A stretch of DNA of 64,000 nucleotides from positions 192,758,001 to 192,822,000 of the forward strand of contig NC_091473.1 of assembly GCF_036971445.1 (NCBI RefSeq), in the 5' to 3' direction. Each line of letters begins with the position of its first letter. Positions within the stretch are counted from its first letter, which is position 1. Of this stretch, positions 1 to 64,000 are shown piece after piece. The stretch comes from Narcine bancroftii. Its lineage: Eukaryota. The position numbers and the translations under genes are program-made. The notes under the pieces were generated by a model. That model was given only the letters and a program-made list of their open reading frames with translations. It did no database searches and was not told where the DNA came from.

Positions 1-148
1 AGTACGTTTTGAATGGTGGGAGCCTCTGGGGAAAACCCACACAAACATGAGGAGAATGTACAAACTCCTTACTGGGATTCAAACCCTGGTCCTGATCGCT
101 GATGGCATAAAGGCGTTGTGCTGATTGCTACACCAACCATGCTGCCCT
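1..148 (-). mobile_element. tRNA-derived SINE (V-SINE/HE1-like), 5' part
   Basis: Minus strand begins gggcagcatggttggtgtagc (A-box-like) and has gggtttgaatccc (B-box-like), followed by the SINE core aaggagtttgtacattctcc. Confidence 0.65.
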
Positions 149-259
149 GTTAATTAGATATGATAAGAGGTGAGAATTGACACTGGGAGACACTAGGAAA
201 CCCTTGCTGTCACACCGGACAAAGTGGGGGGTGCTCACCGAAGACTGGAGATGCCAGAA

Positions 260-1018
260 TCCTGAACTTTACAAATTTCACGGTAAGGTGCATGAGCAAG
301 AATCTGAATCTCAACATGGAGAAGACAAAGGAGATGATCATGGACTTCAGGAGGACCAGGAGTGACCACCCTCCACTACACATCAACAACTCTGTAGTGG
401 AGAGCACCAAGTTCCTTGGAGTTCGCTTAACTAGTGACCTATCATGGAAACTCACTTGTCGCGAAGGCCCAACAGCGACTGCACGTCCTGAGAAGACTGA
501 AATGGGCAAGTCTATCGGCCACCATCATGTCAACCTTCAGCAGGAGCTCTATCCAGAGCGTCCTGGCCGGCTGCATTGTAGTGTGGGTACGGTGGCTGCA
601 GAGAAATGGATCAGAGGTCAATGCACAGGATCATAAGAATGGCAGAGAGGATCACTTGGGTCTGTCCTCCCCCCCCACCCCCATTGACGTGATCTACCGG
701 GATCATTGTCTGAAGAGGGTGCGCAAAATCACTGAGGACCCCTTCCACCCCGTGGACAGCATCTTCCAGCTGCTCCCGTCGGGGGAAGAGATCCAAGAGG
801 ATCAGAGCCAGCACCACCAGGCTGGGGAACAGTTTCTTCCCACGGGCAATGAGAATGCTGAACGACCAAAGGAACTGCTCGCACTCACCATCCGAGACTC
901 TCATATCCGCGAAACAACATTTATTTATTTATTTGTACCTATGAATACTTGTCCTGCTTGTGTATTGTTTGTCTGTGTGTGTGTTATGTCCGGCTGTGTG
1001 TCTGCATGTTTTGCACCT
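260..1018 (+). mobile_element. Rex1/Babar-type LINE, 3' fragment
   Basis: Frameshifted RT C-terminus NLNLNMEKTKEMIMDFRR...KFLGV and KAQQRLHVLRRLK...; a homologous copy lies on the minus strand at 37253-37635. Confidence 0.75.
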
Positions 1019-3667
1019 GTCACTGTGGATATAACTGGGGTACCCGAAAATGGTGAAGATGCTGTGCAGTGTGTTTATGACTGTGGAGGCAGTTATGTCC
1101 GGGCACGGAATAGCAAACGGGAAGCGGGAGTACTCATCGACCACTGTGAGAATATAGGTGTTATGGTTTGTTGAAGGTAGGAGCCCCTTGAAGTCCACAC
1201 TGAGACTTTGGAAGGACCGGGTGGCTTTTATGACATGGGTCTTCTCAGGCCAGAAGAAGTTGGGCTTGTACTCAGTGCATACTAGGCAGGCTCGGGTCAT
1301 GGAGCAGATCTCCTCAACCGTCTAGGGCAGGTTGCGGGCCTAGTGAACCCCGGATGACAGAGCTCTTCATGGGGTCTCTGCAGCCTGTCCAGTTGTACCC
1401 TGGCTCATGTCTCACAGGAAAGGGCGTTGGGTGGGTCGTTGAGTTTGCTAGGCCGGTACAGAATGTCATAAAGGTAGAGAGCTCAATTCTCCACCTGGCA
1501 ATTTTGTAGTTTTTGATCTTACCCCGCTGGTTGTTGCTAAACATGAATGACACTGCGCATTGGTCGATCAGCAGTGTAAAGCGTCTGCCAGTGAGGTAGT
1601 GTCTCCAACAATGTACAGCTTCCACAATGGCCTGGGCCTCCTTCTCGACAGGAGTGTTGGCTTTCTGGGCCCTGGGGGGTCCTGGAAAAAAAGGCGACAG
1701 GCCTGCCGGCCAGGTTTAAAGTGTCTGCCAGTGCAAAGTCAGAAGCATTGCTCTCTACCTGGAAAGGTATCGAATCAACTACGACATGCAGGGTGGCTGT
1801 GGCGATGTCTGACTTGATGCGGTCGAAGGCCGCTCTGGCTTTTACTGACAAGGGGAAGGAGGTGGACTTAATGAGTGGCCGTGCCTTGTCAGCGCACTGT
1901 GGGACCCATTGGGCATAATAAGAAAAAACCTCCAGGGACTTGCACTGGGTTCAATGATGCCTTCGTCCAGTAGTCTGTGCACCTTGCTTTTAATGACAAC
2001 ATATTGGTTGTTCACTAAATGGTTTCCATGGCCCTAGCTAAGGGATGGCTTTGATTCAATGTCACAGATGCAGCAAATGATGCAGGGAGCAGAGCTGCCT
2101 GTGTTGGTGTAACACATTGCTGGGAGGGGCGTCTGTTGGAGCCTCGCACCGCTGGAGCAGGGGCGGAGCGTCATGGTGCCTCGGCCTGTTATGCGTTTCA
2201 CTTGCGCGGTGATGTCATCAGAGTGGGCGGTCCATCGAGGTCTGCCGACGCAGAGACCTGGTTGGAGGGGGCCGAAGTGGAGACCTGTGGTGCCAGTAAG
2301 TCAGCGGCAAGCGAGGGGGCCGAAGTGGAGAGCCGTGGTGCTGGTAAGTCAGCAGTGAGCGGCGGTAACGGCAGAACGCATGGTGCAGGCAGTCCATCAG
2401 GGCCTGCCGGCGCAGAGGTCGCATTGGGGATAGCCAGCATAGAAGCAGGTGGTGGCGGCGTGCGTGGAGTGGGCAATCCGTTGGGGTGCAGCATCATGGC
2501 GGGAGGGCGGAGTGCTGAGCGGTGCTTGCATCGTGACGTCAAGCGTTGCCGTGAGACCGGTTCCTCACTCTCATTGGACGGTACTTCCGAGGTCAAGCAG
2601 TTTGGATCTGGGGAAGGCAATTGAGCCTCGCACGAGGCACTGTGCTTGGCAGCGACCATTTTGGACCGGCAGACTTTTGCTAAATGGCCGTTCTTTTTGC
2701 ACTTCTGACACTGGGCTTTCCTTGCAGGGCACAGGGATCTACTGTGTTTCTCCATTCCACAGAAGTAACACTTCGGGGCTGTGTTGGGTAGTGTGGCGGT
2801 GGTGAGGCCTTTGATGGGGCATGGGGAGCCCAATAAAAAGCAGGCATTCTACTCACATCGTAATGGTGGGCCCAGCCCTGTGTGTAGGCATCCATGCTTA
2901 GGGCTGCAGCCTCCATTGTTTCTGCAATCTGTACAGTCTCCATGAAGCTGTCTCCCCCGTGCCCCAACAGTCATTGCCTCACTTCATTAGACCAAATCTC
3001 AGCCACGTTAGCATCCCATATGAGGTCATCAGTGATTCCGGCCGCAGTTTTATCGGTGCATGCACATGCTCTGCCCAATAACCATAGTGCCTGTAGGTCG
3101 GCTCTGTAGGACTCACCCTGCTGCTGTCTCCTAGTTGCCGGCATGTGTCTGGCAGATACCTCATTCACAGGTCGTTCATAGAGTCCTTTTAGCACATTCA
3201 TGGCTGCTGTATAGGAGGTCGTGTCCTGGATGTTTTCATAGATCCTTGTAGACACCATCGGCATCAGAACCAACAGTTTATCAGTGTCTTCCTCCACGAC
3301 GGGGTCTGAGCGCTGTAGATATGCCTCAAAACACCTCACCCAGTGCCTGAAATAACTCTGAGCAGTAGTTGACTGTGGCTCGATGCTGAGGCATTCTGGT
3401 CGCAGCATTTGCTCCATCTGTTGAAGTTTTTTTGGTAATAAAATTGTAGAGCGTCGAATGACTCAAAAGACTTGTAGACTCAAACCAAGGCTTTTATTAC
3501 CGAAAGACTGGAGCATAGTACATCGAGGTTGACCAGTTCAGACTGACCTGGATCTGGTTAGATGCAGCACCTTATGACCTGGCCAGTAGGTGTGGCTATG
3601 GCTCTCAGCCAATCATTAGCACTATATGCAAATATATACAGAAGTGATAGGATCCCATACTAGCACA
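1019..3667 (-). mobile_element. Degenerate Gypsy LTR retrotransposon (5' LTR, gag, partial pol)
   Basis: LTR 3445-3667 (TG...CA). gag from 3417 with two zinc knuckles (CYFCG..HSRSLC, CQKC..GHLAKVC). RNase H (SDFALA..RPVAFFSR, WRHYLTGRRFTL) and integrase (SVDFKG, VDEYSRFPFA, IHSD) are present; most of PR/RT and the 3' end are missing. Confidence 0.85.
2265..2360. repeat. 48-bp tandem duplication inside Gypsy gag/pol
   Basis: gagggggccgaagtggaga... occurs at 2265 and 2313. Confidence 0.8.
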
Positions 3668-3940
3668 CCCTTTTACATCCCCAAAATAATTGGGTGCTTT
3701 GTACCTCAACTTTAGTCTGGTAATTAACCAGTGGGAATCACACGAACCCTTACAACAACATCAGCACATCCTTTCTTCAACGAGGAGCCCAAAACTACCC
3801 ACAATACTCCAAGTGACATCTCACCAATGCCTTATAAAGCCTCAACATCACATCCCTGCTCTTGTCCTCTATTCCTCTTGAAGTGAACGCCGGCCTTGCA
3901 TTTGCCATCTTCACCTCCACCTCAACCTGAAAGTTTACCG
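3668..3940. mobile_element. ERV LTR 3' end (+) joined to a CR1 fragment (-)
   Basis: 3670-3753 resembles the end of the LTR at 38021-38671 (...cacacgaacccttaca); 3757-3940 matches CR1 sequence at 43085-43255. Confidence 0.65.
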
Positions 3941-6900
3941 ATGGGGAGTCATGTGATGGAGTAGTGGTTGGGTAAAACCAGCCCTCTCCAGAAAAGAAGA
4001 AAAAAAGTCAAGAAAAGACAAAGTTCAATAAATATAAAATATAAGAAATAAAAGATAAAGTTGCAGAGAAGAGAAAGAAGATGGCACCCAAGAAGGAAAA
4101 AGTAAAAACAATGGGGAAAAAAAGAAGGCCTTACCTGCATGAAGGAACAGGGAGCCATTGTGGTGAAGAGCGCCCGATCTCCGAGGTTGGTGTCAGCCCT
4201 GCGGAGTCGTGACCACCCGACCGGTGGTCTACAAAAATACGCAACTAAGGTAAAGGAAAATATCGACGGGAGGGGGGGCTCAGCCGAGGAGCAGGCAACC
4301 ACAGCGCGACCAGCTGAGGGACGCCCGACACCAGGGCTCTCATCTGGAAGATGAGGAAAGCGGAAGGAGAAGGAGTGAAGTACCAGGCGAGAAAGAAAGT
4401 CGACGGGGTGGAAGGCAAGAGCAGCAGCAGCAGGAGGCTCAACAGATGAGCAGCTCAGAAGGAGACGACCAACAGCAACAGGCCAAGCAAGAAGAGGCCC
4501 AACAAAGTGAGACAAGCAACCCATCAGAAAAATCAGAAGAGACACAGATACAAAGAAGAGAAGAAGAAGACACAAACACAGATACAGACACAGAAGAAGA
4601 GGAAGAAGAAGACCAAGATCTTCACAGAGAGATAGAAGGTAAAACAGATGGACAGAATATAGATAAAGCTTTTTATGAAGAACAAATGAGAGCATTAAAA
4701 GAATGGTTGTCATTAGAATTTAATGCAATTAAAAGAAAAATGAAAAGAACAGAAGATAAAATGCAAAGGTTAGAACTGGTCATGACAGAAATAGGGAAAA
4801 GAGTAGAGAATGTGGAAGAGCAGGAAACGGCTGTAGAAATGGAAGTAAATGACAAGAGGAAAATTGGAAGAAAGTGATAAAAAAAATTAAAGAGACACAA
4901 GAGTTGTTATCTCAGAAAATTGATATGTTGGAAAATTATAGTTGGCGAAACAACTTAAAAATAGTGGGTCTGAAGGAGGGTGAAGAAGGCCCAGACGTGA
5001 AGGAATTTATAAAAGGATGGATCCCGAAGGACCTGGGAACGACAGAAATGCAGGAAGGAATGGAAATAGAAAGGGCTCACGGATCACTAGCTCCGAAACC
5101 ACAGACACATCAAAAACCAAGATCCATCTTAGTAACAATTTTGAGATATACGACAAGAGAAAATATACTGGAGCGGGCAAGGAATAAAATTAGAGAAGAC
5201 AATAAACCATTAGAATACAAAGGTCAAAAATATTTTTTTACCCAGACATAAGTTTTGAACTCTTAAAGAAGAGGAAGGAGTTTAATACAGCAAAATTGAT
5301 CCTATGGAAAAAAGGTTATAAATTCATATTAAGACATTCAGCTGTGCTTAAAATATTTATCCACGGGAAGCAAAACAGACTGTTCTCGGATCCAGAGGAA
5401 GCACAAGAATTTGCAGAAAACTTGCAGGACAGAAGGAGAGATGAAGAGATGTAACAAGAATGAAGAACACCGATAAAATATATATAAAGATGTAAAAACA
5501 ATGTATATGTAAAGAACTAAAGAGGGGAAAGAGAAGGGAAGGAAAGAAATAAGGGGGAAAAAAGGGAGAACTTTGTTATATGTTTAAAAAAAAGTGTTTT
5601 CTGGGGGGGTTGGGGGGGAGAGAATAACCATCACTGTGAAATTAGTTGACGTTTGCAAGCAGGATCACAATCCAAATGGAAAGGGGAGTTGTGGTTGCCC
5701 GGCAAGAGATAAGGGGCAACTCAGAGAGGGGGTGATATTGGGGTTAAGGTAATATTGGATGTGGGAGTAGTTGGAGTATTTTATGTTTTAAATGTCATAC
5801 ATTGAGTTTAAAAAGGGAAAACTGAGAGATGAAAATGGGGAAAAGGGGGATGGTGGTGGTACGGAAGCAGAAATGAGGTGTAAACAGGATATGAGATGGC
5901 CATGTTGAACTATATGACTATAAACATTAATGGAATACATAACCAAATTAAAAGTAAGAGGCTATTAAATTTACTGAAAAAAGAAAAAATGGATATAGCA
6001 TTTGTGCAGGAAACGCATCTAACTGAAGTGGAACATAACAAATTAAAGAGAGACTGGGTAGAGGCAGCATCATATAATTTAAAAGCTAGAGGTGTAGCTA
6101 TATTAATTAATAAAAATGTACCAATCAAAATAGAGGAGGAATAATAGATCCGGCAGGGAGGTATGTAATGATAAAGTGTCAGATATACTCAGAATTCTGG
6201 AATTTGCTCAATATATATGCACCTAATGAGGAGGATCAAAAGTTTATGCAAGATATTTTTTTTAAGATTGTAGACACACAAGGAAATATTTTGATTGGGG
6301 ATTTTAACCTTAATTTGGACCCAATGTTGGATAAAACTGGACAAAAGACAAGGAAAAAGAATAAAGTAGCCAAATTTATGGTTAAATCAATGCAGGAAAT
6401 GAAACTTATGGATATATGGAGGAGCCAGCACCCAAGGGAGAAGGAATACTCATATTATTCGAGTAGGCATAAAACATACTCAAGGATTAATATGTTTTTG
6501 TTGTCGGCTCATATTCAAGGGAGAGTTAGAAAAACTGAATATAAAGCGAGAGTACTATCTGATCATTCACCCCTGTTATAGCAATAGAACTGGAGGACAT
6601 CCCACCAAGAACATATAGATGGGGGTTAAACTCCATGCTACTTAAAAGGCAGAAATTTAGAGAGTTTATTGAATGCCAAATTAAAACATATTTTGAAATA
6701 AATACAGAATCAGTGAAAGACAAATTTATATTATGGGACTCAATGAAAGCCTTCATTAGAGGGCAGATAATAAGTTATGTAACTAAGATGAAAAAGGATT
6801 ACAATCGGGAAATAGAGCAGTTGGAAAGGGAAATAGTAAGTACAGAAAAGGAACTAGTGAAAAGGGATGACATAATGAAAAGGAGAGAATTGGTGGACAA

Positions 6901-8983
6901 ACAAAAAATACGAAACATTACAAAAGTACAAGGTGGAGAAGAACGTAATGAAAATAAAGCAAAAGTATTATGAACTGGGAGAAAAAAACACATAAAATAT
7001 TAGCCTGGCAACTTAAAACAGAACAAGCTAAAAGAACTGTATTGGCATCAAGGAAAAAGGACAAACAAATTACATATAACCCAAAAGAAATTAATGAGAA
7101 TTTTATGAACAATTATACCAAACTGAGAATGAGGGGAAAGATGATAAAATAGAAGAGTTTTTAGCTAAAATTGAACTACCGAAATTGCAAGAAGAGGAAC
7201 AAAATAAACTGATAAAACCATTTGAAATAGAGGAAATACAAGATATATTTAAAAAGTTGCCGAACGATAAAACACCTGGAGAGGATGGATTCCCAATAGA
7301 ATTCTATAAAACATTTAAAGAGTTATTGATTCCTCCTCTCCTGGAAGTGATGAACCATATAGAAGAAACAAAAAACTTCTCAGCAATAATTACAGTAATA
7401 CCAAAGATGGGGATCCATTAACACCAGCATCATGTAGACTGAATTCAGATTATTAGATAATAGCAAAATTATTAGCATACAGATTGGCCAATTGTGTACC
7501 AAAAATAGTAAAACAAGATCAAACTGAATATATTAAGAAAAGACAAACAGCAGATAATGTCTGTAAACTTATCAATCTAATTCATGCAGTTCAAGGAAAC
7601 AAGAAGCCAACAGTGGCTGTTGCTTTAGACGCAAAAAAAGCCTTTGACAGAGTAGAATGGAATTATTTATTTAAAGTATTACAGAAGTTCAATCTACCAG
7701 AAAAATATATTAATTGGATTAAAGCATCATATAATGAACCATTGGCGAAGGTAACAGTAAATGGATATGTATCAAACCAATTTAAATTAAGTAGGTCAAC
7801 TAGACAGGGATGTCCATTATCCCCCTCACTGTTCATTTTAGCAATAGAACCATTGGCAGAACTGATAAGAACAGAAAATAAAATAAAAGGGATAAAAGTA
7901 AAGGAGAAGGAGTATAAAATTAGTTTATATGCAGGTGACATCATAGTATACTTAACAGAACCAGAAATATCAATAAAAGAATTACACAAGAAATTGAAGG
8001 AGTATGGAAAAATATCGGGGTACAAGATCAACGCAAATAAAAGTGAAGTGATGCCAATGAGTAACACAGACTATACAGAATTTAAAAAAGAATCACCATT
8101 TAAATGGCAAACACAAGCAATCCGATACCTAGGTATTAGGTTAGATAATAACTTAAGCCACCTGTACAAACTAAATTATCAGCCACTAATAAAGAAATTG
8201 CAGGAAGACTTAGAACATTCAAAAAAGAATTACCGCTAATGTTGATAGGGAGGGTAAATTGCATTAAAATGAATATCTTCTCAAGGATACAATACTTATT
8301 TCAAACGTTGCCAATTCCCTTGACGGAGAAACTCTTTAATGAACTAAAGAGAATAATAAGGAAATTCTTGTGGAAAGAGGGGAAACCAAGGATAGCGTTA
8401 GATAAATTAGCAGAGAGGTATAATCAAGGTGGTTTGCAGTTACCAATCTTTAAAAATTATTATAGAGCAGCACAATTAAGGTATTTATCAGATTTTTACC
8501 AGACAAGGGAAAAACCAGACTGGACTAAGATAGAACTAGATAAAATAGGGGAGAAGGTACCGGAACATATACTTTATAAGTGGGATGAAAAGCTGGTGCA
8601 ATATAAAAGCTCACCAGTATTGCATCATTTACTTAATATATGGAAGAAGATCCACTTAGAAAGAAAAAAAAATTACCAAATACCAAAATTGTTATTGACA
8701 CAAAACCCACTAATCCCTTTTACAATAGATAACCTTTCCTTTAGAGAATGGGAGAGAAAAGGAATCAAAAGAATAGAAAATTGTTTTTCGGGAAATAATT
8801 TATTAACATTTGAACAGTTGAAGGACAAATATGGAATAACTCATGGTACAATGTTTGCACATCATCAATTAAAACCTTATTTAAAGGATAAATTGGGAAA
8901 CAGACTGAGATTACCAGAAGGAAGCAGCTTTGAATATGTGATTACAGACACAATGATAATTAAAAGATTTATAACCAACATGT

Positions 8984-11900
8984 TTTGAAGGGGGAGTCGC
9001 ATGGACATGATCCGGTCCGAGTGGCCTGTCGGGAGGTTTTCGAGTTTGGAGGCAATGGAGTTCTTGACCATGAAGCCTACACTAGATAGGCGTCGTTCAT
9101 CCAAAGGCTTGCCAGACCAGTAGAGTGTGTAGCCCGCGCCGCGTTCTTGGAGGCTGCCTACATTGCCAGGCGGACTTCACTGAGAGCAGCTATGTCGATG
9201 TCAAGTCTGAGGAGTTCATGTGCAATGAGGGCAGACCGATGTTCAGGTCGGTGGCTGTCAGCCTTGTCTAGCATGGTTCTGATGTTCCAGCATGCTAGTT
9301 TGAGTTTGTGAGCATCTTTTGAGGGGGAGGACATGGAGGGGGAGGACGTGGAGGGGGAGGACGTGGAGGGGGAGGACGTGGACCTGTCCTCGGGCCTGCG
9401 CAAAGGAGCTTTTAGGTGGAGTGCAGTGCGCGCAGTACTGGCCCCACCCTTTACACCCATGGTTCGCGTGCCTTGGCCAAGCAAGCTGGGACGTGGCAGC
9501 GAGGTCCTTGGATCGTAGGTTTTATATCGGAGTGGCCTTCTCCTATGCAGGTTTCTTACCCGGGCTGGAGGAGTCTGCCTCCCCTCCTAGGTCGGTCCAT
9601 ACTGCCCGGACCGGGGCCGAGGCCGCCATTGCTCTCCCTGTGCCCGGACTGGGGCTGCCGCCTCCAACTCTCTGCCCGAACCGGGGCCTCCGCCTGCCTC
9701 ACTCGACCGAGGCCGGGGCCGCCGGCTCCACCTTGCTCCTGCCCAGATCGGGGCCGCCGCCGCCTACCCTCTGCCCAGACCGGGGCCGGGGCCGCCGCTG
9801 CTTTCCCTGTGCCCGGACCGGGGCCGCCGCCCCCAACTTTCCGCCTGGACTGGGGCCTCCGCCTGCGTCACTCGACCGAGGCCGGGGCCGCCGCCTCCCC
9901 CTTGCTCCTGTCCATGCTCCAACCCTCCAGGTGGAACCAGCAGAAAAGGACAAGTTCTACACTGACCTGCGCAACCTCATTCAACGCACCCCTACAGCCG
10001 ACAAGGTTGTCATCCTTGGCGACTTCAACGCTTGCGTCGGCAAAGACTCAGAAACCTGGCCAGGAATCCTGGGCAAGCATGGTGTCGGCAAATGCAACGA
10101 CAATGGGCGCCTCCTGTTGGAGCTCTGCACAGAACAGCGGCTTGTCATTACAAACACCCTTTTTCAGCAGAGGGACAGCCTGAAGACTACCTGGATGCAT
10201 CCCCGATCCAAACACTGGCACCTCCTGGACTATGTCCTGGTGCAAGAAAGAGACAAACGAGATGTGCTCCACACCATGGTCATGCCCAGCGCGGAATGCC
10301 ATACTGACCACCGGCTGGTTCGCTGCAAGCTCAACCTTCACTTCAAGCCAAAGCCCAGGAACAGTAAAGCCCCCAGAAAGAGGTTCATTGTTGGAAACCT
10401 GCAGTCAGACGAAGTGAGAGGAAACTTCCAGGCAAACCTCAAAGCAAAGCTCGACGATGCAATCCGCCTTACGGACTCGTCCCCTGAAACCCTCTGGGAT
10501 CAGCTGAAGACTACCATACTGCAATCCACTGAAGAGGTACTGGGCTTCTCCTCCAGGAAAAACAAGGACTGGTTCGACGATAACAGCCAGGAAATCCAGG
10601 AGCTGCTGGCAAAGAAGCGAGCTGCCCACCAGGCTCACCTTACAAAGCCGTCCTGTCCAGAGAAGAAACAAGCCTTCCGTCGCGCATACAGCCATCTTCA
10701 GCGCAAACTCCGGGAGATCCAAAATGAGTGGTGGACTAGCCTCGCCAAGCGAACCCAGCTCAGCGCAGACATTGGCGACTTCAGGGGTTTTTATGAGGCT
10801 CTAAAGGCTGTGTACGGCCCCTCACCCCAAGTCCAAAGCCCGCTGCGCAGCTCAGACGGCAAAGTCCTCCTCAGCGACAAGATCTCCATCCTCAACCGAT
10901 GGTCAGACACTTCCAATCTCTTTTCATTGCCAACTGCTCAGTCCAAGATTCCGCCCTGCTCCAGCTCCCTCAACAGACCCTAAGGCTAGAGCTGGATGAG
11001 GTCCTTACCCAGGATGAGACATATAAGGCAATTGAACAACTGAAAAGTGGCAAAGCAGCAGGTATGGATGGAATCTCCCCAGAGGTCTGGAAGGCTGGTG
11101 GCAAAACTCTGCATGTCAAACTGCATGAGTTTTTCAAGCTTTGTTGGGACCAAGGAAAACTGCCTCAGGACCTTCGTACAAAAACAAAGGCGAGAAATCA
11201 GACTGCTCAAACTACAGGGGAATCACGCTGCTCTCCATTGCAGGCAAAATCTTCGCTAGGATTCTCCTAAATAGAATAATACCTAGTGTCGCCGAGAATA
11301 TTCTCCCAGAATCACAGTGCGGCTTTCGTGCAAACAGAGGAACTACTGACATGGTCTTTGCCCTCAGACAGCTCCAAGAAAAGTGCAGAGAACAAAACAA
11401 AGGACTCTACATCACCTTTGTTGACCTCACCAAAGCCTTTGACACCGTCAGCAGGAAAGGGCTTTGGCAAATACTAGAGCGCCTCGGATGCCCACAAAGT
11501 TCCTCAACATGGTTATCCAACTGCACGAAAACCAACAAGGTCAGGTCAGATACAGCAATGAACCCTTCTCCATTAATAATGGCGTGAAGCAAGGCTGTGT
11601 TCTCGCACCAACCCTCTTTTCAATTTTCTTCAGCATGATGCTGAACCAAGCCATGAAAGACTTCAACAATGAAGACGCTGTTTACATCCGGTACCACACG
11701 AATGGCAGTCTCTTCAATCTGAGGCGCCTGCAAGCTCACACCAAGACACAAGAGAAACTTGTCCGTGAACTACTCTTTGCAGACGATGCCGCTTTAGTTG
11801 CCCATTCAGAGCCAGCTCTTCAGCGCTTGACGTCCTGTTTTGCGGAAACTGCCAAAATGTTTGGCCTGGAAGTCAGCCTGAAGAAAACGGAGGTCCTCCA

Positions 11901-12769
11901 TCAGCCAGCTCCCCACCATGACTACCAGCCCCTCCACATCTCCATCGGGCACACAAAACTCAAAACGGTCAACCAGTTTACCTATCTCGGCTGCACCATT
12001 TCATCAGATGCAAGGATCGACAACAAGATAGACAACAGACTCGCCAAGGCAAATAGCGTCTTTGGAAGACTACACAAAAGAGTCTGGAAAAACAACCAAC
12101 TGAAAAACCTCACAAAGATAAGTGTATACAGAGCCGTTGTCATACCTACACTCCTGTTCGGTTCCGAATCATGGGTCCTCTACCGGCATCACCTACGGCT
12201 CCTAGAACGCTTCCACCAGCGTTGTCTCCGCTCCATCCTCAACATTCATTGGAGCGCCTTCATCCCTAACATCGAAGTACTCGAGATGGCAGAGGCCGAC
12301 AGCATCGAGTCCACGCTGCTGAAGATCCAGCTGCGCTGGGTGGGTCACGTCTCCAGAATGGAGGACCATCGCCTTCCAAAGATCGTGTTATATGGCGAGC
12401 TCTCCACTGTCCACCGTGACAGAGGTGCACCAAAGAATAGGTACAAGGACTGCCTAAAGAAATCTCTTGGTGCCTGCCACATTGACCACCGCCAGTGGGC
12501 TGATATCACCTCAAACCGTACATCTTGGCGCCTCACAGTTCGGCGGGCAGCAACCTCCTTTGAAGAAGACCGCAGAGCCCACCTCACTGACAAAAGACAA
12601 AGGAGGAAAAACCCAACACCCAACCCCCAACCAACCAATTTTCCCCTGCAACCGCTGCAACCGTGTCTGCCTGTCCCGCATCGGACTTGTCAGCTACAAA
12701 CGAGCCTGCAGCTGACGTGGACATTTACCCCCTCCATAAATCTTCGTCCGCGAAGCCAAGCCAAAGAAG
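8984..12769 (+). mobile_element. Near full-length RTE (BovB-like) LINE with inverted 5' segment (8984-~9905)
   Basis: TSD aaccaacatgt at 8973-8983 and 12770-12780. APE N-terminus (LACWNIRTM, AALSEVR) is on the minus strand; the rest (HAPT, GDFNA, QCGFR, FVDLTKAFD, LFADD, RWVGHV) is on plus; gaaga tail. Confidence 0.92.
9321..9383. repeat. 15-bp tandem repeat (gagggggaggacgtg) x4
   Basis: Directly visible; encodes SSPST repeats upstream of the RTE endonuclease. Confidence 0.9.
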
Positions 12770-13099
12770 AACCAACATGTACATTAAGCTGCAAGAGAAG
12801 GAAAATGATGAAATAAGCTATAAACCTCAACAAATGTGGAAAAGGATTTATACATAAAGATAAAAAATGAAACATGGGAAAAGTTATGTTCTGGAACTAT
12901 GAAGAATATAATAAACACAAGGTTACGCGTAATGCAGTAAAATTGGTTACACAGGTTATATATCACGCCTCAAAAGTTAAAAGAATGGGATCCAACATTA
13001 TCAGAGAGATGTTTTCCCTGTAAGAAGGAAATGGGAAGAACAGTACATGCAATTTGGGCATGTGAGAAAATGAAAATGTTTTGGGAATATCAAAATCAA

Positions 13100-15915
13100 A
13101 TATCTTTAACATGGGTCAATATAGAATTCACTCAAATGGATGAAAAATCTATCCTAGAATTTATTTATAAATGGAACACCTGATGATTAATTAGTAATAA
13201 GAACCCACCTATACTGAAACATTTAATTGAATTATGGAATAAAATAGATTATGAGATTGGTGGGAAAGGTAAGATTTCACGTAAACACCTTGATATCAAA
13301 ATAAACTTTTTCCTTTGACTGTTAATAAGCAATTTTTAAAGCTATGGAATAAAATGGGGATTAAAACAATATAAAATTGTTTTGAAGCTGGTAAGTTTAT
13401 TTCTTTTCAACAAAAGAAAGAAAAATATAATGTTCCAAATAATACCTTTTTTTGTTATTATCAAGTTAAAACTTTTCTAATTGATAAATTAGATCAAGGT
13501 CTAAGATTACCTTGACAGTCTGAGTTAGAAATGTTACTTACTGAAGTGGGTATTAATAAATTTATTTCAGAAATGTATAAATTACTTCAAAGGAAAATGT
13601 CCAAATCAGATATTCATAAATCCAGATTAAAGTGGGAAACTGGTTTTGGTCGAACAATAGATCAAGATGATTGGAGAATGTTATGTAAAGATAATAGGAC
13701 TAAAATTACCAATGTAAGATCCAGATTAGTACAACATAACTTTTACATCAATTGTATTTAACACCTGAAAGATTAAAAAGATTTAATTGAATTTCTTCAG
13801 ATTTATATTTTAGACGTCATAAAAAGATAGGTTCTTTTGTTCACTCAACTTGGCCGTGTATTAAGGTTAAGTCATTTTGGGTACAAATTAAAGCATTTTT
13901 AGAGAGAGTGATAAAGGTTAAACATCCGTTAAACCGAAAGTTATTTTTATTAGGAAATATTAAAATGTTTAGTTTAAAATTAAGGTTAACCATGCATCAA
14001 ATTAATTTTTTAGGACTGGCTTTAACTGTTTCAAGAAAATGTGTAGTTATTACCTGGAAGTCTGATATAGATTGATGTCTTTTGACCAATTAATTATTAA
14101 ATTTGGTCTACCTTATCATACATTATTTTGTTATTTTCAATTGAGGGCTTATTTGAGAGAGAAATTAGGACTGGAAATTAATTTAAAAAATCTTTCAAAT
14201 TTGGAACAAATTATAGTTGATGGAATGATTAGTTTATTTCAATTGCATAAATTTTATCACATAACAGACACCAAAAGTAGGTTTGTTTAATTCAAAAGAA
14301 AGATGGAACGGGATTTGGACACGTTAATGGATCAACAAGTCTGGCAGAATTTGCGTAAAGCGGTTATGACAAACACTATTAATGTACGAAATAGATAACT
14401 TCATTATAATTTTTTACATCTATTGTATATTAGTCCTCAGAATTTGAGTAGATGGAGATCGGATTTATCGGATCAATCTTTTAGACGTGTAAACTTGTAC
14501 CTCTCAATTTGTTCATTTTAGATTGAAAGAAAATAGACACACACACCGAGAGCAGTTCAGTTTATACAAATGTTTATTACAAATTCAAAAGCTGATTTCA
14601 AACTACAATATGCAAGCCCTTCCCAATTATACTTATCAACGCTTGGACTGGTCCCAACTGCTGAAGTGAGGCAATGACTGCACACTTGTAGTTGGTTGTC
14701 GGGGCGCCGGTAGCAGCTTCTCCACCTCCCCCGACCGGGACATTGGCTGGACTCTAGAAGTTCTTCTTGCTGAGAGATGTTGCCACCTCTCAGAGAGTCT
14801 CAAACTTCAGCAGCAGGACCATGGCTGATATTACCCAAAAACTGCTTATCCAAGCACCTATTCCCAGCACAGTAAGAAAGATAAGCGAGCAAGCTAGCAT
14901 GCCTAGGCTTCTATCAAATAACGTAATTTTCAGCTTATCACTTTGAATACAATGGTTTATTTTGCATCAAGGCTAGGCCTCTGACAGTCTGTGACCAAAA
15001 CAAGCAGGAAGATTAAATGTTGGTACACAGATGTCCTTTCGTCAGATAACTGCATCTTTGGCCCCTCGGTGGAATTTAGCTTATGTCTGCTGATTCTAAA
15101 AAACAAGCAGGTTCTCAGCCTTGCAGAAGCAAAGGCTGCAAAAGTAAAAAAAAAACACGGTTTAAATCTTCCATTACAACGTGGAAGAGAAATTGGAACT
15201 TTTCTTCACTCTACGTGGTCTTGCTCAAATGTCAACCCTTTTTGGGTTTCTATCAGTCAATTTCTACAACAGAAAACGGGAGTGAATTTTCCTTTATATC
15301 CTGAATGACTTTGTTAGAAAATTTTGAAAGTGTGACTCCTAAATTATTGTTGTCAGATTCCCAACAAAAGTTTGTTAAGTTGGTTTTAGTAATAGCAAGG
15401 AAATGTGCAACTGCATCATGGAAATCTGATGTTTCATTGACATTAGAGAGATGGCTCGCTGAGATTCAAAGCTGTACTCCATTAGAAAAAAAATAAACAT
15501 CATTTAAGGGATAAATTATTTTTACAAATTTGGAGTCCGTATGCTAAAATAATGAAATTAAAATTATGATTTTGTTAATTTCTATCTTGATCAGTGAAAT
15601 TTCCCTAAAAATTTAACAACTTTATAATGTTTTTCAGGTCTTTGAGTGTTAACTGACAGGATCCAAATTAATTACTTGTAATTGTTTTATAATGAAATAT
15701 CTTATATTTTAGTTTTGGGGTAAGATTAGTTTGTGGGAGGGTGGGTTAATAGGGTTTTATTTTGTAATGTGTAATTTTGTAGTTTCGAGATTTTAGTATT
15801 TTAGATTTTATAGATCGAGTTTCAGCATCTATTTGTTGATATTTTATTTTATACTAATGCTATAACATTCTTAATTTTTGACATTATATATGTTGAATAA
15901 ATAAAATATTCCAAA
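13100..15915 (+). mobile_element. Two old L1 ORF2 3' fragments (13100-14070; 14070-15915)
   Basis: Degenerate C-terminal ORF2 motifs (WE.D, YNFLH.LY, ARKC...WKS, PLEK), a G-rich 3'UTR and aataaataaaa near 15900. Confidence 0.75.
14490..15178 (-). mobile_element. Solo LTR of a sister family of the class III ERV
   Basis: R/U5 portion closely matches the LTR at 20783; same terminus ...ccattaca; 5-bp TSD acgtg at 14485-14489 and 15179-15183. Confidence 0.85.
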
Positions 15916-16140
15916 AAACCAGAGAGGCCCCTGACAAAATATTAGGTGTTGTTCCTCCCATTTACAGATGGTCTTGGTTGGACAGGGCATGAAGCCACAG
16001 ACAGACATGTCGGCATGGGAGAAGGGTGTGGAATTGAAGTCGGTGGCCACAGGGAGATCCCTGCCACTGGTATGGACGGAGCGAAGGTGCTCAGCGAACT
16101 GATCTCCCAGTCGGTGCCCGGTCACCCCGATGTAGAGGAG
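15916..16140 (-). mobile_element. Penelope-like element GIY-YIG fragment
   Basis: TGHRLGDQFAEHLRSV...PVATDFNS...H..MSV.G...EEQHLIF, typical of the Penelope endonuclease C-terminus. Confidence 0.8.
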
Positions 16141-16294
16141 AAAAAGTGAGGAGGCTGGAGTTGTGCTGGGCCGAGCGGGAGGTCGTAATCATTGGGTCTC
16201 TGCAGTGTACCCCGAGAATTCTCCGGGGGTTGGCTCCTAATTCCCACCTTACTCACTGCCCATCCTCTGAATGTACGGCGAGTAGTTGAGTAAT

Positions 16295-16332
16295 GACAGA
16301 CCACCACAAACCCACCTCTTCTCCACTTTATT
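16295..16332 (-). terminator. Probable poly(A) signal of the IgL C transcript
   Basis: AATAAA on the minus strand (16327-16332), followed by GU-rich gtgggtttgtggtggtctgtc, in non-repetitive DNA downstream of the C exon. Confidence 0.6.
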
Positions 16333-16683
16333 GAGAGCTGTTTTGCACAAGATCAGATCACAACATGTTCGCTGTCTACAGAGGCATCTCTCTGCATTCT
16401 ACGCACAACAGGAGTTGATACACGAGGGTGTAAGGACAATTCTACAGAGAATACCATGTCACAAACGCAGGTAAATCTGACTTTGGAGATGATCAAGCAT
16501 TGAGTTGGTCCCCAGCAGTGAACATTTCTGCATGATTACACCGCACAAGGCAGACACAGACCCCAGAGAGGGCATTAAACATGGGCAGAGAATCAAGAAC
16601 AAAACATGAAAGTCTGCAGACACCGTGGTTGGAGTAAATGCACAACACTGGAGAAACTCAGCAAGTCAAACAGTGTCCTTTAT

Positions 16684-17036
16684 CTTCTTCTTTCTTTGGC
16701 TTGGCTTCGCGGACGAAGATTTATGGAGGGGGTAAATGTCCATGTCAGCTGCAGGCTCATTTGTGGCTGACAAGTCCGATGCGGGACAGGCAGACACGGT
16801 TGCAGCGGTTGCAGGGGAAAATTGGTGGGTTGGGGTTGGGTGTTGGGTTTTTCCTCCTTTGTCTTTTGTCAGTGAGGTGGGCTCTGCAGTCTTCTTCAAA
16901 GGAGGTTGCTGCCCGCCGAACTGTGAGGCGCCAAGATGCACGGTTTGAGGCGATATCAGCCCACTGGCGGTGGTCAATGTGGCAGGCACCAAGAGATTTC
17001 TTTAGGCAGTCCTTGTACCTCTTCTTTGGTGCACCT
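16684..17036 (-). mobile_element. 5'-truncated RTE inserted in a short Penelope-type repeat (about 16600-17065)
   Basis: Same 3' end as the RTE at 12420-12769 (GAPKKRYKDCLKKSL...CNRC); flanks rejoin as gtcctttat|tagcaaaggtaaag. Confidence 0.85.
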
Positions 17037-17144
17037 AGCAAAGGTAAAGATACACAATCAACAATTAGGGGTTGAGAACTGCATTGAGCTGTGAAATTCA
17101 AGGCACAAGCTGAGAATCCATGTGTTCCGCCGACCGGCGTGGGC

Positions 17145-17414
17145 TTACTGTGCTCAGGATAATGACGAGATAGACTCACGCAGAGGCGAGCTCAGGAAGC
17201 TGTGGCTCACGCTGCAGGTATAGCTGGAGCCTTTGTTCCAGGCACCGGCGGGGACACGCAGATAACTGCTCTGCTTGTAGGTGTGGTCGCCGTCTGGATA
17301 CGCCACGCCCGTTGTCACCCTGCTCTCTGTCTTGACCCCATCCACGCTCCACCGCAATGACGCAAAGCCTGGCTTAAAGCTGCTCACCAAGCAAGACAGG
17401 GTAGCTGAGCCGAC
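17145..17414 (-). pseudogene. Immunoglobulin light-chain constant exon, sigma-cart/type I (NS5-like), defective
   Basis: GSATLSCLVSSFKPGF..LRWSVDG...VTTG...SSYLRVPAGAWNKGSSYTCSVSH..LSSPL closely matches the shark NS5 C region as recalled. Strong acceptor (ctaat...pyrimidine tract...cacag, AG at 17415-17416). Strand A is missing and TGA (17154-17156) sits at the terminal Cys position, before TAA at 17145-17147. Confidence 0.9.
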
Positions 17415-17494
17415 CTGTGTGGGAGAGCAGAAGGGAGACGTTATTAGGTAATGAGGTCCCAGCACTGACACCAACTCTGAATAAAAGATTCCAC

Positions 17495-19095
17495 CAACAT
17501 GAACATAATGGCTTTTATAAATCAAAGTATTGAGTACAGGAGATGGGATGTTATGGTAAATTAGTGCAAAACATTGGTGAGGACAAATCTGGAGTATTAT
17601 GTTCAGTTTTGGTCACGAACTACAGGATTGATAGAGTGGAGCGAAGATTTACTCAGATGTTGACTGGACCTCAGGAACTGAGTTACAGGGAAAAGTTAAA
17701 CAGGTTAGGACTTTATTTCCTGGAGCATAGGAGAAGGAGGGGAGATTTGATAGAAGTATTTAAAATTATGAGAGGTACAGACAGAGAAAATCTAGGTCAC
17801 CTTTTTTAACTGAGGATAAGTAACATACAAACCAGAGGACATGGGTTAAGGGTGAAAGGGGATAACTTTAGGGGGAACATGAGGGGGGAACCTTCACAAA
17901 GTGAGTGGTGGGCATGTGGAATGAGCTGCCAGCTGAAGTGGTGAATACGAGCTCAATTTTAACATTGAAGAATAATTTGGACAGGTACATGGATGGGAGG
18001 AGTATGGAGGGCTATGGACTGAGTGCAGGTCAATGGACCTAGGCAGAGTAACAGTTTGGCCTAGTAATAGCCTTTTGATATGCCCTATTGTTCTGTGGTC
18101 TAATGTTCTGAGAGGCATAGATAAGGTAGACATCCAGTGCCTTTTTCCCAGGGCAGGAATAGCAAACGCCAGGGGACGTCAGAACAAAGTGAAGGGAGGA
18201 AAGTTTAGGGGGGGGACATTAGGGGTAAGTTATTTTTTTACACTGAGAGTTGTGGGGGCCTGGAATGAATTGCCAGGGGTGGTGGTGGAAGCTAGAATAT
18301 TAGGGGCATTTAAGCTACTCTTAAGACAGGCACATGGATGAAAGAAAAATTGAGGGTTATGAAGTGAGGGTTTCGTTTTTTGATGGTAGGTATATATAAT
18401 GGTCAGCACAACAATGAGGGTTGAAGGGCCTGTTCTGTGCTGTAGTGTTCTGTAAGGGAGAGAGATAGTCTTCTTCCTATAGTGGAAGAGGTGGGGGGGG
18501 GGGGTCCTCAAACTAGAGAGCATAGGTTCAAGATGAGCGGCACATGGTTTAATTGGGTTGGAAGAGGTAAATATTTCACACACAGTGTGGTTGGTATCTG
18601 GAATAACCTGCCAGAGGAGACGATGGAGGGAGGATCAGGGACAACACTCAAGGGGCATCAAGACAGGCTCTTGAACACCAGAGCGATGTACAGCAGAGGG
18701 GTCACGGAGTGCACCTAGTTTGAACCTTGGAAGTAGAACCACAGGTAAATAGGGTGTTAAATAAGACCATCGACACATTGGCCTTCAGTGGTCAGACCGT
18801 TGTACCAGAGTTGGGAGGTTATGTTACTATTGTGTAAGACATTGCTGAGGCCCTATTTGAAGTACTGGATTCAGTACTGGGCACTGTGTGAGGGGAAAGT
18901 TGTTGAGCTGGAGAGGTGGCAGAGATTTCCCTTGACATTTTTGGTAGAAAAAAATAAAGCATAGAACTTTATAGCACAGAAACAGGCTCTTTGGCCCTTC
19001 TATTCAGTGCCAAACTAGTATTCTCCCTCGCCCCACTATCCTGCACCCACTCCATAGCCCTCCACACCCTCCCATCTATGTACCTGTCTAAATTA
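17495..19095. mobile_element. Cluster of CR1 3' fragments
   Basis: Repeated RL.RLGLY.LE.RR.RGDLIEVFKI and FFT.RVV..WN.LP motifs with CR1 3'UTRs (plus strand); a minus-strand 3' end at 18960-19095. Confidence 0.8.
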
Positions 19096-20782
19096 TTTTT
19101 TATATTTTATTTTTTAAAACCATGATACATTCATTCAAAAAATATACAATTAATAGATAACACAATTAAAAAAACATACATGATTCATTTAATACAAACT
19201 AGTCCCTTACAACCCCCCCAACCTCATTACCCACCCACTCAACCCTACCCACCTTTAACCTATCCCCCACAAAAAAGAAAGGAAGAGAAAAGAGATTAAC
19301 TAATAACAAAATTTCTCAGTTAATTATCATGGATTAGAGAAACACCACCACTGGGCGGCTGGGGGTTCAAAAACTCAAACCCATATCATCCAAATACGGG
19401 CTCCAAGTTTTATGATAGAAAAAATAATTATCACGTTTATTCTATGTTATTTTCTCCAACGGAATACAAGACCTCAATTCCATCTCCATCTCTGCATACT
19501 CAAATCAGTCTCATTTTTCCAATTAATTGCTAAACATTTTCTGGCCACAGCTCATGCCAATTTGAAAAATGCAATTTGACATGTATTTAATCTTAATTCT
19601 AAACTCAACCTCTTAATGTTACCCAACAAAAGCACGAAAGGATCTAATGAAAATTTCACTTTCAAAATTACTTCTAAAAAATCCTTGTCTATTCCAGAGG
19701 TTTTACCATTTCACATCACCAAGTAGAATGTAAAAAAAGAACCTACTTCCTTTTGACATCTAAAACACATATCTGAAGAAATTAAATTATATCTCCTTAA
19801 TTTTTCCCCGAGTTAAATATAATTGATGAATAAAATTATAATGAACTAACCGATACCTGACATTTATAATTTTAGTCATACTAAATTCATCTTGGTGAAT
19901 AAGTATTCCTAAATCTTTTTCCCATTTCAACCTAGATTTATACAAATCCAACTTAGACATTTTAATCTGTAATGAATAATACATCTCAGATCTAAATTCC
20001 TTCCCTTACCTCCCTCTGTAAGTAAAATTTCAAACCGATCAATAAGGAAACCATAAAGTATATACAAAATTATCCAATAATAAAGCTTTAATTTGATAAT
20101 AAAAAAAATATTTGAAGGAATATTATATTTCCCTTTCATTCTTTGGAAAGAAATAAAATAACCTGCTTCATAACAATCTTGTACAAATTTAATACCCTTT
20201 TGATCCCATAACTTCAAATTTGATTGTTAAGTGTAAAGGGAAAAAGTGTAAAGGGAAATTTTGATACAAAGAAGTTTTACCCTTGAGTACCTATAACTTC
20301 ATATATTTTATACCATAGTTGCATTAAATGTTTCAAAATGGGTAAGTGATAATTACTCAATAACTTAGAATTCCATCAAAAAGAAACTGATCCATCTTCT
20401 TCTCACCAATTTGAGATCAATCAATATTTGCCCATATCAATGACTTTTCCAAATGAAACAATCTATTAATAAATTTCAACTGTGCCGCATCATAGTAATT
20501 TCATATTTCCAGGTTAATTTTTGTCAAGATATCTTTGCCATCTTATCCTTCCATAAACATTTTCTCACCATGGAGTTCAAATCCTTAAGATATTTTGAGG
20601 AAATCTTACAAGGTATAGATTGAAATAGATACTGAATCCTTGGAAAAATATTCATTTCAATTCAATTTACCCTTCCTATTAATGTAATTGGTAAATCTAT
20701 CCATCAATTCAAGTCATTTTTAATTTTAAAAAGTAACTGTAAATAATTTAATTCATAAAAATGACTATAATTACTGTGTCCC

Positions 20783-21556
20783 TGTCTTGGGTAAACTTAT
20801 ACCTCTCATTTTGTTCATTTTAGATTGGTCACAGTGTTTGAGCTACCGAAAGAAAATAGACACTCACACCGAGAGCAGTTCAGTTTATACAAATGTTTAT
20901 TACTAATTCAAAAGCTGATTTCACACTACAATATGCAAGCCCTTCCCAACTATACTTATCAACGCTTGGACTGGTCCCAACTGCCGAAGCGAGGCAACGA
21001 CTGCACACTTGTAGTAGGTTGTCAGGGCGCTGGTAGCAGCTTCTCCACCTCCCCCGACCGGGACGTTGCTCAGACTCTGGCTGTTCTTCCTTCTTGACAA
21101 GGGGTGTTCCCACCCCTCGGAGAATCTAAACTTCAGCAGCAGGACCACAGGCTTATATACCCCAAAAACAATTAATCATGCGCCTACTCCTTCTAATATT
21201 TGTCAGTCAAAATCAAAACTGAACATTACATTCTACAATTTAGAAGATTAATTATTATGGAACCAGGATGTTATAATTTCCTGGTTTATCTCGTAGATAC
21301 AAAGACTTATTAAAACTTTTCGAGCAAGACAGGTTGTGACCAATTCGTCAATTTCAGAGTGTTGCATTTGACAACTGCTTTCCCTGGGCCTCACAGTGGA
21401 ATTCCATTTCAAAGTGTATCTTCAGATAAGTCCCCATGGCTGAGTTTAATTACATCTGCTAGTTCTGAAAGTAAGGTGACCTGTGTGTGGACCCAGTGTC
21501 GTCAGTTCCACATAAGCAAAAAGCATCTGGGTACATGGTTTTAATCCTCCATTACA
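20783..21556 (-). repeat. 3' LTR
   Basis: Direct repeat of 25608-26381; minus-strand TATATAA near 21155 and AATAAA near 20898. Confidence 0.95.
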
Positions 21557-21592
21557 TTTCACCCCTTGGTCACAATCTGTCATTTGCGAGGC

Positions 21593-22024
21593 CTAACCAG
21601 TATTTGAGTACAGAGGGAGCGAAAAAAGAGAAATCAAAACAACAATTACAAAGATAAGCAATGACGCGAGCAACCAACGGAGGATAGTGTGGCCCACTCC
21701 CTCAAATGTAGCAGTTAGCCATGAGAAAGGATTCCAACCAAGGCTCAAATTATCCTTGTTGGCCACAATACCCAGGTACTGGAGCTCACGAACAGATTTT
21801 GAAACATGCTGAACAATAACATATTTATATAAGCTGCACTTGAGGCTGGTGACCGAGGACTTCCTTGGTGTAATGCATCGGACCGTGTTTCCCACGGGGA
21901 ACTCCCTTGGAACGTCCTCGACATTACAAATCCAATTGCTGGCATCAAAGCAGCTGTTAAGCCAGATCACCAGGAGTGTAAAATGGAGAACCTGGAACAA
22001 AGAAGCCTGACACATGTCACTCAC
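21593..22024 (-). CDS. env: Mini-Env remnant: signal peptide fused to TM anchor (about 140 aa)
   Basis: Lies between pol end and PPT; hydrophobic N-terminus (LFQVLHFTLLVIWLNSC), Trp-rich WNPFSWL and TM ILRWLLASLLIFVIVVLISLF. Confidence 0.65.
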   Translation of the reverse strand: MSDMCQASLFQVLHFTLLVIWLNSCFDASNWICNVEDVPREFPVGNTVRCITPRKSSVTSLKCSLYKYVIVQHVSKSVRELQYLGIVANKDNLSLGWNPFSWLTATFEGVGHTILRWLLASLLIFVIVVLISLFSLPLYSNTG

Positions 22025-24452
22025 GATACCATAAGCGTTCAGTGTTTAAACAGACTAAATCATCCTGTCCCTCAATAGCTACCCACCGAGTGTTACCCTG
22101 GGCAGGTGTCACTATTTCCCCTTTTACAGGAGGGCCACTACCTGGTGGTGCCACCCATACCTTTTGTCCAACATTCTCTAGTTCGGGAATGGGGGGCAAT
22201 GACTGTTATTCCTCTGGAATAGGCTGTAATTCAGGAGCGTGAAGAAGTCGGTGGAAAGGTATACCTCCTTTTAAAGGGCGATGATTCAAATTGTCGACTG
22301 CCTGCTGCAGCACATGGCACCATCCCTTCTGGGTCCCCAGTGATGTTTCCAAACGAATTTGTTCCTTCAGTAAGCCGTTCATTTGTTCAACTAACCCGGC
22401 AGCCTGCGGGTAATAAGGAATATGGTGGACCCATAAAATACCGTTGTCATTTGCCCAATCACAGATTGCTTTCCCGGACAAGTGCGAGCCATTATCAGAG
22501 TGAATCTCCTCTGGAACATCATAACGATAAATCAAATGGTTTAGTCCTTGGATAGTGCTAGCTTGGTCAGCCGTCTTGGTGGGAAAAGTAAAAACCAGGC
22601 CCGAAAAGGTGTCAACCATTACTAGGATGTAATATTTACCCATACAGTCTAGCATGGGGCCTATGTAATCAATTTGCCAGACCGCAGCTGAGTGAGCACC
22701 TCATTTTATTCGGCCATGCGGACCAGGTGGAACGGTATGGAACTTCACAAGCTGACATTCTGGGCATGTACGTACGACCATGCGGACATCATCCTGATGG
22801 ACGGATAAAGCATGTGTACGGGACCACATAGCTGATCCCTTCTCCCCCAAATGACCACTCTGTTCATGTGCCCATCGAGCCAGGGGAACGGTATCAGCAC
22901 AGCTGATAGTGGCAAGCTGATCTGCTACTGCATTACATTGAGCCATGTTAGTCGCCATATTGGTATGGGCATCAACGTGATAAACGGTTATCTCACGATG
23001 GTGGGAAGCATCCCACAACAGCTGCCACAACTCTTTGCCCCATACTGGGCGGTCATGTATCATCCAGTTGTTCTTTTGCAAATCAGGCATCCATACCACA
23101 AGTCCAGTAGCCAAAGCCCAGGAATCAGTAAACAGGCGAAGAGGGTGATCATGGGGATCTAGTGGTAAAGTGACTGCCTTCAACTCAGCATACTGACTGG
23201 AGCCACCATCCCCCTCCTCCGATAAGTGAGTTCCTGACCTGGGATGGTAAGCCACCTGTTCGTGTACGCGGCCCACCCCTTCAGGCCCTCTGGTCGCACG
23301 ACTCTGAATATACCACTTCCATTTAACAATAGAAGACTGCTGAGCCCGCCCGATCTTTAGATTAGCATCATTAGCCAGGACCCAATTCATTATAGGAAGT
23401 GCAGGTCGCAATTGAACATCTGCATCACCTGTCATTCTTTCAGTCTCTAGCAGGGCCCAGTAACAGGCTAGTAACTGTTGTTCAAAAACAGAATAACGAG
23501 TGGCAGCCTCAGGCATGGTACGTGACCAGAATCCCAGTGGGACTCGGCGACCCTCTTGTTTCTGCCAGAGGCTCCAGGAGGCCACATCATCAATATAATG
23601 GTGAATTGAGAGGGAAGGCGATACTGGAAGGTGGGTGAAGGTATACTGGCGCCCCTTCCAGGTAAAGGCGAACTGATCCTGTGAGTCCTCAGCTATAAGA
23701 ATACTGAAGAAGGCGTTAGCGAGATCAATGACAGCATACCATGTTCCTGAGTTCCCAGTAGCAATGTTTTCAATAAGGGTAACTATGTTCGGAACTGCTG
23801 AAGCAAGTGGTGGGGCATGTTTGTTCAAAAAACGATAATCAACTGTCATTCTCCAGGAGCCATCCGGCTTCTGGACTGGCCAAACAGGGCTATTAAAGGG
23901 CGACGTTGCGGGCCTCACTACCCCTTCTTCTTGCAGAGCATCAATGGTGGCAGTAATCTCTTCCTGCCCCCCAGGGAGACGATGTTGTGGAATGCACACT
24001 GGTTTCATGGGGGCTGGCACCATCACAGGATCCCACTTAGCCTGACCCACTACTAGTTTTTTTGTAATAGTTCGAATTCCAAATTCAAATCCCCCTTGGC
24101 TAGTATTAAGGGCCATACCGGCCAACATATTAATACCCAGGATACACTCGTCAGTAGCAGCCACCAGGGCATGTAACCAGACAGGGGAAGGGCTATCACC
24201 CACCATGGCACAGACTTTTATTTCCTTTGCCAGGGTGACCGCTCCTCCCAACCCCTCTATTCGAAAGGCCGGTCCAGTCCAGAGGTCGGGATTACCAGGA
24301 ATCACCGAGTGCTCTGCACCGGTGTCGACCAAAGCCAAGTATTGGCAATCATTACCCCCACCCCAGTGGATTGTTAACGGTATGTAGGGCCGCGGATCCA
24401 CGTGTGTGCGCCGTGTCTCGATGGAGTAGACACGGGAATCCTGCCCACACCT
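22017..24452 (-). pseudogene. pol: ERV pro-pol (PR-RT-RH-IN) with in-frame deletions and two in-frame stops
   Basis: DPRPY..LVDTGA, SPFNSPVWPV.K.DGSWRMTVDYR, YIDD, GFWS, SSQYAEL, FTDSW, HHCC, WQIDYIGP, HSDNG, AGLVE. ORFs 22701-24401, 22206-22655 and 22017-22199 are all in one frame. Confidence 0.92.
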
Positions 24453-25577
24453 TCAGGCTTCAGAAGGGTTCGGGGGCTTCCAGGACCACATGCTATTGTT
24501 ATCTTTAAGAGCCTGTTTAAGCCATTGTTTTACCTCATCATGAGTAACTGGAGCAGGAGAAGCCAGCTCGATAGAAGCAGCAGTGGGAGCAGAAAGCACA
24601 GCTGGGCCAGGAGGACTCAGCAGCTGGGGATGATGTTCCCCTGCTTTTTGCCTAAATCGATCTCCAATGGCAGCCAGCTCTTTTACAGAGAAATCACGGA
24701 TCATTGACTCCTTCCGACCCCTGTTCCCACTTTGGCTCACAGGGTCCTCCACCCAGTCTAGGGGAGGAGGTGGAGGCCATCCAACAGAGGGAGTAGGCCA
24801 TAGAGCATAAGCAGGGGTTTGGGTATTTTCCCCTGGGTCCACATGGGAAATTGGGGTATCTATCCCTTCCATCTCTACCCTTACATCATCCCCCCTTCTG
24901 TCTGTTTGGGAAATCTGCTGCCTTATAGGGCGGGCGTGAACAGCAGATGGAGAGGGTAGTATGTTAGACACATGCTGAGGAGTATCTGCATTATTACCAT
25001 TGTCATTCCAGATATTCCCATCCCAATCCTCAATTACATCAGGATGGTCACCATTCCTTATCATGGCATGAATACGATATGGATCGGGTTCTACTCCATG
25101 CCTTTCCTTATCTGCACAGAGCTGCTGCCGGAGTTTAATATTACGGCAAATCATTTGGACATGCTTATCTTCCCATTCTTTGGCTCTGTCCTGACTGGTG
25201 CGAACAATCTCGCTCATCATAGAACAGCATTGTCGCAGGACTTCTAACTCCTCCTCTAATTGCTTTCTTTTGCACTGAGATTCTACTTCTCTTTGAATTA
25301 ATTCTGCTTCACGCTGAACGGAGTGGCGTAATGCTGTGGCCAGCAACCAAAAACCATTCGTCAGTGTTCCCTTTTTATCAGGAAATTTACTTTCTCGAAG
25401 GAGAGTGGCAACCCGCTCTCCCAGAGGTGCACTTGATGAGTCTAACTTCTCATCCCAACTAATGGGTGGTCCCAACAAAGACAGGGTATTGGCCAAAATG
25501 CCAAACCCATCGTCTTTGGAAGTCCATCCAGGAATCAAGAACTGCTCAGGGCTCACCTCTTTCTTTCGGCGAAACAT
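24453..25577 (-). CDS. gag: ERV Gag (capsid region largely deleted, frame open)
   Basis: ORF starts 10 nt after the PBS (MFRRKKEV...); coiled coil; WDGNIW; ELAAIGDRFRQKAGE (ERV-L-type); same frame as pol. Confidence 0.8.
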   Translation of the reverse strand: MFRRKKEVSPEQFLIPGWTSKDDGFGILANTLSLLGPPISWDEKLDSSSAPLGERVATLLRESKFPDKKGTLTNGFWLLATALRHSVQREAELIQREVESQCKRKQLEEELEVLRQCCSMMSEIVRTSQDRAKEWEDKHVQMICRNIKLRQQLCADKERHGVEPDPYRIHAMIRNGDHPDVIEDWDGNIWNDNGNNADTPQHVSNILPSPSAVHARPIRQQISQTDRRGDDVRVEMEGIDTPISHVDPGENTQTPAYALWPTPSVGWPPPPPLDWVEDPVSQSGNRGRKESMIRDFSVKELAAIGDRFRQKAGEHHPQLLSPPGPAVLSAPTAASIELASPAPVTHDEVKQWLKQALKDNNSMWSWKPPNPSEA

Positions 25578-25587
25578 CTTGAGACCA

Positions 25588-25605
25588 ATCCTGCTCGCAG
25601 CGCCA
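25588..25605 (-). other. Primer-binding site, tRNA-Ser
   Basis: TGGCGCTGCGAGCAGGAT, 2 nt after the 5' LTR, complementary to the 3' end of vertebrate tRNA-Ser (recalled as ...ATCCTGCTCACAGCGCCA; 17/18). Confidence 0.8.
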
Positions 25606-25607
25606 AT

Positions 25608-26381
25608 TGTCTTGGGTAAACTTATACCTCTCATTTTGTTCATTTTAGATTGGTCACAGTGTTTGAGCTACCGAAAGAAAATAGACACTCACACCGAGAG
25701 CAGTTCAGTTTATACAAATGTTTATTACTAATTCAAAAGCTGATTTCACACTACAATATGCAAGCCCTTCCCAACTATACTTATCAACGCTTGGACTGGT
25801 CCCAACTGCCGAAGCGAGGCAACGACTGCACACTTGTAGTAGGTTGTCAGGGCGCTGGTAGCAGCTTCTCCACCTCCCCCGACCGGGACGTTGCTCAGAC
25901 TCTGGCTGTTCTTCCTTCTTGACAAGGGGTGTTCCCACCCCTCGGAGAATCTAAACTTCAGCAGCAGGACCACAGGCTTATATACCCCAAAAACAATTAA
26001 TCATGCGCCTACTCCTTCTAATATTTGTCAGTCAAAATCAAAACTGAACATTACATTCTACAATTTAGAAGATTAATTATTATGGAACCAGGATGTTATA
26101 ATTTCCTGGTTTATCTCGTAGATACAAAGACTTATTAAAACTTCTCGAGCAAGACAGGTTGTGACCAATTCGTCAATTTCAGAGTGTTGCATTTGACAAC
26201 TGCTTTCCCTGGGCCTCACAGTGGAATTCCATTTCAAAGTGTATCTTCAGATAAGTCCCCATGGCTGAGTTTAATTACATCTGCTAGTTCTGAAAGTAAG
26301 GTGACCTGTGTGTGGACCCAGTGTCGTCAGTTCCACATAAGCAAAAAGCATCTGGGTACATGGTTTTAATCCTCCATTACA
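25608..26381 (-). repeat. 5' LTR
   Basis: Direct repeat of 20783-21556. Confidence 0.95.
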
Positions 26382-27224
26382 GTCCTTTAACACCTAAATA
26401 CTTAATTTGATCCAACCATTTAAATTTAACAATATGTTTACAAAGATATTGCCGCTAATGGCATAATATAACTTTTATCGCCAATTGATTTGATAGTCTG
26501 ATATTTCTCCGTACTGTTCCAGTCCGTCATGTAACCGCTTAAAAAAATTGTGAGGTTCTGTTAAGTATATCAAAACATAATCCACAAACCAATTAATTTT
26601 AAATTCATCAAACTTCACTTTAATACCATCTTGCCTCATCATCTGAGCTAAAGGTTCAATAATTAATGCAAAAAGAGCTGGTGACAAAGGGTATCCTTGT
26701 CTAGTTGATCTATTCAACATAAAAGGTAAAGAGAACTGTCCATTTGTCACAACTCTAGCAATATGATTTCTTATATAATGCCTTAATCCAACCAGTAAAT
26801 ATTGGACCAAAGGTAAATTTCTCCAAAACTTTAAATAAAAAAAACTCCACTCAACACTATCAAAGGCCTTCTCTGCATCCAATGAAATAACCATTGGTAG
26901 TTTGGATTCCTCCCAAGAAATATTAATCAAAGAAATCAATTTCACAACATTATCTGCTGAATAATGATTTTAATAAATCCAGCTTGATCCAAATGAATGA
27001 AATCCGGTAAATATAACCTTATAATCAACATTCAACAATGAAATTGGTCTATAAGACCCATCTTTCAACGGATCCCAATCTTTTCTTAAGAATAACTGTT
27101 ATAATAGCTTGAGAAAATGAATCTGGTAATGAGTGAACTTCCATTCCTTGTTTCAATACATTCATTAACAATGGCATTAATAAATCTTAAATACTGGATC
27201 TAATGGACCAAATTCTTTGTGAAA

Positions 27225-27659
27225 TGTTGATTACAAAATTGTAACTAAGGTTAAGCAAATTGATTGGGGAAGAAATACTTACCAGGCTTAATACATTTAG
27301 AACAAGCTGGTTTTATTAAAAATCATTATTCTGCAGATACTATTGCAATATCAATTAGTATGATTCCTATTTCTTGGGAGGAATCCAACTTACTGGTTTT
27401 ATCATTAGATGCCAAAAAGGCATTTGATAGGCTAGAGTGGAGTTTTTTATTTAAAATATTAAAAAGATTTTGCTTTGGATCAATGTTTATTAGTTGGATT
27501 GAATCTTTATATAAAAATGCTTTCTCCAGAGTGGTGATGAATGGCCAAATATTATCATCTATTTTTATTAGAAAAATCTACTAGATAAGGTTGCCCTTTG
27601 ACTCCAGCATTGTTTGCATTAGCTATTGAACCATTGACTCAATTGATAAAACAAGAACC
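27225..27659 (+). mobile_element. L1 RT fragment
   Basis: QAGFIK...LDAKKAFDRLEW...GCPL. Confidence 0.75.
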
Positions 27660-28185
27660 TGCTGGACCGCTGAGCCCTCCGGGAATCGCTCGAGCCATAG
27701 CACTTGGGCCTTCTGAGCAACCTCCTCGGGTCGGTAAAGCTCTCTTGGGCCAGTAACAGCTAGATGTTGTCGGGCAGATGGTTGAGGAAAATTTGCTCAA
27801 AGAGTGGGCAGTTGGGGTGATCACCCATGAGCGTGAGCATCTCGTCCCTCAGTTCCACCGGGGACCTGTCCCCCAACGCGTTGAGGTGCAGCATCCGAGT
27901 GGCACGCTGATGCCTGGATAGTCCGAGGGATCCGGTGAGCACTCGCTTGTTGGTCCAGTACTTGTCTTCAGTGGGCGGGTGCTGAATGAGGTGCAGCACA
28001 CATTTGGCGTGGCCTGGTCCAGGGCAGCGACCACATGGTAGAATTTGGTCTTGTCGGACGAAATCTGGCAGAGGTGAAACTGAGCCTCCGCATGGCCAAA
28101 CCAGGTCTCCAGCTCCTGAACCCAGAAGTCAGGCAGCTTGATGGCTATAGCAATGATCCCAGGTTCGCTCAAGTTGGGTTCAAAG

Positions 28186-31100
28186 GGAGGAGTCACGTGA
28201 TGGAGTAGTGGCCGGACGGTGAACTCCAGCCCTCTCCAGAAAAGTCAGAAAAAACAAAGGAAAACACAAAGGCACAAAAATAAAAATTAAAGAAAAGTGA
28301 GTATACAGGTGGAAAGAAGATGGCGACGAAAAAAGAAAAATCGAAATCAACGGTAAGAAGAGAGGAAGAGAAGACAACGGAAGAAGAAGGAGAAGGCCTT
28401 ACCTGTTCGAAGAGGCCCGCGGTGGAGAGAGAAATCCGCTCTCTCAGGTCGGTAGAAAGTGGACTACAAAAATGGCTCGCTGAGCCGAGTAAAAGTGCGC
28501 AACTGCGCATGCGCGATGCGCATGCAAAAAAACATACCGACGGGAGGGGTGACCAGCTGGGGAGTCGATCTCCACAGCCGGCAATGACAGCTGCAGAACA
28601 CCTGCAGCAAGAGGAGAACATAGAAGACAATGAAAACAAGAAAGAAGAGAAGAAAAGGGCAACAAAGAAACAACAGATGGCCAACCCAGAGGAAGAAGAA
28701 GAGGAAGAGGAAGAGTACAGTGAAATAGAAGAAGAAGGGAAAGGCAAGATAAAGGATATACTTTCTCTTATTAAAGAATACATGGAGTCATTTAAAGAAT
28801 GGCAAGCGCAAGAATTTAATGATTTAAGAAGAAGAATAAACAATACAGAAGAGAAAATGAATAAAATAGATATGACCTTAACAGAAATGGGAAAGAGAAT
28901 GGACAAGATGGAAGAGCGGGAAGCAGCAGTAGAAATGGAGGTAGAGGACTTAAAAAAGAAATTAGAGGAATCTAATAAAAAAGTTATAGAGACACAAGAA
29001 CTGTTAGCTCAGAAAATAGATATAATGGAAAATTATAACAGAAGAAATAACATAAAGATAGTGGGACTTAAGGAAGATGAAGAAGGCAAGAATATGAGAG
29101 AGTTTATAAAAGTTTGGATCCCCAGGATCCTAGGATGTCCAGAACTACAGCAAGAAATGGAAATAGAAAGGGCACATAGAGCATTGGCCTCTAAACCACA
29201 ACCACAACAAAAACCAAGATCTATTTTAGTAAAATTCCTAAGATATACTACAAGAGAAAAGGTACTGGAGAAGACAATGGAAAAAGTAAGAGAGGGCAAC
29301 AAACCACTGGAGTATAAAGGGCAAAAAATCTTCATTTATCCAGATATAAGTTTTGAACTCCTAAAGAAGAGTCTCCTACAGCAAAGACGATTTTATGGAA
29401 GAAAGGGTATAAATTTATACTAAAGCATCCAGCGGTATTGAAAATATTTATTCCAGGACAACAAAACAGACTATTCTCGGATCCAGAAGAAGCACGAAAA
29501 TTTGCAAAACAATTACAAAAATAGACCGAGGGATGAAGACGGGTAATGAGAGTAAAAATGATCACGATTGATATGTATGCAGGTAAAGAGGTATAAGAGA
29601 GAATAGAGACAATGTGCATATGTGAATGTATCTGTACTTAGAGGAAAATATAGATAGTATAGACAAGAATTAATAAGGGAAGGTAATGGAATAGAGAGAA
29701 TAAGGAGGGAATTAAAAGAGTGACCTTTGTGACATATGAAAAGTGAAATCTTTTCTGGGGGGGGCTGGGTGGGGGGAAATAGTGGTCACTGCAAAATCAG
29801 TTGACGCTTGCGAGTGGATTCACAAATCCAAATGGAGAGGGGAGATGTGGTTGTCCGACAAGGGATAAAGGACAACTCAGGAGGGGAAGGGGAGATTGGG
29901 GCTAAAGAAGTTTTAAATAGGAGAATAAGGAAAATGTTTGATGTTTTAGGAATGTTGTCTTATAAAGGGTTTAAAACAAGAAAACAGAAATGGTTAAGAA
30001 GGAAAGGTATTGATGGAGAAACGGAAAGGGAAGATAAACAAAGTATAAAATGGCTACGTTGAACTATATGACTTTAAATATTAATGGAATACATAACCAA
30101 ATTAAAAGGAAGAAACTGCTAAATTTACTGAAAAAAGAAAAAATTGATATAGCATTTGTGCAAGAAACACATTTAACTGAATTGGAGCACAAGAAATTGA
30201 AGAGAGATTGGGTAGGACACGTAACAGCAGCATCGTATAATTCAAAGGCAAGAAGAGTAGCTATATTAATTAGTAAAAATGTGCCATTTAAAATAGAAGA
30301 GGAAATAATAGATCCAGCAGGGAGATATGTAATGATAAAATGTCAGATATATTTGGAGTTTTGGAATCTACTCAATGTATATTCACCTAACGAAGAAGAT
30401 CAAAAGTTTATGCAAGATATCTTTTTGAAGGTAGCAGATACGCAAGGGAACATATTAATAGGAGGGGATTTCAACCTGAATTTGGATTCAAATATGGACA
30501 AAACTGGGAACAAAATTAACAGAAAGAACAAAGTAACCAAATTTATAATTAAATCGATGGAAGAAATGCAACTTTTGGATATATGGAGGAAACAACACCC
30601 AAAGGAAAAGGAATACTCATACTACTCGGCCAGTCATAAAACATACTCAAGAATAGACCTATTTTTGTTATCAGCTAGTATGCAGGATAGAGTAAGAAAA
30701 ACAGAATATAAAGCTAGAATACTATCGGACCATTCACCCTTAATATTGACAGTAAAGCTAGAGGACATCCCTCCAAGAATGTATAGATGGAGATTAAACC
30801 CCATGCTACTTAAAAGACAGGATTTTAGAGAATTTATTGAAAAACAATTAAAAATGTGTTTTGAAGTAAATACGGAATCAGTGGAAGATAAGTTTATACT
30901 ATGGGACGCAATGAAAGCATTCATTAGAGGGCAAATAATAAGTTATGTAACCAAGATGAAGAAGGACTATAATCAGGAAACAGAGCAGTTGGAAAGGGAA
31001 ATAGTAAACATAGAAAAAAAATTAGCAATGAAGGAAGATATAACTAAAAGAAGAGAATTGGCGGATAAAAAAATAAAATATGAAACATTACAAACATATA

Positions 31101-34100
31101 AGGTAGAGAAGAATATAATGAAGACAAAACAGAAATATTATGAACTAGGTGAAAAAACGCACAAAATCCTAGCATGGCAGCTTAAGACAGAGCAAGCTAA
31201 GAAAATGGTATTGGCATCAAGGAAAAAAGACAAACAAATTACATATAATCCAAAAGAAATTAAGGAAAACTTTAGAGAATTCTATGAACAATTATACCGA
31301 ACTGAAAACGAAGGGAAAGAAGGGAAAATAGATGAATTTTTGACTAAAATTGAACTACCAAAACTACAAATAGAGGAACAAAATAAATTAACAGAACCAT
31401 ATGGAACAGTAGAAATACAAGAGATAATAAAAAAATTACCAAATAATAAGACACCAGGAGAGGATCGATTTCCAATAGAATTCTACAAAACATTTAAAGA
31501 CTTATTAATACCGCCCCTCCTGGATGTAATCAACCAGATTGATGAGACACAAAACTTACCAGATTCATGTAAAACAGCAATAATTACACTTCTTCAGCAT
31601 GATGCTGAACCAAGCCATGAAAGACCCCAACAATGAAGACGCTGTTTACATCTGGTACCGCACGGATGGCAGTCTCTTCAATCTGAGGCGCCTGCAAGCT
31701 CACACCAAGACACAAGAGCAACTTGTCCGTGAACTACTCTTTGCAGACGATGCCGCTTTAGTTGCCCATTCTTAGCCAGCTCTTCAGCGCTTGACGTCCT
31801 GCTTTGCGGAAACTGCCAAAATGTTTGGCCTGGAAGTCAGCCTGAAGAAAACTGAGGTCCTCCATCAGCCAGCTCCCCACCATGACTACCAGCCCCCCCA
31901 CATCTCCATCGGGCACACAAAACTCAAAACGGTCAAGCAGTTTACCTATCTCGGCTGCATCATTTCATCAGATGCAAGGATCGACAATGAGATAGACAAC
32001 AGACTCGCCAAGGCAAATAGCGCATTTGGAAGACTACACAAAAGAGTCTGGAAAAACAACCAACTGAAAAACCTCACAAAGATAAGTGTATACAGAGCCG
32101 TTGTCATACCCACACTCCTGTTCGACTCCGAATCATGGGTCCTCTACCGGCACCACCTACGGCTCCTAGAACGCTTCCACCAGCGTTGTCTCCGCTCCAT
32201 CCTCAACATCCATTGGAGCGCTTTCATCCCTAACGTCGAAGTACTCGAGATGGCAGAGGTCGACAGCATCGAGTCCACGCTGCTGAAGATCCAGCTGCAC
32301 TGGATGGGTCACGTCTCCAGAATGGAGGACCATCGCCTTCCCAAGATCGTGTTATAATGTGAGCTCTCCACTGGCCACCGTGACAGAGGTGCACCAAAGA
32401 AAAGGTACAAGGACTGCCTAAAGAAATCTCTTGGTGCCTGCCACATTGACCACCGCCAGTGGGCTGATAACGCCTCAAACCGTGCATCTTGGCGCCTCAC
32501 AGTTTGGCGGGCAGCAACCTCCTTTGAAGAAGACCGCAGAGCCCACCTCACTGACAAAAGTCAAAGGAGGAAAAACCCACACCCAACCCCAACCAACCAA
32601 TTTTCCCCTGCAACCGCTGCAACCGTGTCTGCCTGTCCCACATCGGACTTGTCAGCCACAAACGAGCCTGCAGCTGACGTGGACTTTTTACCCCCTCCAT
32701 AAATCTTCGTCCGCGAAGCCAAGCCAAAGAAGACTAAAACAACGGAAAGATCCACTCTCACCAGCGTCATATAGACCAATATCTTTGCTAAAAACAGATT
32801 ATAAGATAATAGCTAAACTATTAGCAAACAGATTAGCAGAGTATGTACCGAAAATGGTAAATTTAGACCAAACTGGATTTATCAAAAAAAGACGCACAAC
32901 AGACAATATTTGTAAATTTATTAACTTAATTTATGCAGTAGAAGGGAATAAAGCACCTACAGTAGCAGTTGCTTTAGACGCAGAGAAGGCCTTTGACAGA
33001 GTAGAATGGAATTATTTGTTCAAAGTATTGCAAAAATTCAGTTTACCGGAGAAGTATGTTAATTGGATTAAAGCATTATATAAGGGACCGTTAGTGAAAG
33101 TGACAGTAAATGGACATGTATCAAAGCAATTTAACTTCAGCAGGTCAACACGGCAGGGATGCCCACTATCACCTTTATTGTTTGCGTTAGCTATAGAACC
33201 ACTAGCAGAATTGATAAGAACAGATAATAATATAAAAGGAATTTAAAAAAAAGACAAGGAATATAAAATTAGTTTATTTGCGGATGATGTTATCGTGTAC
33301 TTAACAGAACCAGAACTATCAATAAAAGAATTATATAAGAAATTGAAGGAATATGGAGAAGTGTCGGGTTACAAGATAAACGTAAATAAAAGTGAAGCAA
33401 TGCCTATGAATAATGCCGATTTCTCAAAATTTAAGAAGGAATCACCATTTAGATGGCAAATGCAAGCAATAAGATATCTAGGTGTACAAATAAACAAAAA
33501 TCTCGGCCAACTATATAAACTCAATTATTATCCACTAATGAAAAAATTACAGGACGATTTAGAGCATTGGAAAGATTTACCACTAACACTAATAGGAAGG
33601 ATAAACTGTATTAAAATGAACATTTTTCCAAGGATATTATACTTATTTCAGGCATTGCCAATACAACTGACAGAGAAATTCTTCAAGGAGTTAAAGAAAA
33701 TAATAAGGAAATTTTTATGGAGAGGGGGGGAAATCGAGGATAGCACTAGATAAATTAACAGAATGGTATAAACAAGGAGGCTTACAACTGCCAAACTTTA
33801 AAAATTATTATAGAGCCGCACAATTAAGATACCTATCAGATTTTTACCAAACAAGGGAAAAGCCAGATTGGACGAGACTAGAATTAGATAAAATAGGGGA
33901 AGAGATACCTGAACACATATTATATAAATGGGATGAAAAATTGGTACAACATAGAAGTTCTCCAGTATTACATCATCTCCTCAATATTTGGAAGAAGATT
34001 CATGTAGAAAGAAATAAAACAAATTATCAATTACCAAAACTAACATTGACGCAAAACAAGTTTCTCCCTTTTACAATAGATAACCTTTCCTTTAGAGAAT

Positions 34101-35303
34101 GGGAAAAAAAAGGGATTAAAAGAATAGAAAATTGTTTTTCAGGAAATAGATTCTTATCCTTTGAACAAATGAAAGATAAGTACAATATAACTGGAGATAC
34201 AGCGCTGAAGGATAAATTAGGAAGCAGTTTGAGTTTGCCAGAGGGAAGTAACCTTGAATATGTGATTACAGATACAATGTTAATCAAAAGATTTATAACA
34301 AATATGTATATTAAACTGCAAGAAAAGGAGAATGAGGAAACAAATGGTAGAATTAAACAAAAATGGGAAAAAGATTTAAATATAAAGATAAAAAAGGAAA
34401 CATGGGAGAAGTTATGCTCCGGAACGATGAGAAATACAATAAATACGAGGTTACGTATGATACAATATAACTGGATACACAGGCTATACATTACACCTCA
34501 AAAGTTAAATAAATGGGACCCAACAGTATCTGATAGATGTTTTCGATGTAAAAAAGAAATGGGAACAACAATTCATGCAATCTGGACATGTGAGAAAATA
34601 AAAAAATTTTGGGAAGATCTAAATCAGATATTAAATAAAATAACAGGAAACAATATACCAAAGAATCCAGAGATCTTCCTCCTAAGTAACATAAAAAATA
34701 AGGAATTTGGAATTGATTTGGAGGATGCACAAAAAAGATTTGTTAAGATAGCTCTAGCTGAAGCAAAAAAATGTATTATGTCAACCTGGAAATTGGAAGA
34801 TAATTTGAAAATACAACAATGGTATATAGAAATGAATAAATATATTCCATTAGAAAAAATAACATATAGTTTAAGAAATAATATTGAAATATTCGAACAA
34901 ATATGGGAGCCTTACATTAAATACAATAGCGAAAACCTACCGGGGACAATCATTACCTAAGTTAACGGAAGGAAAAGGAAATGAAAAGAATGGACTCAGT
35001 AGAATTTCTGGTGTATTTTTATTGAATGACAACATTGTCTGACTGGTTTAATGTATCCTAGATTATATACCTTAAATGGACGGGAGGGGGGAGGTAGGGA
35101 GGGTGGGATGGGAGGAGGGAGAAAATGGCACTGTATATGTGTGAAAAGGAAAAAGTGTGTACCATGGTTAATGTGATTTATGGTGTGAAAAATAAAAAAT
35201 TTAAAAAAAACTGTACTCAACATGGACATAAAAAAAGTTTAGAAATGTTAATAACTGACTGTGCAATGCAAAGAGAGAATAAAATCAATAGTCCTTAAAA
35301 AAA
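28186..35303 (+). mobile_element. Full-length L1 with 3' transduction, interrupted by an RTE
   Basis: TSD aagttgggttcaaag (28171-28185, 35304-35318). ORF1 from 28320; ORF2 30050-34960 with few lesions; poly(A) at 35203-35210, then extra DNA and a second poly(A). Confidence 0.95.
31589..32733 (+). mobile_element. 5'-truncated RTE inside L1 ORF2
   Basis: Near-identical to 11626-12769 (LFADD..., gccaaagaaga end). Confidence 0.92.
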
Positions 35304-35643
35304 AAGTTGGGTTCAAAGACATTTGAACCAGTCGGGGTCACCAATTGTAGCAGTAGCTACACTGCTCTTGAAAGAACACACAACCAGGCGGGTTGAGCTC
35401 AGTGAGCAGAAAACTGGTTTATTGCTGGCTTCTCGGCTGGCCTTATACTCCCAGCCCAGACCTGGCTGAGAACCATGCTGGGGGGCACTGATGTCACTCT
35501 GGCATCACGTGGTCCCCCAGCGCAGGCTTCTGAGCCTGGTGCTGAGAAGAAGGGGAAACTCCCGATAGCGCCATTTTGGCCGACTGCCCCGCTGCGTGGA
35601 TTACAAGCGGGGCTGGTTCCCCTGCCTAGTGGCATGCAGCCAC

Positions 35644-35972
35644 AGAACCACTTTTTTGCATTGAATTTAATCTCTCTCAACCAAAGGCATAATTTCACTT
35701 TTATCCCAATTAATTTTATAACCTGATATTTCACTATATTCCTTTTTATCTCATATACAACGAATGCAAAGAATTTTCAAGGTCTGTTAAATAAATCAAA
35801 ACATATCAGCAAATAAATTAATCTTCAATTCATCAGAATTAACTTCAATACCTTTAATATTAATATCTTGTCTTATTAATTGTGCTAAAGGTTTAAACAA
35901 ATAAAGCTGGAAACAAAGGACATCCTTATCTAGTTGATCTAGTTAATAAAAAAGCTGAAAATATTTACCCAT
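35644..35972 (-). mobile_element. Old L1 RT fragment
   Basis: Reverse strand shows LFAD and EYSEI.GYKINWD-like remnants. Confidence 0.6.
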
Positions 35973-36029
35973 TTGTCTGTGTTAGGGACAGGGCAGGGGG
36001 CAGTGAGGGTTGTAATGGAACAAAAGGCC

Positions 36030-37055
36030 ATTAAAGTGCTAGCAGATTATTGCTTCTCAGACTGGAGGTCTGTCACTAGTGGTGTGTCTCAGGGATCAGT
36101 GCTGGGGCCATTGCTGTTTGACATCTATATCAATGCTCTGGGTGATAATGTGGTGAATTGGATCAGCAAGTCTACAGATGACACTATGATTGGAGGCGTT
36201 GTGGACAGTGAGGAAGGTTTTCAAAGCTTGCAGAGGAATCTGGACCAGCTGGAAAAATGGGCTGTAAAATAGCAGATGGAATTTAATGAAAACAAGTGCG
36301 AGGTGCTGTATTTTGGAAGGACAAAACAAGAAAAATCAAACACAGTGATTGGTCGGGCACTGAGGAGTGCGGTAGAACAGAAAGGCTCAGGAATACAGAT
36401 ACATCATTCCCTGAAAGTGGCTTCACAGGTGGACAGGGTTGTAATGAGAGCTTTTGGTACATTGGCCTTCATAAATCAAAGTATTGAGTACAGGAGTTGG
36501 GATATTATGGTCATGTTTTATAAGACATTGGTGAGGTCAAAATTGGAGCATTGTGTGCAGTTTTGGTCACCGAACTACAGGAAAGACGTCAATAAGATTG
36601 AAAAAGTGCAGAGAAGATTTACTAGGATGTTGCCCGGAATCATGAACTGAATTAGAGGGAAAGGTTAAACAGGTTAGGACTTTATTCCCTGGAGCGTAGA
36701 AGAATGAGGAAGATTTGATCGAGGTGTAGGTCAGCTTTTTCCACAAAACAAAGGACCAGGGGTAAGGGTGAAAGGGGAAAAGTTTAGGGGGAACATGAGG
36801 GGGAACCTCCTCACACACAGAGGGGTAACCTCCTCACTCACAGAGGGGTAGGAGTGTGGAACAAGCTGCCAGCTGAAGTGGTGAATGTGGGATTAGTTTT
36901 AATATTTAAGAACAATTTGGAGAGGTACATGGATGGGAGAGGTATGCAGGGCTATGGACTGGGTGGAGGTCAGTGGGGCTAGGCAGAATCATGGTTTGGC
37001 ATAGATTAGAAGGGATGAAGGGCCTGTTTCTGAACTATAATGTTCTCTGGTTCTA
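36030..37055 (+). mobile_element. CR1 LINE, 5'-truncated
   Basis: VTSGVSQGSVLGPLLF, TDDT, FN..KCEVL.FG, LEHCVQFWSP; tail gttctctggttctag. Confidence 0.88.
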
Positions 37056-37252
37056 GAATGGGCAAAAGCCCCATCCACGGGGCGTTCCACCTGCATCACA
37101 GTGGCTCTAGATGATTGGTGGATATTTCCCTCAACTCTTTGGACTTCAGGCTCTAAGGCAGATTTCAGTGCAGAAAAGTTATTTAAAAACAGAGTGGGGG
37201 TGGGGGGGGGAAGGAACCCTCAAGTTCGCCTTGGGGGAAATGCTGGTTCTTG

Positions 37253-37635
37253 TCGTTAATAAGTCAAATTTATTGTCATCTGATTGTACAAATACAACCC
37301 AACAAAACACTGTTCTCTGGTCCTTGGTGCAAAGCACGCAGACACACAACCAGACATAACACGCATACAGACAAACAATTCATATGCAGGACAAGTATTC
37401 ATATATACAAATAAATAAATATTGTTTCATGAATATGAAGGTCTTGGAGGATTAATGTGAGCAGTTCCTTTGGTCGTTCAGTGTTCTCACTGCCCGTGGG
37501 AAGAAGCTGTTCCTCAGCCTGGCGGTGCTGGCCCTGATCCTCCTGGATCTCTTCCCTGACGGGAGCAGCTGAAAGATGCTGTGTGCTGGGTGGAAGGGGT
37601 CCTCAGTGATTTTGTGCACCCTCTTCAGACAATGA
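37253..37635 (-). mobile_element. Rex1/Babar-type LINE 3' end
   Basis: Reverse complement of 710-1015 type sequence. Confidence 0.75.
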
Positions 37636-37639
37636 TTCC

Positions 37640-38671
37640 ACCACTGACTCCCATCCTGCTGGACGACTCTCAGATGAGCTGTTTACGTGGACTCTGCTCC
37701 AGTGGGCTTCAGGTGATCTGTGTGGGGTGGGCCTGAAGGCAGCTGACAACCCCTGACCTCTCCACTGAACACTGTCCCCTCCACTGACTCCTGATGGGGT
37801 GGGCGCTTTTGGAACTGGTATTTCCCTTCTTACAATTTGACTCCCTCTCGATTCCTGATGCCCCCCCCCATAATATCCCACAGCTCCTCCTCAAACCAAA
37901 GGAGTGCTGGTGCAGACTCCCCATCAGTCACATCTCCAACCTCCCAGTCAGCGACAGTTAGACTTAGTTATCTCCTGTAATATATTATTGCCGAGCAGTG
38001 TGTCTTCCGAAGGGGTGGATTGTAATGGAGAGGCAACATCCCCCATCTGGTGGCGCTGCTGCGCTCATATCGGCCAATCAAGGTCAAAGACTCACCTCAA
38101 GTCATCAAGGTGACCCTTGCAATTGGCCCACCTAAATCAGGTGCTGCAGTCCAGACAGCCTGTCCGGACTCAGCCCTGACCTTCACCCAACTGGCCCAGG
38201 TGAATCACCTCCACTGACCTCTGCTGAGCCCCTGCACTTGACTTTGAACATTTGGCCACAGAAACCAACAGGGCCCAGCCTGTCCTGAGTGAATGGCCCC
38301 CCAATACTGTCCCCAGAACTATAAAGAACCATGTGCTCCTTTGTTCTGCATCTTTGGACTCCTTGTGGCACTTAATTATCACCTTTCACACTGGGTTGGG
38401 GTGAGTCCCGAGGTTAGGTACTGGTCAAGGGGTGGGCGAATGTAGTATCACCTTGATCTTGACTGTTGAATATATGTATTTAAATAATTTCCCCAGTTTG
38501 TGTCGGTTTCTCCCTCATTGTCCGAAGTGTACATTTACTCCTTTCGTATTGTGTATGTGTGCTTAGGTTTGTTTATCATTTTGACCCTGTTTGCATCCCC
38601 AAAATAAGCGTGTGTTTTGTACCTCAACTTTGGTCCGGTTCTTAACCTGTGCAACCCACACGAACCCTTAA
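37640..38671 (+). mobile_element. Second class III ERV remnant: 3' internal piece, PPT and 3' LTR (38021-38671)
   Basis: PPT aaggggtggat directly before tgtaatggag (same start as the young ERV LTR); TATA-like ctataaag near 38320; ends acccttaaa. Confidence 0.65.
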
Positions 38672-38845
38672 ATGAATGTCCTGGCTCATCAAGAACCTAT
38701 TAATTTGGTACATTGTAATTTTGTAGAAGAGAAGGGTTCCATTTATAAATTGGTTATTAGAAAATTCAGAAATTTGTGTTAACTTTAGTCCAAATCGGAG
38801 GTTAATTTATATCAAATATTCTATTAATAAACTTCAATTGGGCAG

Positions 38846-39085
38846 TGTGATAGTACAGATCTATCACCAATGTATATAGTGTATATAGTTACTGTATCTA
38901 GACTGTGCTTACAGCGATTGGCTGAGAGCTAAGCCACGCCTACTGTCTGGGCCTTAAAGGGTTGTGTCCCTAGCCAGGTCGGATCATTCCGGACTGGCCG
39001 GCCACCTGTGAAGAGCTCCTGTCTTTTGCTAATAAAAGCCTTGGTTTGGATCAACAAGTCTTTGGTTCTTTCGACGAGCTCTACA
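38846..39085 (+). mobile_element. Gypsy solo LTR (240 bp)
   Basis: TG...CA, TSD ggcag, AATAAA; related to the LTR at 3445-3667. Confidence 0.9.
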
Positions 39086-39594
39086 GGCAGCCTCATAATA
39101 ATTATGAAAATGCGGTAATTGAAGTCCACCTCATGCATACTTCCATGTCAAATTTTGTAGAAAAACTCTAGCTAATTTACCTTTCCATAAAAATAATCAC
39201 ACAGCTGCATTTAAGTCTTTTTAAAAAAACTTTTGGAAGTACACAAGGAATAGATTGAAAAATATATTGAATACGTAGAAAAATATTCATTTTAACACAA
39301 TTTACTTGTCCTATCAAAGTTAATGGTAAATCTTTCTATTTTTTCAAATCAGATATAATTTTATTTAATGGGGACATAATTTAATTTATATAAATTTTGG
39401 TAGTCAACATCAACCATTACTCCTAAATATTTAATTTAGTTAGTCCATCAGAACCGAGTAATCTGTTTACAGTGTGAATAATCCTCATTTGAAATCAGTA
39501 ATATTTCACTCATATCCCAATTTACTTTATATCCTGAAATTTCTCCATACTGTTTCAAACAAACCTGAAGCCTTTTCAATTATTCTTTAGGGTG

Positions 39595-39977
39595 TGTTAA
39601 GTGATGGAATATTTGGGAATGTTTATGCAGATAAATTGATAAATTTAGAGTAGGTTACATACACACACTTCACAACAGATCTTATTTGAAATACTGGAGA
39701 ATTCATATCCACAGTACTTTAAAGAAGAACTGTGATGAATGCTATGTAAATTTCACAAATAGGTGCTATTGAAATGATGTCATGAAATTAATGGACTATT
39801 GTCTTGGAAGAACAACCAGAGGCAGGTTGTCTGTTTTGGACCTTTTTGCAAGGCTTTTTTCCTCTCTGCAAAGTGCTGACTCAGAGGTCATTGAGAGGTT
39901 ATTGTTTCCCTCAAAGAACAGATGAACCAGAAGACTAACTCCTATTGTTTGCTGGAGAAGGTCAGGAGTTTTGAATC

Positions 39978-40021
<44 letters not shown>

Positions 40022-40641
40022 GAGTCTTGGACTGTGTATGACACAGAAAGCTGTAATAACCCAGGAGAAGCTGGTTGGAATTTAAACAGAGTGGTGGATG
40101 GCTGGAAGTACTATCTGTCTGATGTTTTTCTTGGAATACGTAGAACAGAAAGGAACTCTGTGGTCACCTGAACGAAAGAGGTGATCATCTTGAGAACCCT
40201 GATGGGGCAAGTTTCATCAGCAAGACATTGAGGTGACTAATGGTGGTACCTCAGTTGTGGAAATCCTGGAACTACACATCTCTCTCTGCAAACCTACAAG
40301 AACCTTCCTGAGCGGTAACCACTTACCTTTTGAGCACCAAAGCCTGCTGAACTTTATACATGTTAAATTCTGTGCACAGTATAAGAATTGCTTGCAACCA
40401 GTGAACTTGGAAGAATGAGAAGTGAGATTGAATTGTGAACCAAATGACTTTCCTTAAATTCACACACACACATCATACACGTGCACTTAGAATTAGAAGG
40501 GGGTTAAGTTGAGTAGTTAAGTTAATAGTGATAAGTTAAAGTTTGATTCTGTTTTCATGTTTAAGAATAATTAAAAACAACTTTTGTTTAAGTAACCATT
40601 TGTCGTGCTGCTGGGTTTTGGGGTCCTTTGGGCTTGTAACA
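39595..40641. mobile_element. Probable solo LTR (about 1 kb) containing (GA)n at 39981-40018
   Basis: Interrupts L1 RT; tgttaa...gtaaca termini; TSD ambiguous. Confidence 0.6.
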
Positions 40642-41687
40642 ATTAAATTAATTAACACATCACCTGCAAACAAATTAATCTTATATTCTTCATTACCAAT
40701 TTTAATTCCCTGAATAATATTATCCTGTCTAATAGTCCATGCCAATGGCTCAATGACCAAAGCAAACGAGGCCGGTGACAATGGACAACTTTGCCTCGTT
40801 GACCTAGTCAAATTAAAAGGAGACAAAATTTGTCCATTAGTATCACCCTAGCTGACGGATTTTTATATAAGGCTTTCACCCAACCAGTAAAGAGTGGTCC
40901 AAATTTGAATCTTTACAACACTTTAAATGAAAAATTCAACTCTACATGATCAAAAGCTTTTTCAGTATCTAGTGCTACTATCATTGTTTGATTTATAATG
41001 TGCTGGTATTGAGATATTTGGTAAAGATTTGGTTTGATAGAAATCAGATTATAGGTATTAAAGGTAAGATTTCAGCTAAGACGCCATTGTTTCAGGATAA
41101 ATGAATTCCTTTTTCATGAAATAATTATTACTTGAAAAACTGAGATTTGAAAAGTATTAAATTAGTAGAAGATTGATTTGAATCTTTTGCTTGATTTCAA
41201 TAAAAATTTGGAATATTATCTAATTCTTTGTTTGCATATAATCAAGTCCGAGTGTTATTTTTGGACAATTTTGGTCGGGAATTGAGTTTGCCAAACAAAT
41301 CTAGTTTTGTAAGTTTAATTGAGGGTGGATCAAGAAAGGGTTTTATTTTGGAAATGTATGCTTTATTACAAGAAAAAATGACTAAGTTAGATTCATATAA
41401 AACAAAAAATAAATGGGAAGAGTATTTCTCTATATTGTAATCTTTGGAAGAATGGATGTCTCTGTGTGAAGACAGTGTAACTAAATTAATTAATGTGAGA
41501 TCTAGTTTAGTAAATTATAACTTTTTACATCAATTACATTTGACTAAAGAGAAGTTAAAAAGATATGGATTTAGTACATCAGATTCATGATTTGTTGTGG
41601 TAAGCAAGTTGGTACTTTTTTACATTCAGTGTGAAAAGATTAAACCTTTTTGGCAGAAGATTATGGAGTTTTTGGAAGGTTTTGGAA

Positions 41688-42230
41688 GCTGTCTCCGCTC
41701 CATCCTCAACATTCATTGGAATGACTTCATCACCAACATCGAAGTACTTGAGCTAGCAGAGTCCGCAAGCATCGAATCCATGCTGCTGAAGACCCAACTG
41801 CGCTGGGTGGGTCACGTCTCCAGAATGGAGGACCATCGCCTTCCCAAGATCGTGTTCTATGGTGAGCTCTCCACTGGCCACCGAGTCAGAGGTGCACCAA
41901 AGAAGAGGTACAAGGACTGCTTAAAGAAATCACTTGGTGCCTGCCACATTGACCACCGCCAGTGGGCTGATATCGCCTCCAACCATGCATCTTGGCGCCT
42001 CACAGTTTGGCGGGCAGCAACCTCCTTTGAAGAAGACTGCAGAGCTCACCTTACTGACAAAAGACAAAGGAGGAAAAACCCAACACCCAACCCCAACCAA
42101 CCAATTTTCCCTTGCAACCGCTGCAACCGTGCCTACCTGTCCCGCATCGGACTTGTCAGTCACCAACGAGCCTGCAGCAGATGTGGACATACCCCTCCAT
42201 AAATCTTCATCTGCGAAGCCAAACCAAAGG
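41688..42230 (+). mobile_element. 5'-truncated RTE
   Basis: CLRSILNIHW...RWVGHV...CNRC; same 3' end as the other RTE copies. Confidence 0.9.
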
Positions 42231-42739
42231 ATTTAAAATTAAATTGACTTTGGGTCCATTACTCTTTTTATTGGGGTATTTTACGACCTTAACAATTGAT
42301 TTAAAACTTGAGAAATTTCAATTAGCATTTATTTGCTTAGCATTGGAAGAATGATGTGGAATTGAATATTCAGAGATGGCATTCTGAATTAAGATCTTGT
42401 ATTCATTTAGAAAAAGTATCATATAATTTGCATAATAATTATACATTTTTTAACTAAAATATTTGAAATGTGTGGGGTTAAATATAGCTTAAAAACAGTT
42501 TTTAATTATTCTTTTTATTGTTGTTGAAGATATAACACTCACTACAGCAGTGTTTATAGATTTTGTAAAAGTTTTTTGGATCGTAGACATATATATAAAG
42601 ATTTGCATTTGGGGATTATGGGAGGGGTGGGGGTTGGTGGGAAAGGGGAGGAGTGTTAAAATGGATCGATTGTATTTTAGGGTATTTTTTGTAAAATTTT
42701 CTTTTTGTGTATTCATAAAAAATAAAGTTTAAAAAAAAA

Positions 42740-43438
42740 CTATTAATCCCTACCTGAGATACACCTAAGGGCCAGCCCTCCATGCCCACCTGCGGTAACA
42801 AATTCTGCAGATTCACCATCCTCTGGCTGAAGAAATTTTTCCGCCTCTCTGTTCTAATCAGTCACCCTTCAATCCTGAAGTTGTGTCCTCTTGTCCTAAA
42901 CTGTCCCACCATGGGAAACAACCTTTCTACGTCCACACTTTCAATATTTGAAATTTTTCCATGAAATCAACTTAATTCTCCTAAACTCTAACGAATACTG
43001 GCCAAGAACCATCAAAGACTCCTCATGTGATAACCCTTTCATTTCCGGAATCATCCTTGTGAACCTCATCTGAACCCTCTCCAATGTCAGCACATCCTTT
43101 CTTCAACGAGGAGCCCAAAACTGCCCACAATACTCCAAGTGACATCTCACCAATGCCTTATAAAGCCTCAACATCACATCCCTGCTCTTGTATTCTAATC
43201 CTCTTGAAGTGAACGCCAGCCTTCTTCACCACCGTCTCAACCTGCGTTTACCTTCAGACTATCCTGCACGAGAATTTCCAGGACAATTTGAATCTGAATA
43301 TTTTCAGTTTTCTCCCCATTTCAAAAAAATTGTCTGCTCGTTTGGAAAACAGATGCATAATTCCCTGAAAGTGATGTCACAGGTAGATAGGGTCCTAAAG
43401 AGAGGTTTTGGCAAATTGGCCTTCATCAATCAAAGTAT
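42740..43438. mobile_element. CR1 fragments (mainly minus strand)
   Basis: Reverse complement of the CR1 RT C-terminus and 3'UTR; short plus-strand piece near 43350-43438. Confidence 0.7.
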
Positions 43439-46400
43439 TTACATAATTTAATAAAAATTAAAGAGGATTTGAATAGATGAAATGATTTACCTATAACTTT
43501 AATAGGTTGAGTGAATTGTATCAAGATGAATATTTTCACAAGGATCAATATCTCTTTCAATCCATTCCTTTCAATATGCCTAAAAAAATTTATAGGGATC
43601 TAAATTTAATAATGAGGACACTTTTGTGGAAAAGTAAAATGGTAAGAGAATCCTTAGAAAAATTAACTTGGAAATTTGAACTAGGAGGTTTACAGCTTCC
43701 ACATTTTCAAAATAATTATAAAGCTGCTCAGTTGAAATTTATTAATGGAAAGTTTGATTTTGTTAAATCTTTAACATGGTCCAATATAGAATTCACTCAA
43801 ATAGATGAATTTATCCTAGAACTTATTTATAAATGGAACACCCAATGATTAATTAGTAATAAGGACCCACTTATACTGAAACATTTAATTGATTTATGGA
43901 ATAAAATAGATTATGAGATAAGTGGGAAAGGTAATATTTCACATAAAACACCTTGATATCAAAATAAACTTTTTCCTTTTACTGTTAATAATCAATTTTG
44001 AAAGATATGGAATCAAATGGGGATTAAAACAATAGAAGATTGTTTTGAAGCTGATTATTTTATTGCTTTTCAACAAAAGAAATAAAAATATAATGTTCCA
44101 AATAATACCTAATTTGTTGTTATATAAGTTAAAACTAATTTAATTGATCAATAGGTCAAGGTCTAAGATTATCTTGTCAGTCTGAGTTAGAATTTTTTCT
44201 TACTAGGTGGGGATTTTAATTGTTGCCTGGATCCATTGTTGGATAAATCTCCAAAAATTGTCAAGAAAACACAAATGGCTAAAAGATTGGGAGAAATAAT
44301 GGGAGATTTGAACTTGGTGGATATTTGGCGATGTATTCATCTGACGGAGAAAGATTATTCATATTATTCTGCCCAACATGATTCATTTTCTAGAATAGAT
44401 TTTTTTTAGTGTCTGCTCATCTACAGGGAAGAGTAGATTTGGCAGAATATAAAAACAGAATATTGTCAGACCATTCATTATTGTTGATATCCTGTGAGAT
44501 TACTGTAAAGGCTGAGAGGAATTACCATTGGAGGTTTAATGAAATGTTACTTAGACGACCTGAATTTGTTATGTTTTTAAAGGACCAGATAAAACTTTTT
44601 TTGGAGATAAATGAGAGATCAGTTCAAAGTAAATTTACCTTGTGGGAAGCTTTGAAAGCATATCTGAGAGGTCAGATCATTAGTTATATGGGTAAAGTGA
44701 AAAAGTTGGAGTTGGAGAAAGAGATTGAAGAGTTTTAGAGAAAAAATTTCAACAGAGTGCAATGGAAGATAATAAGATACAGTTAGCTAATTTAAAACTT
44801 TGCTATAACACGAAACAAACTTATAATTATGAAAAATTGATTTTGAGATCAAAACAGCGGTATTATGAGTTAGGGGAAAGAGCACATAAAGTACTAGCGT
44901 GGCAGTTGAAAATGGAAAAAACCTCCAATATAATTAATGCAGTACATGGAAATTTGGGTATTACTTATAAACCACAGGAGATAAATGAGATGTTTTGTAC
45001 TTTTTATCGGGAATTATATACATCTGAGGCTAAGGTGGATGTTGAACAGATTGATACTTTTTTGTCTCATTTGAATTTGGCGGAGTTGGAAGAACAAGAT
45101 GTAAGATTGTTAGATAATTCATTCACAGAGTTTGAATTGAAAGAGGCATTACAAGCAATGCCGACAGGTAAATCACTCGGCGAAGATGGATTTATGGTGG
45201 AATTCTATAAGGAATTTCATGATTTGTTGTTTCCATATACATGGAGGTTTTGAGGCAGGCCACAGATACTGGATTATTTCCCGAATCATTCTTGAGAGCA
45301 TTGGTAACGGTAATACCAAAGGAAGATAGAGATCCATTGAAAGTTGGTTCTTTTAGGCCTATATCTTTACTTAATGTGGATTATAAGATTGTAGCAAAAG
45401 TTTTGGCTAATAGATTGGCCTATTTTTTACCGAAATTAGTACATGTAGACCAAACAGGATTTATTAAAAATAGATATTCCATTGATAATTACAATAATTA
45501 ATGCGTCCAGATGGCAAGTTAATCAACCAATGATATTAGCATTGGATGCTGAGAAAGCTTTTGATCGTGTAGAGTGAAAATTTTTATTTAAAGGGTTAGA
45601 AAGATTTAAGTTTGAGCCATTTTTTATAGGTTGGATTAAGGCCTTATATAAGAACCCTTCTGCACAAGTGGTGACAAATGGTCAGATTTCTCAAGCATTT
45701 AATTTGTGTAGATCAACTAGACAGGGTTGTCCATTGTCACCAGCCTTGTTTGCATTAGGGATAGAACCTTTAGCTCAAGCGATTAGACAGAATGTGACAA
45801 TTCAAGGTATTACAATTGGACAACATGAGTATAAAATCAACTTATTTGCAGATGACGTATTGATATATTTATCTAAACTGAAGAGTTCATTACGACCCTT
45901 ACAAGAATTATTGGAATATTATGGGTCAATGTCAGGATATAAAGTAAATTGGGAGCAAAGTGAGATATTACTAATATCTGAAGATTAGGCAAATTACTAA
46001 TTTTAAATGGTCTGAGAAGACCATTTGTATAATTTAAATTATTTACCGTTCACGAGAATGTTGACAGGAATTCAAGATTTGAGTTACAGGGAAAGGTTGT
46101 GCAGACTGCGGTTTTTTTTTCTCTGGAGCATAGAAGATTGAGAGGGGACTTGATAGAGGTGTTTAAGATTTTAAAAGGGACAGACAGAGTAAACGTGGAT
46201 AGGCTTTTTCAGTTAAGAGTGGGAGAGATTCAAACTAGAGGGCATGGTTTAAGATTGAAGGGGGAAAATTATAAGGGGAACATGAGGGGAAATTTCTTTA
46301 CGCAAAGGGTGGTAGGGATGTGAAATGAGCTTCCGACAGACGTGGTCAAGGCGGGATCATTGGTTACATTTAAGGAAAGAATGGATAGTTACATGGATAG

Positions 46401-48713
46401 GAGAGGACTGGAGGGGTATGGACCGGGTGCTGGTCAGTGGGACTAGGAGGGTGGGGATTTGTTATGGCATGGACTAGTAGGGCCGAACTGGCCTGTTCTG
46501 TGCTGTAAGTGGTTATATGGTTAAATAGGATTAAATTTGATTTGAATCGATGGAAAGATTTACCATTGATGTTAATTGGCTGAGTAAACTGTTAAAATGA
46601 ATATCTGTCCACGTATTCAGTATTTGTTTCAATCAATTCCATATTTGGTACTGGGGAAATTTTTCAAAGAATTGAATAAGGTGGTATGTCTTTTTTTATG
46701 GAAAGGTAAATTATCAAGAATATCGATGCAAAAGTTGACATGGTCATATGACTTTGGAGGTCTTCAATGACCATATTTTCAAAATTATTATCAGGCAGCA
46801 CAATTGAGGTTTATTAGCAGATTGTTTGATATTGACCAACTACCAATGTGGGCATATGTGGAAATGGATCAGATACATGAAAATAATTTTATATTTTTAT
46901 TATATATGTGGAATTTACTGCTTTTGCAAACATATAAAGTACCAGTCTTAATTCATTTATTTAAATTATGGAATAAGTGGAATCAGTCTATAGGTTCGAA
47001 AGAAAAATGTTCAATTAAAACTCCGCTATATCAAAATCAATTGATTCCTTTTTCGATGCATAATCTTTATTTGAAAGAGTGGGACTTAAAAGGTTTGGTA
47101 TTAATTTTTTTTTTAAATTTTTTATTTTTCACACTATAAACCATATTGACCAAGATACATACAGACATTTTTTTCTTGAATATATACAGTGTCATTTTCT
47201 CCCCCTTTACCCCCTCCCTTCCCTCCCTCCCTCACTCCCTTTCCCATTTATTTGAAGTTCAATCTATAAGATACATTAAACCCGTTAAACAATGTTGTCA
47301 CTTAATAAAAATAAACAAGAAATTTTACTGAGTCAGTTCTTTTCGTTGTCTTCTCCTTCTGTCATTTTAGGTGGTTGAAGTCCACGGTAGGATTTCTCTG
47401 TTGTATTTCATGTATGGCTCCCATATTTGTTCGAATATTGTGATGTTATTTCTTAAATTATATGTTATTTTTTCTAATGGAATACATTTATTCATTTCTA
47501 TATACCATTGTTGTATTCTCAAGTTGTCTTCTAATTTCCAGGTTGACATAATACATTTTTTTGCTACAGCTAGGGCTATCATAACAAATCTTTATTGTGC
47601 TCCATCCAAATCGAGTCCAAATTCTTTATTTCTTATATTACTTAGGAGGAAGATCTCTGGGTTTTTTTGGTATATTGCTTTTTGTGATTTTATTTAATAT
47701 CTGGTTTAAATCTTCCCAAAATTTTTCCACTTTCTCACATGTCCAAATTGCATGAATTGTTGTTCCCGTTTCCTTTTTACAGTGAAAACATCCGTCTGAT
47801 ACTGTTGGGTCCCATTTATTTAACTTTTGAGGTGTGATGTATAGCCTGTGTATCCAGTTATATTGTATCATGCGTAACCTCATGTTTATTGTATTTCCCA
47901 TAGTTCCGGAGCATAGTTTTTCCCATGTTTCATTCTTTATCTTTATGATTAGATCTTGTTCCCATTTTTGTATGGGTTTACCGTTTGTTTCCTCGATCTC
48001 CTTTTCTTGCAGTTTGATGTACATGTTTGTTATAAAGTTTTAAATTATCATTGTGTCTGTAATCACATATTCAAAATTGTGTCCTTCTGGTAACCTCAGA
48101 CTGTTTCCCAATTTGTCCTTCAAGTAGGTTTTCAGTTGGTGGTATGCAAACATTGTATCATGAGTTATATTTATCCTTCATTTGTTCAAAGGATAATAAT
48201 TTATTTCCCGAAAAACAATTTTCTCTCCCATTCTCCGAAGGAAAGGTTATCTATTGTGAAAGGGATTAGTTGATTTTGCGTCAGTATTAGTTTTGGTAGT
48301 TGGTAATTTGTTTTATTCCTTTCTACGTGAATCTTCTTCCAAATGTTGAGCAGATGATGCAATACCGGTGAATTCCTACGTTGCACCAATTTTTCATCCC
48401 ATTTATATAGTATATGTTCAAGTATATTCTCCCCTTATTTTATCTAGTTCTAATCTGGTCCAATCTGGTTTTTCCCTTGTTTGATAAAAATCTTATAGGT
48501 ATCTTAGTTGTGCGGCTCAATAATAATTCTTAAAGTTTGGTAGTTGTAAGCCTCCTTGTTTGTAACCATTCTGTTAATTTATCTAGTGCTATCCTCGGTT
48601 TCCCCCCTTTCCATAAGAATTTCCTTATTATTTTCTTTAACTCCTTGAAGAATTTCTCTGTTAGGTGAATTGGTAATGACTGAAATAGCTATTGTGTCCT
48701 TGGGAAAATGTTC

Positions 48714-51700
48714 TTTTTTTTTAAATTTTTTATTTTTCACACCATAAATCACAATAGCCATGATATACACTTTTTCTTTTTCACACATTTACAGTGACTT
48801 TTTCTCCCCCCCCTCCCTCCTCCCAAGCCACCCCCCAACCCCCCCCATCTCATCCATTTTAGGAATACAATCTAGGTTGCATTAATTCAGTCAGACAATG
48901 TTGTCATTCAACAAAAATACACCAGAAATTCTACAGAGTCCATTCTTTTCTTTCCTTCTCCTTCCATCAACTTAGGTAATGTTTGTCCCCGGTAGGTTTT
49001 CGCTATTGTATTTAATGTAAGGCTCCCATACTTGTTCGAATATTTCAATATTATTTCTTAAACTATATGTTATTTTTTCTAATGGAATACATTTATTCAT
49101 TTCTATATACCATTGTTGTATTTTCAAATTATCTTCCAATTTCCAAGTTGACATAATACATTTTTTTGCTACGGCTAGGGCTATCTTAACAAATCTTTTT
49201 TGTGCATCTTCCAAGTCAATTCCAAAATCTTTATTTTTTATGTTACTTAGGAGAAAGATCTCTGGATTCTTAGGTATATTGTTTTCTGTTATTTTATTTA
49301 ATATCTGATTGAGATCATCCCAAAATTTTTCTACTCTCTCACATGTCCAGATTGCATGAATTGTTGTTCCCCTTTCTTTTTTACATCGAAAACATCTATC
49401 AGATACTGTTGGGTCCCATTTATTTAACTTTTGCGGTGTAATGTATAGTCTGTGTAACCAATTATATTGTATCATACGCAGCCTCGTATTTATTGTATTT
49501 CTCATCGTTCCAGAACATAATTTCTCCCATGTTTCCTTTTTTATCTTTATATTTAAATCTTGTTCCCATTTTTGTTTAGTTTTACCATTTGTTTCCTCAT
49601 TCTCCTTTTCTTGCAGTTTAATATACATATTTGTTATAAATCTTTTGATTAACATTGTATCTGTAATCACATATTCAAGGTTACTTCCCTCTGGTAAACT
49701 CAAATTGCTTCCTAATTTATCTTTCAAGTAGGATCTCAGTTGGTAATATGCCAGCGCTGTATCTCCAGTTATATTGTACTTATCTCTCATTTGTTCAAAG
49801 GATAAGAATCTACTTCCTGAAAAACAATTTTCTATTCTTTTAATCCCTTTTTTTTCCCATTTTCTAAAGGAAAGGTTGTCTATTGTAAAAGGGAGTAGCT
49901 TATTTTGCGTCAATATTAGTTTTGGTATTTGATAATTTGTTTTATTTCTTTCTACATGAATCTTCTTCCATATATTGAGGAGATGGTGTAATACTGGAGA
50001 AGTTCTATGTTGTACCAATTTTTCATCCCATTTATATAATATGTGTTCAGGTATCTTTTCCCCTATTTTATCTAATTCTAGTCTCGTCCAGTCTGGTTTT
50101 TCCCTTGTTTGATAAAAGTCTGATAGGTACCTTAATTGTGTGGCTCTATAATAATTTTTGAAGTTTGGCAATTGTAAGCCTCCTTGTTTATACCATTCTG
50201 TTAATTTATCTAGTGCTATCCTCGGTTTCCCCCCTCTCCATAAAAATCTCCTTATTATTTTCTTTAACTCTTTGAAGAATTTTTCTGTCAGTTGTATTGG
50301 CAATGCCTGAAATAAGTATAGTATCCTTGGAAAAATGTTCATTTTAATACAGTTTATCCTTCCTATCAGTGTTAGTGGTAGCTCTTTCCAATGCTCTAAA
50401 TCGTCCTGTAATTTTTTCATTAGTGGATTGTAATTGAGTTTATATAATTGGCCTAGATTTTTGTTTATTTGCACACCTAGGTATCTTATTGCCTGCATTT
50501 GCCATCTGAATGGGGATTCCTCCTTAAATTTTGAGAAATCCGCGTTATTCATAGGCATTGCTTCACTTTTATTTACGTTTATCTTGTATCCCGACATTTC
50601 TCCATATTCCTTCAATTTCTTATATAGTTCTTTTATTGATAGTTCTGGTTCTGTTAAGTACACTATCACATCATCCGCAAATAGACTGATTTTATATTCC
50701 CTGTCTTTTATTTTTATTCCTTTTATATTATTATCTATTCTTATCGATTCTGCTAGTGGTTCTATAGCTAGCGCAAACAATAATGGTGATAGTGGGCATC
50801 CCTGCCGCGTTGACCTGCTTAAGTTAAATTGCTTTGATACATGTCCATTTACTGTCACTTTCGCTAACGGTCCCTTATATAATGCTTTAATCCAATTAAT
50901 ATACTTCTCCGGTAAACTGAATTTTTGCAATACTTTGAACAAGTAATTCCATTCTACTCTGTCGAAGGCCTTCTCTGCGTCTAAAGCAACTGCTACTGCC
51001 GGTGTTTTATTTCCTTCTACTGCATGAATTAAGTTAATAAATTTACAAATATTGTCTGTTGTGCGTCTTTTTTTGATAAATCCAGTTTGGTCTAAATTTA
51101 CCATTTTCGGTACCTGTTCTGCTAATCTGTTTGCTAATAGTTTAGCTATTATCTTATAATCTGTGTTTAGCAGAGATATTGGTCTATATGACGCTGGTGA
51201 GAGTGGATCTTTCCCTTGTTTGAGTATCACTGTAATTATTGCTGTTTTACATGAATCTGGTAAGTTTTGTGTCTCATCAATCTGGTTGATTACATCCAGG
51301 AGGGGCGGTATTATTAGATCTTTAAATGTTTTGTAGAATTCTATTGGGAGTCCATCCTCTCCTGGTGTCTTATTATTTGGTAATTTTTTTATTATCTCTT
51401 GTATTTCTACTGTTCCAAATGGTTCTGTTAATTTATTTTGTTCCTCTATTTGTAGTTTTGGTAGTTCAATTTTAGTCAAAAATTCATCTATTTTCCCTTC
51501 TTTCCCTTCGTTTTCAGTTCGGTATAATTGTTCATAGAATTCTCTGAAGTTTTCCTTAATTTCTTTTGGATTATATGTAATTTGTTTGTCTTTTTTCCTT
51601 GTTGCTAATACCATTTTCTTAGCTTGCTCTGTCTTAAGCTGCCATGCTAAGATTTTGTGTGTTTTTTCACCTAGTTCATAATATTTCTGTTTTGTCTTCA

Positions 51701-54690
51701 TTATATTCTTCTCCACCTTATATGTTTGTAGTGTTTCATATTTTATTTTTTATCTGCCAATTCTCTTCTTTTAGTTGTATCTTCCTTTATTGCTAATTTT
51801 TTTTCTATGTTTATTATTTCCCTTTCCAACTGCTCTGTTTCCTGATTATAGTCCTTCTTCATCTTGGTTGCATAACTTATTATTTGTCCTCTAATGAATG
51901 CTTTCATTGCATCCCATAGTATAAACTTATCTTCCACTGATTCCGTATTTACTTCAAAGTACATTTTTAATTGTTTTTCAATAAATTCTCTAAAATCCTG
52001 TCTTTTAAGTAGCATGGGGTTTAATCTCCATTTATACATTCTTGGAGGGATGTCCTCTAGCTTTAGTGTCAGTATTAAGGGTGAATGGTCCGATAGCATT
52101 CTCGCTTTATATTCTGTTTTTCTTACTCTATCCTGCATACTAGCTGATAACAAAAATAGGTCTATTCTTGAGTATGTTTTATGTCTAGTCGAGTAGTATG
52201 AGTATTCCTTTTCTTTTGGGTTTTGTTTCCTCCATATGTCCACAAGTTTCATTTCTTGCATTGATTTAATTATAAATTTGGTTACTTTGTTCTTCCTGTT
52301 AATTTTTTTCCCAGTTTTATCCATATTTGGATCCAAATTCAGATTGAAATCCCCTCCTATTAGTATGTTCCCTTGCGTATTAGCTACCTTCAAAAAGATA
52401 TCTTGCATAAACTTTTGATCTTCTTCGTTAGGTGAATATATATTAATTAGATTCCAAAGCTCCGAATATATCTGACATTTTATCATAACATATCTCCTTG
52501 CTGGATCTATTATTTCCTCTTCTATTTTAAATGGCACATTTTTGCTAATTAATATAGCCACTCCTCATGCTTTTGAATTTTACGATGCTGCTGTTACATG
52601 TCCTACCCAATCTCTCTTTAATTTCTTGTGCTCCAATTCAGTTAAGTGTGTTTCTTGGACAAATGCTATATCTATTTTTTCCTTTTTCAGTAAATTTAGT
52701 AGTTTCTTCCTTTTAATTTGGTTATGTATTCCATTAATATTTAAAGTCATATAGTTCAGCGTAGCCATTTTATATTTTGTTTATCTTCTCTTTCCGTTTT
52801 TCCATCATTACCTTTCCTCCTTTTCCATTTCTGTTTTCTTATTTTCAACTCTTTACCAGACAACATTCCTACAACATCCAACATTTTCCTTATTCTCCTA
52901 TTTCTATCTTCTTTATCCCCAATCTCCCCTTCCCCTCCTGAGTTGTCCTTTATCCCTTGTCGGACAACCACATCTCCCCTCTCCATTTGCATTTGCGAAT
53001 CCACTCGCAAGCGTCAACTGATTTTGCAGTGACCGCTCTTTTCCCCCACCCAGCCCCCCCCAGAAAAGATTTCACTTTTCATATGTCACAAAGGTCACTC
53101 TTTTAATTCCCTCCTTATTCTCTCTATTCCATTACCTTCCCTTACTAATTCTTGTCTATACTATCTATGTTTTCCTCTAATTACAGATACTTTCACGTAT
53201 GCCCATTTTCTCTATTCACTCTTATACCTCTTTACCCGCATACATATCAATCGTGGTCATTTTTACCCTCATTACCCGTCTTCATCCCTCAGTCTATTTT
53301 TGTCTTTACCCACATACATATCAATCGTGATCATTTTTACTCTCATTACCCGTCTTCATCCCTCAGTCTATTTTTGTAATTGTTCTGCAAATTTTCGTGC
53401 TTCTTCTGGATCCGAGAACAGTCTGTTTTGTTGTCCTGGAATAAATATTTTCAATACCGCAGGATGCTTCAGTGTAAATTTATATCCTTTCTTCCATAAA
53501 ATCGCTTTTGCTGTATTGAACTCTTTTCTCTTCTTTAGGAGTTCAAAACTTATATCTGGATAAATGAAGATTTTTTGCCCTTTATACTCCAGTGGTTTGT
53601 TGCCCTCTCTTACTTTTTCCATTGTCTTCTCCAGTACCTTTTCTCTTGTAGTATATCTTAGGAATTTTACTACAATAGATCTTGGTTTTTGTTGTGGTTG
53701 TGGTTTAGGGGCCAATGCTCTATGTGCCCTTTCTATTTCCATTTCTTGCTGTAGTTCTGGACATCCTAGGGCCTTAGGGATCCATTCTTTTATAAACTCC
53801 CTCATATTCTTGCCTTCTTCATCTTCCTTAAGGCCCACTATCTTTATGTTATTTCTTCTGTTATAATTTTCCATTATATCTATTTTTTGGGCTAGTAATT
53901 CTTGTGTCTCTTTAGTTTTTTTATTAGATTCCTCCAATTTCTTTTTTAAGTCTTCTACCTCCATTTCTGCTGCTATTGCCCGTTCTTCCATCTTGTCCAT
54001 TTTTTTCCCCATTTCTGTTAAGGTCATATCCATTTTATTTATTTTCTTTTCTGTGTTGTTTATTCTTCTTCTTAAATCATTGAATTCCTGTGTTTGCCAT
54101 TCTTTAAATGACTCCATGTATCCTCTAACAAGAGCAAGTATATCCTTTACCTTGCCTTTCCCTTTATCTATTTCACTGTATTCTTCCTCTTCTTCTTCCT
54201 CTGGGTTGGCCATCTGTTGTTTCTTTGATGTCCTTTCCTCCTCTTCTTTCTTGTTTCCATTGTCTTCTGTGGTCTCTTCTTGCTGCAGGTGTTCTGCAGC
54301 TGTCGTTGCTGGCTGTGGAGATCGACTCCCCAGCTGGTCCCCCCTCCCGTCAGTGTGTTTTTTTTCATGCGCGGTTGCGCACTTTTACTCGGCTCTGTGA
54401 GCCATTGCTGTAGTTCTTTTTCTACCGACCTGAGGTAGTGGGCTCCTCTCTCCACAGCGGGCCTCTTCGGACAGGTAAGGCCTTCACCTTTTTCCTCCAT
54501 TGTCTTCTCTTCCTCTCTTCTTTCCGTTGATTTTGATTTTTCTCCTTTTGTCTCCATCTTCTTTCCACCTTTATACTCACTTTTCTTTAACTTGTATTTC
54601 TGTACCTTTGTATTTTCTCTTGTTTTTCCCAACTTTTCTGGAGAGGGCTGGAGTTCACCGTCCGGCCACTACTCCATCACGTGACTCCTC
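48714..54690 (-). mobile_element. Full-length young L1, nearly intact
   Basis: TSD ggaaaatgttc (48703-48713, 54691-54701). ORF1 ends 53368; ORF2 52768-48972 with a 914-aa open RT-CCHC stretch. Two stops near 52570 and homopolymer frameshifts. Confidence 0.95.
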
Positions 54691-54767
54691 GGAAAATGTT
54701 CATTTTAATACAGTTTATACTTCCTATCAGTGTTAGTGGTAAGTCTTTCCAATGCTCTAAGTCGTCT

Positions 54768-56005
54768 TTGAGATGGTGACAGGTAAAATAGATGGGGGAG
54801 AGCCAGTGGATGTGGTGTACCTAGACTTCCAAAAGGCCTTCGATAAGGTCCCGCATAAATGACTGGCTTCCAAAATCAAGGCTCATGGGATTGGGGGAAA
54901 AGTATTGATGTGGATTGAGAACTGGCTGGCAGGTAGAAGACAGAGAGTTGGGATAAATGGCTCATTTTCTGAGTGGCAGGCGGTGACCAGTGGGGTACCA
55001 CAGGGATCTGTATTGGGACCCCAGCTGTTCACAATTTACATTAATGATCTGGATGAGGGGATTGGATGTAATATCTCCAAATTTGCAGATCACACTAAGC
55101 TAGGAGGGGTTGTGTGCATGGAAGAGGGGGTCAGGAAGCTCCAGTGTGATTTGGATAAATTGAGGGACTGGGCAGATACATGGCAAATGCACTACAATGT
55201 GGATAAATGGTAATACAAACCGGAGGGCAGATTACTATTTGAATGGCAATAGATTAAGAGATGGGGAAGTGCAGAGAGACCTAGGGGTACTTGTACATCA
55301 GTCTCTGAAGGCGAGCATGCAGGTACAGCAGGCGGTTAAAAAGGCAAATGGTATGTTGGCCTTCATATCAAGAGGGTTTGAGTATAGGAACAAGGATAAC
55401 TTACTGCAGCTGTACGGGGCCTTGGTGAGACCACACCTGGAGTATTGTGTGCAGTTTTGGTCACCTTATCTAAGGAAGGATGTTCTTGCAATGGAGGGAG
55501 TGCAGAGGCAATTCACCAGGCTGATACCTGGAATGGCAGGAATGACTTATGAGGAAAGATTGCGCAAATTGGGATTGTACTCGCTGGAGTTTAGAAGATT
55601 GAGAGGGGATCTCATAGAGACATATAAAATTCTGGCGGGACTGGACAGAATGGATGCAGATGGGATGTTTCCAATGATGGGAAAATCCAGAACCCGGGGC
55701 CATGGTTTGAGGATAATAGGCAAACCATTTAGGACCGAGATGAGGAGGAATTTCTTTACCCAGAGGGTGGTGAATCTGTGGAATTCATTGCCACAGAGGG
55801 CAGTAGAGGCAGGTTCATTAAATATATTTAAGAGGGAATTAGATCTATTTCTTCAGTATAAGGGTATTAAAGGTTATGGAGAGAAGGCGGGGACAGGGTA
55901 CTGAAGTTTAAGATCAGCCATGATCTCGTTGAATGACGGAGCAGGCTCGAAGGGTCGAATGACCTACTCCTGCTCCTATCTTCTATGTTTCTATGTTTCT
56001 ATGTC
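54768..56005 (+). mobile_element. CR1 LINE, 5'-truncated
   Basis: YLDFQKAFDKV, SGVPQGSVLGP, LEYCVQFWSP; (ttctatgt)x3 tail. Confidence 0.92.
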
Positions 56006-58759
56006 TTGAAATTTTTTCATTAATGGATGATAATTTAGTTTATATACATGGCCGAGATTTTTATTTAGTTGTATACCTAGGTATCGCATTGCTTGTGTTT
56101 GCCATCTAAATGGTGATTCTTTCTTAAACTTTGTGAAATTCGCATTATTCATTGGCATTGCTTCACTTTTATTTGCATTGATCTTGTACCCCGATACTTC
56201 TCCATATTCCTTCAATTTCCTATGTAATTCTTTTATTGATATTTCTGGTTCTGTTAAGTATATTATAACGTCATCTGCAAATAGACTGATTTTATATTCC
56301 TTCTCTTTTATTTTTATCCCTTTTATTTTATTTTCTGTTCTTATCAGTTCTGCTAGTGGTTCTATAGCTAACGCGAACAGTGAGGGAGATAGTGGACATC
56401 CCTGCCTTGTTGATCTGCTTAAGTTAAATTGTTTTGATATATATTCATTTACTGTCACTTTCGCCAATGGCCCCTTATATAATGCTTTAATCCAATTAAT
56501 ATATTTCTCTGGTAAGCTGAATTTTTGTAGTATTTTGAATAAATAATTCCATTCTACTCTGTCAAAGGCCTTCTCTGCATCTAAAGCAACCCCTACTGTT
56601 GGAGTTTTATTTCTTTCTACTGCATGAATTAAGTTAATAAATTTACAGATATTGTCCGTTGTTTGTCTTTTTTTAACAAATCCAGTTTGGTCTAGATTTA
56701 CTATTTTTGGTACATAGTTGGCCAATCTGTTTGCTAATAGTTTAGGTATTATCTTATAATCTGTGTTAAGTAGAGATATTGGTCTATATGATGCTGGTGC
56801 TAGTGGATCTTTCCCTGTCTTTGGTATTACTGTAATTATTGCTGTTTTGCATGAATCTGGTATGTTTTGTGTTTTATCAATCTGATTGATTACTTCCAGA
56901 AGGGGAGGAATTAATAAGTCTTTAAATGTTTTATAGAATTATATTGGGAATCCATCCTCTCCTGGTGTTTTATTGTTCGGTAGTTTTTTAAAATATCTCC
57001 TGTAATTTTTCTATTTCAAATGGTTTTATTAATTTATTTTGCTCCTCTGTTTGTAATTTCAGTAGTTCAATTTTAGTTAGAAATTCATCTATTTTGTCTT
57101 CTTCCCTTTGTTTTCAGTTTGATATAGTTGTTTGTAGAATTCCCTGAAGTTTTCATTGATCTCCATTGGATTATATGTAATTTGTTTGTCCTTTTTCCTT
57201 AATGCCAATACCATTCTTTTAGTTTGTTCTGTCTTCAGCTGCCACGCTAGAATTTTGTGTGTTTTTTCTCCTAGCTCATAATATTTCTGTTTTGTCTTCA
57301 TTATGTTCTTCTCCACCTTATATGTTTGTAGTGTTTCATATTTTTTTTTTGTCTGCCAATTCTCTTCTTTTAGTTGTATCTTCCTTTATTGCTAATTGTT
57401 TTTCTGTACGTGTTATTTCCCTTTCCAACTGTTCTGTTTCTCGATTGTAGTCCTTCTTCATCTTAGTTACATGACTTATTATTTGCCCTCTGATGAACGC
57501 TTTCATTGCGTCCCATAGTATAAACTTATCTTTCATTGATTCCGTATTTATTTCAAAGTACATTTTAATTTGTCGTTCAATGAATTTGCTAAAATCCTGT
57601 CTTTTAAGTAGCATGGAGTTTAATCTCCATCTATACATTCTTGGTGGGATGTCCTCTAGGTCTATTGTCAATAACAGGCGTGAGTGATCCGATAATAGTA
57701 TAGCTTTATATTCCGTTTTTGTAACTCTCCCTTGAATGTGGGCTGATAACAGGAATAGGTCTGTCCTTGAGTATGTTTTGTGTCTACCCGAATAATATGA
57801 ATATTCCTTTTCCTTTGGGTGTTGTTTCCTCCATATATCCAAAAGTTGCATTTCTTGCATCGATTTAATTATAAATTTGGTTACTTTGTTCTTTCTGTTA
57901 GTTTTTTTCCAGTTTTGTCCATGTTTGAGTCAAAATTAAGGTTAAAATCCCCTCCTATTCGTATGTTCCCTTGCGTATCTGTTATCTTCAAAAAGATATC
58001 TTGCATAAATTTTTGATCTTCTTCATTAGGTGAGTATACATTGAGTAAATTCCAAAATCCTGAATATATCTGAAATTTTCTCATTACATATCTCCCTGCT
58101 GGATCTATTATTTCCTCTTCTATTTTGATTGGTACATTTTTATTGATTAATATAGCTACTCCTCTGGCTTTTGAATTATATGATGCTGCTGTTACATGTC
58201 CTATCCAATCTCTCTTTAATTTCTTGTGTTCCACTTCAGTTAGATGTGTTTCTTGTATGAATGCTATATCAATTTTTTATTTTTTCAGTAAATTTAACAG
58301 TTTCTTCCTTTTGATTTGGTTATGTATTCCATTAATATTTAAAGTCATATAGTTCAACATAGTCATTTCATACTTTGTTTATCTTTCCTTTCCATTTCCT
58401 CATCACCACCTTCCCTTCTTATCCATTTCTGGTTTCTTTTTTTGAACACATTATAAGACAACATTTCTAAAACATAAAATATTTCCACTATTCTCATATC
58501 TAAAATTCCTTTAACCCCAATAGTCCCTCCCCTTTCTGAATTGCCCTTTGTCCCTTGTCGGGCAACCACATCTCCCCTCTCCATTTGGATTTGCGAATCT
58601 GCTCGCAAGCGTCAACTGATTTCGCAGTGACTGTTATTCTCCCCTCCCAGCCCCCCCAGAAAAGATTTTAATCTTAATATATAACAAAGGTCACTCTCTT
58701 AATTCCCTCCTTACTTCCTTTCTTACCTTTCTTTCCCTTCTTAGTTCTTACTTATACTC

Positions 58760-58765
<6 letters not shown>

Positions 58766-58796
<31 letters not shown>
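58766..58796. repeat. (AT)n microsatellite in L1 inter-ORF region
   Basis: Directly visible. Confidence 0.9.
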
Positions 58797-58800
<4 letters not shown>

Positions 58801-61800
58801 AGTTTGTTGTCATTTTTGTTCTTGTTACATGTCTTCATCTCTCTGTCTGTTTTGTAGTTGTTCTGCAAATTTTCGTGCTTCTTCCGGATCCGAGAATAGT
58901 TTGTTTTGCTGCCCCGGGATAACTATTTTAAGTACCACTGGGTATTTTAACATAAATTTATAACCTTTTTTCCATAGGGTCGTTTTTGCTGCATTAAACT
59001 CCTTCCTCTTCTTCAGGAGTTCAAAACTTATATCTGGATAGAAAAAAAATTTTTGACCCTTGTATTCCAGTGGTTTTTTTTCCTCTTATTTTTTTCATTG
59101 CCTTCTCCAATATATTTTCTCTTGTTGTATATCTTAGGAATTTTACTAGAATGGATCTTGTTTTTTGTTGTGGTTGTGGTTTAGGGGCTAATGTTCTGTG
59201 TGCCCTTTCTATTTCCATTTCTTCCTGTAATTCTGGTCTTCCTAAGACCCTGGGGATCCATTCTTTTATGAATTCTTTCATGTTTTTGCCTTCTTCATCT
59301 TCCTTAAGGCCCACTATCTTTATATTGTTTCTTCTTTTATAATTTTCCATTATGTCTATCTTCTGAGCTAACAGCTCCTGTGTCTCTTTAACTTTTTTAT
59401 CAGATTCTTCTAATTTCTTTTTTAAGTCATCTACCTCCATTTCTATGGCTGTTTCTCGTTCTTCCATCTTGTCTACTCTTTTTCCTATATCTGTCATGAT
59501 CATCTCTAATCTATTCACTTTTTCTTCTGTACTTTTTATTCTTTTTATTTCACTGAATTCTTGTGTCTGCCATTCTTTTACTCTTTCCATATATTCTTTA
59601 AAAAAAATATATCCATGTCCTTGCCCTTCCCTTCATCTTCCATTTCTCTGTGTTCTTCCTCCTCTTCTTCTGAGTCCACTCCAGGATCTATGTCCTTTAC
59701 CTCTGTCTCTTCTGGTTTTCTTGTTGGGTTGTTTATTTTATTTTGTTGGGTATTTTTGTTCTTCTTACTTTTATTAAAAGTGTCTTGGTGTTGGTCTTCT
59801 TCGTATGGGTTGGTCATCTGTTGTTTCGTTGATTTCCTATTTTTATTCTCTTCCTTCTTGTTCCCATTATTTTCTATGTTTTCCTGTTGAGAGTCTTGCT
59901 GTCATGTTATACTTGTTTGTTTCAGCTGTGGAGATTTACTCCTCAGCTGGTCCCCCCTCCCGTTGGTGTTGTTTTTGTCTTGTTCTTCCTCGCGCATGCG
60001 CAGTTGCGCACTTTTGTTTGGCTCCGTGAGCCATCTTTGTAGTCCTGAGTTCGGGGTTTCCACTGACCTCAGGGAGCGGGTTTCTCTCTCCACGCGGGCT
60101 TCCTTGTACCGGTAAGGCCTTCCTTCTTCTTTTCTTCCCGTTGTTTTTGGTTTTTCTTTCTTTGCTGCCATTTTCTCCACACTTTCACTTTCAATTTGTT
60201 ATGGTTTCTGTGTTAGCGACTTTGTTTTTTCTCTACTTTTTTTTAACTTTTCTGGAGAGGGCTGGTATTTTCTTACCGGTCACTACTCCATCACGTGACT
60301 TCCTTCCCCAAGGTTTGGTATTAATTGAAGATTGTTTTGAGGCAGGTTTATTTCTTTCATTTGATAGACTTAGGGAGAAGTTTGGAATATCTCGAAACAC
60401 GTTATTTACTTATTATCAAATATGGGATTTTTTAATTAATAACTTTGGTTGAGATTTGATATTACCAAGGCAATTGAAGTTTGAAATGCTGCTTTTGGAT
60501 AAGGGAAAGAAAGGGTTTGTTTCAGAGATGTATTTGTTATTACAATCAAAAATGAAGAAGCCTGGAGTGTTGAGAATAAGAGATAAATGGGGACAGGAAT
60601 TAGGTATGGTTATTCCTGATGAAGTATGGTCTGATTTATATCTACATAGTGCTACAAAATTAGTTAACAAACGTTTAGTTAATTATAACTTTTTACATCA
60701 GTTATATTTAACTCTGGAAAAGTTAAAGAGGTATGGTTTTAGGGATTCTGATCTGTATTTTAGATGTGGAGATCAGGTAGGTACTTTTATACATGCTATG
60801 TGGGAATGTTCAAAAGTTAAACTTTTTTGGAAAAAGTTATTAAATTTTTGCGAGATTTATTTCAAGTAGATTTTTTAATGGATCCATGGCTATGCTTATT
60901 AGGATATATGAATCCATTTACAACAAGTTTAGATAAATTTCAGGTTGCTTTTATTCATTTAAGTTTGGCAGTAGCTAGGAAATGTATAGCGGTAACCTGG
61001 AAAAATGATGTAGACTTAAGTATATAGAGGTGGCATAATGAAATTCAATCATGTCTGTATTTAGATAAAATTACATATAATTTGCAGAATAATTATTCTT
61101 TTTTTTTAAATATGTGGATTTCATATTTGAAATGTAGGAAGCTAAATGTTAAGTAATTATTTTTATTTGCATTGTAATTCAACCCACGTGACATATTTGT
61201 ATTTTGTAATAACCTTCCTTCTGTATGTTAACCTCCGGGGTGGGGTGGGAGGGAAAGTAAGGGATGGGGGGCATAAGGGGTGGGAGGGTGGGAGGTAAGG
61301 GGAATAAGGGTTTTTTATATGTATGTTTTGTTATATTCTTTTCTATTTCTTGTAAAATTTAAAATAAATTAAAAAAAAAGAAATTTTTCTTACTAAAGGG
61401 GGGTATTAATACATTTATTTCAGAAATGTATAAATTACTTCAAAGGAAAACGTCCAAATCAGATATTCAAAAATCCAGATTAAAGTGGGAAACTGATTTA
61501 GGTAGAACAATCGATCAAGATGATTGGAGAATGTTATGTAAAGATAATAGGACTAAAATTACCAATATAAGATCCAGATTAGTACAATATAACTTTTTAC
61601 ATCAATTATATTTAACACCTCAAATATTAATAAGATTTAATTGAATTTCTTCAGAATTATGTTTTAGACGTCGTAAAGAGATAGGTTCTTTTGTTCACTC
61701 GACTTGGCCGTGTATTAAAGTGAAGTCATTGTGGATACAAATTAAAGCATTTTTAGAGAAAGTGTTAAAGGTTAAACACCTGTTAGACCCAAAGTTATTT

Positions 61801-62459
61801 TTATTAGGAAATATTAAAATGTTTAGTTTAAAATTAAGGTTAACCATGTATCAAGTTAAATTTTTACAACTGGCTTTAACTGTTTCAAGGAAATGTGTAG
61901 CTATTACCTGGAAGTCTGATATGGATTTGGGGATGCAGAGATGACGTACTGAAATAAGATCTTGTATTCCTCTCAAAAAAATAACTTAGAATTTAAGTGA
62001 TAAACATAATTTCTTTATGACAATATTGGAGCCCATATTTACAAGTGTGTTTGAAAATTTCAGCTCTCAATAGCTCATCCTGGTGGTGGGTCTCAGTTTC
62101 ACGGTGGTTAATTTGAACGTATATATTCATTCTTAATCTCCTTTCCTCTTTCTTTCTGAGGGGTATTTGGGGGGGAGGTGGGAGGTGGGGAGGGAGGGAG
62201 GGATTAGTATATATACCACATGTATGTGGTATATATACTAATTCATTATTGATAATAATGAATTCATTATTGATTGAATGTTGTGGTTTTAAAATTTTTA
62301 ATCAAATATTGAAAAAACCAAACAGCAATGGCCTCAGCCCTGATCCCTGAGACACACTAGTCACAGGCCTCCAGTCTGAGAAGCAATCATCTGCTACCAC
62401 TTTAATGGCCTTTCGTCCCATTACAACCCTCACTGCCCCTGCCCTGTCCCTAACACTGA

Positions 62460-62920
62460 CTTCTGGACGTTTGCCTCCCTCTCAGCCTTTGCTCCCGGAC
62501 TGAAGCTCAGTACTTGAATGGCCTCAGATCTGCAATGTTTATCTTTAATACCCTTCACCCAGAGCCTCGCAGTAAATGGAGGAGCATTAATGATTACTGA
62601 ATTATAAGCGCGCAGCCCCACATCAGCTCTCCCTCCCTTCCTGCCCCCTCTTCCCTCCCCCTCACCAACCACTGGGGCCCAGTGTCCACAACACCTGTCT
62701 GCAGGATTAGAAACACCATTGATTTGGGGGCAGCTAAATAAAGGCTTGGGCAACACTGCTGTGGTCTCCAGAGCAAGATGACGAGAACCACAGGTGGCAG
62801 CTGTCTTCTCGACCATGGGAACCATAGGCTGTCTTGGCCTGAGGGTGAGGGAGAAGGGAACAAGTCCCAGATACATCAAACCTTTTCTCTGACCTGATGA
62901 TGGGGACATCTCCACCCACC
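62460..62920. promoter_or_regulatory. Non-repetitive island, possible promoter/enhancer or first exon
   Basis: No TE motifs recognised; TAAT/GGATTA sites, three E-boxes, TAAATAAA, accATGG and AGG|GTGAGG donor-like site. Confidence 0.3.
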
Positions 62921-62924
62921 TGCC

Positions 62925-63450
62925 TTTTCCCCATATCCCTTAGTTCACCTAATGTGTAAAAATCTATCCAACTTTGTCTTAAATATATTTACTGAGTCAC
63001 CTTAACTGCTTTAATGGGCAGTGAATTCCACAGATTCCCCACCCTCTGGGAAAAGTAGTTCCTCCTCAACTCTGTTCTAAATCTACTACCCTGAATCTAG
63101 AGATTATGTCCCCTCGTTCTGGTCTCCCCCACCAATGGAAACAACTTACCTCCCTCTATCTTATCTGTGCTTTTCATAATTTTATATATTTCTATTATCC
63201 CATTCTTCTAAATTCCAGTGAGTACAGTCCCAGACAACTCAGTCTCTCTTCAAAGGCCAACCCATTTATCTCTGGAATCAACCTGGTGAACCTCCTCTGC
63301 ACCACCTTCAAAGCCAGTACATCCTTCCTCAGGTAAGGAGACCAGGTCTGCCGCTGATTGATGCAGCCTCACCAGGACCTTGTATAATTACAACACAATC
63401 TGCCTGCTCCTAAATTCAATCCCTCCAGCACTGAAGGCCAGCATTCCAGT
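62925..63450 (-). mobile_element. CR1 3' fragment
   Basis: Reverse complement of LRKDV..L..VQRRFTRLIP and the CR1 3'UTR. Confidence 0.8.
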
Positions 63451-63566
63451 CCCTGAACTCCTGCAATGTATCCATGGCTGGAAAAGCCAGTGTTGATTTC
63501 CTTTCCTTAATTATGTCCACATTGTTAAAACCCACCTTATGATTCGCAACATAAATAAATCGATAG

Positions 63567-63567
<1 letters not shown>

Positions 63568-63600
<33 letters not shown>
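63568..63600. repeat. (TCAA)n microsatellite
   Basis: Directly visible. Confidence 0.9.
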
Positions 63601-63601
<1 letters not shown>

Positions 63602-63689
63602 GAAGGTTTGTGGAAGGACCCAGTTGGCCAAGTAGCATTGGTGGAGCAAAACCCATCAGAATCAGGATTTATTGTCATGAACATGTGCC

Positions 63690-63987
63690 AATGAGAGTCA
63701 AAGAAGTAACTGTGAGGGTGAAAAACCAGAATAAAACAGTAAAGGACATCACCCAAACCTTAGGATGACCAAAATCAACTGTTTGGAACATCAGTGAGAA
63801 GAAAGAGGGTCCTGGTGATCTCAGTCATCGCAATGGGACTGGTCGACCAAGGAAAATCTCCACTGTTGATGACAGAAGGAATCTCAGCAGAATGAAGAAA
63901 AATCCCAAACGTCTGTCGGACAAATGAGAAACACTCTTCAGGAGGCAGGTGTGGATACGTCAATGACGACTCTCCACAGGAGACTAA
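63690..63987 (+). mobile_element. Tc1/mariner transposase N-terminal fragment
   Basis: KNQNKTVKDITQTLG*PKSTVWNI...GTGRPRKIST.DDRR...LQEAGV..S.TTLHRRL (paired-like HTH plus GRPR motif). Confidence 0.8.
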
Positions 63988-64000
63988 GGTTTGACGATGT

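What the first reader, a model, noticed from the sequence alone, without database searches (positions are those of the whole stretch)
21557..25607. Miniaturised ERV in which about five deletions all preserve the reading frame
Seen: the internal region is only 4.05 kb. Relative to known ERV-L-type proteins, blocks are missing at RQKAGEH|HPQ (capsid), FTHLP|VSP (RT QG motif), YIDDV|ASWSLWQ (RT thumb/connection), EQVA|YHP (first RNase H catalytic motif) and inside env. No frameshift occurs anywhere; the only other lesions are two point stops in IN. If frame were random, five of five in-frame would occur 1 time in 243. Inference: a non-autonomous lineage under selection to stay translatable (RNA stability, cis-packaging, or a defective-interfering/restriction role), mobilised by a helper virus. 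Microhomology at repeated dipeptides could partly explain the bias.
Basis: partly seen in the sequence, partly recalled or inferred. Interest (0 to 1): 0.8.

Follow-up and report, generated by a model that had tools for sequence, protein, structure and literature searches.

The report
Shrinking retrovirus parasite keeps reading frame
This is one of several hundred young copies of a crippled retrovirus in a ray genome that lost five blocks one after another without breaking its reading frame, likely because it borrows an intact sister virus's enzymes and only RNA that ribosomes can read through would survive to be copied.

Summary
Confirmed and extended. The provirus (LTRs 774 bp, one mismatch) lacks 678, 66, 450, 177 and 1089-1092 nt against natural undeleted copies, all multiples of 3, at short direct repeats and not at splice sites. 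It belongs to a young family (395 exact matches to one junction). Intermediates show five separate steps: env, RT thumb, RNase H, RT palm, mid-gag. Recombinants tie it to a coeval sister family with unbroken genes, the likely helper. Two independent sister pol deletions (846 nt, 117 matches; 1392 nt, 4 copies) are also in frame. Of gag-pol deletions, 6 of 7 multi-copy ones keep frame against 16 of 39 single-copy ones (p=0.037). Microhomology alone gives about 1 in 57, not 1 in 243. Amino acids drift neutrally after RT loss. Frame breaks spread among copies rarely upstream of integrase (3 of 34) but freely within it (6 of 16). So selection likely acts on translatability in cis, probably RNA stability, not on protein sequence. 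Against: one multi-copy integrase frameshift, an out-of-frame sister env deletion, small numbers, post hoc choice. Closest known case: mouse IAP 1Δ1. New variant of a known kind.

The parts
25608..26381 (-). 5' LTR (774 bp); its first ~387 nt are of the young sister family's type, not the old parent family's
25588..25605 (-). primer binding site (tRNA type not tested; by recall serine-like)
   Evidence: sequence directly; 198 exact matches of a 22-mer here
24453..25577 (-). gag remnant, 374 codons from ATG to the natural TGA
25555..25557 (-). splice donor after gag codon 7, joined to the env acceptor in run contigs
24639..24648 (-). junction D1: 678 nt (226 codons) of mid/C-terminal gag missing; last step of the series; imperfect repeat, 3-5 nt exact
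22017..24452 (-). pro-pol remnant in frame with gag: protease, N-half of RT with YIDD, tether, partial RNase H, integrase
23624..23630 (-). junction D2: 66 nt (22 codons) missing from the RT LPQG motif onward; 2 nt exact repeat; fourth step
23581..23595 (-). junction D3: 450 nt (150 codons) of RT thumb/connection missing; 10 nt exact repeat; second step, first loss of RT
23247..23256 (-). junction D4: 177 nt (59 codons) missing, including the first RNase H catalytic motif; 6 nt exact repeat; third step
22701..22703 (-). stop in integrase, near-private (2 of 85 copies)
22206..22208 (-). stop after the integrase core, shared by 59 of 85 five-deletion copies
21593..21991 (-). env remnant from the splice acceptor: 132 codons, in frame with the 7 gag codons of the first exon
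21812..21819 (-). junction D5: 1089-1092 nt of env missing; 5 nt exact repeat; first and oldest step, shared with RT-intact env-less copies
20783..21556 (-). 3' LTR
20778..20782 (.). target-site duplication, left copy (4 of 5 letters match the right copy)
26382..26386 (.). target-site duplication, right copy

Best explanation
The element is a young, several-hundred-copy retroviral parasite with a broken reverse transcriptase that lost five blocks in five separate steps, is likely copied by a co-packaged intact sister virus, and likely kept its gag-pol frame because RNA that stops translation early would be degraded or poorly packaged. Shown: sizes, frame, step order, copy numbers, recombinants with the sister family, neutral amino-acid drift, and a 5'-to-3' gradient in tolerance of frame breaks. 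Inferred: deletions arose by template switching at short repeats during reverse transcription (about 40% land in frame by themselves); each new variant then had to compete for helper particles; variants that put a stop far from the 3' end would lose RNA to nonsense-mediated decay, since ribosomes reading gag and reading through its stop into pol are what would clear the long 3' region; stops near the end (integrase) cost little. The env deletion is probably in frame by chance.
For: Nested series among natural copies: env only (12), +D3 (2 complete, 2 partial), +D4 (4), +D2 (23), all five (85) of 130 classed. LTR-pair medians fall in the same order: old family 93.6%, D3 stage 96.6%, five-deletion 99.9%, young intact family 99.7% (the D4 stage, 94.8%, is out of order, n=5). 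Gag-pol deletions >=30 nt in 221 loci: multi-copy 6 in frame/1 out, single-copy 16 in/23 out, Fisher p=0.037. Independent lineages: 846 nt, 117 exact matches, in frame with only 2-3 nt of repeat; 1392 nt, 4 copies, in frame. In 85 five-deletion copies, frame-breaking changes are shared by >=2 copies in 3 of 34 cases upstream of integrase, 6 of 16 in integrase, against 146 of 481 substitutions (p=0.006 and 0.58). New shared substitutions have dN/dS 0.81, p=0.23; D3-stage vs five-deletion columns 0.77, p=0.38. The gag stop itself is a sense codon in 24 of 85 copies and 8 copies have one unbroken 1186-codon frame. Recombinants: sister gag on deleted pol in 8 copies, sister gag-pol on the deleted 3' end, sister PR-RT patch in 4 five-deletion copies. 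Run contigs carry the junctions and a GT..AG joint. Precedents: IAP 1Δ1 cis effect (PMC6466679, PMC7411935, passages); read-through protecting MLV RNA from decay (PMC4917968, passages).
Against: Four of the seven multi-copy gag-pol deletions are the ones that prompted the finding; the three independent ones give 2 of 3 in frame (p=0.37). A 35-nt out-of-frame deletion at the start of integrase is in 3 copies. A 1-nt pol frameshift at 23200 is shared by 3 copies and one at 24255 by 2 of them. Stops alone give 1 of 12 vs 5 of 10 shared (p=0.056), and 0.12 against substitutions; private 1-nt indels may include assembly errors; frameshift vs small in-frame indels is 2 of 22 vs 3 of 10 (p=0.29). D2-D4 arose while the gag stop was intact, so the frame there matters only to read-through ribosomes; read-through was not measured. 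Nothing here tells RNA decay from a cis-acting fusion protein. Single-copy deletions may be post-insertion DNA events, so they are an imperfect null.
Confidence: 0.6

Rival explanations
1. Chance plus microhomology: template switching favours in-frame repeats in coding sequence, shorter RNA spreads better whatever its frame, and this lineage was picked out because it happened to score five of five.
For: All five junctions sit at repeats. In-frame share of matched repeats is 0.36-0.6 and 16 of 39 single-copy deletions are in frame. The product for five is 0.017, for the four in gag-pol 0.046, within reach of a post hoc pick. Out-of-frame changes did spread: env 1127 nt (115 matches), IN 35 nt, IN stop in 59 of 85.
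Against: The two largest independent RT-loss founders are also in frame, one with almost no repeat; frame breaks upstream of integrase are under-shared (3 of 34, p=0.006); loss of the gag stop spread to 24 of 85 copies.
Confidence: 0.25
2. A cis-acting fusion protein, as reported for IAP 1Δ1: the deleted Gag or Gag-Pol binds its own RNA or joins helper particles (possibly bringing protease or integrase), so the frame is kept for the product.
For: Protease DTG, integrase HHCC and DDE motifs remain in frame; D3 and the 846-nt deletion both spare gag, protease and integrase; gag has no shared frameshift in 85 copies; literature precedent (PMC6466679 passage).
Against: No amino-acid constraint after RT loss in any domain; integrase is cut in 59 of 85 copies; a third of gag is gone in the most successful form. 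Low dN/dS among widely shared variants of older lineages also covers the dead RT piece (0.16), which points to import by recombination.
Confidence: 0.12
3. Host-selected restriction factor or defective-interfering element: the host keeps deleted Gag/Env products because they poison the intact virus.
For: A spliced 139-codon env remnant and gag remnant stay open in most copies (gag open in 72 of 85; env stops in 4 of 85); family RNA is present in four runs.
Against: Private (post-insertion) changes are neutral: dN/dS 1.00 in gag-pol, 1.8 in env; hundreds of dispersed near-identical copies fit selfish spread, not one domesticated locus.
Confidence: 0.03

Closest known systems
Mouse IAP 1Δ1 (IΔ1) non-autonomous subtype
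   Same: In-frame internal deletion giving a gag-pol fusion; needs proteins in trans; outnumbers its helper in new insertions; translation reported to act in cis (PMC6466679 and PMC7411935, passages; the primary paper, Saito 2008, was not held).
   Different: IAP is class II with one 1.9-kb deletion; here a class III-type element took four successive in-frame gag-pol deletions with intermediates preserved, three of them downstream of an intact gag stop, and parallel lineages did the same; amino acids are unconstrained here.
XtERV-S of Xenopus (class III ERV with gamma-type env)
   Same: TGT..ACA LTR ends, 5-bp target duplication, gag and pol in one frame split by TGA, env overlapping the pol end, gamma-type TM, internally deleted copies with a swapped 5' LTR part (PMC8278194, passages).
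   Different: XtERV-S has a dUTPase and its env splice donor lies before the PBS; here no dUTPase hit and the donor lies after gag codon 7; its deleted copies number 19 and are not described as frame-keeping.
Other helper/parasite ERV pairs: ETn/MusD, recKoRV/KoRV-A, bovine ERVK D/C type, HERV-K type 1/2
   Same: Defective form amplified in trans and outnumbering the helper (PMC10924933, passages).
   Different: Those lose or swap their coding core and have no long open frame; this one shrinks by clean in-frame deletion.
Hemitrygon akajei ERV polyprotein (P0002)
   Same: Nearest non-self relative, 57% identity, sister in the RT tree (93/93).
   Different: Carries the blocks missing here; its own family structure was not examined.

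Membership tests
LTR retroelement / endogenous retrovirus | paired LTRs with TG..CA ends, PBS, target-site duplication | tested here: met
   35 of 37 copies with both LTR ends have a perfect 5-bp duplication
LTR retroelement / endogenous retrovirus | gene order gag, PR-RT-RH-IN, env | tested here: met
   Pfam RVP, RVT_1, RNase_H, rve in this order; TLV_coat in an undeleted copy
Class III ERV (ERV-L/ERV-S-like) | RT closer to spumaretroviral RT than to class I/II | tested here: inconclusive
   best PDB hits are foamy-virus Pol (82 bits) ahead of MLV RT (60); tree groups it with amphibian, bird and ray sequences but holds no named class III reference
Class III ERV (ERV-L/ERV-S-like) | 5-bp target duplication, TGT..ACA ends | tested here: met
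   criterion from PMC8278194 passages
Class III ERV (ERV-L/ERV-S-like) | gag without CCHC zinc finger; gag and pol in one frame split by a stop | tested here: met
   no CCHC motif in an unbroken gag; TGA in all undeleted groups
ERV-L proper | env-less, dUTPase in pol, leucine PBS | tested here: not met
   undeleted copies have a 518-codon env with CWVC, RHRR and CX6CC motifs and no dUTPase hit; PBS type not tested
ERV-S (XtERV-S-like) | serine tRNA PBS | not tested
   resemblance to tRNA-Ser is recalled, no call
ERV-S (XtERV-S-like) | gamma-type TM on a class III pol | tested here: met
   TLV_coat hit E 9e-15 and CX6CC
Non-autonomous, trans-mobilised ERV | lacks a working enzyme yet amplified as such | tested here: met
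   RT LPQG region, thumb and first RNase H motif absent; 395 junction matches; mean pairwise difference 1.4% in 49 copies
Non-autonomous, trans-mobilised ERV | coeval helper with signs of co-packaging | tested here: met
   young family with unbroken gag, pol and env in 2 of 7 copies read; LTR medians 99.7 vs 99.9%; recombinants in both directions. Gene conversion not excluded.
IAP 1Δ1-like cis-translation dependence | translation of the deleted frame needed in cis for mobility | not testable with these tools
   only indirect population evidence
Retrotransposed spliced RNA | missing blocks bounded by GT..AG | tested here: not met
   0 of 5 junctions on 3 rulers each

The most novel reading that the evidence does not exclude
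A natural, time-ordered experiment in a cartilaginous fish showing that a parasitic retroviral RNA is selected to stay translatable as such, even in pol behind a leaky gag stop and even after its proteins stop mattering: host nonsense-mediated decay would act as a ratchet that lets only in-frame shrinkage spread, repeatedly and in parallel lineages, and is now favouring loss of the gag stop itself.
Probability: 0.35. Interest if true: 0.75.

Novelty: new variant of a known kind. Interest (0 to 1): 0.55.

Why it matters
Most non-autonomous retroviral elements lose coding capacity; IAP 1Δ1 is the one well-known case where translation in cis matters. Here the constraint can be read from population data: five dated steps with intermediates, two parallel RT-loss lineages, hundreds of copies, a coeval helper, and a positional gradient of tolerated stops. 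If RNA surveillance is the filter, it explains why some dead ERVs keep long open frames without protein-level selection, warns against reading such frames as domestication, and makes the role of gag read-through in protecting ERV RNA testable from allele-resolved RNA data. It also documents an active class III-type ERV system with env in a batoid, for which my searches found no paper.

Tried and rejected
Splicing as source of the deletions: no GT..AG placement at any junction. One multi-deletion event: rejected by the nested intermediates. An apparent shared stop at 22349 was an artefact of counting bases singly; codon-level counts show two sense codons. Loose clustering of small indels over-merged events and was replaced by exact left-aligned calls. 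A 6626-nt skip seen in run contigs is one tiny genomic copy (1 of 4 matches), not a lineage. In one search three single-copy deletions of unsure size were dropped, and one counted as out of frame (L077, 715) is probably a duplication artefact; without it the count is 16 of 38. RNA: no run is on record as RNA; four guessed-RNA runs of one study were laid as contigs, with no silent control, so depth, strand and source locus are unknown; only D2 and D3 reach 31 letters on both sides, D1, D4 and D5 have 27, 24 and 30. Earlier-findings look-ups returned nothing. The RT tree had no named class III reference. Literature searches for the same phenomenon in other ERVs gave only IAP 1Δ1 (listings, plus the passages cited); subscription papers and supplements were not seen.
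Full report
Observation. The window holds a provirus on the minus strand: LTRs at 25608-26381 and 20783-21556, 774 bp with one mismatch, around 4051 nt of internal sequence; the 5-bp flanks match in 4 of 5 letters. One frame runs from the PBS through gag (ATG 25577, stop 24455) into pro-pol, with stops at 22703, 22208 and 22019; env lies in the next frame. Pfam finds protease, a cut RT, tether, RNase H and integrase. The nearest database protein, 97% identical and bearing the same pol junctions, is labelled Narcine bancroftii, and its longest contig equals the length of contig C8 here, so the host is very likely that electric ray; the nearest undeleted relative is from Hemitrygon akajei, 57%.

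Deletion sizes. A protein search with the RT thumb of the Hemitrygon protein returned 150 scored places; 20 were read in full. They form an older family A (93-95% mutual identity) and a young family B (98-100%), in which 2 of 7 copies read have unbroken gag, pol and env. Against these natural copies the window lacks 678 nt (D1, gag), 66 (D2, RT palm), 450 (D3, thumb/connection), 177 (D4, RNase H start) and 1089-1092 (D5, env), all 3n on unbroken rulers. Longest exact repeats at the junctions are 3-5, 2, 10, 6 and 5-7 nt; none can be read as GT..AG. D2 starts at the LPQG motif, D4 removes the first RNase H motif: the enzyme cannot work (established RT anatomy).

Copy number and age. Exact junction matches: D2 395, D4 226, D5 483; reversed controls 0. 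These are lower bounds. Of 72 D2 places taken from the list on two contigs, 49 carry all five deletions. Their mean pairwise difference is 1.4%, the LTR-pair median 99.9% against 99.7% for family B and 93.6% for A; 35 of 37 have a perfect 5-bp target duplication.

Order of events. Among 130 loci classed: none deleted 7, D5 only 12, D5+D3 2 (plus 2 partial), +D4 4, +D2 23, all five 85, 13 others cut short or unreadable at a junction; one search added further intermediates. So the five losses are separate events in the order env, thumb, RNase H, palm, mid-gag. The sample was chosen by junction, so these are not frequencies. From the D3 stage on, the first ~387 nt of the LTR are of B type.

Helper. 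The five-deletion form is mostly A-derived with B-like patches at the gag end and 3' end. Eight copies carry B gag on the deleted pol, one read copy carries B gag-pol on the deleted 3' end, and four five-deletion copies carry 50-62 B-diagnostic letters in PR-RT. Co-packaging with B is the simplest reading (inference); gene conversion is not excluded.

Is the frame bias more than chance? In natural coding copies, pairs of positions with matching repeats are in frame in 0.36-0.6 of cases; the product for the five junctions is 0.017 and for the four in gag-pol 0.046. Sister lineages give an outside test. An 846-nt pol deletion has 117 exact matches and is in frame on unbroken rulers with only 2-3 nt of repeat; a 1392-nt one is in 4 copies and in frame; a 35-nt one at the start of integrase is in 3 copies and out of frame. 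A second env deletion (1127-1130 nt on the two B rulers, 3n on 2 of 5 rulers; 115 matches) is probably out of frame. Over 221 loci, gag-pol deletions of 30 nt or more are in frame in 6 of 7 multi-copy and 16 of 39 single-copy cases (p=0.037; three of unsure size dropped). The three independent ones alone give 2 of 3 (p=0.37), so the evidence is moderate.

What is selected? In 85 five-deletion copies, private changes are neutral (dN/dS 1.00) and new shared ones nearly so (0.81, p=0.23); env remnant 1.4-1.8. Column comparisons give 0.23 for A vs B, 0.35 for A vs the D3 stage (which includes time before RT loss) and 0.77 (p=0.38) from the D3 stage to five deletions; one intermediate step, D4 to D2 stage, gave 0.46 (p=0.02). 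Frame breaks tell a different story: shared in 1 of 14 cases in gag, 2 of 20 in pol before integrase, 6 of 16 in integrase, against 146 of 481 substitutions (upstream vs substitutions p=0.006; upstream vs integrase p=0.022; stops only p=0.056). The stop at 22208 is in 59 of 85 copies; the gag stop is a sense codon in 24 of 85; all four combinations occur, which shows recombination among copies; 8 copies have one unbroken 1186-codon frame. Against: a clade of three copies spread with a pol frameshift at 23200.

Expression. Four runs of one study, guessed to be RNA, hold the stretch. Their contigs show a GT..AG joint from gag codon 7 to the env acceptor at 21991, which would give a 139-codon env remnant, and joints at all five deletions when laid on an undeleted copy (D2 in 4 runs, D3 in 3, D4 and D5 in 2, D1 in 1; only D2 and D3 with 31 or more letters on both sides). 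This shows that the family is spliced and that deleted forms are present; it does not give level, strand or locus.

Mechanism. Shown: a dead-RT lineage amplifying beside an intact sister, shrinking by steps, with frame but not amino acids constrained, and with tolerance of stops rising towards the 3' end. Inferred: template switching makes the deletions; translation in cis filters them. For MLV, read-through of the gag stop protects an RNA with a ~6-kb effective 3' UTR from nonsense-mediated decay (PMC4917968, passages); the same logic would explain why D2-D4, which arose behind an intact gag stop, had to keep frame, why late stops are free, and why loss of the gag stop spreads. A cis-acting fusion protein as in IAP 1Δ1 is the main mechanistic rival; chance with microhomology is the main null.

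Comparison and novelty. It works like IAP 1Δ1 (PMC6466679, PMC7411935, passages; primary paper not held) but is not an IAP. Its parent resembles XtERV-S in layout (PMC8278194, passages): class III-type pol, TGA between gag and pol, gamma-type env, 5-bp duplication; it fails ERV-L proper (env present, no dUTPase hit). Searches (listings) showed no description of this family or of serial frame-keeping deletions; subscription papers were not searched. Verdict: real, new variant of a known kind, interest 0.55.

Noticed in passing
window 20000-20782 and 26382-27200: The provirus sits inside a decayed LINE ORF2 fragment on the minus strand (RVT_1 hit at 26478-26969).
   Followed up: partly
window 26629-27656: Two diverged LINE fragments lie head to head and give 71-82% inverted repeats.
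   Followed up: no
window 431-57000: The rest of the window is dense in LINE remnants (endonuclease and RT hits at 7457, 9304, 11443, 30038, 33707, 48975, 51746, 55994); 48972-51749 is a 925-codon open RT frame.
   Followed up: no
window 22347-22349: Five-deletion copies split 47/38 between two codons that differ at two adjacent letters, with no intermediate among 85 copies.
   Followed up: partly
L070:6448-7040: A ~590-nt insertion in env of an old copy has run depth about a thousand times that of the ERV; probably a high-copy SINE; ARAGORN found no tRNA.
   Followed up: partly
L184, L185, L186, L189, L198: Short tandem or inverted units of ~175-186 nt made of the last ~100 nt of the LTR plus the PBS and first ~85 nt of internal sequence, at several unrelated loci; possibly captured by another mobile element.
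   Followed up: no
L070:5051-6283 (about window 23240 to 21991): A second GT..AG joint from inside RNase H to the env acceptor in one run.
   Followed up: no
L250:1265-1749: A single tiny copy with ~485 nt between its LTRs whose junction appears in contigs of three runs.
   Followed up: yes
L164, L193, L208, L212, L226-L245: The 846-nt lineage occurs with both env deletions (1089 and 1127 nt), so it recombined with at least two env-less sublineages.
   Followed up: partly
L063, L066, L134, L217: Some young copies have LTRs with an internal ~150-200 nt duplication.
   Followed up: no
L156: A single copy with a 2403-nt in-frame gag-pol fusion deletion, the closest structural match to IAP 1Δ1, that did not spread in the sample.
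   Followed up: no
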